This document shows positions 1 to 64,000 of a DNA stretch of 64,000 nucleotides, piece by piece. The stretch lies in assembly GCF_030684315.1 (NCBI RefSeq), contig NC_081367.1, forward strand, positions 5,315,956-5,379,955. Direction: 5' to 3'. Source of the stretch: Stegostoma tigrinum (lineage: Eukaryota). How positions within the stretch are numbered: position 1 is the stretch's first letter; each line of letters begins with the position of its first letter. The position numbers were made by a program, and so were the translations under genes. The notes beneath the pieces were generated by a model. That model was given only the letters and a program-made list of their open reading frames with translations, was not told where the DNA came from and did no database searches.

Positions 1-1636
1 GAACTGCAGATGCTGGAGAATCTGAGATAACAAAGTGTGAAGCTGGATGAACACAGCAGGCCAAGCAGCATCTTAGGAGCACAAAAGCTGACGTTTCAGG
101 CCGAGACCCTTCATCAGAGAGGGGGATGGGGAGAGGGTTCTGAAATAAATAGCAAGACGGGGGAGGCGGACTGAAGATGGATAAAGGAGAAGATAGGCGG
201 AGAGGAGAGTATAGGTGGGGAGGTAGGGAGGGGATAGGTCAGACTGGGGAGGATGGACAGGTCAAGGAGGCAGGATGAGGTTAGTAGGTAGGAAATAAGA
301 GATGTGACAAGGTGGCCCCCAAGCCTCCGCTTGGTTTCCCCAATGTAGAGGAAGCCACAACAGGTACAGTGGATGCAGTATACCACATTGGCAGATGTGC
401 AGGTGAACATCTGCTTGATATGGAAAGTCATCTTGGGGCCTGGGATGTGCGCGAAGGAATTTCCATCCCCTATTCCCAATTCCTTCGCCTCTGCCACATC
501 TGCTCCCAGGATGAGGCATTCTACTCCCGCACATCCTAGATGTCTGCATCTTCAAGGACCGCAACTTCCCCCCCGCAGTGGTCGAGAACGCCCTTGACCG
601 GGTCTCTTGCATTTCCCGCAACACATCCCTCACACCCCGCCCCCGCAATAACCGCCCAAAGAGAATCCCCCTTGTTCTCACATACCACCCCACCAACCTC
701 CAGATACAACATATCATCCTCTGACACTTCCGCCATCTACAATCCCAAGACATTTTTCCATCTCCACCCTTGTCTGCCTTCCAGAGAGACCACTCTCTCC
801 AGGACTCCCTTGTCCACTCCACACTCCCCTCCAACCTCACCACACCCAGCACCTTCCCCTGCAACTGCAGGAAGTGCTACACTTGCCTCCACACCTCCTC
901 CCTCACCCCCATCCCAGGCCCCAAGATGACTTTCCATATTCAGCAGATGTTCACCTGCACATCTGCCAATGTGGTATACTGTATCCATTGTACCCGTTGT
1001 GGCTTCCTCTCCATTGGGGAAACCAAGCGGAGGCTTGGGGACTGCTTTGCAGTTCCTCCACTCAGTTCGCAAAAAACAACTGCACCTCCCAGTCGTGAAC
1101 CATTTTAACTCCTCCTCCCATTCCTTAGACGACATGTCCATCCTGGGCCTCCTGCAGTGCCATAATGATGCCACCCAAAGGTTGCAGGAACAGCAACCCA
1201 TATTCCGCTTGGGAACCCTGCAGCCCAATGATATCAATGTGAACGTCACAAGCTTCAAAATCTCCCCTTCCCCCACTGCATCCCAAAACCAGCCCAGCTC
1301 GTCCCCACCTCCCTAACCTGTTCTTCCTCTCACCTATCCCCTCCTCCCACCTCAAGCTGCACCTCTATTTCCTACGTACTAACCTCATACCGCCTCCTTG
1401 ACCTGTCTGTCCTCCCCGGACTTACCTATCCCCTCCCTACCTCCCCACCTATACTCCCCTCTCCACCTATCTTCTCCATCCATCCATCTTCGGTCCACCT
1501 CCCCCTCTCTCCCTATTTATTTCAGAACCCTCTCCCCATCCCCCTCTCTGATGAAGGATCTAGGCCTGAAAGCTTTTGTGCTCCTAAGATGCTGCTTGGC
1601 CTGCTGTGTTCATCCAGCTTCACACTTTGTTATCTC
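1..1636. mobile_element. Penelope-like element (Neptune-type), fold-back copy: - strand arm ~1-447, + strand arm ~456-1636 (RT C-terminus, GIY-YIG, 3' UTR), frameshifted
   Basis: ORF fragments encode CNCRKCYTC and NVVYCIHCTRCGFLSIGET, nearly identical to the intact ORF at 18791-20480. Positions ~25-300 are the reverse complement of ~1365-1636. Confidence 0.9.
88..119 (-). ncRNA. Minimal type I hammerhead ribozyme motif in PLE 3' region
   Basis: Reverse complement reads CT-CTGATGA-AGGGTCTCGGCCT-GAAA-CGTC-AG: CUGANGA and GAAA cores, stem II, GUC cleavage triplet. Confidence 0.75.
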
Positions 1637-3027
1637 GGTGGCTTCACGACCTGTTTGCACTTCAACAAATGTGTAGCTGAGGCATAATGATGAAGCGCTC
1701 ATAAAAGTACAACATAAAAATCAAAACAAGTCATCTTGCTGATGCTCAGAGCATATCTTAAAACAAGGTCATGGAGAAAGCAAAATCATAAGGATTGAGC
1801 TGGAGTTTCACTTCAGCTGGTCCACTCATTTCCAACTAACTGTCCTGCAGTGGAAACAGGAGGGCACTTTAAACAAATCAAGGTCCAAAATGATAGTTAA
1901 CTTCCCAATGCCATTTTCTTCCAATAGCGCCATTCAGGCCATTTCAGTTAACACTCTATTGCAAATGCTTATGTTCCCCACAAGCCTCCTCCCACTTTTT
2001 TCAATCTCTCCTTACATATCCAGTTTCCGCTTGAATTAATCTGCGTTATTCACCTCTAGTACTCTCTTTGATCACGAGTTTCACATTTTAACCCTTCTCT
2101 AGATTGCTTCTCCAGAGCTCCCCACAAATTCATTTGTGAAAATCCCTACTTTCAATTTCCTCCACATGTGAAATCGTCTTCCCTACCCTTATCCTACAGA
2201 CCCCTACTTCTTTTCAGAGTCTTAAAGACCACCATCGGGTCATTTCTTTTCCTTCCCTTTTTTAAAGAAAAGGGCCTCAGACTGTTCAGTTCTGCTCAAT
2301 TCCTCAAACAGTCTACAAACCATGAGTAATACATTTTGGCAAACAGCCACTTCCAAGTTATTTAAAGGGTGCATTGTAGCCACTAGGATGTAAAGCTGAA
2401 AGTACTTTCATTGCTGACTTTTCCTCAACCATTGCTGTGTGTTAAACCTTAACAGTTTCTAATCCTCTATTCAACTATTGTTGTATGTGTTACAGAAGTC
2501 TGGCCTGCCTCAAGGAACAGCTGCTCTGCTCCTCCCTTCCATCCCTCCCTTGTGAGATTTTGGGCTGCAGGCCTGAAAGGTTCATATCTGATAACCTTCA
2601 TTCTAGTAAATCTGAACATTACAATCTCTGTGATGTTAAATGCATCAGGATTGGTACTGTCCCTCCAAAGCTTCTTTGTTTAACAAAGAAGGACACTGGG
2701 ACCAAAGTCCAGTCAATTAATGTTCGATTCATATTGATTTTGGGTTTTCAATATTCCTGAATCAATTTCTAAGATGATTCCATTCCTATAACTGTATTCA
2801 AAAGTCTATTCAATATATTGATCACTGTTGTGTGCAACAGAAACTTCCTAAAAACACAGTGATGCTCTAACATTAGGTTTTCATGTTCGGAGCTGGTGAA
2901 TAAAATATTCTGATTTGGATTTTAAAAATTTCACTCTTGGTTTCGTTGTAAAATCGCATGCTGTTCTTGTGCTGAGCCGAAGGCATCAACTTTTAATTGA
3001 GTAATTATTTTTATTAACCTATTTTTC

Positions 3028-3130
3028 TCATCAATCTGTTCAAAAATATTATTACACACCTCTGCAGCAGATGTGACTTGAACCCTGGCACTTGGTCCAG
3101 GGGTAGGGACATTAACACGGCACCACAAGT
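3028..3130 (-). mobile_element. Short tRNA-derived SINE (~100 bp family; other copies ~13035-13150 + and ~29440-29525 -)
   Basis: Reverse complement has A-box-like GGTGCCGTGTT and B-box-like GGTTCAAGTC; similar to the other two copies. Confidence 0.5.
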
Positions 3131-4699
3131 GGGACCTGTCGATAACTATATTCAGGTGGATTTAGTTGTTCCTTGAGCTATCCTCTGTTAGCTCTGTCAG
3201 TGGAGCATGGGCCAGTGAATCTCAGCATTTTGGTTCAACCTCCATGTTTGACACCTGGGATTGGAATTAAAGCTGGGCAATAAATGCTGGGCAGGCCAGT
3301 GATGCTCACATTCCATGAACAAACTGGACATCTTGGTGCTTATATAAATGCAAATCGTCCTTCCTTTCTTTTGGGTGTGTTGTGAACAGAGGATTGATGA
3401 TGTATTGGTAGTTTACAAGAGCCTGCCTGCCAATGTATCACTGCAGATGTGGTTGGGTGGGGTAGTAGTGGTGGTAGGGTTAATCTTGCCATTTTGAGCT
3501 CTGGCTGAAGACCAATGTCATCCCCTTGAAGTATTGAAAACTGCTATGAGAATATTCCAAAAGAAAAATAGCATGTTAATTCATGTGATTTTTCTGGATT
3601 TGGCATAAAGAGTCTTGTTTTAAAGGAGAGCGTTAATATTCTATGGAAACTCTTGATGACTTGCAGGTGTATTAAACTTTTAATGCTGTTTCTTGTAAGA
3701 ACGCATTCCACCATTCACAGAATCTCTACAATGCAGAAAGAGGCCATTTAGCCCATCAAGTCCACACCAACCTCTGAAGAGCATCCCACCCAGACTCACC
3801 CCTTTATTCAATCAGTCTACTGCAGGCTCTGGGGGAAAGCTCTGAGCAAACCCACATAAAAATTACCTGAAGCTAGACTTAAGTCAATTTAATTCCAGGC
3901 ACCTAAGATCAAAGCTGAACCAGGACAAAGAGAAAAACATTTTGGAAAATCTAAGAAACTAGGAGTGAAATCTGTGGTATTATGGAAGAAAATACAGGGT
4001 GGAAAATCAGGAAGAATATCTGGATGCATATTCAGTAGTAACCTACAGAAGGAAATTAGTTAAAACCTCAAAAAAAGGTAAATTTGTAGGGCAATGGGAA
4101 ACGAGCAGGAGGAGGAGAGCTATTTGCAAGGTTCTTTTTAAGGTGCTAATATGAGCACAATGGTTTATATGGCCAGCCTGTACTGTATGATTTATTACTT
4201 TTCTCTGTCTAAACAAATCTCTATGTGAATGAGTCATCCTGGAAAGAAGGAACCCAAGAATCCACCTCCTCAGTGGAGCTTCCCACCCTCTTCCCCAAAA
4301 ATAATGGTGGGCCCATACATCCTTTGTTAGAAATTCAGGAGAATGGAAGATATGATATGCATCATCCCCCATTCCACAGGGACTAGAAACTATCAATATA
4401 GTGTGCACCAGGATCTGCAGTGATAATCCTTCCACAAAAACACAATCAAAATATTTTCACTTCTCAGTCTATCAATTTCCCATTTCCTTTGACTTTACAA
4501 AGATCCCAAACTAAAGAGGAACACCTCAGGGTTCACCTACTAATCTTTCCATTGAAACCCATTGTCCAAAGACCTCAACTTCCAAATGGCTAGTTATTTT
4601 CTCCCCCCACTATATCTTTCAGCTATCAATCTGTGTAAATATACTTCCTTGAGACCAGGCCTGTACTTGTTCTTTAAATTTATGCTGATGTTATTTTTT

Positions 4700-5503
4700 G
4701 GCATGTGCAGTTCAACTTGAGAAAATGCCTTACAGCGATCTGTTCTGCACTGATCGGCTGCAAAAATAGAGGCATACACTATTTAATAAATGGGAAGAAA
4801 TTTCAGAAACCTGAAATGCAAAGGGACTTGGGAGTCCTAGTCCAGGAGGACTTGCAGATTGAGTCGGTACTCAGGAAGGCAAATACAATGTTGGCATTTA
4901 TTTCGAGAGGGGCTAGAATATAAAAGCAGGGATGTACATCTGAGGCTTTATGAGGGTGTGGTCAGACCACGTCTAAAATATTGTGAGCAATTTTGGGCCC
5001 CATATCTCAGGAAGTATGTACTGGCCCTGGAGTGGGTCCAGACGAAGTTCATGAGAGTGGTTCCAGGCTTAACATATGAGGAACATTTGAGGACTCTGGA
5101 TCTATACTTGATGAAATTTAGAAGGATGAGGGGGGGGGGGATCTAATTGAAATGTACAGAATACTGAAACACCTGGATAAAGTGAACATCGGGAATATGT
5201 TTCCATTAGCAGGACCCAAGGGCACACCCTTAAAGGGAGATGCTTTAGAACGGAGATGAGGAGAAACTTCTTCTGCCAGAGAGTGGTGAATCTATGGAAC
5301 TCACAGCCACAGAAGGCTGTGGAAGCCAGGTTATTGAGTATATTTAAGACAGAGACAGAGAGGTTCTTGATTGTTAAGGGGATCAAAGGTTACGTGAAGA
5401 AGGCAGGAGAATGGGGTTGGGAAATTTATCTGCCATGATTAAATGGTGGAGCAGTCTCAATAGGCCGAATGGCCTAATTTCTGCCCTTGTGTCTTATGGT
5501 CTT
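4700..5503 (+). mobile_element. CR1-type LINE 3' fragment
   Basis: Degenerate CR1 ORF2 C-terminus (VRPRLKYCEQFWAPYLRK; RRNFFCQRVVNLWNS) and TCTTATGGTCTT tail. Confidence 0.85.
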
Positions 5504-5586
5504 ACGGGAAAAATGAATTTCTACAGTCACTATAGTGTTGGACTCAGGCTACAGGAGGAAAGGATGAGTGTGAGACACATAGGTGC

Positions 5587-5609
5587 AGAGAGAGAGAGAG
5601 AGAGAGAGA
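5587..5609 (+). repeat. (AG)n microsatellite
   Basis: About 11 AG units seen directly. Confidence 0.95.
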
Positions 5610-6039
5610 AGCATGTTGCAGATTGGCAGAGCCAACAGAAAAAGGAAGGGAAGGAAAGACATAGATCAAAGAGAAAGTGAGAGGGCAGAGAGGGACTGTG
5701 GGGGAAAGGAAGAAAGATTGAGTGTAAATACATCTTTAAAGCTCCTTCTTAGTCACCTCTTTTAAAGTGTTTTTTTCCCTCATAACACGGGACAGAGGTC
5801 TGCCCCATGGTACTTTCTCACACCACCTCCATGTTTTCTTTACGAACCATGCTGAACACAGTGGTCGATATACAGCTCAGGTACAAAACTGTACAGGCTC
5901 AGGCTCAGGCTCATAATTCACTGATTTTACAAGAAGAGAGAACATTGTGACCTTACGTTGCTGGGTATAGCCGGAAGGTGGAGGAGAGCAGCTTAGATAT
6001 TTGGGTTCAGACAGCCCTTTAGCCGTCATTTGAAAATCA

Positions 6040-9000
6040 TATGAACACAGGAATTAGGAGCGGAAGTAGGCCATCTGGCCCCCACAAGCCTGCTCTGCCA
6101 TTCCACAAGATCCTGGCTGATCTGTCTGCATTCTAAATTCCTTGTTCTTGTCTACCCTAGATAATCTTTAATTTCCCTGCCCAAAAAGAATCATCCAACT
6201 CTTCCTTAAAAAATATTTAATGACCAACCTCCTCCACCTTCTGAGGCAGAGAGTTCCAAAGTCACAAACCTCAGACAGATTGTTTTTCTCATCTCTACCC
6301 TTAAAGTGCAATCCTAATTTTTAAAATGTCTCCCAATTCTGGATTCATCCTCAGGAGGAAACATTCACCTTGTCAAGACCACTCAAGATGTCATAAACTT
6401 CAATCAAGACATCCGTCACTCTTCCAAACTCCAGTGGAAATAAGCCCAGCCTGAACAATTTTTCCTCATAAGTGTCTTCTCGTTCCAATTATCAATTACA
6501 CGCAACGGTCATGATGAGGTCTCACCAGTGCCCTGGACAACTGAAGCATAACCTTGCTTTAATGTTCAATTCTTAGAATGAACAGCATTCCATTAGCCTT
6601 GTTAATCATTTGCAATACCTGTTTACCAACTTTTTTGTGGTTCATGCATTAATACCTAGATCCAACCCTCTGCACATTAGCATTCCGAAGTCATTCTCCA
6701 TTGAAGTAATACTTTGCTATTTATTCTTCCTGCCAAAATGAACAATTTCATATTTCCCTACATTATATGCTGTCTCACTCAGCCTATCTTCATGTGTCTG
6801 CATCTTTCTTATCCCTTCTTCAGAACATACTTTCCAACCTATCTTAGTGTCATCTGTATATTTAGCCACCATGCTTTCGATCCCCTCTTCTAGTTCACTG
6901 GTATAAACTGTAAATAATGAGAGCCCAGCAAAGATCCCTGCAGGACCCCACCCCACTCATCATATCCTGTCAATCTGAAAAAAGGCTCATTCATGCATAT
7001 TCTGTTTTCTGTCTGTCAGCAAACCTTCTATTCATGCCGGTATGCTACCCCCTATATCTTGAACTCCTACTTCGTTCAAAAGGCTCCCCCTTCATCCACC
7101 AGCGCACATTACTCCTTCAGAGAATTTCAGTCAATTGCTCAAACATGATTTCCTTTGAACAAAACCATGCTAACTCTTCCTAGTTTTTCCCAAGTGCCTG
7201 GTCATTACCTCAAGCTAACTAGAGTACATATTGCCATTTACTGTCTCCTTTCTTTCTTAAGTAGGGGCCTTATATTTTGTGACCTTTCAGGCTGATGGAA
7301 CTTTTTTCAAAACCTAATGAATTCTGGAAAATTAACACCAACACAACAACTACTATTTTATTAGTCAAATCTGTTAAAATCCTAGGATGGAGTCCATCTG
7401 GACCCAGGGTCCACGGAAGGTGAGGTCCCCTCCTTGGAATTTTTCTTTGTAGTAGGAATGTACTTATCCTCAGTATTCTGAAATATCCTTTTAAACGTCT
7501 GCAAATGGTTTTCTACTGATCTGTCTCCAAACCCAATATTCCAGTCCACTTCAGCAAGCTCACCTTTCGTGCCTACATCATTGGCCTTATTTCAGTTTAA
7601 AACACCCACACTTCCATTTAAACTTAAAATAAAATTTAATCATAGAGGTGTATTTACTCTGAGGTTATTAATTTATCCCATCATTGTATACAATTCCAAG
7701 CACAGCCTGTCCTCTGATCAGTTACAATATGTGCTACTCCAAGAAAATACCTCAAAAACATTTATGAACTTCTCACTGTGAGACTCCTGTTGCCAGTCTG
7801 ACTTTTCCAGTTTACAGGTAGATTAAAATCACCTATGAATGTTGATATTTCTTTATCATAAGTACCCAATATTTCTTCATGTATACTCCTTCCTATGTTA
7901 TGGTTACTGTTCAGGGTAGATTTTTTCCACTCTTGACCCCTTTCCCCAGACAAGATTCTTAGAGGACTTATGGAAATCGTGTTTATCCTTGAGGGAGCGT
8001 GTAGGACTGCAAGGCATAATCCCAGAATAAGGGAGTCGCATATTTAAGACAGAGATGAGAAGGAATTTCCTCTCTCAAAGGCTAGTCAATCTGTGGAATT
8101 TCTTTACCACAAGAGGGCTGAAGAGCCTGGGCCATTAAGTATATTCAAGGCTGAGATAAACAGATTTATAATCGGTAAGGGAATTGAGGATTATAGGAAA
8201 GGCAGAAAAAGTGGAGTTGGAGATAATGAGCCATGATCACATAGAATGGCAAAGCAGATTCAATAAGCCAAATGGCCCACTTCAGCTCCAATGTCTCACA
8301 GTCTTATTATTCCTCATCTCCACCCAATCTGCTTCCACATCCTGATCTGCTGAACAAAAGTCTTTGATAAAAAGTGCTCTCCTCCACTTTTATCTCACTT
8401 CTCACTGTTCTTGAATGTCAGATCTCTCTCAGTGTTCAGGACCCAATCCTTGTCATCCTGCAGCCACTTTACACTAATGGCTATCAGATTATATTCACGC
8501 ACTACAATGTGTGATATCAATTAATTTACTTTGTTATGAATGCGAGACACATTCAGATGTTGAACATTTGGTGATTTTGTTGTCTTTGCTATATCTAGTC
8601 TCGACAGCTGGTAGAGTATTACATTTTTCTCTGGTTCCTTCCTGCCATTCTCTGACCTTCACTTTTCACATTAGTGTTTTGATCACCTTTGCTTCAACTC
8701 TATCTTTGCTTTATTATTTACTCAAGCTTGATCCCTCAGTCTTCCTTGTTTAGTTTGAAGCCTACTTACTTCCTTACTTACACAGCTGGAGAACACCAAT
8801 CCCAGCAAGGTTCATGTGTAGACTGTCCCCATTGGTGCAGATCTCACTTTCCGTAGAGCTGTGTCAGTGCCCCACAATCCAGAATTCATTCTGCCTGTAC
8901 AAGTCTCTAATTTTATTCATTCTCTGGCAATTTACATGTGGCTCAAGTGAAAGTCCAGAAATTACTACTTTTGAAGTTCTGCTTTTTTTTAAGTTAGTAC

Positions 9001-9620
9001 CTAATTTCTCATGTTCCTTCAGCAGAACTTGTTTCCTGTTTCCACTAATGCCATTGGTATCAACATGAGCCGCAATTGCTGACTCCTCCCTTTTCAACTG
9101 TAAGTTCTTCTCCAGCCTAGAGGAGATATCCTGCACCCCGGCACCAGGCAGACCAGCCTGCCATCTGAACTTGAAATTTTTGCTGCAGAAAACAGTGTCA
9201 ATCCACCCCGCTGTACTCTCTCCTTGGTCCCGTTCCCTCTCATGAATGACTTCTTGTGCAATGGTGCCACGGTCAGTTAGCGCACCCACCCTGCAGTCCT
9301 CACTCTCAACCTAACAAGCTGAAAAGAAACACCAAAGCCGTTGGACAATTCCTGTGCTCCTCCCATCTGGGTCCTCTTACCAGGTTCTCTCACATTGACA
9401 CTTTCCTGTCCTTAACCACTGAACAAACCAGAAGGCATATCCATAGTTGTGTGAGTGCCACCTGGAATAAAGCATCCATGTAACTTTCCCCCTCTCTGGT
9501 CTGCCACAGTACATGCAGCTTGGCCTGTAAGTCATTAGCTCTGAAGCTACGGCAGCCACAAGCACTTACTTCAGATATGTTTGCCCTCGATCATACCAGA
9601 AGCTCCCACATTCTGCAACT
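6040..9620 (-). mobile_element. Old degenerate CR1 LINE including ORF1 (SGNH/esterase-like) and ORF2 remnants, interrupted by a + strand CR1 3' fragment at ~7955-8305
   Basis: ORF 8864-9289 (LPGAGVQDIS...HVDTNGI...KSRTSKVVISGL) resembles CR1 ORF1 esterase; 7762-7953 contains IGDFNLP (APE); 6717-6956 contains KYTDDTK (RT). Confidence 0.75.
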
Positions 9621-10002
9621 GTAGCACTTTATCTGCCATGCCACTTCTAATGTACAATAGTTAGTTAACTGTTAATTAATTTATAATTAATACAGCCTTC
9701 CATCTCCCAATATGTTTTAGTGCTGCCAGCAAATTTTACAACCCTTAAAACCAGATGATCCTTTAATGCTGATAGAGTCCACAGTTTTAATAAAACCAGG
9801 TGCTATATCAGCTCCTCCACTGCACAAAATCAGAAATCAAATGCTGGAGGCTTGAAAAAAAATAGAATAGAAGAGAAAAAAGCACCTCCTTCCCATCCTT
9901 CAGCAAACTCCCAGTCAGCACACTTTATTTCTGCCAGACAACCTTATTTAAAGCACCTCTTTTCCAATTTGCCACTTTGAACCAAATTCCCAGATATAAT
10001 CA

Positions 10003-10219
10003 AAGATAACAAAGTGTGGGGCTGGATGAACACAGCAGACCAAGCAGCATCTTGGGAGCACAAAAGCTGATGTTTCGGGCCTAGACCCTTCATCAGAGAG
10101 TCTAGGTCCAAAACGTCAGCATTTGTGCTCCTAAGATGCTGCTTGGCCTGTTGTGTTCATCCAGCCTCACATTTTGTTATCTTGGATTCTCCAGCATCTG
10201 CAGTTCCCATTATCTCAGA
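10003..10219. mobile_element. Miniature fold-back PLE insertion (two inverted 3' ends) with 15-bp TSD
   Basis: Arms ~10003-10098 and ~10100-10219 are inverted. Flanks TCCCAGATATAATCA (9988-10002) and TCCCAGATATTATCA (10220-10234). Confidence 0.85.
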
Positions 10220-10524
10220 TCCCAGATATTATCACTTGTCTGAAGTCTCCCTCACATTGACCATGAGCTTTAAAATTCTTTTTCTTACGCCAAGCTGTGA
10301 TAAGTCACTCTCTAGCTTAACTTCCGGCTACAGTAAATCAACATCTATCTGCCATAGGATTTCAGGTGATTGATAGATAACTGCCACAATGAGGAAGCTC
10401 CCTGCATGACTCAGTCACACCGACTTTGCCCTTACTGACTGCCAGACAAGTTTCAGATTAATGTTGCCAGATGGCATACCCCACATGGCAGCACAAAATC
10501 ATAAACAATCCTCTGTACTGCAGC

Positions 10525-10725
10525 TGAGATAGCGAGATGTAGAGCTGGATGAACACAGCAGGCCAAGCAGCATCAGAGGAGCAGGAAAGCTAACGTTTCA
10601 GGTCTGGACCTTTCTTCAGAAACGTCAGCCTTCCTGCTCCGCTGATGCTGCTTGTCCTGCTGTGTTCATCCAGCTCTACACCTTGTTGTATCAGATTCTC
10701 CAGCATCTGCAGTTCCTACTATCTC
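10525..10725. mobile_element. Miniature fold-back PLE insertion with ~9-bp TSD
   Basis: Inverted arms join at ~10619. Flanks TACTGCAGC (10516-10524) and TATTGCAGC (10726-10734). Confidence 0.8.
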
Positions 10726-11092
10726 TATTGCAGCATTGTGTTTGCTTTCTTGATTGGTGCATTGTAACGATGAAATGAAGCTTTAAGCTACAACTGATTT
10801 GTTGGCGTCCTCTGTAACTCAGACGACATCATCAGGTTTGAATCTGCAAATTCCAAGCCTTGCCACAGTTTAGTGAAAAACGTGCATTGACTTTCTGATT
10901 TTAGATTATTTCGAATCTCCTTTCCATCTCTGTCCATAACTTGTTCTGAACATTTCCATCACATGCTCTTCTCTTCCCTTTCCTGTCAACCTGATTCTGA
11001 CTATTCAACTCTCCTGACTCCATTGCCATCATCAAGAATCCTGATTCCTTTCTGTCCCTGATTCTCCTGTGCTCCTGTGATAGTAAACTTAC

Positions 11093-11315
11093 CCAAGTGA
11101 AGAAGTGCGGCTGAAACCTCAGTAAGTTTGCTCGCTGGACTAGAAACTGCAGGCTCTGGTTTACTCCAGACGATACCAGCTCTGATCAGGCGGGAATGGA
11201 TGTAATCTCGGCACAGCGCTTTCGCTTGAGAAATGAGCTCTTTCTCAGGGGGAAAGCGGTCAAAAACATCCATCACTTCAGCAGCAAAGACGGAGGAACG
11301 TCGAAGCATCTCCAT
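11093..11315 (-). CDS. BOK: BCL2-family apoptosis regulator BOK, first coding exon (74 codons + 1 nt)
   Basis: Translates MEMLRRSSVFAAEVMDVFDRFPPEKELISQAKALCRDYIHSRLIRAGIVWSKPEP...LTEVSAALLHL(G), recognisably the BOK N-terminus up to BH3. Acceptor ttttctgcag directly precedes the ATG; donor GTAAGT at 11092-11087, phase 1. Confidence 0.95.
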
Positions 11316-11584
11316 CTGCAGAAAAGCAACATTGCGATTAGATAATACCTGAGCTACACTAGACAATGTCACCACGAAGGTCTACAGAGTGGCGACAGAA
11401 AAGGGTGCATAACATACAGGGTAAGAGTTAGGTGTTTAGTGCATGTGAGACATTCTGATAAGCAACAGTGTGTCAAACTAAAATTTGGTTGAATTAAACT
11501 TAAAAACTTTAAAACTGCAAGTTACTCAGTTTTGAGCACAAACTGCCCATCAGCGCTGGTTAACTGTCAATCAGCTGGAAGTGT

Positions 11585-12355
11585 CACACAGCCATACAGC
11601 ACAGAAACAGACCCTTTGAAAATAATCCCAAACTAAACTAGACCTGCCTGCCTGGGCTTTGCCCATACCCTCCAAACATTTCTTATTTATGTACTTCACT
11701 AAATGTCTTTTAAATATTGCAACTGTACATGCATCCACCACGTCCTCTGCAAGTTAATTCCATACATGAACCACTTTCTGTGTAAAAAAGTTGCCCCTCA
11801 TATATTTTTTAAATGTTTCTCCTCTCACCTTATAAATATACCCCCAGTCTTGAAATTCCCACCCTAGGGAAAAGACACCTGCCGTTCCCCTTACCTATGC
11901 CCCACATGATTTTCAAAAGTCACCCATCGACCTCCTACGTTCCAGTGAAAAAAGTCGCAGCCTATTCAGCCTCTCTTTATAACTCAAACCCTCCATTCCC
12001 AGCAACATCCTGGTAAATGTTTTCTGAACCCTCTCCAGCTTAATAATATCTTTCCTATAACAGGGTGACCAGAACTGGACACATTACTCCAGAAGAGACC
12101 TCACCAACATCCTGTACAGCCTCAACATGATGTCCCACCTGCTACACTCACCATGTCTGAGCAATAAAGGCAGGCTACTAATTGCCTTCTTAACCACCCT
12201 GCCTACATATGATGCTAAGCTCAAAAAATTCTGTCCCCAAACCCCTAGGTGTCTGTTTTACAACACTATCCAAAGCCCTATATTTAATTATGTAAGTCCT
12301 GCCCTCGTTTGTTTAACAAAAATGCAACACCTCACATTTATCCAAATTAAACTCA
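11585..12355 (-). mobile_element. CR1-type LINE 3' fragment
   Basis: Similar to the other CR1 3' ends in the window; the reverse strand encodes the VQFWSP motif. Confidence 0.75.
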
Positions 12356-15129
12356 TTGGAATTTAGAAGATCAAAAGGAAATCTTAATATAATAGACAAG
12401 ATTCTCAAGGACTAGATATGTGGATACTATAGGTCATCATTTTTCCTTGTAGACTAGAAATAGGCGACACTGTTTAGCAGATCAGGAGGAATATTTTGAG
12501 AGGCGTTTGTGCGTGGAATTGTCTTCATGTTACTAGCCAGCTTTCTCAATGTTGTCTGTATCTTTTACCTCTTTAGTCACTCCTAGTGGTTTTTAACCTC
12601 TATTCAGACTTTTGACCTACTACTTGTCTCTGCAGATTTGCACAGTATGTCTTTCTTCTTGTTGCTTGCCGCTTCAACGCACCACTGTGTTCCCCGGCCA
12701 ACATCTTTGTCTCGGGCTTGTTGTTGTGATTGCCGGAATAGTTGCTAATAGGTGAACAGAAGCCTGAGTCACCAGTTGTGAATTGGGTGCGGTTCAAAAA
12801 TGGATAGAAACAAACAGTACGGGCTGATGGATAGAACAGAGCACATAGTTTGAGAATTCTGTGCAGGTGAGGTGCTGCTTTTTGTCTCCATTTCTTGTCA
12901 AGGTTTATACTGCAGGCAAATATTTAATTTAGTAACTTAGATTAGTTAAAATAATTAGTTAAAAGACAAAAATGTATAAATTGATTAAAAACGCAGATTA
13001 TTCAATAAACAAAATAAGGTCATTGATACAGCAGGGACCTCTGGTATAGTGGCAGTGTCCCTATCTCTGAGCAAAGTGGCCTGGGTTTAAGTCCCACCTG
13101 CATGAGAGATGTCAGGCCATGATGCTCTTGAACAGGTTGATTCAAAAACATTTTGGACTACCTTAGCCTGGCTGACAAATTAGCAGAAGCTGGAGGCCAC
13201 GGTCTTAGCTCATCTAGGCTGCTGGCCAGAACTGCTCTGAGTCCTATCCTACAGGTGCCAAGTGCTGGTCATTAACCAGCTGGTGGCCTCCATGATGTGG
13301 TAGTGCTGGTCCCTTTGACCCCTCCCTCTAGCCCTGTTACAAAAATCTGGTGGGTGTTGCTTCACCTCTTCGGGTACAAGAGATGTATTGGGTCACAGGA
13401 CATGGTGAAAGTCTCCCCCTTGAAGAGGGTGTTCAGTTGGTTTCTCCCCACACCCATATGTGGCAACTTTCCACCTTCAGACCCTGCAGCGATACCTTTC
13501 CGTCAAGCCATCACCTGGAAAGTGCTCTCAGGCAACATATTCCTTCTGTTGCATGCACAATCTCAGTGACAACATGTAGCTCCTGTTCATGCACAGTGAG
13601 GGTCTTTATGAGAACCTGATCAACATGTGGAATACGGTTAATTTACACCCAGCTCTTGCTGCTGTCAGGAGTAGCGGTTATCGCCAGAGAGCCACTGATC
13701 AGGAATCTACACTTCTTTTATCACAGGCTCGAGTGCCTGGAGGAGGGAGAGCCTTGTTTGGGGGGGTGAACAGAGTTGGGAACATGCTGGGTGGCAGGGG
13801 CCTGGGCTAGATGTTCCTTCAGGAATTGGCAAGCAGGATGGCAGTGGACGCCCAGCTTGTGGCCAATGCTGTCCATCGACTGAAAAGGCTGTGCTCAGAT
13901 CTGGTGCTGTGCAAGGGTTGAAGGACACTCTAGCGAGCAGTGTGACCCCATCTGTGTGTACCTCTGCTCAGAATTCTGCAACATCTCCAGGTTCCAGAAG
14001 GTCTCTCAGGAGCCCACACTCCACAAACTGAACCACCTGGTGCAGAGTCCCTGTGTCCTTCCATCTGGTGCAGAGAAGTACCACTACATTAAAAGATCTA
14101 AAGGACAGGGGCAGCTAATACATAGCAACGCCACCAGCTGCAAGTTCCCTCCATGCCGCTCTGACTTGGAAATGTATCGTTGTTCCTTCAGTGTCACTGG
14201 GTCAGAATCGTGAACCACCCTTCCTTATAGCATTGTAGGTATTCCTACACTACACAGACTGCAGCGGCTCAGGAAGGCCTTTGAAAGCAATTGGAGATGG
14301 GAAGTAAACACTGTAGTGAATGTCATATCCTGTAGAACAATGTTTTAAACATCCTTTCCCTGATACATGCACACATGGAGTTCTGATAGCACCCTTGCAA
14401 ATCTCCTTCACACTCTCTCCCATTTTGGAATACAACCAGAATTACATACAGTGCTGCTGAATGTGGGCAAACCAAGGTTTGATCCAGATTTCATGTCAGC
14501 TCCCTACTTTTCAATTCTATCCCTCTGGAAATAATGCCAAGTGCTTGTTTATTTCTTTTATGGCATTGCTAACCTATGGCATGACTTCTGACTATTGGTA
14601 CATTAAGATTCTTGAGATTCTTTAGTTCCTCAAATTGCACCTTACAAGTGACCCTTTGTGACCTCTTTTTCCTACAGGTACTACCTGACGTTTACTTGTG
14701 ATGAGCTTCATTTGCTACTTTTCTTTTCCAAATTTGAGTTCAAACTCCAAGGCAATACAAGCACTATCCTTGTCAGGTCTCCTGTGGAGCAGATCTAGTC
14801 ACCAAAACAAAGCTGGCAATACCAAGGACAATGAAGATACTAGTGATCATCAGAAGACAGACTCAAAAATAGAAACTAGAGGAGTACGCCATTGAGGCTT
14901 TTGAGCCTGTTCTACCATTTAATATGATCTTGGGCTAATCATCCAATTCAGTACCCTGTTCCTGCTTGCTCCCCACACCCTTTGACCCCTTCAGCCCTCA
15001 GAATTACATCTAACCCTTTCTTGAAAACATTCAAAGTTTTGGCCCCCCCACCATTTGTAGAATGTGGTAAATCCAGGTCATTTATATGAAAGTACAAGGT
15101 AAGGGCTGTGGAATGCAATTTTCAAAGAA

Positions 15130-15490
15130 AGAACTCACACTGGTATAGCACATATCACTTCCTGATGTCTCAAACTACTTGACAACAATTCAAGCATCTG
15201 CCACAAGTAGTAACAGTATTTTATTTTGTGATAACACGGCGTGAAGCTGGATGAACACAGCAGGCCAAGCAGCATCAGAGGAGCAGGAAAGTTTGACGTT
15301 TCGGGTCGGGACCTATTTTGTGATTGTTTATTGAGGGACAAATATTGGCCGAGACACACAGAAGGAAACCCATTCCTCTTCAAAGGGAGGGATGATAACA
15401 AGATCCAGGTTTAAAGTTCTATTCTGAGCTCTGGCCAGTGAAGTAATAAGTGAACATCTCTGGCCCGAATGCTACCACGTAGCCATGGCT
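15130..15490 (-). mobile_element. Old DeuSINE-like SINE, interrupted by an ~80-bp PLE 3' fragment (15233-15313)
   Basis: Similar to 47100-47520 in reverse. The PLE insert is flanked by the direct repeat TATTTTGTGAT (15222-15232 / 15314-15324). Confidence 0.55.
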
Positions 15491-16269
15491 GCAGATACCA
15501 GGCATTTTTTTTCCCTTTTCAACAGAACGTGTTTGATTAGAATTATCTGTTTGGTCTGAAAGGGTTAAGGCTAGGATATTGATACTAAAACCAGGATTGA
15601 TTTAACAAGAAAACTATCCTAGACTTAACTCTTGCTTCTCTCTCTCCACAAATGCTGCCATATCTGCTGAGTTTTTCCAGCACTTTTTTAAAATTTCAGA
15701 TTTAAGAAATAGACATTGCTACAGTTGGGTGATTAGATTCACAGAATGGTTACATGGGAGGCCATTCAGTTAGTATTCAAACAAGCTGAAAGTCTTCCTT
15801 TGTCCAAAACTCTCTGAAAACGTGCAACAAAACGAACAACAAATGCTAGCGCCAAACTTAGAAGCTAATCAAATCCACAACAAATTTTAGGCAGGCTACA
15901 GCAATCACTGAAAACCTACAACTGAAAACCAGTCAAACAAATGCAAAACCTAAAAGCTGCATGCTGAGGAATCGGTCTCAAGTCTGCAGAAATAAACCAT
16001 CAAACCATCTGCTTTAGAGTGGATTTCTTTTCTAAATCCAAGGGTTTAACAAAATGAAGAGAAACAGCCTCAATCCCAGCAAAACAAACTATCCAGAGGG
16101 AGGAATGTGAGAGCCACTGTCCTGTGATACTAGGAGGCCCTCCAATAAAAAAGCCAACATCTGAAGCAGAACCAATTCTCAAAAACCTCCCCACCTCACC
16201 CCCAGGGGAAAAACACTGGAAAAAATGAAATCATCGAAATTCAGATAAAGCAGCAGCAGTGGAACTCCT

Positions 16270-16665
16270 GGGAGATAGAGGGAAGGAAGAGACTGAGAGG
16301 AGAGGATAGAGGAGAGGAGGGGGAGACGGAGGAGAGGACGGGGAAAGAGGGGGTGATCAAGAAGAGGATGGGGGTAAGGGGAAGATTGGAGAGAGGATGC
16401 AGGGAAGGGGAGACAAAGAAGAGGATGGGGGCAAAGAAGACAGAGGAGGATGGGGGAATGGGGAGACGGAGGAGGGGATGAGTGGAGGGGTTGACGGAGA
16501 AGAAGACAGAGGGAAGGGGAGGAGACAGAGTAGAGGACAGAAGGGAGGCAAGGAGGAGACAGAGGAGAGAACAGGGGAAGGGACAGGGAGGCAGAGGAGA
16601 GGGGAGGAGGGCACGGAAGCGACAGAGAGAGGAGGGGATAGAGAGTTGGGGACAGGAGTGGGGCA
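16270..16665 (+). repeat. Purine-rich (GA) low-complexity tract
   Basis: About 400 bp almost entirely G/A with recurring GGAGAC(G/A)GAG(G) motifs. Confidence 0.9.
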
Positions 16666-17989
16666 TAGCAGTCTCCAGGTGAGTTTCGAAATAGAATGAG
16701 CCAACGCTGGGCAGACTTGCTCTTCCATCGACACAACAACATGGCTTAAACTAGAGGCAAAGGACACGTTTAGGTTACACTGACCTCTTGCTCCGGGACG
16801 TGCGGCAAATTAAACTTCCTGCCTTATTTTCAAGAAGCCTGTGACTCTAGGGGTGGTTGATTTTTTTTTCTGTCTTTTTTAACTGCGGCTGTTCCTTCAG
16901 TGATTGAGTTCCAGATGTGCTTTCACCGCCTTCTACGCCGCCTCTCCCTCTCTGCTCTCTCCCCTTTTATGGTGAGATGATTTTTACAGCACATAAATCC
17001 GTTTGTAAATCGCGTTAAAATGCCTCTGGGTTTCCAGCAACTTTCGCAAGCAGCCCCATATATGGAAAAGAGGATGAGTTCCGATCGGAGGCTCCAGCCA
17101 TATCCACTGTCTCGAGTGCTCACCAATCCTCTTCAGGCACAAAGAACAGACAACCCCAGTATTACAAAACAAGGTTTTTCGCTCTCCCACTCTTGGCATC
17201 TCACACTAAACACAGGAAGATATGTTTCTTGGAGAGACACTGCCGCTTTCTGGCCAACTGAAAATGAAGTGAAAAGGACTTTGTTCTTTAAAACACGAAA
17301 TGTTTCGTCCAAAGGTTAAAAGCGTGTATCTGTTTGAAATTAAAACACGTTGGTTTTATTATACACAATTTCTACTTGCAGATAAATACAGGAAATATAA
17401 AAAGCACACATGTATTACACAGTTAAACAAGATACATGCGATTACAACATGCAGGGTATACAAATGCATATACAACATACAGTGCATTCACATTACAATT
17501 AGAATTTGCTTTATTGTCAAATGGGGGTACACATTTAAATGGAACATATACAGTATACACACATTCACATACAGCATATCGGATACACAGTTAAATGGCT
17601 GGTTCAAACATCAGTTCAAGTGGAATGGGTTTCAACTTTATGGGGAAGTAGCACCAGTGCTGGGGTAGAAGAGAGCTGTTCCGCTGGGATGGGCTTCACT
17701 TGAACCATGCTGGGATCAGTGCCCTGCTGAAACACTTAGCTAGAGCTGCAGAAAGGGCTTTAAGCTAATTACAGCAGGGAGGGTTTGGGAGAAGGGAAAT
17801 GTAGGCTTACAATGTAAGAGGATGTTGCAACATTAATGGGCAGCTATTTACAGAATAACACCCAAAGTGGGGCAGAAAGGAATAGCATGCACAAATTTTA
17901 AAAAAACAGCAAATAAGATCAAAGGAGGAAAAAGACAAAATTAATGTTTCTTTATTTAATCGAACAGAGTTTTCTGATGAAAATAAATG

Positions 17990-18441
17990 ATACACTTAAT
18001 GGTAGGGTCCTGGGAAATGTTGCTGAACAAAAAGACCATGGGGTGCAGGTCAACACTTCATTGAAGGTGAAGTCACAGCTAGGCTGGGGAGCAAAGAAGG
18101 TGTTTGTATGCTTGCCTTTATTGGTTAATGCATTTGAGTATTGAAGTTGGAAGGTCATGTTGTAGCTGCACAAGACACTGGTTAGGACTCTGGGAATAAT
18201 GTATTCAATTCTGGTCTCCCTGCTATATGAAAGATGTTGTGAAACTTGAAAGGGCTCAGAAAAGATTATAAGGATGTTGCCAGGTTTGGAGAGTTTGAGC
18301 TATAGGGAGACGCTGAATACACTGGGGTTATTTTAGGTGCACGTATGGAGTAGGCTGCCAGAGAAAGTGGTGGAGGTGGGTACAATTACAACATTTAGAA
18401 GGCATCTGGATGGGTACATAAATAGGAAAGGTTTAGAGAGA
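17990..18441 (+). mobile_element. CR1 LINE 3' fragment, host of the PLE insertion; resumes at 21140-21265
   Basis: CR1 ORF2 C-terminal remnants. AAGGTTTAGAGAGA is duplicated on both sides of the PLE and the CR1 tail continues after it. Confidence 0.8.
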
Positions 18442-18536
18442 GATAATGGGAACTGCAGATGCTGGAGATTCCAAGATAATAAAATGTGAGGCTGGATGAA
18501 CACAGCAGGCCAAGCAGCATCTCAGGAGCACAAAAA

Positions 18537-18568
18537 CTGACGTTTCGGGCCTAGACCCTTCATCAGAG
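18537..18568 (-). ncRNA. Minimal hammerhead ribozyme motif (left arm)
   Basis: Reverse complement reads CT-CTGATGA-AGGGTCTAGGCCC-GAAA-CGTC-AG. Confidence 0.8.
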
Positions 18569-18790
18569 AGGGGGATGGGGGGAGGGAACTGGAATAAATA
18601 GGGAGAGAGGGGGAGGCGGACCGAAGATGGAGAGTAAAGAAGATAGGTGGAGAGAGTGTAGGTGGGGAGGTAGGGAGGGGATAGGTCAGTCCAGGAGAGA
18701 CGGACAGGTCAAGGAGGTGGGATGAGGTTAGTAGGTAGCTGGGGGTGCGGCTTGGGGTGGGAGGAAGGGATGGGTGAGAGGAAGAACCGG

Positions 18791-20482
18791 TTAGGGAGGC
18801 AGAGACAGGTTGGACTGGTTTTGGGATGCAGTGGGTGGGGGGGAAGAGCTGGGCTGGTTGTGTGGTGCAGTGGGGGGAGGGGATGAACTGGGCTGGTTTA
18901 GGGATGCAGTAGGGGAAGGGGAGATTTTGAAACTGGTGAAGTCCACATTGATACCATATGGCTGCAGGGTTCCCAGGCGGAATATGAGTTGCTGTTCCTG
19001 CAACCTTCGGGTGGCATCATTGTGGCACTGCAGGAGGCCCATGATGGACATGTCATCAAGAGAATGGGAGGGGGAGTGGAAATGGTTTGCGACTGGGAGG
19101 TGCAGTTGTTTGTTGCGAACTGAGCGGAGGTGTTCTGCAAAGCAGTCCCCAAGCCTCCGCTTGGTTTCCCCAATGTAGAGGAAGCCGCACCGGGTACAGT
19201 GGATGCAGTATACCACATTGGCAGATGTGCAGGTGAACCTCTGCTTGATGTAGAATGTCATCTTGGGGCCTGGGATGGGGGTGAGGGAGGAGGTGTGGGG
19301 ACAAGTGTAGCATTTCCTGCGGTTGCAGGGGAAGGTGCCGGGTGTGGTGGGGTTGGAGGGCAGTGTGGAGCGAACAAGGGAGTCACGGAGAGAGTGGTCT
19401 CTCCGGAAAGCAGACAGGGGAGGGGATGGAAAAATGTCTTGGGTGGTGGGGTTGGATTGTAAATGGCGGAAGTGTCGGAGGATAATGCGTTGTATCCGGA
19501 GGTTGGTAGGGTGGTGTGTGAGAACGAGGGGGATCCTCTTGGGGCGGTTGTGGCGGGGGCGGGGTGTGAGGGATGTGTCGCGGGAAATGCGGGAGACGCA
19601 GTCAAGGGCGTTCTCGATCACCGTGGGGGGAAAGTTGCGGTCCTTAAAGAACTTGGACATCTGGGATGTGCGGGAGTGGAATGTCTTATCGTGGGAGCAG
19701 ATGCGGCGGAGGCGGAGGAATTGGGAATAGGGGATGGAATTTTTGCAGGAGGGTGGGTGGGAGGAGGTGTATTCTAGGTAGCTGTGGGAGTCGGTGGGCT
19801 TGAAATGGACATCAGTTACAAGCTGGTTGCCTGAGATGGAGACTGAGAGGTCCAGGAAGGTGAGGGATGTGCTGGAGATGGCCCAGGTGAACTGAAGGTT
19901 GGGGTGGAAGGTGTTGGTGAAGTGGATGAACTGTTCGAGCTCCTCTGGGGAGCAAGAGGCGGCGCCGATACAGTCATCAATGTACCGGAGGAAGAGGTGG
20001 GGTTTGGGGCCTGTGTAGGTGCGGAAGAGGGACAGTTCCACGTAACCTACAAAGAGGCAGGCATAGCTGGGGCCCATGCGGGTGCCCATGGCCACCCCCT
20101 TAGTCTGTAGGAAGTGGGAGGAGTCAAAAGAGAAGTTGTTGAGTGTGAGGACGAGTTCAGCTAGGCGGTTGAGAGTGTTGGTGGAGGGGGCCTGGTCGGG
20201 CCTGCGGGACAGGAAGAAGCGGAGGGCCTTGAGGCCATCTCCATGCGGAATGCAGGTGTACAGGGACTGGACGTCCATGGTGAATATGAGGTGTTGGGGG
20301 CCAGGGAATTGGAAGTCCTGGAGGAGGTGGAGGGCGTGGGTGGTGTCACGGACATAGGTGGGGAGTTCCTGGACCAAAGGGGAGAAAATGGAGTCCAGGT
20401 AGGTGGAGATGAGTTCGGTGGGGCAGGAGCAGGCTGAGACGATGGGTCGACCAGGGCAGGCAGGTTTGTGGATTTTGGGCAG
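18791..20482 (-). CDS. PLE reverse transcriptase + GIY-YIG endonuclease ORF (5'-truncated, no internal stops)
   Basis: Motifs LPKIHK, TMDVQSLYT, QTKGVAMGTRMGPSYA, FLRYIDD, Cys-rich linker CNRRKCYTC, and VVYCIHCTRCGFLYIGET. The ORF-track residues upstream of LPKIHK come from the inverted arm. Confidence 0.92.
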   Translation of the reverse strand: MPKIHKPACPGRPIVSACSCPTELISTYLDSIFSPLVQELPTYVRDTTHALHLLQDFQFPGPQHLIFTMDVQSLYTCIPHGDGLKALRFFLSRRPDQAPSTNTLNRLAELVLTLNNFSFDSSHFLQTKGVAMGTRMGPSYACLFVGYVELSLFRTYTGPKPHLFLRYIDDCIGAASCSPEELEQFIHFTNTFHPNLQFTWAISSTSLTFLDLSVSISGNQLVTDVHFKPTDSHSYLEYTSSHPPSCKNSIPYSQFLRLRRICSHDKTFHSRTSQMSKFFKDRNFPPTVIENALDCVSRISRDTSLTPRPRHNRPKRIPLVLTHHPTNLRIQRIILRHFRHLQSNPTTQDIFPSPPLSAFRRDHSLRDSLVRSTLPSNPTTPGTFPCNRRKCYTCPHTSSLTPIPGPKMTFYIKQRFTCTSANVVYCIHCTRCGFLYIGETKRRLGDCFAEHLRSVRNKQLHLPVANHFHSPSHSLDDMSIMGLLQCHNDATRRLQEQQLIFRLGTLQPYGINVDFTSFKISPSPTASLNQPSSSPPPTAPHNQPSSSPPPTASQNQSNLSLPP

Positions 20483-21048
20483 AACACCTCCGCTCAGTTC
20501 GCAACAAACAACTGCACCTCCCAGTCGCAAACCATTTCCACTCCCCCTCCCATTCTCTTGATGACATGTCCATCATGGGCCTCCTGCACTGCCACAATGA
20601 TGCCACCCGAAGGTTGCAGGAACAGCAACTCATATTCCGCCTGGGAACCCTGCAGCCATTTGGTATCAATGTGGACTTCACCAGTTTCAAAATCTCCCCT
20701 TCCCCTACTGCATCCCTAAACCAGCCCAGTTCGTCCCCTCCCCCCACTGCACCACACAACCAGCCCAGCTCTTCCCCTCCACCCACTGCATCCCAAAACC
20801 AGTCCAACCTGTCTCTGCCTCCCTAACCTGTTCTTCCTCTCACCCATCCCTTCCTCCCACCCCAAGCCGCACCCCCAGCTACCTACTAACCTCATCCCAC
20901 CTCCTTGACCTGTCCGTCTTCCCTGGACTGACCTATCCCCTCCCTACCTCCCCACCTACACTCTCTCCACCTATCTTCTTTACTCTCCATCTTCAGTCCG
21001 CCTCCCCCTCTCTCCCTATTTATTCCAGTTCCCTCCCCCCATCCCCCT

Positions 21049-21080
21049 CTCTGATGAAGGGTCTAGGCCCGAAACGTCAG
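21049..21080 (+). ncRNA. Minimal hammerhead ribozyme motif (right arm)
   Basis: CTGATGA 21051-57; stem II GGGT/GCCC with CTAG loop; GAAA 21071-74; palindromic ACGT; predicted cleavage after GTC at 21078. Confidence 0.8.
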
Positions 21081-21389
21081 CTTTTGTGCTCCTGAGATGC
21101 TGCTTGGCCTGCTGTGTTCATCCAGCCTCACATTTTATTAAGGTTTAGAGAGATATGGGCTGAATGGCAAATGGCACCAGATTTATTTAGAATATCTAGT
21201 CAACATGGACAAGTTGGACCAAAGGGTCTGTTTTTGTGCTGTACAACTCTATGACAATGACTCTATTAAATAACAGCACAAACAGAGATCAATGAGCATG
21301 ATCTTACAGCCATTACAGAGACATGGTTACTAGGAGATCAAAGCTAGGAATAGAGTCATAATGGTGAGAATGACACAAAGAAATTATAT

Positions 21390-21720
21390 AGAATCAAAGA
21401 ATAGAATCTCTAAAAAGTGGAAGCAGGCCATTCAACCCATCAACTCCACACCGACCCTCCGAAGAGCGTCCCATACAGACCCACCCTACTAACCCATCCC
21501 TGCACATCCCTGGACACTAGAAGCAATTTTGCATGACTAATCTACCTAACCTGCGCATCTTTGGACTGTGGGAGGAAACCGGAGCACCCAGAGGAAACCC
21601 ACACAGACACAGGGAGAATGTGCAAACTCCACGCAGACCGTTACCCAAAGCTGGAATTAATACCAGGTCCCTGGCACTGGGAGGCAGCAGTACTAACCAA
21701 TAAGCTACCATGCCACCCAG
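21390..21720 (-). mobile_element. HE1-type V-SINE
   Basis: tRNA-like head plus V-domain GTGGAGTTTGCACATTCTCCC...GGTTTCCTCCCACAGTCCAAAGATG and a CR1-like tail. Confidence 0.85.
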
Positions 21721-21799
21721 GTTAAATAAACAGGCAAAACTTGTCACATGGAATATAATGTGGAAAAATTTGAGATTATGCACTTTGGCATGAAGATTG

Positions 21800-22830
21800 C
21801 ACGGTGCATTGTAGTGAGATTCTGCTGGTGTTGATGGCACGGTGCCTCATGACTGCCCAGTTCTGAGTTGCTAGATCGACTCAAAAGTCTGTCCTATTTA
21901 GCACAGTGATCATGCCATACAAAACGATGTAGGATCCACTGTAAAGACATGGCTTAATCTCCACAAGGACTATGCGGAAGTACTCCTTTTGATATTGTCA
22001 GGGACAGATGCTTCTGCAGCCAGCAAATTGGTGAAGATGTGGTCAAGAAATCCACCATCTGCTACCTCAATGTCCTTCTAGGACTCGACCAGCAGAATCA
22101 GTAATGCTCCTGTTGGGCAACTTTGCCAATGAGCATTGAAATACCTGCCCAGAGAGCACTCTGTCATCCTCAATGGTGTTCAACATGAAGGAGTATTGAT
22201 TGATCAGCCGAAGGGACTTCATGTGTCATTATCAGTAGGAGTTTTCCTTGTCAATATTTGACATGATGGCATGTAAGTTCATGGGGCCCAGTCTTCTCAG
22301 GTAACTCTCTCCCATGGGACAGGACATAACCAGGGATGGTGATTACAGTGTCTGGGCATTATTTGTAAGACGCTATGTCAAGGCTGTTGTTTGACTAGTC
22401 AATTTTGGCACAAATCCCCAGATGTTAGCAAGGAGGACTTTACGGGGTCTGCAGGACTGTATGTGCCACTGTCATTTCCAATACCTAGGTTGCTGTCAGA
22501 TTGTCGATCCACTTCCACTGTTTTCTTGAGATTTGCTACCTGTTGATACAATGGAATTACTAAGCCATTTCTAAGGGCAGTTAACAGTCAACCACATCAT
22601 GAGTCACATCTCGGCCAGACCATCTAGGTAGTTGTCCTTCCCTAAAGGACATTAGTGAACTAGTTGCATTTTTTTGACAATTGATGATGGTTTCATGGCC
22701 GTCATTAGACTTTCAATTCTATTTTCTTGTTGAATTTACCACCATCTGTCATCATGGAATTCAAACCCAAGTCTCCAGAACCTGACCTCATCTGGTCCAG
22801 TGACAACCACAAGTAAGCCAATGCCACTCC
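21800..22830 (-). mobile_element. 5' portion of an APE-type LINE that begins with a tRNA-like SINE head
   Basis: Reverse strand encodes VLLANIWGFVPKL..LVKQQP and ITIPGYVLSH (APE N-terminus). Positions 22570-22830 match the SINE copies at 23959, 28890, 31050 and 40240. Confidence 0.65.
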
Positions 22831-22937
22831 ACTCCTGTTCTGTCAATAGCATATCTTTTTTCGCTGTTTAGCATGCATGGAGTCCTGTTTTGCTGCATGT
22901 ACAGATTCATTAGTTTGGCATCTCATTTTTCAACATT

Positions 22938-23364
22938 GCAGTAGGGGGAGGGGAGGTTTTGAAGCTTGTGAAATCCTTCAAAATCCCCCTATTGCATCCC
23001 AAAACCAGCCCAGCTCATCCCCGCCTCCTTAACCCGTTCTTCCTCTCACCTATCCCCTCCTCCCATCTCAAACCGTACCCCTATCTCCTACCTACTAACC
23101 TCATCCTGCCCCCTTGACCTGTCCATCCTACCTACACTCACCTTTACTGGCTCCATCCCTGCATCTTTTACTTGTCTGTCCCCACTCCACCTATCTTCTC
23201 CTCTACCCATCTTCAATCCGCCTCCCCCTCTCTCCCCATTTATTTCAGAACCCTCTTCCCCTCCCCCATTTCTGATGAAGGGTCTCAGCCCGAAACGTCA
23301 GCTTTCCTGCTCCTGAGATGCTGCTTGGTCTGCTGTGTTCATCCAGCTCCACACCTTGTTATCA
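22938..23364 (+). mobile_element. PLE 3' fragment with short inverted stub and hammerhead motif at 23270-23301
   Basis: Matches the PLE 3' UTR; contains CTGATGA-AGGGTCTCAGCCC-GAAA-CGTC-AG. Confidence 0.85.
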
Positions 23365-23958
23365 TAGATTTTTTTGTCACCAGCGCAGAGATGATAGTAC
23401 TTTATATTTCCTACATTCCTGTAATTGTCTTCCCAAAAGGGAGGAATGTGGAAGTTGGGGTTGTCACTATATATTTTTAAGGCTCAGTTAATAAGATACT
23501 TGATTGACAAGACTGTGAAAAGATACAGAGGTAGGCAGCAAGTTAGAGTTGTAGCCACAGTAAAGTCAGCATGACAGGCCTGAATCAGATTAGTTATGAT
23601 TTGATCAAAAGATGCTAGAGGCTCAAGAAGCCTATTCCAGTTCCTAATAGGTGATGTTCATATATGTGTATGTGTTACAATGGCAGGCATGATGCTAAGT
23701 ATTTAATTGGCTGTAAAGCACTTGGGAATATTCTATGATTTTGAAAAATACTATATAAATGCAAGCTCTTCTTTTCAAGCTTTTCTATTTCATGTCTTTC
23801 CTATGGCAGCAAAAATAATGCACATTTTTCTATTCGGTTAGGTTGAATGTGCTATTCTTTAACTTGTCTGTCTCAGTCTTTCTTTTTGTTTGTCAAACCT
23901 ACTTTTTAGTATCTTCAACAAACATTCACATTGTCCTGCAAACGCAAATATATTATAA

Positions 23959-24320
23959 GGGAGGCAATGGCCTAGTGGGATTATCGCTGGACTGTTAAAC
24001 CAGAGATCCAGATAACATTCTGGCGACCCAGGTTCGAATTCTGCCATGGCAGATGGTGGAATTTGAATTCAATAATATTTAATATCTGGAATTAAGAGTC
24101 TAATGATGGACATGAACCCATTGTCAATTGTCAGAAAAAATCCCTCTGGTTCACTAATATACTTTAGGGAAGGAAACTGTCATCCTTACCTGGTCTGGCC
24201 TACATGTGACTCCACACCCACAGCAATGTGGTTTATTCTTTACTGTACTCTGGACAATTAAATATGGGCAATAAATGTTGCCTCACTAGTGACGCCCTCA
24301 TCCCATGAGTAAATAACAAA
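23959..24320 (+). mobile_element. tRNA-headed SINE (family with copies ~28890-29240, ~31050-31390, ~40240-40578, all on -)
   Basis: A-box TGGCCTAGTGG, B-box GGTTCGAATTC, shared body, GGGCAATAAATG tail. Confidence 0.8.
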
Positions 24321-26664
24321 AAATATTGAGAACAGACTTTAACTAGTGCTAAGCCTTGGGAGTTCGCTACCATTAACCCTACTCATTCCCAGCAACATTT
24401 GCTCCCTCAAATTACAAACAGATCAAGTTAGTTGTGGAGTGTGAGAAAATGGCCAACAGACTACATAAAACTTCTACCTCAGTTTATACAGAGCACTATA
24501 ATGTTGAGACTGCACAAGTAGTAGAGCAGAAGTTGGGTGTCGGTAAAGGTTATAAAATAAATTATTCAAAACTAAATGGGAATTTGGCAGATCTTGATTT
24601 ATATCCAAGAGATGTGACAGAAGCACAGTAAGAAAGAACTCAAATATATGACCACGTGGATAGAATGATTGTTGAAATTCAAATTACTCAGAGAGAAGTA
24701 CAGCTAACAATTAAAGACAGGTAATACTCTTGGAAATATGAGATGCAGCAAAAGGGGAAGCTTCAGCATTTACAAGCTTTAAGGAAGCTTAGTGCAAAGG
24801 TAAAAACAAAATACTATTAATAAGCTGTTGAACCGATTGAGAAATATACCAATACCAAGTCTGGGTATAATTGATCCAGCTGATAACTTTCAGGCAGTTT
24901 GGCTGACAAAGCACTTTGCAAACTTGAGTACTGAACCCCACTGAGGCAGGACAACTAGACTTACCTCAATTATCTAGGAGACATATCGTCCATACAGAAC
25001 TCGGAATACAGCAAGATCCTGACAGACTTTGACCTTGGTTTATACAGAGGACTTTAATATTGAGACTGTACAAGTAGTAGAGTAGAAGCCGGGTGTCAGT
25101 AAAGGTTATAACATAAAATCATCAATGAGGATCAAATCCCAACTGAGGTGGAAATCCCAGAAGAGTTGTGATGGTGTGTCAAAAGATTTATTAAAGCATG
25201 GCAACCTTTTTGTAAGACTTTGGATCAAGGACACAGGTGGAAAAGGATAAAATGTTCAAAAACATTGCTACAGCACTCCATTTTCCTAGTATATTTTCCA
25301 ACACTACTACAAAGCCTGTTTACAAATGTTTCAAGAGGAAGGTGAAAATAGCCTAAGCCCTTTTCATGTCAAGAGTGATTATGTTTTTACACAGAGGAGT
25401 AAATTCAAAAATTCATCTGTTCCACTTATGCAGAAATATTGCAGATTCTGTGTCTGACCAGCTTCCTCAGTCCACATTAATGCTTTGGACAAGGGCATCA
25501 GTGCTAGTGAAATGACGGTACGAAGAAAACATGCAGCCATCTAAGCAAGCCATAGATTACCCCTTCTGCAATACAATAAACTGTGTTTTTACCAGCAGCT
25601 TATGAATTGGCAATCTTGATAAATCCGCAAAAATTATATAACTGAAATATGGCAAGTTTACTGCTTCATTGCGACCTCTGTACAGTCAGTTCAAGGTGCA
25701 AATGAGAAGGCTCTCTGCCAGTAAGTTTTATTTAAGGTGAAACTGTTATTATATAAATGATTTATGCTTTAGATAAAATATTACAGTAATAAGTATACCC
25801 CCTGCATTATTTAGTTTTACATTGATTACATGGATCTCTTGATCAACCAGAATATTTGATCAACCGGCACACTCCTGGTCTTATAGGTGCCAGCTAATAA
25901 AAAGTTCGGTGTACTTCAGAAGTAATTCCCAAGTGTTGAATATGTGTGGAGAAGCATAAGCTATGCTCAACAATTAATTTATTAGACAACAGGCCCTTAC
26001 AGTGATAACATTCAAATGGTACCAAAACTGTACATCTGTGCAACATTATCTGCAAAGGTATCATATAACCAATCACCATTATGATCCCAAATTGAGGACT
26101 TGCATCAATGAGCTAAGACTTAAACACAGACTCAGTCCTTAAAAGTATATAAAATACATGCATTTGTACCAAATCCAAATCAGGAAGTTGTGTTTCCAGC
26201 ACCCTCAATGATCTTATCTACACTAGATATCTCACCTCAAACCTGTCCCACCTATTTCTGCACTTCCACTTTACCCTTCACCCTCCATCTCAGAACTACA
26301 ATAAGGTTCCCCTTGTCCTCAACTTTTCACTCCACCAATCTTCATATCCAAAGGATTATCCTCCACCATTTCAGCAACCGTCCAGCATGATGCTGCCACC
26401 AAACATATCATTTCCTGCCCTGCCTTGTCAGCACCCCAAAAGGACAGTTTCCCTGGACCCACTCTTCAATAACCTTCAACACCTCATCCCTCTCCCATGA
26501 CCCTTCCCATGCTTTCACAGGAGTTGCAACACTTTCCCTCGATCCTATCCAAGTCTTCAAACATTTCTTCTCCTAGGAACACTTAGAATCACAGAATCCC
26601 TGGAAGCAGGGCATTCAGCATGGCCTTCACAAGGGCATATGATTGACAGACAAGGGATCCTAGT

Positions 26665-26883
26665 TCTTTTTCCGAGCCCTGCACCAAGACACCTGTTGAG
26701 ATGAACAACACTGTGACCATCAGAACCAGAAAGTTCAAGACTAATCGCTTGCTTCAATGCAAGCAAATGGTCGTCAATGTTCTCCATTCTGGAAAACACA
26801 CAGATCCTAAGACAGAAATTAGAGAAAAACAAGCAAAAATGTACAAAATGACACCAGATGTCATGGTTGTTTTTGGCTTCAGG
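26665..26883 (+). pseudogene. RPS24: Processed pseudogene of 40S ribosomal protein S24 (5' UTR plus first ~61 codons only)
   Basis: [61 protein letters not shown] matches the eS24 N-terminus. It is intronless and carries substitutions at conserved positions. A pyrimidine tract TTCTTTTTCC lies upstream. Confidence 0.92.
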
Positions 26884-26884
26884 A

Positions 26885-27517
26885 ATAGATAGTAGAAAGA
26901 AATCTATGACTCTACTCTTCATCATATCCGCCAATTTCATACTTCTATGGTTAATACATATTTTATATTGAACCTCTGAATGGACCCACACCCCAAGTAA
27001 CTGCATTTCTCACGGCTAATCCACCTAGCCTGAACATCCCTGTATACTGTGGGCAACTTACCACAGCCAATCCACCGAACTTGCACATCTTTGGACAGTG
27101 GGAGGAAACCAGAGTATTTGAAGGAAATCCACACTGACACAGGGAAAATGTGCAAACTCCACACAGACAGTAGCTTAAGGGTGGAATTGAACCGAGCACC
27201 CTGGCACCCTGAGGCACCGTCATGCCTTGATGGTGGCTCTCAGTTACTTGGATTTATTCATCAATTGAATTATTTTTATAAGTGGATATTTCATGCCGTT
27301 CTTTAATTGGTTTCTGAATTTTTCTCTATGTCAGCACATATATATTTGTGCAGCAACTTAGGCTCCACAACAAAAATGCAACTTGCTCGAAAAGAAAAAG
27401 CATGGTCATCCAAGAATAACCAAAATTAGAGAAATATAAAATACACATCAACCGTAGAAGTACGAAATTGGCGGATATGACAAAGAGTAAAGTCATAGAT
27501 TTCATTCTGCTCTCTAT
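26885..27517. mobile_element. Element bounded by ~85-bp inverted repeats (MITE / DNA-transposon-like), containing an HE1 SINE at ~26975-27222
   Basis: 26885-26969 is the imperfect reverse complement of 27433-27517 (shared core GAAATCTATGAC..TCATATCCGCCAATTTC). Confidence 0.7.
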
Positions 27518-28349
27518 CTCTGGATCATTCTCTATTTTTCTCAGAACCCTAAGTCCCTTACGGCCTCAAAGACATGTCTGACTGTCAGATATGTTGAGAA
27601 AAAGCGTAAAAATGAATGGGAAAAAGGTGCTGAAATGTTTCAATATATTTAAAACTTGCCCACCAATGGACGTAAACAACTGTATAATAGTACCACGGAA
27701 CATTGAAAGAAAACCTGGAAAGGTCAGCAATAATCTAATCTATTGTGTTTGCTGCTCACAAACTCACAATGCAGTCTCTTCTACATTGGGGACATCAAAA
27801 GCATGTTTACGGAATACCTACATTCAATCCTCAAGCATGGCCCAGACCTTCCAGTCACTCGCCATTTCAAGATATCATCCTGCCCTAAGCTCACGTTTGC
27901 TGCAGTGTTCCAGTGAAGTCCAACACAAGCTGGAGGAACAACATCTCATTTTACATTTAGGCATTTTACAGCCTTCTGAACTCAAAGTTAAGTTTCACAA
28001 CTTCTGAACACGAATGCAATCTTTCATTTTGGTTTCCCCGCACCCCAACCCTAGCTTCTTATTTCCATGGTTTTGCTATCAGCATGGATACCCCGCATCC
28101 TGCTATTAATACCTACTCTGGATCCATGTAACTTCTTTACAACCGTTACCATACTGCTTGCATTTTGCTCTGTAACAAGCCTGAACTCTGACCTTACTCA
28201 ATATCTAACCCTCCACTTATTTTTCCTTTATTCCACTTTTTCAACCCGTAGAATGTAATACAACACCCATCTACAATATTCTATAATATAATACCCATCA
28301 CTCTGCCATCTCTCTTCAGTTCCAAAGAAGAGCAGCTTCCAAGGCTAGG

Positions 28350-28882
28350 AATCTTGCAGTGAGTAACTCACTTCCCGACTCCCCAAAACCTATCCACCAT
28401 TACACGGGGGCACAAGTCAGGACTGTAATGGAATATTCCCCACTTGCCTGAAGGAACACTGCTCCAATACTCAGGAAGCTTGACCCCGTTCAAGACAAAG
28501 CAGCCTATTTGAATGGAATTATATTCACAAATGTGCACTTCCTCCACCAGCAATGCTCAGAGGCAGCATGGCTGAATACAGAAACAGATGCACAGCAGAA
28601 ATTTCCCAAGAATCCTTAGACAGCATCTTCCAAACCCATGAGTACTACCATTCAGAAGGATACTTTGATACATGGGAACACCACCACCTACAAGGTCCCC
28701 TCCAAACCAGACACCACGGTGACATGGAAATATATATTGTTCTTTCACTGTCGCTGAGTCAAAATCTTAGAACTTGCTCCTTAAGGGAATTATGGATCTA
28801 CCTAGAGCCCACATGGACAGCAGCAGTTCAAGAAGATAGCTTAATGCCACCTTCTCAAGAGAAATTAGGGATGGGCAACAAT
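28350..28882 (+). mobile_element. LINE 3' fragment with AATTAGGGATGGGCAA tail (related pieces at ~14090-14340 + and ~32510-32930 -)
   Basis: Degenerate ORF2 C-terminus (MEYSPLA motif); the tail is shared with the tRNA-headed SINE. Confidence 0.7.
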
Positions 28883-31800
28883 TTTTTTTAAAAAATTCAT
28901 TCATGGGATGTGGGCATTGCTGCTGAACAGCATTTATTGCCCATCCCTAATGGCCCAGAGGACAATTAAGAGTCAACCACATTGCTCTGGATCTGAAGTC
29001 ACATGTAGGCTGGACCAGGTAAGGGTGGCAGATTTCCTTCCCACAGAACATTAGTGAACCAGATGGGTTTTTCTGAACAATCAGCAATGGTTTCATGATC
29101 ATCATTAGACTCCTAATTCCAGATTATTATTGAATTCAAATTCCACCTTCTGCCGTGGCCAGATTCGAACCCAGGTCCCCAGAACATTACCTGAGTGTCT
29201 GGATTCACTGTCTAGTGCTAATACCACTAGGTCATCATCTAACCTTGGCAAATGCTGGTCCATCCCCACATATCGTGTGAGCTAACTTTAAAAAGTATCA
29301 TTTTAGAGTTAAATCTCTGTTTCTCCATTCACAGACGCTCCCAGTCCTGCTGACTATTTCTGGCACTTACTATTTTTATTTCAGACCTCCAGCATCTGCA
29401 GTATTTTGCTTTGTTGTTAAGGGAGTATACATACGGATGTTTTCAGATCAACTTGTTCAGAGATGTTACAACTCACCTGTACAGCAGTGGCATGTGGACC
29501 TAGGCCTCCTGGCTCAGAGGTACTATTGTTATTCAGAAGTATACTCCTGCTATTTAGTGTTATAGTTTATATCATTATTTAATCCATACTAATGAGGAAA
29601 CTGAAGTTGGGAAGAGAGCTCATGCAATTCAGATGTGGACAGCCAGTCATTCCATCCTATTCACTTTCGAAAAATGAGTTGTTATTTCAGCTCTAAGCAT
29701 AGTAACACAGTGTGAAGCAGCAAAAAGTCCCACACCAAACATCATCCCGCAAACAGCTATCAAAATGGCCTCAGAAGAGCAAACCGTAAAGAACTATAGG
29801 AAGTTCAGTTAATTGATCCCTCTGGAGACCCTGGGGAGCAAACAGAGAGAACACAATCTATTTAGTTCGAGATTTCAGGAGTAACTTTATTCACAAAACG
29901 TACTATTTGTGATTTTGATTAGCACATTAGAAAAATGCAGGGCAAACTTTACACAGGATACTAACCTTTCAACAACAAACGGGAGATGGCTTAAGAAAAG
30001 GCCCATGTAAACATTTTGGCCATTCTTGTCATATACAGCTCATGAGGCATGTCCAAAATGCAGATAATATAATACATGTAGCCTCTAAAGCAGAATTATT
30101 TTGATACAGTAGTGTAAAATTGCCTGAGATCTTTCAGGCAGGATTTTTTGAATTTTTGGGACAGTTAAATTAGTAGCTTGGCAGGTCTTTTCTGTTTGGT
30201 CTCAAGGATAAAGTATCAGGCATGCATGTCAAAACATTTTCCAAACATGAGAAATATTTGAGAAATGTTAACAATGATTTCCTTAATGTCTGAAATCCCC
30301 AATTCCACCAGGCTGCTTTTTACAGCCATTCTGAACATCAAAAGAATTGATATATGGCAGGCTGAGGATGCCAGAGAATCTGTGCCTGGATGTTTAAAGG
30401 AAATTTATATTATCTAGCTCCAGTTCTGTCTTTTGTCTAACAAAGCTTTCTGAATTCTGGCTGCGCAGACAGGTTTCCATGAACTTAACATTCCTTTTCA
30501 GAGTAGAACATGGAACTTTTACAGGCTTTCTGCCCCCACCCCAATTTTGTCCTGTAAATTTGGCAGATGATCAGCACAAAAATGCACAGAAATGATGTAA
30601 ACAGCTGCTTAAGCCTTTTCTCCAAAGTTCGCCTGTAAATAACAAACGGCACTAGATGAAAAGGTAATGTGGCATTAAGTAAAATGCCTGACAATTTTAT
30701 TGGGGATTCTCTTAATTAGCTGTGTAACTTCAGTTAAAAAAATTTTATTAACAGGGTTTAAACAATCAACTGAAGCTTGCTGGCTAATGGAAAGAACCAG
30801 ACTGAATTCCCAGCAGGAGTTCCCTTCTTAAGTATCAGAAATAGGCTGTAAGATGTGTGCAATTTGTGGAAGATGCATAGGAAGATAAACAGACCAGTCC
30901 TATACCTAAAGAATGAAATGTTCTCTCGTTGCCTTTCTTTAAACATATCAAGTTGCTGTGACCTGAAATGCTTTGACTGACAAGGTGGAAAAATTGATAA
31001 AAAGCCAAAATGATGTAGATCCAAAGAGATTTGGTTCCAGATACATAGTTTTTTTTATTCATTAACAGGATGAGGGCATCACTGGCTAGGCAGCATTTAT
31101 TGCCCAGAGGGCAGTTCAGGGTCAACCACATTGCTGTGGGGTCTGGACTCCCAAGTAGGCCAGTCCAGGTAAGGATGGCAGTTACCTTCCCTAAAGGGCA
31201 TTAGTTAACCAGGTGGGTTTTTCTGACAATCGACAACGGATGCATGGTCATCATTACATTCTTAATTCCAGATATTTTACTGAATTCAAATTCCACTATC
31301 TGCCATGGTGGTGTTCGAACCCAGGTCCCCAGAACGTTATCTGGGTCTCCGATTAACAGTCTAGTGATAATACCACCAGGCAATAGCCTATTTCATTGAA
31401 ATTCTATGATCAGGTATAGAAAAATGCTCAAAAGGCTGATGGAGCATTGGCCTTTATATCTAGAAGAATGAATACAATGGAAGAGAAGTACACTCAACTA
31501 GACAAAGCCCTAGTCAGACCATATCAAGACTACTTTAAAGAGTTTTGGCCATCACAGCTTAGGAAGGATGAACTTTCTTTGGTTAGACTGCAGTGCAGAT
31601 TTATCACATACCAAGGTTTAAAACTTGAAGACAAATTACACAAACTATATTCCCTGGAATGACAAAGATTGAGGATTGATTCGTTAAAGTTAAAGATATT
31701 TTAGGGGAAACAGAAAGAACAGACGTGGAAGAAGTATTTATCCTAGCTGGAGTCCAGGATAAGGGAACAGTCTAAAACTTATAGCTGGATCTTCTAGGAA

Positions 31801-32039
31801 TGCAATTAAGAAACATTTCTAATGCAAAGAGTCATAGGACTTTGGACTGACATGCAAGTACAAGATGATTGAAGACTTCAAGTTGCTACCAACTTCACTG
31901 GCTGCAGACTTGCTGAAACTGAGTGTACATATAATAAACTACATAAAAGGGATTTCACAGCAATGTGCTATTCCAAACAATTCCAGTAAAATCCAAGACT
32001 GGAAATCCCACCTTTGGCTGGTCTTTCATTACTCTTAAA

Positions 32040-32183
32040 TTAGCGTTCGAACTTGCCATGTATCCACATAGCTCTGATAAGCAGGACACAGCACAGAATG
32101 GTAGTGAGCAATGTTGCAGTGACCACAGCCAATACATCCTTCTTCTGCCCAACAGGAACCTGTAGCGTAACAGTTTCCACAAC
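32040..32183 (-). CDS. PIGX: PIGX coding exon 6 (transmembrane helix and stop)
   Basis: VVETVTLQVPVGQKKDVLAVVTATLLTTILCCVLLIRAMWIHGKFER*. Acceptor tttttgtag, phase 0, TAA at 32042-32040. Confidence 0.93.
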   Translation of the reverse strand, partial: VVETVTLQVPVGQKKDVLAVVTATLLTTILCCVLLIRAMWIHGKFER

Positions 32184-33950
32184 CTACAAAAAGAAAGAAT
32201 CGTGACATCCAGCAATCTGAAACAGGAAGTGATTCTGAGACTTGGCAATTTGTAAAATAGAAAACAGTCACGACACATTCAGACTTATTAAGCACATGCT
32301 CTAAATTTCATACACAAGTATTTCAATATGACAAAAGTACTTTTTAAGAGTAGTGCACTATTAACTTCTGAACAACAAACAAATGAAAGCAGTTATATGC
32401 ACAAAAAATAAATTCCCAAACTAGGAGACCCCATTCCTAATTGAGTCCTGTATGAAACAGCAGAGATTGCATAATCAGGCACAGAACTCAGCAAGTTCAA
32501 CATGTGTTTTCTTTATTTTTTCATAGTAAGTGGCATCTTTGGCTAAGGCAGCATTTATTGCCCATTCCTCATTTCCCCTAAATTAACGATGGTGAGCTGT
32601 CTTCTTAAAGTTGCAGTTCTTTGAATTTAGGTACACGCAGTCCTGTAAGGAAGGAACATCCAGGATTATGATTTGGTGACAGTGACAGGAATGGTGATAT
32701 TGTTCTAAGTTAGGATACGTGGCTTGAAGGAGAACTTACAATGGGTGTTTTTCCCATGCATCTACTGCCCTTGTCCTTCTAAGTGGGAGGGATCATGGGT
32801 TTGGAAGATATTGTTGAAAGATGAGCTGATGCAAAGTCTATTTTGTAGTTGGAATTCACTGCTGCCACTGTGCAATGGGTAATGTTAAAGGTAGGGGTTG
32901 GGGTGCCAATTAAGTAGCATTTGTCATGGTGGGGCTGTTTTGGTAGAAAGACGAATTCTGAACAACTTTAAGGCTATGGGAGGATATGCAAGGCATGTAA
33001 CATCAGTATCACAAAGCACAATCAAAACTGGCTTGGGGTCTACTACTATTTCTCAAATCACAACATTTTCTAATTAAGAAATACTAACGGTGCAAGCATG
33101 GACTTCTTGGCCCTCATCACAACCTTAATCTTGATACTTTTCCCCTCTCAGATATTCAAACAGTGGAACCTGACCAGACAGCAGAAGACCAATTAGTGGA
33201 AATTAGTGAAGTTAAAGAGATACTGTAATTCAGTCTCACAGCTGCAGGTGCTAAGTTAGATGCCTATGCAGTTTTAGTTTTAGAGCTCAACATCATAACT
33301 CATAGGAACAGAAGTAGGTAATTTAGCCCAGAATTTGCTCCAACTTTCAATGTTATTATAGCTAATCTTATTATCCTCAAATCCACTTTCCTGTCTTATT
33401 CCCATAACCCCTAAATTCCTTACTGATTAAAAATCTATCTACATCAACTTTGAATATACCTAACAACCCAGAATCAACAGCCCTTTATTTTTAAAATCCA
33501 TTCCCTTTGATATGAAGGCAAACATTCAATTTGCCTTGCTTATTAATTTCTGAACCTGGATGCTAATTTTTTGTGCTAAGTGAATAAAAGAAAAATACAC
33601 AAGGACCCCTAAATCACCATGTGCTGCAGTTTTCAGCAGACTTTCACATGCCAAAGTGTATAAGCTCACAGTTTGTCAAATTATGTCCTTTGCAGATTTT
33701 TGCACAATTTGCGAGGTCTTAGCCTATCTATACCCCTCTGTAGACTCTTTCTGTCATCTTCACTACTTACGTTCTCACCTATTTTTGTGTCATCTGAGGA
33801 GAGGACAGAAGTGTTATCTAATTCTGGTAACACAATGGTACATGCATCCTCTAAACAGGGAAAAAAAATCACATTGGTAGCAGCTGAACAATGGTGAGAT
33901 TGCATACCAGTCTGGTACATACTGATGATTACTTTGTTGGGCCAGACCAC

Positions 33951-34280
33951 TTAGATTAGATTAGATTAGATTAGATTCCCTACAGTGTGGAAACAGGTCC
34001 TAAGGCCCAAGAAGTCCACACCGCCCTTGAAGCATTCCACCCAGACCCATTCCCCTATAACCCACACACCCCTGAACACTACGGGCAATTTAACAGGGCC
34101 GATCCACCAAGCGTGCACATCTTTGGACTGTGGGAGGAAACCGGAGCACCCGGAGGAAACCCACGCAGACACGGGGAGAATGTGCAAACTCCATGCAGTC
34201 AGTTGCCCAAGTCTGGAATTGAACTCGGGTCCCTGGCGCTGTGAGGCTGCAGTGCTAACCACTGAGCCACCGTGCCACCC
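33951..34280 (-). mobile_element. Young HE1-type V-SINE with (TCTAA)n tail
   Basis: Intact head GGGTGGCACGGTGGCTCAGTGG...GAGTTCAATTCC, V-domain, and (TTAGA)n at 33951-33976. Confidence 0.9.
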
Positions 34281-34364
34281 TAAACTTACACATAAAAGTG
34301 CTCAATTCATTCAAAAGCCTGTGTTCACTGTTCAGGTGCTTGGAGGAATCCAGCACCAATTTGG

Positions 34365-35661
34365 GATAAGATAACAAAGTGTGAAGCTGGGTGAGCACAG
34401 CAGGCCAAGCAGCATCTCAGGAGCACAAAAGCTAACGTTTTAGGCCTAGACCCTTCATCAGAGAGGGTTCTGAAATAATTAGGGAGAGAGGGGGAGGTGG
34501 ACCAAAGATGGATAGAGGAGAAGATAGGTGGAGAGGAGAGTATAGGTGGGGAGGTAGGGAGGGGATAGGTCAGTCTGGGGAGGACGGGCTGGTCAAGGAG
34601 GCAGGATGAGGTTTGTAGGTGGGAAATGGAGGTGCGGCTTGAGGTGGGAGGAGGGGATAGGTGAGAGGAAAAACAGGTTAGGGAGGCGGGGACGAGCTGG
34701 GCTGGTTTTGGGATGCAGTGGGGGAAGGGGAGATTTTGAAGCTTGCGAAGCGGTCCCCAAGACTCTGCTTGGTTTCCGGAATGTAGCGGAAGCCACACCG
34801 GGTACAGTGGATACAGTATACCACGTTGACAGATGTGCAGGTGAACATCTGATTAATGTGGAAAGTTGTCTTGGCGCCTGGGATGGGGGTGAGACAGGAG
34901 GTGTGTGGGCAAGTGTAGCACTTCCTGCGGTTGCAGGGGAAGGTGCCGGGTGTGGTGGGGTTGGAGGGGAGTGTGGAGTGGACAAGGGAGTCATGGAGAG
35001 CTGGAGCTCACCCATCATCTGCCCAGGGTAGTGGGCACCCATGTTGGTGCTGTTGAATATACATTTACTGCATCCACTATTGTAAAGACGACCACTCCTG
35101 CAATGTGTACTTGGTGTGGGATGCTTCTCATTGCAGCTCAGTTTGGTCCTGTGCCAGTCCAAGTGAGCTCTTGTGTCCTGCGTCCAGCAGGATGAGGATT
35201 TGTCACTGACTGTGTGGCTCATGGTTCCGGTCCACAGCACAATGGTTCACAAGCTCCAAAATCTCCCCTTCCCCCACTGCATCCCAAAACCAGCCCAGCC
35301 CATCCCCACCTTCCTAACCTGTTCTTCCTCTCACCTATCCCCTCATCCCACCTCAAGCCGCACCTCCATTTCCCACCTACTAACCTCACCTCGCCTCCTT
35401 GACCTGTCTGTCCTCCCCGGACTGACCTATCCCCACCCAACCTCCCCACCTATCTTCTCCTCTATCCATCTTCGGTCCACCTGCCCCTCTCTCCCTATTC
35501 ATTTCAGAACCCTCTCCCCTTCCCCCTTTTCTGATGAAGGGTCTAGGCCCAAAACATCAGCTTTTGTGCTCCTGAGATGCTGCTTGGCCTGCTGTGTTCA
35601 TCCAGCTCCACACTTTGTTATCTTGGATTCTCCAGCATCTGCAGTACCCATTATCACTGAT
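34365..35661. mobile_element. Fold-back PLE insertion in the last PIGX intron, with an unrelated ~250-bp filler between the arms and a 10-bp TSD
   Basis: - arm ~34365-34999, + arm ~35247-35661. TSD ACCAATTTGG at 34355-34364 and 35662-35671. Confidence 0.85.
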
Positions 35662-36242
35662 ACCAATTTGGAACAAGTTGTTTTAAATCCCATTGTTTCC
35701 CAAAACAAACCAGGGTTGGAGGGGGGGTGTGGTCACTCACTCCAGCAATGCACCCTACAATCAACTATGATATAGTGTTTGATGGTCAATGCCTCAACAT
35801 TCACTGCAGCACAAGCAGCAGCCACATGGGTACTGCAGCAGGAGCTCAGAACGCTGTCTAGCAATCTCAGCTTGCTGCCATGGAAACTCAGATTTCTGTC
35901 ATCATGGTTCTGGTTGCCAGTGCACAAAGGTCATGATAGCACAGCACTTCGGCAATCTGTTTTACAACAGATCTGCTCCAGAAAAAACCTCTGCAGATAC
36001 AGCCTCCTTTTGACAGACCTTCTCCCCAACCTTCTCCCTCTGCTAGCAGCTTTTCATGCTGTGCAGTTTCTGCACAATGCCAAGAGGAAACATAACAAGG
36101 CCACCTATGTCTGAAAGCAACTGATCCGTCCACAAAATTTTTAATTACCAGAAACAAATTGATATAAACAGACATATGAAAAGGATTGAAAATGTAGAAT
36201 TGCAACAACAGCCAGAAGAGATAGTTGCTGATCTCTCTACAA

Positions 36243-36342
36243 TGCGTGTATGCATGCATGTATATGACTGTATATGTGAATATCAGCGCGCATGCACACG
36301 CATATATGTGTACGGATGCGCGTACATGTGCCTGTGTGTCTG
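36243..36342. repeat. Degenerate alternating purine-pyrimidine tract
   Basis: TGCGTGTATGCATGCATGTATATG...GCGCATGCACACGCATATATGTGTACG seen directly. Confidence 0.8.
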
Positions 36343-37004
36343 TCATAATGTTGTTTTTAACTGCATAAAAGGAGAGAGAGGTTGTTGTCTGGACCATGGA
36401 GCTCCAAATGGCGGTGCTGATGTCAAGTCAACATTGCACACTGAGTAATATCATGATCATCCCACTCTGCATAGATCTGGCAAACATTAGTCATAGGCTT
36501 GCCACCCCCGTCAGGAATACATTGGCTGGCACACTTCATAACAAAACAGTCTTTTTGGAACCCTTGCAGTCTCTCTACTTACCAAGAAACATTTGCATAA
36601 CTACCTTAAATTAAGAAAAAGGAAATGCAGGAGGATTTTCTTTCAAAAAGAAGGTCGTGAACAGATTACTGGAAAATGTGATTTCAGGAACCTTAACTGA
36701 TTCCAAAAAAATAAAATCAGACCGCTTCTTGAATAGAATTGGTATATTGTGGATAGATAGACGAAACTGACTGAAGTTCTTCCCTTGCCTGAAACCATTA
36801 ATGTGAAATAAAACATTATGTAACAGGAACATTACTCTTATATCTATTTCAAATGATGGTGTATGTTTTGCTTGTATTATAAGTCTAACAGAATAAATCA
36901 CAACACTTCTGCTTTGTCTAAACAAGTCACATAGAAAATACAAATAAAATATGGATTCAGCTACAAAGATATGGTGATATTTCTTTAAACTGTTACCAAC
37001 TTAC

Positions 37005-37105
37005 ATTGTGATAGCTAACATTCAGCCAGCTACAGATACTGTGATTACTTGCTGAGCAGGGAGCTTTAGTAATACCAAGTTTCCAACTTTCCAATAATGG
37101 ACTAT
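37005..37105 (-). CDS. PIGX: PIGX coding exon 5
   Basis: (Y)SPLLESWKLGITKAPCSASNHSICSWLNVSYHN. Polypyrimidine acceptor, GTAAGT donor, 101 nt, phase 1->0. Confidence 0.92.
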
Positions 37106-38676
37106 CTAAAAAGAGATAAAAAGAGAATAAGAGGGGGTGATCCTCTTTACAAATCAGGATTTGATGCACTGAACAGATTAGATTAGACCTTTTGGAGTTC
37201 AGAAGAATGAAAACCATTCTTATTGAAACTTACAATATTCTAGGGCAGACTGGACAGCACAGATACTGGACCAATACTTATTCTTATGCAGTAAACTAGA
37301 ACTAAGGACATGGTTTATAAAATTAACACAGTTTAAAAAAATCTCCCTTTTTAAATGTTCCAGCTTTTATTGGAAAGAGGTGCTTCCTTCCTGGTGTGCT
37401 GATAGGTAGAAAAAGATGCAGCTATAGTGCAGGATAATTCTACCTGCAGTTACAAAGTGATCATGATCATCAGCAAGGAATTTAGATTGCCAGTAAGTTA
37501 TTAGCCTGGGTCCTCTGAAGTGGGGCAATCACCAATGTTCTGCTGTTTGGCTGGATCTTTACCCTAATTTAGTGCTGCTTTGCATTTCTTGCCAGGTGTA
37601 CTGAAAAATTGCTCTCCCAGAAATTGGTGCACAGGGACCCTTGGAATACTCCATCACATTTGAAAGGAGTTGGGTAGGAGGAAAAAGACAGACAGAGAGA
37701 CAGAAGGCAGGAAATGCCTGTTGTTTAAAGCACAAATTTCCAATGCTTGTAGGCAGGAGTGTCAGCAGTTCAACCAGTCAGGAGGGGTATTCAAGTCATA
37801 AGGGTACTCAGATCGCAGGAGACATACAGTGTGATCAGACAGGAAAGTAGGGGGTGTTAAGGGGTTGTCAGGGGTTTCATCTCTTTGAGTAGAGTGCAGT
37901 CAGGGGTTAAGGTGAGGCAGGGATGTAGTCAGGGATGCCGGGGGCGCTCGGTTGAATATTTACCAAGGGATTAGGCAAGGATGTTTCTCTCTAATATTTC
38001 TTAGGTAAATATCCATGTACGTACATTGGAACTGTGTGATATCTCCAACTCCAACTCAGATATTTTCCAAAAAATCATGAGCAGCAGTGGAATTTCCCAT
38101 TTTAAGTACAAATTTCCTGAGCAATTCCCATGGAAACAGTGCATCAGGACATGCATCTCCAGCTTTACATCCAGTCTCTGATGAACATATGGGTCATTCA
38201 TAGTACTGACAATTATGAAGTATAGTTGAATTTCACTAGAATCACTGCTAGGCGTTCTTTCAACAAGCTACACAGGAAAGGTTTAGAGGGATATGAGCCA
38301 AATACTGGCAAATGGGAGTAGCTTTACCCAGGATATATCATTGGCATGAACGAGTTGGACTGAAGGGCCTATTTTCATGCTATACGTCTCTATGACACTA
38401 CTATTAATTTTTGGTAGAATCAAATCAAAGCCAATTCCTTTCATCTTAGACTGTACCATGAATCGCTTTCCCACCCACCGTTACCTTCCTTTCCCACTGC
38501 CCCCAATTTCGCTTCCCAAAATGAAATAAAGAATGTAGGTTTTGGATGGGGAACAAGACAATAGTTATGCTTTATAAAACCATAACCAAGCAGTAGCATG
38601 AGTCAAGAGAGAGGGCAGTGATATGTGAGGTAAATAAACCAAAACTGGAAGGCACCAATTCTAATTTGTTACATAC

Positions 38677-38890
38677 ATTCCTGACAGTGAATCATCAAAT
38701 GCGGATCTGCAAGGGTCATCAAAGCAGTGGCTTCCTTTGTGTCTGTTGGCCGATGATATCGTACATGTAGTGGGACTGCTCCAGTAAAATGTCCATTATA
38801 TCTAGGATCAGGTTTCAGATAGATGTTGATTGAATGTGCTGCTGACAAATATTCCGGAGCTTCAATATCGATCTCATTCTGAACGAATAT
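38677..38890 (-). CDS. PIGX: PIGX coding exon 4
   Basis: IFVQNEIDIEAPEYLS...VPLHVRYHRP...DPHLMIHCQE, containing the PIG-X/PBN1 DIEAP and PxHxRYH motifs. 214 nt, phase 0->1, GTATGT donor. Confidence 0.95.
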
Positions 38891-40682
38891 CTACACATAC
38901 ATTGCAAATGTTTAGAAAGCACCAATAGCAAGAAGTAAGCAATAACCACTGTCAGTCGCTACATCCAAGTGAATAACACTCAACATTCAGAACTACCAGC
39001 TGTAAATCATCAGCATTAGCACCTCTGCAGCTGGAGAAATCAGTGACATTGCTAATCAAAATGAATACATAGTAACTGTGACAGTGCATCCAATTTCACA
39101 ATATTAATATTAGAATACACACTAACTTTTACACTGCAACCAGGTCCAACAGGACTTGACTGAAACGGTCTCTGGCATTCATTTTATCAGGCACTGCAGC
39201 TGCATGTGTACAGAATTAGCTGTCACAATATGTCTAATAAAAAAAGAGAGTATTCAGGCATAATGTTGTCAACACTAAAACATGGCAGCAACTCTCTTAG
39301 AAGCCTCAGCAAAATCAGCAACAGGCAGCAACTTCAATGGATAATAGATCTAAATAAATGCCAAGTTTACCATGTTATCATAGCTATTAGTCAAAGCATT
39401 ATAAGAGCAGTGTACCGCTGTAAATAGGTCTGAAATTGAGTTCAAGATGGATTGTGATATCCACCTCATTTTATTCTTGGGTAGGAATTACTTAATGGGA
39501 CACAGTAAAAATGTTTATCGTACATGCAGTACTTCCCTTTGCTTGATGGGGATATTGTAATTTTAGCCTGCAACAATTTATATTTATCTGGCACCTTTAA
39601 CATTAGTTAAGTGTCTAAGGTATTTCACTGAGGCATAATAAAACAAAGCATGACACCCAGCCACATAAGGAGATATTAGCTGGTGGAGGCAAGTCAATTT
39701 AAGTATTTAAAAACAAGTAAGACAGTTCCCTGCAAAGGAATAAAATGTGCAGGAATTCATGGAGATGGCCAAGGAAAGGCATGAAGCAAATGAATCATTC
39801 TGAGAACCACTGCAATTAAGGTGGACCAAATAGCCTTCTTCTGCACTGTAACAACTTTGTGACAGATTCCAGAAAAGATGGGGGCAAATCTGGGAGATGG
39901 CAACATTTTGAACTTTTTGAAGTAGGAGAAGACACAAATGAAACGGGAGTTATAAGGACGGTGGGTAAAGGTTTGTCTTTTTTAAAGGAGGGGAAGATAG
40001 TGGCAGATATGAATGTTTGATGGACAGAACCTAATGAGAGGGAACCAGTAACAATATCAGCTAACACAGGAGCCAGGACAGGAAATAAACACAGATGACT
40101 GGAGTAACTCGGTAGTAATGTTAATACTGTATCTCTCTATACAGAGCTGCTAGACTGGCTGAGTTTCTCAAGCTTTGTGTTTGTTTCAGATTTCTGCACA
40201 TTTTACCTTTAGTCAGGAACAGAAATTGGGCTGGCAGAGAAGAAGGCATCACCGGCCAGGCAGCATTTATTGTCCATCCCTAATTGTCCACAGGACAGTT
40301 AAACGTCAAGCACATTGCTGTGGGTTTGGAATCACTTGTAGGCCAGAGCAGGTAAGAACGGCAGTTTCCTACTCTAAAGGACATTAGAGACCCCGATGAG
40401 CTTTCCCAACAAGTGGCAATGGATTCACGGTCATTATTAGACTCTAAATTCTAGACATTTTATTGAATTCAAATTACACCATCTGCCGTGGTGGGATTCA
40501 AACCCATGCCCCCAGAACACTATCTGGGTCTCTGGGTTAACAGTCCAGAGATCATACCATTAGGCCACTACCTTCCCGATGCACTTAGCAGAGATGGATG
40601 TTAACACTGACATAATTAAAATGATCTTCAAACACCCCCATAATGACAAATAATAAAAAAATGCAGATTGAGTTTCTCATAC

Positions 40683-40818
40683 CTCTTCACTCTTCTGCTC
40701 TCGTAGTGAAGCAAGTTCATATGGATCCACGTAAAGTCCTGGTGGTAACCGCTCCTTAATCATAACACAACAGCTCTGTTGAGCATTTTCACCAAGGTCA
40801 ACATCCATTATTAACTCT
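40683..40818 (-). CDS. PIGX: PIGX coding exon 3
   Basis: (R)ELIMDVDLGENAQQSCCVMIKERLPPGLYVDPYELASLREQKSEE, containing the PIG-X GLYVDPYEL motif. 136 nt, phase 2->0. Confidence 0.95.
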
Positions 40819-40847
40819 CTACAAAATGTAACAAGCAGTCAATTAGT

Positions 40848-43400
40848 CATAGATAGAGTCATAGAGATTTACAGCACGGAGACAAGCCATTCAGCCCAAA
40901 CAGGTCCACGCTGACCAAAATGACCATTTACGCCAACCCCATTTCCCTGTTCTTGGACGATATCCTTCTAAACATTTCCTATCCATTTGCGTACCACCTG
41001 CTGCGTTAAAAAAAGTTGCCCCTCAGGTTCCCAAATATTCTTGCCCCTCTTACCTTAAACTGATGCCCTCTAGTCCTTGATTCCCCAACCTTGGGAAAAA
41101 GACTGAGTGCATTCACCCTATAACATGCCTCTAATGATCTTGTACATTTCTATAAAATTCCACCTCAGTCTCTTATGCTCTAAAGAAAAAAAGTCCTGGC
41201 TTGTCCAACATCTCCCTATAACTCAGTCCCTTTTGTCCTGGCAACCTTCTTGCAAATTGCTTCTGCACTATTTCCAGTTTAATAACATCCTTCCTACAGC
41301 AAGGTGACCAAAACTGAACACAATACTTCAAGTGCGGCCTCAGCAACGTCCTGTACAACTGCAACATAACTTCCCAACTTTTGTACTAATGCTCTGACTT
41401 CTGAAGGCCAGTGTGCCAAAAGCCTTCTTCACTGCCCTGTCTACCTGTGACTCCACTTTCAGAGAGCCAAGCGCGTGAACTCCAATGTCCCTCTGCTCCA
41501 ATACACTTCTTAATGCTCCACCATGCACCACGAAACTCTTACCTTGATTTGACTTTCCAAAATGCAACACCTCATACTTATCTTTATTAAACTGCATCTG
41601 CCATTTCTCGGCCCACTTGTCTAGCTAATCAAGTTCCTGCTGCAATTTCTGATAACCTTTCCCACTGTCTACGATACCACCTACTTTAGTTTCCACAAAC
41701 TTACTAACCATGCCTCATGATTCTCATCCAACCGTTGATATAGATAACAAACAGCAGTTGGCCCAGCACTGACCACTGAGGCACACCACTAATCACAGGC
41801 CTCCAGTCTGACAAACATCCCTCCACTACTACTGTCTGCTTCCTGCCATCAAATCAATTATGTATCCAATTTGCCAACTTTCATTGGATTCCACACAATC
41901 TAACCTTCCAAAGCAGCCTACCATGTGGAACCTTATCAAAGGCCTTAGTGAAATCCATATGTAGACTATGTCAACCAATCTGCTCTCATCAACCATCCTA
42001 GTCACTTCATCAAAGATTTCGAACAAATTTGTGAGGCATGATCTCCCATGCCCGAAGCCATGCTAACTACTCCCAATCAAACCGTGACTTTCCAAATGCA
42101 TGTATAACTTATCCCTCATGCAACTTACCTACCACAGATGTTAGGATTACTGGTCTATAATTCCCAGGTTTTTCTTTGCGGCCCTTCACGAGAAAGGGCA
42201 CAACACTAGCTGCCGTTCAGTATTCCGGGACCTCACTCGTGGCTAACTATGATGCAGATGCATCAGCCAGGGAACCCACAATTTCTTCTCTAGCCTCTTG
42301 CAGGTTTTTGGATATATCTGATCAGGACCAGGAGATGTATCCACTTTCATACATTCTGATATTTCCAACACCTCCTCTACTGTGATAGGGACTGTCCCCA
42401 AGATATCACTACTGACTTTGCCAAGTTCCCAAGTCTTTATGTATTTTTCCACGGTAAACACAGAGGAGAAATATTCCTTGAGGACCTCGCCCATCTGCTC
42501 TGGTTCCACACATACATGTCCACTTTGGTCCTTGAGGAGTGCTGTTTTTCTCTCTAGTTATTCTTTTTCCTTTACTAGACTTAAATAATTTCTTTGAATT
42601 CACTCTAATCTTCTCAGCCAAAGCTATCTTGTGCCCCCTTTTTACCCTCCTGATTTCATTCTTCAGTAAACTCCTGTATCCACCAAATGCCTCCAGGGAT
42701 TCCCTTGATCCAAGCTGTCTGTACCTGAGACATACCTCCTCATTAAGGGTTCCCGACTCCTGCCAACCTTGCCTTTCACATTAATAGGAACATACAGACC
42801 TTGAGCTCTAGCTACCACACTTTTAGAGGCTTCCCACTTGCCAGACGTCCCTGCAAACAAACTAATCAAGTTCCTGCAAAGTCCTGTCCAATTCCATCAA
42901 AATTCACCTTGCCCAATTCAGAATTTGAGCCTGTGGACCAGTTTTGTCCTTCTCCATAACTATTTTAAAATTAATAAAGCTATGGTGACTAGCCCCATTG
43001 TGCCCACCCACTGTCACCTCAGTTACCTGTCCTGCTCTATTTCCCAAAAGTAGGTCAAGTTTTGCCCGTTCCCAAGTAGGGTCCTCTTTATACTGCTTGA
43101 GGAAACTTTCCTGAACACAGTTAACAAATTCCACACCATCTAAGACCTTAACACTATTGTAGTCCCAGTCTATGTTAGAGAAATTAAAATCCCCACTATG
43201 ACAACCCTATTTTGCCTGCAAGTCTCCGCAATCTTCCCGCATATTTGTTCCCCTGATTCCAATTTATTATTTGGCGACCTATAGTACAGCTCCAATAAGG
43301 CCACCATCTCCTTCTTATTTCTTAGCTCCACCCACAAAGCCTCACTGGATGATCCCTCAGTTATTTCATCTCTGACTACTGCTGCGATACTCACCTTAAT
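40848..43400 (-). mobile_element. Degenerate CR1 LINE ORF2 (APE and RT pieces, internally deleted) with 3' tail
   Basis: Fragments SSEALWVELRNKK, AKLDLLLGN, LKEYFSSVFT, SPGPDQIYP, LYRTLLRPHLKYCVQFWSPC. Confidence 0.9.
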
Positions 43401-45727
43401 TGCAAGAAGTCAGGTCCTTAAACTACTCATCAATGCTTTCTCCAAATTCACCACATGAACAACATGGTATTGAGATTCATTTTGTCATTTTCCATGTTTT
43501 ATTTTAACCTTAATAGATTGTTGCAACTCTGTCTCATTGGGTGAAGACATCACACAGGATTGAAGCTTTAGAAGAGAAAATTCACAATGTTGCCTTGTAT
43601 ACAGTGTATACAGAAGCATACCATACTTTACAGAACAGAAATGGAAACACAAGATAGGCAATTGATGGATTAGTGTCGAAATGCAGTGGGAGAAAATGTT
43701 TGGTCTTTTTTGGAATTTATAGGATACTATCATACAAGTTTGAGGAGACAGAACTTGGAAAATGTTAAATTAGTACTCTTTATTCAATGAGGGTAATAAG
43801 ATAATAAAATATAACCTTTCAATATGAGGTCTGTACATGAGGTGCCAAAATACTCAAATGCCCCAGGAGATATCACTACAGCTACATAAAAACCTATAAA
43901 GTAGGAGCAGGAGGCAGTCATTTGGTCTTTTGAGCTCTCACGGCCATTTGGTAAGTTCATCAGAGATAGTAGGAACTGCCTATGCTGGAGAATCTGAGGT
44001 AACACGGTGTGAGGCGGCATGAAGTCAACAATGGCTGACTACTTATTCAGAGATCCTGACTTCGAGTTGTATATTCCTCAAGAAGAAACAGCCTCTCAGC
44101 AACTGCCTTACAAATGTTTTATGTTTTAGTGAGAACACCTCCCAATTGGTTAAAGACTATCAGAAATATGCCTAGTCTACTCAAGCTTTCCTCTTGGGAG
44201 AAACTCTCATCCGAGGAAGCAGTCTAATGAACTTCTTTCACTCCTCCTAGAGCAATTCATCCTTCCTGAATGAAGGAAAGCAAAACAGTACACAGTACAG
44301 TATCCCAGAGCATAGTCTCATCAAGGTCTGACTTTCCAAACTAAGATTGTTTTTGTCTACTTTTTCTATACAATTTTTCATTATTAGAGCAATCCTCCTT
44401 TTCCATCTGATCTCTCTCTTCTAAACATCAAGTATCTAGGAATATTTAATTCCCAACCTTAGTTTTCCTGTAATCACATCTGTATAACAGTGTTTAGATG
44501 CAAAACGTTTATTAATATCTAGCTTTCTGTGACTTATTAAGAAGAACACATAGGTCCCATTGGACATCAATACTTTCCTATCGCTCAGCATTTAAGAAAA
44601 TTCACTGTACCTTTATTTCTCCTACTAAAGTGGAGGACCTCAAAATACTCATTTGCCATAGTGTTGAAAACTCTCAGTTTGTTCAAATTTCTTGAAACCT
44701 CTTTGCATCCTCTGCACAACACTCATTCTCATCAGAGTCTGAGTCATCAGCAAAATTTGGAAATGTCACAATTGGTTCCCACATCCAAATCAGTGATATA
44801 GATTGCGAGCTGCTGAGGGCCAAACAATGATCCTTGCAGTTTTTCACTGGTCACAGTCTGCCAACTTGAGACTGACCCATTTATTCGTACTCCCTTTTTT
44901 TTAAAACTCTTAACCATTTACAGAGTCAGAGGGTCATACAGCACAGAAACAGGCCCTTTCACCAATCCTCAACCTCTATTAGTATATTACCCTCAATCCT
45001 ATTCACTTTAGTAGTGATTACAAATACCTGTGCAGGACTATATTAAAAGTCCTCTGAAAATCCAAATATACTACATCAACTGGTTCCCCGATTGGCTCTG
45101 CTAGCAACATCCTCAAAATCCTCTATACTATTGGTTCCCACATGGATCATAAGAATGACTTTATCCCACTTCCACCCAAAGTTCTTCTCCAGCTTCAAGG
45201 AGTTGTCTTTAACCCAAACGTCATGCAGGTAACACATCCTTCAGGATTCTGGTCATGGCTGCATTGAACAGTGGCTACAATGTCTTCTCGATTCCACATG
45301 TTTGGAAAAGAAAATCACAATTTTAGTCTCAAAATGCTGGAGATTCAAAGATATTTTTTAGAGCTCACCATATGACCGGTACACCAATGCACTACTGTTC
45401 AGCAGCTGAGTGGACTGCAGAAGAAAATGTGTGATCCTGGATGTGTAACCTCAATGATTAATTCTTAGCACTCTACAAATCATAAAAATGTAATAATACT
45501 TATCCCCTAAATATACGGCTCCTCCTTCCTCTTCCTAACTATAATGGTCAACAGTACAATGATCACCTTGTTTATCCACCCTAAAGCCCTTGGCTCCATC
45601 AACATAGAGCTTCCAAGCTATTGTATAAGGGCAAATGCTAAAACTCCTCCAGCACTTCACCCAGGGTTCCCTTAACAAGCATCTAGTAGAATTATGTAGC
45701 CTATATAGAAGAAACTGATCAATGATT

Positions 45728-45878
45728 TTACCTGTACAAACACAGAACAGTAACATTCCATACACAGTATGAGTCACTATTTAATAGGTGGAATTGGGTA
45801 AGAATATTTTTCAAATTTAGGAGATGCATAGAAATTTCTTCCAAATATCTTGCTACTGAAATCTGGAAAGATCTAAAA
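45728..45878. repeat. Local duplicate of the PIGX exon 2 acceptor region (copy of ~46618-46828)
   Basis: Shared TTACCTG(T/C)ACAAA...TTAATAGGTGGAATTGGGTAAGAA...TCAAATTTAGGAGATGCATAGAAATTTC...TGCTACTGAAATCTG. Confidence 0.9.
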
Positions 45879-46542
45879 CTTCAATGAGTTGTATTCCTCA
45901 AAGTTACATAGGACAAATATATTTATCATAGTGGTTTCACTGCCTTACTATATGCACCCTGCAGATAGTTGCTACTTTTTAGTTCATTAGTTTTCACCCT
46001 CTGCTGTATGCATCTCTTGTGTTTTATTTCCTTCAACGTATTTCCAAGAGTACCAATTTTCTGAATTTTATTCTGAAATTTATTCTAGCTCCTCTTACCC
46101 CCACCGTTGCCACTGTGATAAATGCCTGTCAGATTTGATTTCATTGAGTACAGGATATAACAGAGAACAGAGTACAGGATACAATGTTACAGCTGCCGAG
46201 AACGTGCAGACAGGGAGGATCAACATTAACATTAGAGGTCTATTCAAAAGCCTGGTAACATACAGCATCTTTGTGCGCTTTAACATAATTCTAACTCGGC
46301 ATTACGCACTTCTGTATAATGACAGACTTTTTCTATTTAATAATCCATATGTGCCTTTTCTTAAAGAATACATTCTCAGCCCTAAAATCTGTTACATTAT
46401 TTACTAATTTGTCCAGTTAAATGAATGCTAATATGACAAAGACAAGATTTGGAAAAGCGCCCTGCTTCAACCAATTCTGCTTCCATTAGTCATCTCGAGT
46501 TAAAATAATGCAGAAATATATTTATAATCTGTCAGTTCTTAC

Positions 46543-46621
46543 CTATGAAATCCATTCTTTGCAATATGTCTGTTCAAACTCGCTGATCGAAGCCAGGACT
46601 CAGAGTGCAAAGGATCATTAC
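46543..46621 (-). CDS. PIGX: PIGX coding exon 2
   Basis: (C)NDPLHSESWLRSASLNRHIAKNGFH(R), containing the PIG-X GFHR motif. Acceptor tttgtgcag, donor GTAAGA, 79 nt, phase 1->2. Confidence 0.92.
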
Positions 46622-47099
46622 CTGCACAAACAGAAAACAGTAACATTCCACACTCAGTATGAGTCAGTATTTAATAGGTGGAATTGGGTAAGAATTTTTT
46701 TTTCAAATTTAGGAGATGCATAGAAATTTCCCATCTGTGTCCCCTTCTCCCACTAAGTCTTTTCCAGCATATTCTGGAGAAAATTTTCTTCCAAATATCA
46801 TGCTACTGAAATCTGTAAAGATCTAAAAGCTTACTACTTGAATTCTAGGGCAGCTAGATGTCAAGAAAAGCTGAAGATGTGAGATTTCACATAGCATGTA
46901 AGTAGGAAATGGCAGAATGCCACTTAAAGAACTGCCATAATGACATGTCTAGGAAATCAATTCATCAAACTATTCCTTAAAATAGGCACAGAATAAAGAG
47001 AAAGCAGGAAAGGAGGAAGCATTTGCATTTATATCATGTCTTTGATGACCTCAGAGCATGCCAATGCAATTATCAACCAAAGAAGTACTTTCTTTTGAA

Positions 47100-47520
47100 G
47101 TATCGGCATACTCAGTGGGGAAGACTTCTCACTCAGCAGGCTTTGAGTTCATGTCCCATTCCAGAAAATCAAGCTGAAAAAACTAGGGTAATGTTCCAAT
47201 TTGGTACAAAAAGAGTGCTGAACTGTCAGAAATACTGTGTTTCAGCTGAGATGCTGAACCAAGACCCTGCCTGCTCTCACAAATGAATATTAATGGTGCC
47301 ATAACAATTTCCAAACAAAAGCAGCTATCTTTGCGAATATAGACCCCTCAAAAAATTGTGGTCAACATCATATTGTTCTTTATGGAATTTTGTTGGGTTC
47401 AAACTGATTACACGTTTACTATTTAACATCAGTGATTGCACTTCAAATTAACATGCTTAGCTGTAAAGTACTTTGAGATGTCCTGGGACAAGATGTGATA
47501 TAAATACAAGTTTTTCTTTC
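47100..47520 (+). mobile_element. Old DeuSINE-like SINE
   Basis: Deu-domain-like body (GTGCTGAACTGTCAGA...GAGATGCTGAACCAAGACCC) and tail GTAAAGTACTTTGAGATGTCC...TATAAATACAAG. Confidence 0.55.
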
Positions 47521-48159
47521 TTCAATCACAATTGTAATATTGAAACATTAATGTGAGAATAATAGACCTCATTTATAACTAATTATACGGAAGATACCTG
47601 AAATTTGGCCAACAGTCCGGCACACAGAAAAACATACCTTTCCAAATTGATCACCAACTTCTGACAAAATTGAGTTCTTTGAACAAGTAATGGAGAGAGT
47701 TGGTAAGAGTAATTGAATCTTATATGAACTTCCAAAAGGCATGTGATAGAAGTTCTAAATAATAGAATTGTTAGTAAAACTAAAGTCTGGACATGTACAG
47801 TTGGCTAAGGACGGTATACAGTGATGTTCCCCAGTTGTTCTCAGAATCAGGATCACACTTTTTTTAAACCCTGTAGCTGAACATACAAGGCATGATTTAA
47901 AAGTCTGCAATGACAAAATATTTCAAAATATAAACAGTGAGGAGGATCATGGAAGAACTCAGAAAGATGTTGTGGGCAAAAACATGGCAGATGAAATTTA
48001 ACAAATGTGAGGTGATGCATTTTAAAATAACAGATGACAGAAATTAACTACAACAATCTTAACTATTGTGCAGGAACAGAAAGGCCTGAGAAAGGCAAAT
48101 GTGAGCACTGTGTTCCCCAACTTGAAAGAAAAAAATGCTTTCTCTTAAATGAGTGGCAC

Positions 48160-48325
48160 AAGGGCCCAACATTCTCTGAACTTGAAGCATTAGCACTGCA
48201 TGTTCCCTAAACCTAGGAGTATTAGGGCTGTGTGTTCCCAGAACCTAGTAGGAGTAGCAGTAGCACTAGCACTGAGTGTTTTCTGAACTTGAGAATATTA
48301 GTGCTGCGAGTTCTTGTAACTGGTG
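48160..48325 (+). repeat. Degenerate minisatellite, unit ~32 bp, 4-5 copies
   Basis: Recurring TAGCACTG..TGTT(C/T)...AAC(C/T)T..GA.TAT units. Confidence 0.6.
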
Positions 48326-48954
48326 TCAGTGGTTTGTCACTGAATATTGTAATGCATTAAATTGAGGTCAAGATCATTTTTCTTCAAGGGCTAGATTTTG
48401 ATTTTCAGGAGCTCCTTTTCTCATTTTATCAGCTCTACAGTGATGCAGCCATACATTGTACTAGATGGTACCATTTTAATATGGTGAATTCTTTTCAGAT
48501 TGCCTTCTTTAAATAAGGTAGCATTGTGATGCCACATTTGTGGGTTACAAGTCCTAGCACCTGGCTGATCAAATCAAATGTTGTGAGGAGGCATGCCACT
48601 ACCAGATACCTCAAAAAAAAAACCGTTCTCTTTGTATGCCCCACATATGGCCTTCCATTACAAAAAAAGAAAGGCATCATTCATTTCAAAGGCTGCTCCC
48701 AACAATTTTCAGATCAAAATGGAATAAAACATGGAGCTTAACTCCTACCGTTTTATTCATTTTCTCCGTACCAGTGACTTATGCTTTCTCTGCTGACATG
48801 GAAGGACTGCTGCTCCATACATGACTTGATGGAAAATGTCAGCTGCCCATCAATGAAGATGACAATTTTGAGCTGTGGACTTCATCTCCACAAATGACAC
48901 ATGGTTTCAGAAGCTCCAGAGTCAATGTCAGCCTTGAAAACGAAGTGTCAGCAG

Positions 48955-49540
48955 ACGATTGCCTTCATTGGTCAGTACCAATGAGTATTAGAGGTCGGAA
49001 GGCATGTTATGGCTTCACAGGACATTAGTTAAGCCACTTTTAGAATACTGCACACAATTCTTGTCAACCTCCTGTAGGAAGGATGTTGTTAACCTTGAGA
49101 GGATGCAGAAAGTATTTATAAGGATGTTGCCAGGACTGGAGGGAGATGTTTAATTGGCTGGAGATTTCTCTTCCTGGAATATCAGAGGTTGAGGGGTGAC
49201 CTTGTAGAGGTTTATAAAGTCAAGAGAGATATGGATAGGGTGAATAGCCAAGGCCTTTTCCCCAAGAGTATGGGGAAACTACATGGTATAGCTTTAAAGT
49301 GAGATGGGGGAAGATTTAAAACAACCTGAGGGGTAACTTTTTCATGCAGAGGGTGATGCATTATTGGATCAAGCTACCAGAGCACATGGTCGAGGCACGT
49401 ATAAACACAACATTTAAAAGGCATCTGGATGGGTATATGAATAGGAAGGAACAAGGGATATAGGCCAAATGCTGACAAAGGAGTCCAGGTCAGATTGGGA
49501 TGTCTAGGCTGTCTTGTTGGTGCCAAAGAGTTGGTTTCTA
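48955..49540 (+). mobile_element. CR1 LINE 3' fragment
   Basis: Similar to the CR1 at 17990-18441 / 21140-21265. Confidence 0.75.
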
Positions 49541-50297
49541 TAGATCATCCCACCTTCATAAGGGCCAAAACTGAAACAAAAACAGTAAGTGCTGGAAATA
49601 CTAAGGATGTCTGACAACACCTGCAGAAAGAAAGACAGACACTCCACATTTCAAGTTAATGACGATTCATCTTTTAACCTTTCATTGGACAAGAATGTCA
49701 ACCTGTTCCCCCCCCCCCAGTAATGCTGCCAAACCTGCTGTGTGTATTTCCAGCAATTTCTGTTTTTGCTGCAGATTTCCAACATATGCAGTTTTAAATG
49801 CCACAACATTCAAAGTTATTGGCGTAGCGTTGGAAAGTGTAGATTTGGTCCAGCTTTGGCGTTACAGGCGTGATGGGCCGAAGGGCCTGGTCTGTGCTGC
49901 ACGATTCTACTGGGCTTTTCGCTGAGGGACAAGTTTAATTTTGTGGCAGACTTAACCTTTCCAGAAACAGTTTACTATTGACGAGGAGGCCAGCACACGA
50001 CTTCACTTCAGTTGACCCAAGTTCTGAGTTGCATTTCCAGCCATTTCTCAGAGATGAGGCGGAGGCAGACACTGTTATTCCCCCCAGCTCGGAGCGTTGG
50101 GGGGGGGGGGGGGGGGGGCGTTGCTCAAAGAGGCGTTAGCCTTCCCTGACAACGCCGTCAGACATCGCCGAAAACTGGACGGCGCCCACGACCTGCCACT
50201 CAACTGAGAGTAAATCAGGCTCTTTCTCGGTCTCTGCTCATAAACAGCCCCCCGCCGGCTCTCCGAGACCCACAGGCCACCCTATAATTACTCTTAC

Positions 50298-50355
50298 ATG
50301 TGACAGCAGCGACACACAGATACTCAACAACGAGCACAGCCCAATACCCATCCAT
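50298..50355 (-). CDS. PIGX: PIGX coding exon 1 (signal peptide-like)
   Basis: ATG in strong context (GTTATGG) gives MDGYWAVLVVEYLCVAAVT + T|GTAAGA. Its 58 nt phase-1 end matches exon 2, giving a 732-nt CDS (243 aa). Confidence 0.8.
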
Positions 50356-50662
50356 AACCGGCCTCTCCCCGCGCCAAGCCCGACACTGGCTTTTAAATTT
50401 AGCCCCGGGGGGGGGGGGTGGGGGTCCGGCCTAGGACGCAGGCCGCAGCTGTCCTCGGCACTGCCTGAGCGCACAGCCAGTTAATCCTTTCGGTTCACCG
50501 CCTCTCCTTGACGGTGGGACAGCGGGACAAGGTGGACTAACGGCTATGTCGTTGGTCCGAGTGATTCTTCAGGTCAAAATGGGTGAACGGTGGCAGTAAA
50601 TTATAGTTCAAAGTCAGGCAGGAGATCAATCAGTCGCAGAAGGGGTCTTTTTAATCGGCTGG

Positions 50663-50677
50663 GTTGCCATGGGCATC
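50663..50677 (+). promoter_or_regulatory. X-box (RFX)-like motif
   Basis: GTTGCCATGGGCATC, one mismatch to GTNRCC-N(0-3)-RGYAAC, upstream of a ciliary gene. Confidence 0.5.
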
Positions 50678-51839
50678 AAGAGGTTGTGAAGGCCGAGTTT
50701 AGCCGCACTCAGGTTTGTTTATAAATTTTAAAAAAGCAAAATTGAAATATAACTAATGATTAATGAGAGTTTTATATATCTCATTACAGATCATTGCTGA
50801 GGGAGGGCCTTTGCGGGCTGTAAAGTAGACCAGTAGTTGATGTTTCCATTTAGTCAATGACTCCAGATATGAAACTATGTTAGTGATTACTGAAAGTTTT
50901 ACTTGGAACTGATAGCATTTAGATTTATATCAGTGATTAGTTTTACCAATATTAGCGGGCGTTTTATTACTCCCTTATAGCAGTGTAAAGAACATAAGAA
51001 CCAGGAACAGGAGTGGATCATTTAGCCCCTTTAATCTTTTCCATTGGATCATAGCTTACCTACATCCTTCGTGGTAGCGTCTCATAGCACTCAAATTTTC
51101 AAAAATCTACTTCCTCTTTAAATACATTCTGGGTAGTAGTCTCCACAACTCTCTGGAGTTCAGAATTCCTTCACATCTGTTTTGAATGAGTCTCATCTTA
51201 TTCTGTAATCATGTTCCCCAGTTAGAGATTCTGCCAGTGAAAGTAAAATTGTATCAATCACTTATTCTCGTTTTTGGATTCCACCTTTTGTAAAGTTCTG
51301 TCTGGACTTTCTTTTCGTACAAAATGCTGTATAAACATCAATATTTTAAAATTAATAAGTATATTATGATTTGGTCTCGGACAGAAATTATTTAGTTTTG
51401 CAAGAGTCTTTTAGTCAGTGGTCAAACGTGACATTTTTGTTTAAACAAAGATTAACTATACAAGTCAAGATTCTGCCTCAAGAACTATCTCCTTGATCTT
51501 CGATCACTTCAGAATCGCGCTTTAAATTACCTTATTTACATACTTCTATTAACTTGTATTCTACAATAAAGGCACTGCTTAGTGCTGTTTCACTAGAGAA
51601 GGAAATATTAGTAGAGATGATGAAGCTGTGGTTTAGCAGGAAATTCCAGAACCTGGGGCCTGGGCGAACGGGGTGTTTGGAGACGGTTGTAGATCTAAAG
51701 GAGGTTAGAGGTGAGGAAGTGCGGAGGTGTGAAGTGATTTAAACGTGAGGATGGCAATTTTAAAATCATGACAACATAGAAAATAAAGTTTTCACCTGTG
51801 GTAGGATTCTGAACTAGATAACATTAATATCTGTAATTG

Positions 51840-52040
51840 GGGGTCAGTTTAGCAAGTCGACTGGCCAGTTGGTTTGCGAAGCAGTGTCATGCTGACAGCA
51901 TGGGTTCAATAGGTTACCATGAAGGACTGTCCTCAACCTCTTCCCCTTGCCTGATGTACAGTGGCCCTCAGGTTAAATAACTACCAGTTGTCTCTCTCTA
52001 ATGAGAGCAGCCCTATTATCTGGTAAGACAATGGTGCCAC
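51840..52040 (+). mobile_element. tRNA-derived SINE of a further family
   Basis: Head GGGTCAGTTTAGC...GGGTTCAAT and a short CAA-repeat tail. Confidence 0.45.
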
Positions 52041-52859
52041 AACAACAATAATCTGTGATTTAGACCGTGTACCCAGTTACAATATGGAGTAGATTAGGTG
52101 AATAGTATAGAAATATTTATGGGAAATATAGAAAGATACATCTGAGAGAAAGAAACTGAAGACTGATGGGGTTAGGTGGAGATAGGTAGGTAGAAGGAAG
52201 CTAGTAATGAACATGAACATTGACCAAAGAACTGAAAGGACTGTTCCTGCACTTTTCTTTCTATCTGTGTAATTCTGAATTGTTGTGGGATGGGAGCAAA
52301 TCTACATCAGAGCAGCAAGAGTTGATGACTGAATGGGACCTGATGCAGAATAAGATAGCCAGATTTTGAATGAGTTGACATTTAGTGGTGATGAAGAGGA
52401 GGGTGGCCAAGAAAATACTGAAGTAGTCAGGTTTGGTGGTGACATGCTTTCAACAGCAAGTGCAAACACTGCAGAGGCAGATGATGTTATTGTGTTGGAA
52501 AGGTTAGGGAAAGAGAATCAGTTCACATTATACAAAATACAGAAGGTGCAAACAGTCTAGCTGAAGCTGAGACTGTGATTGGGAATGGGAAGGGCAATAC
52601 AGGACAGTGTGTCATGGGGACCATAGGTAATGACATCGGTCTGCCCAATAACTGCAGCCTTTCAATTCAGCTTAGCAGTGACAGTGAGGTTGAATTAATT
52701 TACTCCATCACTATCTGTTCTGAGCTAGTCTGGCTGCTTCCATCATATGTACTCCTTTCAGTGATGAATCACTCTTGGCATTGTCTATCCACCATTAATA
52801 TTAAGAATTATGATGAGAATTAACACCATCATTAAGATAATATTAGAATTATAATAGTG

Positions 52860-53310
52860 ATTATTAAGTATTAACTTGTCTTTTGATGAAAAAGACACAT
52901 TCTTTTGAAGATTTTCACCTTTCACTCAATTTGCAAGAATACTAATTTAGAAGGGAATAGTATTTTAAACTGAATGAGTAGAGTACTGAATGCTTGATAT
53001 GATGTTGCCATAGATAATGTACTAGTTAAATGATGACTAACAGTTAATTTGCCAAGCTTTGTATAAATTTAAACCAATCAGGTTGACACTGATTATTCAA
53101 GACATTATCCGAGGAAGAGCTAGAAAATATCTGTCCTCTATTTTGTTTAATTGAAGTTTGTGCAATATCTGTACGTTTTGTCTGCAAATAACAGGTACCT
53201 GTGTTTAACATTTTCTAGTGCATGAAAGTGCTCCACTCTGCGAGACCAACTCACGACCTTATATTGTTGATTGTCAGTTAATTCTTAGAACACTCAGTAT
53301 TGTTTAGCAA
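52860..53310 (-). mobile_element. Old Penelope-like 3' fragment of another family (related end at ~58145-58205)
   Basis: Reverse strand resembles a GIY-YIG C-terminus (HLLNNTEC...PVICRQ). Shares AAAAGACAC...AAGATTTTCACCTT with ~58160. Confidence 0.5.
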
Positions 53311-54583
53311 ATGTTGCCCAGTTACGGGATCAGATTGTCAAATGGAAGAATATCTCCTCAAGACGGAAGAACATATCTTAAATCAAAGAGACAAAACTTC
53401 TGCTAGCTATGAAAGCCTGCACTTGCTCCCTTCCAGTTTTCGAACTCTAATCATGGAAATGACTATACAGCTAGTTTCAGACAAAAGAGCACCTGTCCTC
53501 AGCCTCTTGTATCAAGATCATTAGGGATTGACCCGAGACATTGTATATATGTGTCTTCTGATTGTTTAGGCAAAGTTGCATTGGGTTCGCGGATAATTGT
53601 ATTTGAAGATATGGATTTGTTCAGTTTTTAGGTCATTTTGCCTCCAGTTATGCATATTTCTTAGCTATTTATTGACAGGATTTTTTTCCACTTTGGTCTG
53701 ATGTATTTCACAGAACTAGCATTTCTCTCAAGTTGCAGTGGTAAGAAGGATTTTTTGTTAAGGTTCAAAGCAATTATTCTGGCTGTGAGAATTACCTTAA
53801 GGCTATAATTAGTCACAAGAGTAGGTTTTCCAGCCCTAGAAGCTTGTTCTGCCCTTCAGTTAGATCAATGTTGAGCTACATCTTAACTCTATCAGTCTTC
53901 CCTGATTTTCTTGGCATTCTTGACTGACAGAATTTTACCAATCTCAGTTTTGAAATTTTCAATTGTCCCTTAGTCTCAGCTGCTGTATTGGGGTTGTGAG
54001 TTCCAGATTTTGACTACCGTGTGAAGAAGTTCTTTTATGATTTTAAACACTACAGATATTCCTTTCATTTTCCATACTGGAGTGGTGGAGAGGGGAGGCG
54101 TCCTAATACTTTAAAAAATTGCTGGAGAAACTCAGTAGGAAGGGCAGCCTCTGTGGAAACAAAACAAAGTTCGTATTTTGGATCCAGTGTCCCTTCTTCA
54201 GAGCACCCGACTCAAAAAGTTAACTCTACTTTCTCTCCACAGTTGCTGACAGACTTGCTGAGTTTCTTCAGCGCTGATGAACTGTTCCAGTTTACTCCCA
54301 AGAATTATAGTACACCTGTGTTCAATATTGTTGTTCCTAACTGCCAGGTGTTCCATATACCAGTTCCTAAAAATTTCATGAGTGAGTCAGACACTTAGAT
54401 TTAAATTGACTTATTTTTCCCTATACAGGGTTTTCATGTGTTTTTTCTTTATTAATATTTTAAAATGTAGAGAAAAGTTACTAAAATACCTGGAGCCAGA
54501 CACAAAGGTTATTGACTGATCACTGACTTTCTGTCATTGTTATGAATTGCCTGCAACCTGAAAGGATTTTCAGCTGAAACGAG

Positions 54584-54713
54584 ATGGCTTACATTCCAAG
54601 GAAGTGTGGAGTTAAATTCAAACCACCTGCTATTGTTTTAATCTATGAAGATGAAAATACTAAAAAAACTCGACAGAGGCTAATACCGGTTCGAAACTTC
54701 ACCAAATTTTCAG
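54584..54713 (+). CDS. CEP19: CEP19 coding exon 1
   Basis: [43 protein letters not shown] + G|GTAAGG matches the CEP19 N-terminus; 130 nt. Confidence 0.95.
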
Positions 54714-56328
54714 GTAAGGACCTAGTTTGATGTTTATTCTCAAATGGCCCATCTAATATTGTACCAACAATATGGATGCTAATCATAGCAAGCAGGGAAA
54801 CATTGTAATGATCAGCTTAACGTGGAGTAGAAGTGCACTGTTGCTGATGCTTATTCACCATGATTTACTGATATTTTCCTATTACATCCACTTGGATTAT
54901 TAAAACAGCTATACTAATAAAACATACAATGTTTTGTGTAATATAACTAAAGTACCCTAGGTTAAGTCATGAGATATACATTTTTCCACAGGTGTAGTTA
55001 TTGATTGTGAAATGTTTTAAGTCCTACACATTTATTTGAAATGACAAACGTTCAGACCACTGCCTCTTCGTCAGCACTGCAAAAGGTTGTGATGTCAAGT
55101 AAACTTGTTGGACTATAACCTGTTGTGTGATTTCTGACTTTGTCTACCCCAGTCCAACACCGGCACTTCCACATCATGAAGTGTTTTAGGCATCCTTGAA
55201 GATAAAGGACACCATATGAAAGCAATTTGTTTTTAAGTGCTAAACCCATTCAAGATTTACTGTCAGAAGTCTGTCCACAAACAGAACAGTGGGTTTCTTC
55301 AATCTCCTAACCAATGTGTACCATTGAAAACCACTGCAAAGACAGAAATTAATGGCTTCTCTCACTCCTCACAGGAAAATCCACAACCAGAGTACATATT
55401 TGCTTGTGTAGCTGCTATGTCATCTGAGCAGAACACTCTGCTTTATTGTTACTCTCACTTTTCTCCCTTTCCAGACACACACATCCAATTCTCCAAAGCG
55501 TGGCTTCTAAATTGGGCTGGAAAATTTTAATGTGAGTGCTTTTAGATAGCAAATCAGGAAAAGTGGATATGTAAGAAAATGAGAGATATTCAAACAGTTA
55601 ACTAGAGACTAGTGGTAGGAATAAACACTGTTTCAGCCTTGCATGCAGCTATCTACAGTTTTTGGATGTCATCCTTATCAGGAAGTGATAGCCTGCTGAC
55701 ACTCTTTTCTCTTCAGAAGAGGTTTAGAGGTGACCGAAGAAAGGTCTTTAAAATTGTGAGAATTTGGTAGAGTAGATACAGAACAAATGTTTCCTCTTGG
55801 AAGCAACAGCAGTGGCCATCAGTGTAAAATAATCAGTAAGAAATCCAATCAGAAATTCAGATGAAACCTCTTTACCCAAAGAGTGATAAGAATGTGGAAT
55901 CTGCTACCGCAGGTATTGATTGAAATGAAATGAAATAATATAGATGTATTTAAGGGAAGAATGGACAAACATTTGAGGTAGAAGGGAACAGAAGATTATG
56001 ATGATAAATAAAGAAAGATTGGAGGAGGCCAGAGTACCATTATACCAACATGGACTAGATGGGCTTGAATAGCCCATTTTTGTGCCATGTATCCAATGTA
56101 AATTTGACAAAAATTCTTCACTCACTTCCTTTTCCCTGATTTTTACTGGAATTAATTTACACCTTTTAAAGTAAGCTTTAAATAACTTGAAAGTTATTTT
56201 CCCTCTTGTTTAGGTTATATTAAAGTATACTTCAGTTGGTCAACATTGTTAGAAAGTTAAAGATATGGATGAAGCACTGAGAGGTGTGACAGCATGTCTT
56301 TTTTCCTCATTTTGAAAATCGACTATAG

Positions 56329-56693
56329 ATTGTGGCCAAGCTGCAGAACAGATGAAGAATAACCCTCGGCACCAAGTGTATTTGGATAGAGTGTCACAGC
56401 AGCAGCTACAGAAATTGTATCAGCTCCTAAGGGATAGCCTGAATGGACTGAGTCTTGACCAAAGCCTGGAGACCTTCCTGAGGGAAAACTCCATTAACGC
56501 AGAGGAGGACCTCAACAAACTTGATGACAATGAGTTGGCAAAAAAGAAAAAAATCATGGATGAACTGTTTGAAAAGAACAGGAGAAAACCTAGTGATCCA
56601 AAGTTTGTTTATGATCTGGAAGTTGATTTCCCTGAGGATGGGCAGATTGAGTCATGTGGCTGGGATGACGATGATCAAGATGGAGAGTTCTAA
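56329..56693 (+). CDS. CEP19: CEP19 coding exon 2
   Basis: (D)[18 protein letters not shown]...[26 protein letters not shown]...[10 protein letters not shown]...SCGWD...EF*. Acceptor ctatag; total protein 164 aa. Confidence 0.96.
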
Positions 56694-58504
56694 CTGTGCT
56701 TTATTTTCAGAACTCTGTGTGCACCTGAGAGTTCAGAAGAATAACCTAGTGGTCAGCTGCCCTTGGCTAACCAATCTATTATTGTAATTACAAATAGCCA
56801 AAATGACAACTGCAACACACGTGGGATTTTATTGAAACAGATTAAAGGGCATAGGAACACAATGTTGTTACTTTACAGTAAGCTACAGATACTAAATAGA
56901 AAACTTTGGAAATCACTTTTGTACTGATTAATATTAAGATGTGGAAGGGAAAACATTATGACCATCGTACCCAATCACCAAACAATTTGAGTCTCAGTGT
57001 CAAAATGATTATCCATAAATGCAGGATCAAATTCTTCACTATTCTACCAACCTGCCAGTTCCTGGAAGATTTATACTGGGACTTTATTTTATTGGCAACT
57101 TTTATCATGTTTTCAAAATGGAAATATTTGTTTGCACTCAGTTTGTCTCAATTTCAGTGGAATAGTGTTGTAGATTTTCATCCACATGAGATAATTGGTG
57201 AAACAGATCATATCCGTATTATAGTACTTCTCATTACGATTCAGGTGAAGACAAAATAAAACTTCCATTGATTACTTGGATCACTGTGTATGAAAAGCCT
57301 ATTCGCTAAGGCATTTTGTATTTTTTGCCACACTGCGCTTCAGCTCACAGCTAATCCTCAGGTCTACTCTCCACTGTTGCCTATTTTCCAGGAAGATGCA
57401 GATTCCTTGCACACTTCATGGGTCTTTCTCAAAACATGCTCATTCTTGCAGAGGACACGAAATAATACATTTTAAATGGCGGTGAAAAGAGGAATTCTTC
57501 TTTTGAAGACTCCCATTTAGAAAAATAATTCTGAAGTCAAGGGGAGGAAGTACAAGCATGTAACAGTGTGTTTAAATTGCCCTAATTTTATTCTAGGATT
57601 TAGTTCAATAAACCATTTAAGATGCAAAGGGTTAGGTACCATTGCCCATTTAAGACCAGTTTTTTTTTGTTGTTCCACATTTAAGTCTCCTGTACTGTCC
57701 CTTAAGGCCAAAAATGCCTTAGTTTGTGAAAACTTACATTTTAAATTTTGAAAATTTAAAATTGGGTTGTGTAATTTACATTCTAATTTCCTTTAAATAC
57801 AACAAAGTGGATGTTGATCAATCTTAAGTCTCATTATTCTTCATTCTCTCCATTTATTTTCTCCATTTCTACTGTCTAAAATTTATAGTAAAATACATTA
57901 ACTTCTTACTGTCAAGTTACTTTTAGGCTTTTTTGTGTCACAGATTTATACTCCTCTTTACTTACTCTAAAAAGAGAATGTAATAATTCTTCTATTTTCT
58001 AGTTGTAGCTTTTTTTCTATTTTCCTGTTGGTCATTTTAGTATTTATTAGCAGTATCTGACTTTAATGGGGCCAGTATTCCTTTTGGCATGCTCTCTTAC
58101 TTTACATATAAACACTTTTACTGTTAACTTTGATGTTTAAGACTTTTGTTTTGCAGAACTAAAAGACACTTTATCAAAGATTTTCACCTTGCAGTCATGG
58201 AATCGCTGTACCATTTGTGTTTCTGCTGCATTGGTAGCAGCACAAAACAGCTACCTTCACTGTTGCTAAACTAGAGGAAACCATACCCCTCTTGGGTAAT
58301 CTGAAGTAAATTGAGCACTTCTCAGAACCATAAATGACTGCCTTAGGGGCTTACAGGAGTTTTCGTATCATATAGTAACGAATGATTTGATCAGGGTAGC
58401 CACTACCCTGGAGGATGATGATGATGCATTTCAGCATTGGGTTTGCATGAAGAAGAAATGACTCAGGTCCTATACATGAAGCTATCGCAAAGGCCAATGG
58501 TAGG

Positions 58505-58738
58505 TTGGCTCCAAATCTACCATCCTCTGAGAAAAAGAACAGGAAACGACATCACCAACCCAAGGAAACCTAAACAGATAAATAGAAAGCGGGACATAAC
58601 ACCAGCACTTCATTGGGGGCTCACTGATGATGTTACCTAGAATGGTGACGAAACGTCTGAAAACTAACCTTCCAGCTCAGCGAGCAAACTCACATCCAGA
58701 AACTCAGCCTGAGCTACAAATCTTCTCAAAACTCGCTG
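58505..58738 (+). mobile_element. 3' end of a second PLE family (Poseidon-like)
   Basis: Unrelated in sequence to the main PLE 3' UTR but carries its own hammerhead motif. Confidence 0.65.
58621..58660 (+). ncRNA. Minimal type I hammerhead ribozyme motif
   Basis: Stem I TCA/TGA; CTGATGA 58624-30; stem II GTTACC/GGTGAC; GAAA 58650-53; CGTC with predicted cleavage after 58657. Confidence 0.85.
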
Positions 58739-58756
58739 TCAAAAAATATTTTGAAC

Positions 58757-59012
58757 CATAGAATCCCTATAGTGTGGAAGCAAACCATTCGGCCCATTAA
58801 GTCCACATCGACCATCTGAAGAGCCACCCCTCTACCGTATCCCTGAAGTGCTGCATTTCCCACTGCTAATCCACCTAGAGTACACATCTTTAGACTATGG
58901 GAGGAAACCCACGCACACAGGGCGAATGTGCAAACTCAACACAAACAGTCACCCGAGGGTGGAATTGAACCAGAGTCCGTGCTGCTGCAAGGCAACAATG
59001 ATAACCGCTGAG
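58757..59012 (-). mobile_element. HE1-type V-SINE, degenerate
   Basis: Similar to the copies at 21390 and 33951. Confidence 0.75.
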
Positions 59013-59289
59013 GACAGCAACATCAGTGTGTACATCCATTGGTACTAGCTGAAACCAACTGGATGTATCAAGATTTATCTGGAAAGACACACAAGATTGT
59101 ACTCCTCCAGAATTGAGACTTCTGGCAGTTATTTAATGCCATTGACAATAGTCACAAATCTCTTTGCGGTGTCATCTCACATCAACGACATATTGGTGCT
59201 ATTTCCTCCACTTGTCCAGAGCTGGAAAAGTTTCTATTTTGCAAATGCATTAACTCCAACAGTTACCTTGACAATACATCACACCCTGT

Positions 59290-60120
59290 TTCTTGCAAAG
59301 ACAGTCTTTCATCTTCCCAGTTTGTCACATCTGTTCCAATGGAGTTAACTTGTACGAGGAGGCCTCCAAAATATCCACCTTCATCCTCAAACAAGGATTC
59401 CCTGCCACCCAGTGGAGGACATGGCCCACAGCTGTATCTGACTTACCTTCTAACCTTCAACTCTCATCCCTCTTCCCTCCCCAAGTGATAGGGTCCCCCA
59501 GTCCTCACTTACTTACCACCAGCATCAAAATCCATAGGATTATTAGCTAACATTTCTGCCACCTCTAGCAGGATGCCACCACCAGACATACTCCTCTCTC
59601 CTCCCCTGTTAGCCTTCCCCTAGAACGGTTCTCTCTGGGACATCCTAGTCCACTCCTCTATTCCTGACATCTCACACACCCAAGGTACGTTCCTATGCAA
59701 ACGCAAAATGTTTGACACCTTCCTATTTACTTCCCTGCTCTTTACCATCCAAAACCCCAGACACACCTTCCAGGTAAAGCAGTGATTTACCCGCATTTCA
59801 CATAATCTCATCTAAATTATGTGCTGCTCACAAAGTGACCTTCTCCACTGGGGAGATGAAAGGCAGACTGGATGACCACTTTGTAGAACACCCACCTTCT
59901 GTCTACAAGATGACCCTGAGCTTCCGATTGCCCGCCACCCTAACACATCACTGTTCCTTGCCCAACATCTGTGTCTCGGGCTTACTGCAGTGCTCCAGTG
60001 AAACCCAACATAAGCTGGAGGAACAGCATTTCATTTTCCACTTGGGGACTCTGCAGCCTTTGGGGCTCAATATTTAGTTCAATAAGTTATGACCTGAGCA
60101 CCTTTCCCCATGTTCTTACC
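59290..60120 (+). mobile_element. Old Neptune-type PLE fragment
   Basis: Degenerate translation ..GEMKGRLDDHFVEH...GLLQCSSETQHKLEEQHFIFHLGTLQP matches the intact PLE C-terminus. Confidence 0.8.
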
Positions 60121-60269
60121 ACAGCACCCACATACCAGGCCTTATTGCAGGAGCTGCTGCCACACGATCGCATTGTCAGGTATCAATTGTCCCAAGTAGC
60201 AGTTATTGATTTCCCCCAGGCTGATCTTTTACCCATTGTCTACTCAACTATTGATATCTCTCTCTAGGA

Positions 60270-60366
60270 GCCAGCTCTATGCTAGCTGGGTCAGCATCTT
60301 GTACTTTGCACGTGTAAATAAAGGGTGACTTCATGACAGAATACTGGTCTTCGTGGAGTTATTTCA
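60270..60366 (+). mobile_element. Possible partial solo LTR (3' part)
   Basis: AATAAA followed by a U5-like segment ending TTATTTCA; no 5' TG terminus or TSD confirmed. Confidence 0.35.
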
Positions 60367-60399
60367 TGTACTAAACTCGTCCTTGCTACAATCATGATG

Positions 60400-60905
60400 T
60401 ACAAAGAACAAAGAAAATTACAGTACAGGAACAGGCCCTTCAGCCCTCCAGGCCTGCACCGACATGCTGCACATCACAACTAAAACCCCCTACCCTTGTA
60501 TCCCCATCCTATTCATATATTTGTCAAGATGCTCTTTAAAAGTCACTGTAGTATCTGCTTTCACTACCTCCACCGGCAGAGAGTTCCAGGCACCTACTAC
60601 CCTCTGCGTAAAACATTTGCCTCATACATCACCTGTAAACCTTGCCCCTCACACCTTAAACCTATGCCCCCTACTGACTCTTCCACCCTGGAAAAAAAGA
60701 TTCTGACTGTCCAGGCCCTTCATAATCTTGTAGACCTCTATCAGGTCACCCCTCAACCTCCATCGTTCCAGTGAAAACAACCCAAGTTTCTCCAACCTCC
60801 CCTCATAGCTAATGCCCTCCGTACCAGGCAACATCCTGATAAATCTTTTCTGTAACCTAATCCTTCTGGTAGTGTGGCAACCAGAACTGAAGACAATTTT
60901 CCAAA
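60400..60905 (-). mobile_element. CR1 LINE 3' fragment
   Basis: ORF 60649-61062 contains LQKRFIRMLPG...EKLGLFSLERWRLRGDLIEVYKIMKG. Confidence 0.85.
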
Positions 60906-61690
60906 TGTGAAGGTGCCGAAATTGGACAAGGTCAAAAATCACAAGACAGCAGGTTATACTCCAACTGGTTAATTTGAAGGCACAAGCTTCCATACTCGCT
61001 TCTTCATAAGGTGTTAATGAGATAGGTGGCATCAGACACAGAATATAGAAGCAAAAGATCAAAGGGTCATTGAACCAATACGAATGTGTTTAACAAATCA
61101 AAGATGGCTGTTTAATCCATCATAAAGGATTAATGTGCAAATTTCAGAATTTCTTTGACATCACTGACCCAAAGACAACTAAAGGTTTTATCAATTTCTA
61201 CAGTATACCAGAAGTGACATCCCAGATCCGACAATGCAACTTAGGTGTGAGGCCTTGTTTAAGAATCTGGCTGTGTATCAACTTGGAGTTAGGCTTTATT
61301 TCCAAAGTAGGAATTTATAAATTGCCACATTGACTGTCTGCAAATTGTGTGCTTTTTGAACAAAATATCTGCAATTGTAAATCTGTAAATGCAAATTCAC
61401 CCCATAGATTTATGCACGTAGGGGCACACGGAGACAGAGACAAAGCAAGAGAGAGTGTGTGAGAGAGCGAGCAAGCCAGAGCCAGCACGAGAGCGAGGGA
61501 GAGAGAGTAAGCATCTGTGAGCAAGCGAGGTTACTGTAGTACGACAGGAACCCAAGATCCCAGTTGAGGCTGTCCTCATGGATGCTACCTCTCTCACTGA
61601 CACCTGAAAAAGCAGTGAGACTCCGAAAGCTAGTGTCTTCAAATGAACTTGTTGGACAATAACCTAGTATCGTGATTTTTGACCTTAGCT
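60905..61690. mobile_element. Old fold-back insertion of a third PLE-like family (single end also at ~55060-55176)
   Basis: 60920-61010 is the degenerate reverse complement of 61600-61690 (GTTGGAC.ATAACCT...GTGATTTTTGAC); decayed hammerhead-like motifs in both arms. Confidence 0.5.
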
Positions 61691-62476
61691 ACAATCACTT
61701 ATAAAGAAGGGTCACCGAACCAAAAATGTTGGGAAATTTTCTCTCTACAGATGCTGCCAGACCTGCTTAATTTCCCCAGCAATTTCTGTTTTTGTTTCCA
61801 TTCAAAACAAAGTCCACCTTGTCTAATACTAAAATCACCATTCAAAGATGATAAGGCACTATTGGAAAAATGAATGTTAACAAAACACTTATTATGGAAT
61901 TATACAACTGATGAGTATGATATGGTTGCGAAGAATGGTACTCAGTGGCATAATTAAAAGTTCAGCATAGAACAGAGTAATACAGATAGAGTTAGGTAGG
62001 TTGTCTGCAACCTATGAGACTTGGACACTTCAACTTGTAGGATGAGTTGATTGGGGACTTGAAGTGAAGACCCAAAAAAAAAATCAAATTCAAATGAAGT
62101 TCGGGATTACCTGATATCCTACAAGATCCCTTCATAACAGGAAGGTGTCACCAGCAGCACACTTGGCTTGGGTGTTTAGCAATACGTCTTAATAAGCTGA
62201 AAACTTGAATAGAATGGGAAAATGCTGGGCCTGCTCATTGAGTTAGGCAGCAGAAGGTTCCACGATGCAATGCCAAACACAATGGTACTGTTTTCAACGG
62301 TAAATGGTACAAGAAACAAAAAAAGTGGTCTAGAAGATATGATTGTTTAGACAGCTATCCTGCCAAAGGAAAATAAATAAACCAAGACAGATAATAAAAT
62401 CATAATGCTGAGTCCAGAAGGCAGTTTTAATTTCAACAATAAGATCAATCTCAGCCCAACTATTTTAATTTCTTGT

Positions 62477-62890
62477 GATAATGGGAACTGCAGATGCTGG
62501 AGAATCCAAGATAACAAAGTGTGGAGCTGGATGAACACAGCAGGCCAAGCGGCATCTCAGGAGCACAAAAGCTGATGTTTCGGGCCTAGACCCTTCATCA
62601 GAGAGGGGGATGGGTGAGGGTTCTGGAATAAATAGGGAGAGAGGGGGAGGCGGACCGCAGATGGAGAGAAAAGAAGATAGGTGGAGAGGAGAGTGGAGGT
62701 GGGGAGGTGGGGAGGGGATAGGTCAGTCCAGGGAAGATGGACAGGTCAAGGAGTTGGGATGAGGTTAGTAGGTAGGAGATGGAGGTGCGGCTTGAGGTGG
62801 GAGGAAGGGATGGGTGAGAGGAAGAACAGGTTAGGGAGGCAGAGACAGGCTGGACTGGTTCCGGGATGCAGTGGGTGGAGGGGAAGAGCC
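62477..62890 (-). mobile_element. PLE 3' fragment with full tail and hammerhead variant (62572-62603)
   Basis: Begins GATAATGGGAACTGCAG; reverse strand reads CTGATGA-AGGGTCTAGGCCC-GAAA-CATC. Confidence 0.88.
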
Positions 62891-64000
62891 GGGCTTGCAT
62901 TCAGATTAATGCAATTCTGACACTGAAAACTCCTCTGGACAGATTTTATTTCACTTGCCCCATTTCCACCTCCCTTGGTCGTGCATTATGAAATCTTGCT
63001 AATAATTTCAGTGGCCTCCTCATCTTTCCCATCCTATCACAAAAGCGAAAGCAAAGGGCAAAGAAAATTGAAACAAAGTGAGTAAGAGCTATCAAATTTG
63101 ATCACCTTCACAGCACCTCACCTCAAAGGGAACAATTCTGCATTTCAAACAGTTCGTGTTAGTTAGGCTCACCATTGTGTACAATGCTCTGAGGACATAT
63201 GAAGTGTGAGAGGCAGTGGCATGATAAACTGCAAGATCCCCTTGGCAGTGATTTTGGGAAATAAGAAATGAGACCAAGCCCTAATTATTTTAGGGTCGGT
63301 TAATTAAAAAAAGACAACTCATTTGGGTGTTTTGTGCAAGTTTATTGTGACATTTTAGTGAACAAGAATATACATGTAATGACATTGTTAAACTTACCAG
63401 TCAGGCAGGATTGTTTCATTGGTACTGCCTTAACTTCAGCATACCAACAGATACAGTTGACCTACAGGCTAAATCAGGCAATACTCTGACAGAATCCAGC
63501 ATCACTAGAGAATTCATACATTGCAATGGGGCACAATACTGAAATGGTTAACAATTCCAAAATAGATTCTGAAATCCAAGACTTCAAAAACACGTGAAAG
63601 TAACACAGGCAGTCAATATTTTGGCAGTAAAAAAAGCTCGACAACTTGGCAACTTGATGCCGAAATGAATCAGTGGCACTCCAGGACGGAAAGTAACAAA
63701 TCAGAAAAATACACAACCCTTCCAGAATTACCCAGCAACAATTTGCATAATTGTGAGAACTGTAGCTCCCCTCATAATGACCTCAGATTTCCCCTCTTCT
63801 AAAATCAATATTAAACCAAAATACAAACAAAGTCTGAATTTTTAGCAATTTTTCACTGAAATTACGAAGTCAAGGGAATATTTGAATTAGTATTGGAAAT
63901 TACTCCAGTGATAGGAACCAAGCAAGTTTCTTGTTTCAGTCTCACAATAGGCTGGCATCATATTTCTAAGGCAACTTGTACCATACACTCTAGCATCAGG

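Follow-up and report, generated by a model that had tools for sequence, protein, structure and literature searches.

The short fold-backs E1 (10003-10219, 217 bp) and E2 (10525-10725, 201 bp) are shortened, ordinary landing products of a Penelope-like element (PLE). They form the short end of the length series found in the window, the whole 64-kb stretch of DNA that was analysed. The best explanation as a whole, with a probability of roughly 0.6, is that both are likely dead-on-arrival insertions of an endonuclease-bearing (EN+) PLE whose cDNAs were joined by complementarity, and that the ribozyme of the family separately is likely to cut some templates.

Positions within the family are given on a scale, d, counted from the tip of the tail in the long PLE copy at 18439-20478 (d = position - 18438), with the minus strand as the sense strand. 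On this scale, C3 of the hammerhead core lies at d128, stem II at d120-109, the GAAA box at d108-105 and the GUC triplet at d103-101.

Structure of the Two Fold-Backs

The arms of E1 (92 nt) and of E2 (76 nt) are each 88% complementary, and the folds stand out from those of shuffled sequences with z = -20 and z = -14, respectively. The left arm of E1 (10003-10100, minus strand) is a tail-less PLE 3′ end that spans d35-132 and is 91% identical to the long copy 18439-20478. The right arm (10100-10219, plus strand; 92.5% identity to the long copy) runs from d118 to the tail tip, with the tail placed by alignment at approximately 10184-10219. E2 has the same arrangement when aligned to the long copy. 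Its tail-less left arm (10525-10622, minus strand), from a second subfamily, runs from d35 to d128-131, and its tailed right arm (10619-10725, plus strand) starts at GAAA (d105-108) and carries a tail at approximately 10693-10725. The arms of the two elements have 82-93% identity to the long copy. E1 and E2 are only 79-83% identical to each other and are therefore assigned to different PLE subfamilies.

Each fold-back is flanked by its own TSD. That of E1 measures 15 bp (9988-10002 and 10220-10234, plus strand) with 14/15 positions identical, and that of E2 measures 9 bp (10516-10524 and 10726-10734, plus strand) with 8/9 identical, a match equalled within ±3 nt by 133 of 20,000 random pairs. 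The arms, the junctions and the separate TSDs confirm the initial annotation, which had described two independent fold-backs, each made of two inverted PLE 3′ ends with TSDs of 15 bp and ~9 bp. It had missed that the 3′ end of the right arm only, in both elements, extends by a further 33-36 nt in the alignment, which is the known PLE tail.

The two junctions lie within the hammerhead, where they had been placed before: the left arms reach past the CUGANGA core and the right arms begin in stem II or at GAAA. More exactly, the left arm of E1 ends 3-4 nt 5′ of CUGAUGA and its right arm begins at d118, within the 5′ strand of stem II. The arms of E1 share a 1-nt overlap, which sits where d128-132 and d118-123 pair imperfectly over 5-6 bp, and those of E2 overlap by 4 nt at 10619-10622.

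The Parent PLE Family

Nine insertions of the family are present within the window. The reference copy is the longest of them, the insertion at 18439-21140, which shares the layout of E1 and E2 in that a tailed arm (2040 nt, minus strand) and an inverted tail-less arm (662 nt, plus strand) lie between TSDs identical at 14/14 positions. The inverted arms have 98.6% identity over 662 nt and are separated by a 1340-nt spacer. An open frame of 561 aa contains YIDD, a CX4CxxC linker at residue 384 and a GIY-YIG-type end in which a pair of cysteines lies between GIY and YIG. Its Pfam matches to RVT_1 (E 2.4e-5) and GIY-YIG (E 0.041) both fall below the curated cut-offs, and no Pfam match was obtained when the frame was searched as a whole protein. 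Among 22 longer homologues of the frame, PF00078 was found in 16 and PF01541 in 5. The likeness of the arms to this RT/GIY-YIG copy supports the PLE origin that had been proposed for E1 and E2, and the motif parse supports the minimal hammerhead. The long insertion looks young, given the identity of its arms; it resides inside another repeat and has a 39-bp unit repeated three times at the end of the ORF.

Inverted units of the same layout occur at 1-1635 and 34365-35661, and a solo tail-less copy (15227-15316, minus strand; TSD 11/11) has its 5′ end at d~120 in stem II. Besides E1 and E2, with 15 and 9 bp, three further copies have TSDs, of 10, 11 and 14 bp; another three have none that is convincing. 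In the unit at 34365-35661 (TSD 10/10), approximately 245 nt between the arms (35001-35245) are unmatched by the reference and are possibly captured sequence. A tail-less copy at 22937-23365 has a short local fold-back (~40 nt) at its 5′ end, comparable to the 5′ palindromes of rotifer pLTRs. Arms at 22937-22975, ~34750 and ~35246 end or skip within ~5 nt of one another at d~502-505, near the end of the ORF and with no hammerhead there, which may mark a second hot spot or the boundary of a master copy.

The Hammerhead Motif

Motif parsing places a minimal hammerhead on the minus strand at 10069-10096 in E1 and at 10592-10619 in E2. The E1 motif has an intact core, a helix II of 4-5 bp, a helix I of 2 bp and the triplet AUC in place of GUC. 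That of E2 has a CUGAAGA core, an A-U pair closing helix II, a helix I of 2 bp and the triplet GUU. The CUGANGA, GAAA and NUH boxes and the extra base after position 9 are all present in both left arms. The long copy holds both the G10.1-C11.1 pair and the palindromic 15.2-16.2; the left arm of E1 has G-C but ACAU and that of E2 has ACGU but A-U, a pattern that fits decay. Among the ten window copies parsed, helix I is 2 bp in nine and 0 bp in one copy with a deletion. Stem II, of 4-5 bp, is predicted to be paired at 0.9-1.0, and the RNA is predicted to be unpaired from d127 upward. In both fold-backs, the fold prediction buries the hammerhead in a long hairpin, which for E1 is that of the minus strand.

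A search of Rfam returned no hammerhead match and only six sub-threshold matches, mostly of miRNA models on hairpins. Scanning two metagenome collections, one viral and one prokaryote collection for sequence patterns gave 0 loci. A further CUGAUGA...GAAACGUC motif is located at 58624-58660; it has a different helix II, is unmatched by the family reference and probably belongs to another PLE family.

Junction Positions Along the 3′ End

Contigs of four sequencing runs were aligned to d1-402 at 80% likeness. Runs X11 and X12 are of the same species and from one study, and contain >90% of the words of 8000-14500; X5 and X1 represent a related organism. For X11, 157,908 records were aligned, with some joints left uncounted by the tool. 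The bisulfite raw-read runs X15-X17 were left out, as base conversion would bias the alignment.

Of the 14 arms in the window, 5 have their end at d100-135 (P 0.002-0.005). With the ascertained E1 and E2 removed, this becomes 1 of 10 arms against 0.5-0.8 expected (P 0.4-0.6). A first set of contig joints numbers 136, of which 15 are listed. Five of these link the tail tip to the tail-less end and three are skips. Another three are same-strand returns to the tip from d123, d128 and d131, found in 16, 14 and 9 contigs of X11 and in 17, 12 and 9 contigs of X12. In the four listed head-to-head joints, the long arm ends at d121-132 in every case and overlap letters are absent in three. Detectability along the reference varies at most about twofold, and smooth models place 4-6% of ends at d121-132. 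If the listed rows are the top ones, the probability that all three same-strand joints fall at d98-132 by chance is 0.001-0.011 under four detectability-corrected smooth models.

Judged from the listed rows, an excess of junctions at the ribozyme is likely but modest. The excess of breakpoints that the initial annotation proposed to look for stands in part: the contig joints at d121-132 make some excess probable, and the window apart from E1 and E2 does not add to it. Among the six leading loose ends of each run (24 listed of 1704), none at d98-135 resembles flanking sequence, and in X11 any such end stays under 163, as compared to 921 at the tail-less 3′ end (921 and 935 listed). The junctions of E1 (132/118) and E2 (128-131/105-108) do not appear among the 27 of 495 joint rows that are listed, and a self-propagating mini-family is therefore not indicated.

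Several apparent signals were set aside. The loose ends at 18491, 18530, 18574, 18631, 18652-18654 and 18738 continue as family sequence and were treated as alignment stops. The fall in summed X11 depth from d85-126 to d127-252 (14.9M to 6.3M) was rejected as evidence because contig depth is not copy number and, in the related species, varies 30-fold from bin to bin. Head-to-head offsets of 32-49 nt resemble the tail length but were not used, since the 31-letter assembly word favours such offsets.

In the best-supported joints, at 18439-18476 of the reference, the tail tip (d1-4) meets an opposite-strand tail-less end (d33-38). They occur in 198 contigs of X11 and 215 of X12, with none from X1 or X5. 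Such fold-backs are tail-to-tail, with a loop made of the tail, and are thereby opposite in layout to the usual head-to-head form.

Joints at the Predicted Cut Site

The hammerhead is predicted to cut after GUC, between d101 and d100 (18538-18539 of the reference, minus strand), and contig joints that can be read as same-strand end there. Joints with letters between their sides number 359, of which 12 are listed. In seven of these the start is 18535 and the letters are GC, GCT or GCTTC. At 18536 (d98) the reference carries a private base, where other copies have G; the letters are therefore a continuation of the arm. When the seven rows are taken as same-strand joints, every one ends at d100, the first base after the predicted cut, four of them outright (GCT) and three via a shared T. 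None continues further and none shows only G. The partner positions are d1 (the tail tip), d31, d32 and d34 (the inner start) and d63, and are thus for the most part 3′ start sites of the element. Summed depths in X11 are 900, 298, 252 and 148, each above most or all of those of the d123-131 joints (161, 131 and 94). Median depth is ~10 for the longest pieces listed, with the caveat that depth is not copy number. A head-to-head joint, 18535/18570, starts at the same key, with 7 and 8 contigs. The remaining five of the 12 rows lie at d81 (twice), d130, d216 and d346. Owing to the private base, this listing collects ends at d98-100, and ends at d101 or beyond would appear elsewhere; it gives no kind of joint. 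Among the rows listed, those of the d100 type come from X11 and X12 only, with none for X5 or X1.

The simplest reading of these joints is that RT runs off on self-cleaved RNA and then jumps to a 3′ start, and it would amount to in-vivo evidence of cleavage. It is somewhat more probable than even odds that the minimal PLE hammerhead, with its 2-bp helix I, cleaves in vivo in this way during retrotransposition, the 3′ product being reverse-transcribed and RT running off and restarting at the tail tip or the inner start to leave base-exact genomic scars. With so short a helix I, cleavage would depend on a dimer or on help from a protein. The competing account, possible but doubtful, is that the joints are nested insertions at a DNA nick at d100|101, or a few old events that were multiplied, exposed by the private base at d98. 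PLEs are reported to insert into or beside their own copies (PMC6765202), the site is 3 nt from an A-run, the private base gathers ends at d98-100 in one table, and X11 and X12 come from one study of unrecorded kind. Against such insertions, all seven rows fit d100 with none showing only G, five different partner positions are involved, smooth models place only 1-3% of expected ends at d98-100, and the site matches the ribozyme cut to the base. A reading of the d100 joints as splice acceptors was discarded, for the boundary would then be d98 and every partner would have to end in AG.

The four arms of E1 and E2 all pass the GUC site, and the claim that their templates were uncleaved RNA holds for them. 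It does not extend to the family, in which the deepest listed same-strand joints end at the cut site.

Two joints have summed depths far above those of single pieces in both runs. These are 18535 to 18501 (d100 to d63, a 38-nt return; 900/1924) and 18519 to 18445 (d81 to d7; 430/917), and they are possible amplified subfamilies.

Formation of the Fold-Backs

In the proposed sequence of events, the PLE enzyme would nick both target strands. From one nick, cDNA synthesis would be primed at the tail tip; from the second, at the inner start ~35 nt upstream. Both cDNAs would stop after 95-120 nt on uncleaved RNA. Repair would then join the two cDNAs through short complementarity. The join would be likely to fall in the hammerhead owing to base composition, and a fold that stalls RT would be unneeded. 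Separately, the ribozyme of the family would likely cut some templates, on which RT may run off and restart at a 3′ start site.

The purine fraction of the cDNA is 0.37-0.41 at d101-127 as compared to 0.66-0.85 elsewhere. In each of the four copies tested, an end at d101-135 has more 4-nt pairing partners (1.0-2.7) than one at d136-400 (0.25-0.63), a difference of about 2-10-fold that base composition alone produces. Of the stretches tested in the last 400 nt, the hammerhead has the weakest purine skew, and two cDNA ends therefore pair there more easily. Composition accounts for E1 and E2 without any role for the fold, and both junctions use local complementarity. The same-strand joints at d123, d128 and d131 need no inverted pairing, and composition therefore leaves part of the d121-132 cluster unexplained; nor does it account for the three of four listed head-to-head contig joints that lack overlap. 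A further point against joining by pairing is where the short arm of E2 starts: a stop imposed by the fold would act at this very place, the 3′ foot of stem II.

Three other explanations bear on the same junctions. Arms may end at d121-132 because the template RNAs start there, at a transcript start or at the edge of a protein-protected fragment, so that RT runs off, followed by a jump or by joining. This rival is a live one, at a rather low probability. The listed joints do cluster at d121-132 in both the same-strand and the inverted classes, and the RNA is predicted to be unpaired from d127 upward. A TCT-like initiator motif at d132 is only one of five matches in 402 nt, and the absence of flank-like loose ends at d98-135 among the top six per run also weighs against RNA starts. 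The pLTR is described as holding PLE promoters (PMC2377424), and the R2 RT as jumping from RNA 5′ ends (PMC3414825), both of which suit an RNA start at this position. The model of the initial annotation, that the hammerhead fold stalls RT or prompts template switching, has become improbable. As it would predict, stem II or its foot is where three 5′ ends fall, those of the short arm of E1 (d118), the short arm of E2 (d105-108) and the solo copy (d~120). However, this stem has only 4-5 bp, both long arms pass it to end in sequence predicted to be unpaired, and a stronger predicted stem at d77-85 has no cluster among the listed rows, save one joint at d81 and one at d85.

It is highly improbable that the short fold-backs are the remnants of a later central deletion in longer, unstable palindromes. 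Long, near-perfect inverted arms exist in the family (98.6% over 662 nt), the overlap at the junctions also fits deletion repair, and the arm ends are near symmetric, with offsets of 14 and ~23 nt. Yet the long units are intact and have kept wide spacers (1340 nt), and the zone is shared by the ends of solo copies and of same-strand joints, which have no palindrome that could be deleted. The joining of two short cDNAs by complementarity is retained as the preferred explanation of E1 and E2.

Comparison with Known Systems

The insertion pattern of E1 and E2 is already published, and the elements themselves are ordinary. PLE insertions are described as an inverted, 5′-truncated copy with a one-sided tail of 30-40 bp (PMC8557442, PMC3846280). 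In vitro, both target strands are reported to be cut and extended, and two internal RT starts to bound the PLE tail (PMC11167929). [quoted passage not shown] They differ only in size, their arms being cut back to ~100-120 nt, and therefore no coding sequence is left. The Neptune and Nematis clades are defined by a CX2-5CxxC linker between RT and EN according to PMC8557442. The long copy, a candidate for these clades, shares with them a CX4CxxC linker before the endonuclease and two cysteines between GIY and YIG.

The motif of the window copies has the same core boxes as the metazoan PLE type I hammerheads described in PMC4209133, with an extra base between positions 9 and 10.1 and a palindromic ACGU, which in the left arm of E1 reads ACAU, replacing helix III. 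The same source gives a helix I of 4-5 bp in S. mansoni families and of 2 bp in D. virilis; the 2-bp helix I of nine of the ten window copies is like the latter. It also notes opposite-strand hammerhead pairs 100-700 bp apart, and states that evidence for in-vivo cleavage by PLE minimal hammerheads is lacking. PMC11167929 reports hammerhead cleavage in vitro that is assisted by protein and dispensable for insertion, reports that RNA-seq reads with an end at the cut site were not found, and names unprocessed RNA as the main substrate. The last two points agree with E1 and E2 and disagree with the d100 joints.

The d100 joints bear on an open question, that of in-vivo cutting by the minimal hammerheads of PLEs. 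DNA joints that match the cut site to the base in a high-copy family would make this question testable from assemblies alone. If the reading is true, genomic junction maps would be a fossil assay of ribozyme activity, and in-vivo cleavage would help to explain the tandem and inverted structure of PLEs. Among the titles and abstract starts surveyed, no genomic PLE junctions are reported at the hammerhead cut site; Fig. S2 of PMC11167929, on genomic ends and reads at that site, bears on this novelty. A comparable role is described for R2, in which a ribozyme cut sets the RNA 5′ end for the RT jump and the junctions are base-exact (PMC3414825, PMC3774820). The R2 ribozyme is HDV-like and lies at the element's 5′ end, whereas the cut in this PLE would lie 100 nt from the RT start. 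Cleavage would therefore yield short pieces.

MITEs have inverted repeats that extend to both termini, a fixed TSD length and a DNA-transposase partner. E1 and E2 are not MITEs, as they have a tail on one side only, TSDs of 9-15 bp and a parent that encodes RT. With the non-LTR retrozymes (bioRxiv 10.64898/2026.07.22.740005) they have in common that they are short, non-coding, PLE-derived and hammerhead-bearing. Retrozymes are described there as head-to-tail arrays with a whole ribozyme per unit, whereas each of E1 and E2 is an inverted pair whose single whole motif is trapped in a long hairpin. Their inverted arrangement, with right arms that have no CUGANGA, rules out this class.

Genomic Context

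A coding exon of BOK is located at 11093-11312 on the minus strand (phmmer match to PDB 5wdd_A, E 3.5e-20), with its donor site read from the sequence, and E1 and E2 sit behind this donor. A motif scan of the 64-kb window found no later BOK exon, and the placement of the elements in a BOK intron is for this reason inferred. Of the intronic insertion claimed at first, the match of the exon to BOK holds, and the intron position is at this level of inference. On the BOK sense strand (minus), E1 and E2 form long hairpins of -142 and -139 kcal/mol that bury whole hammerhead motifs, and these predicted hairpins may be substrates for RNA editing.
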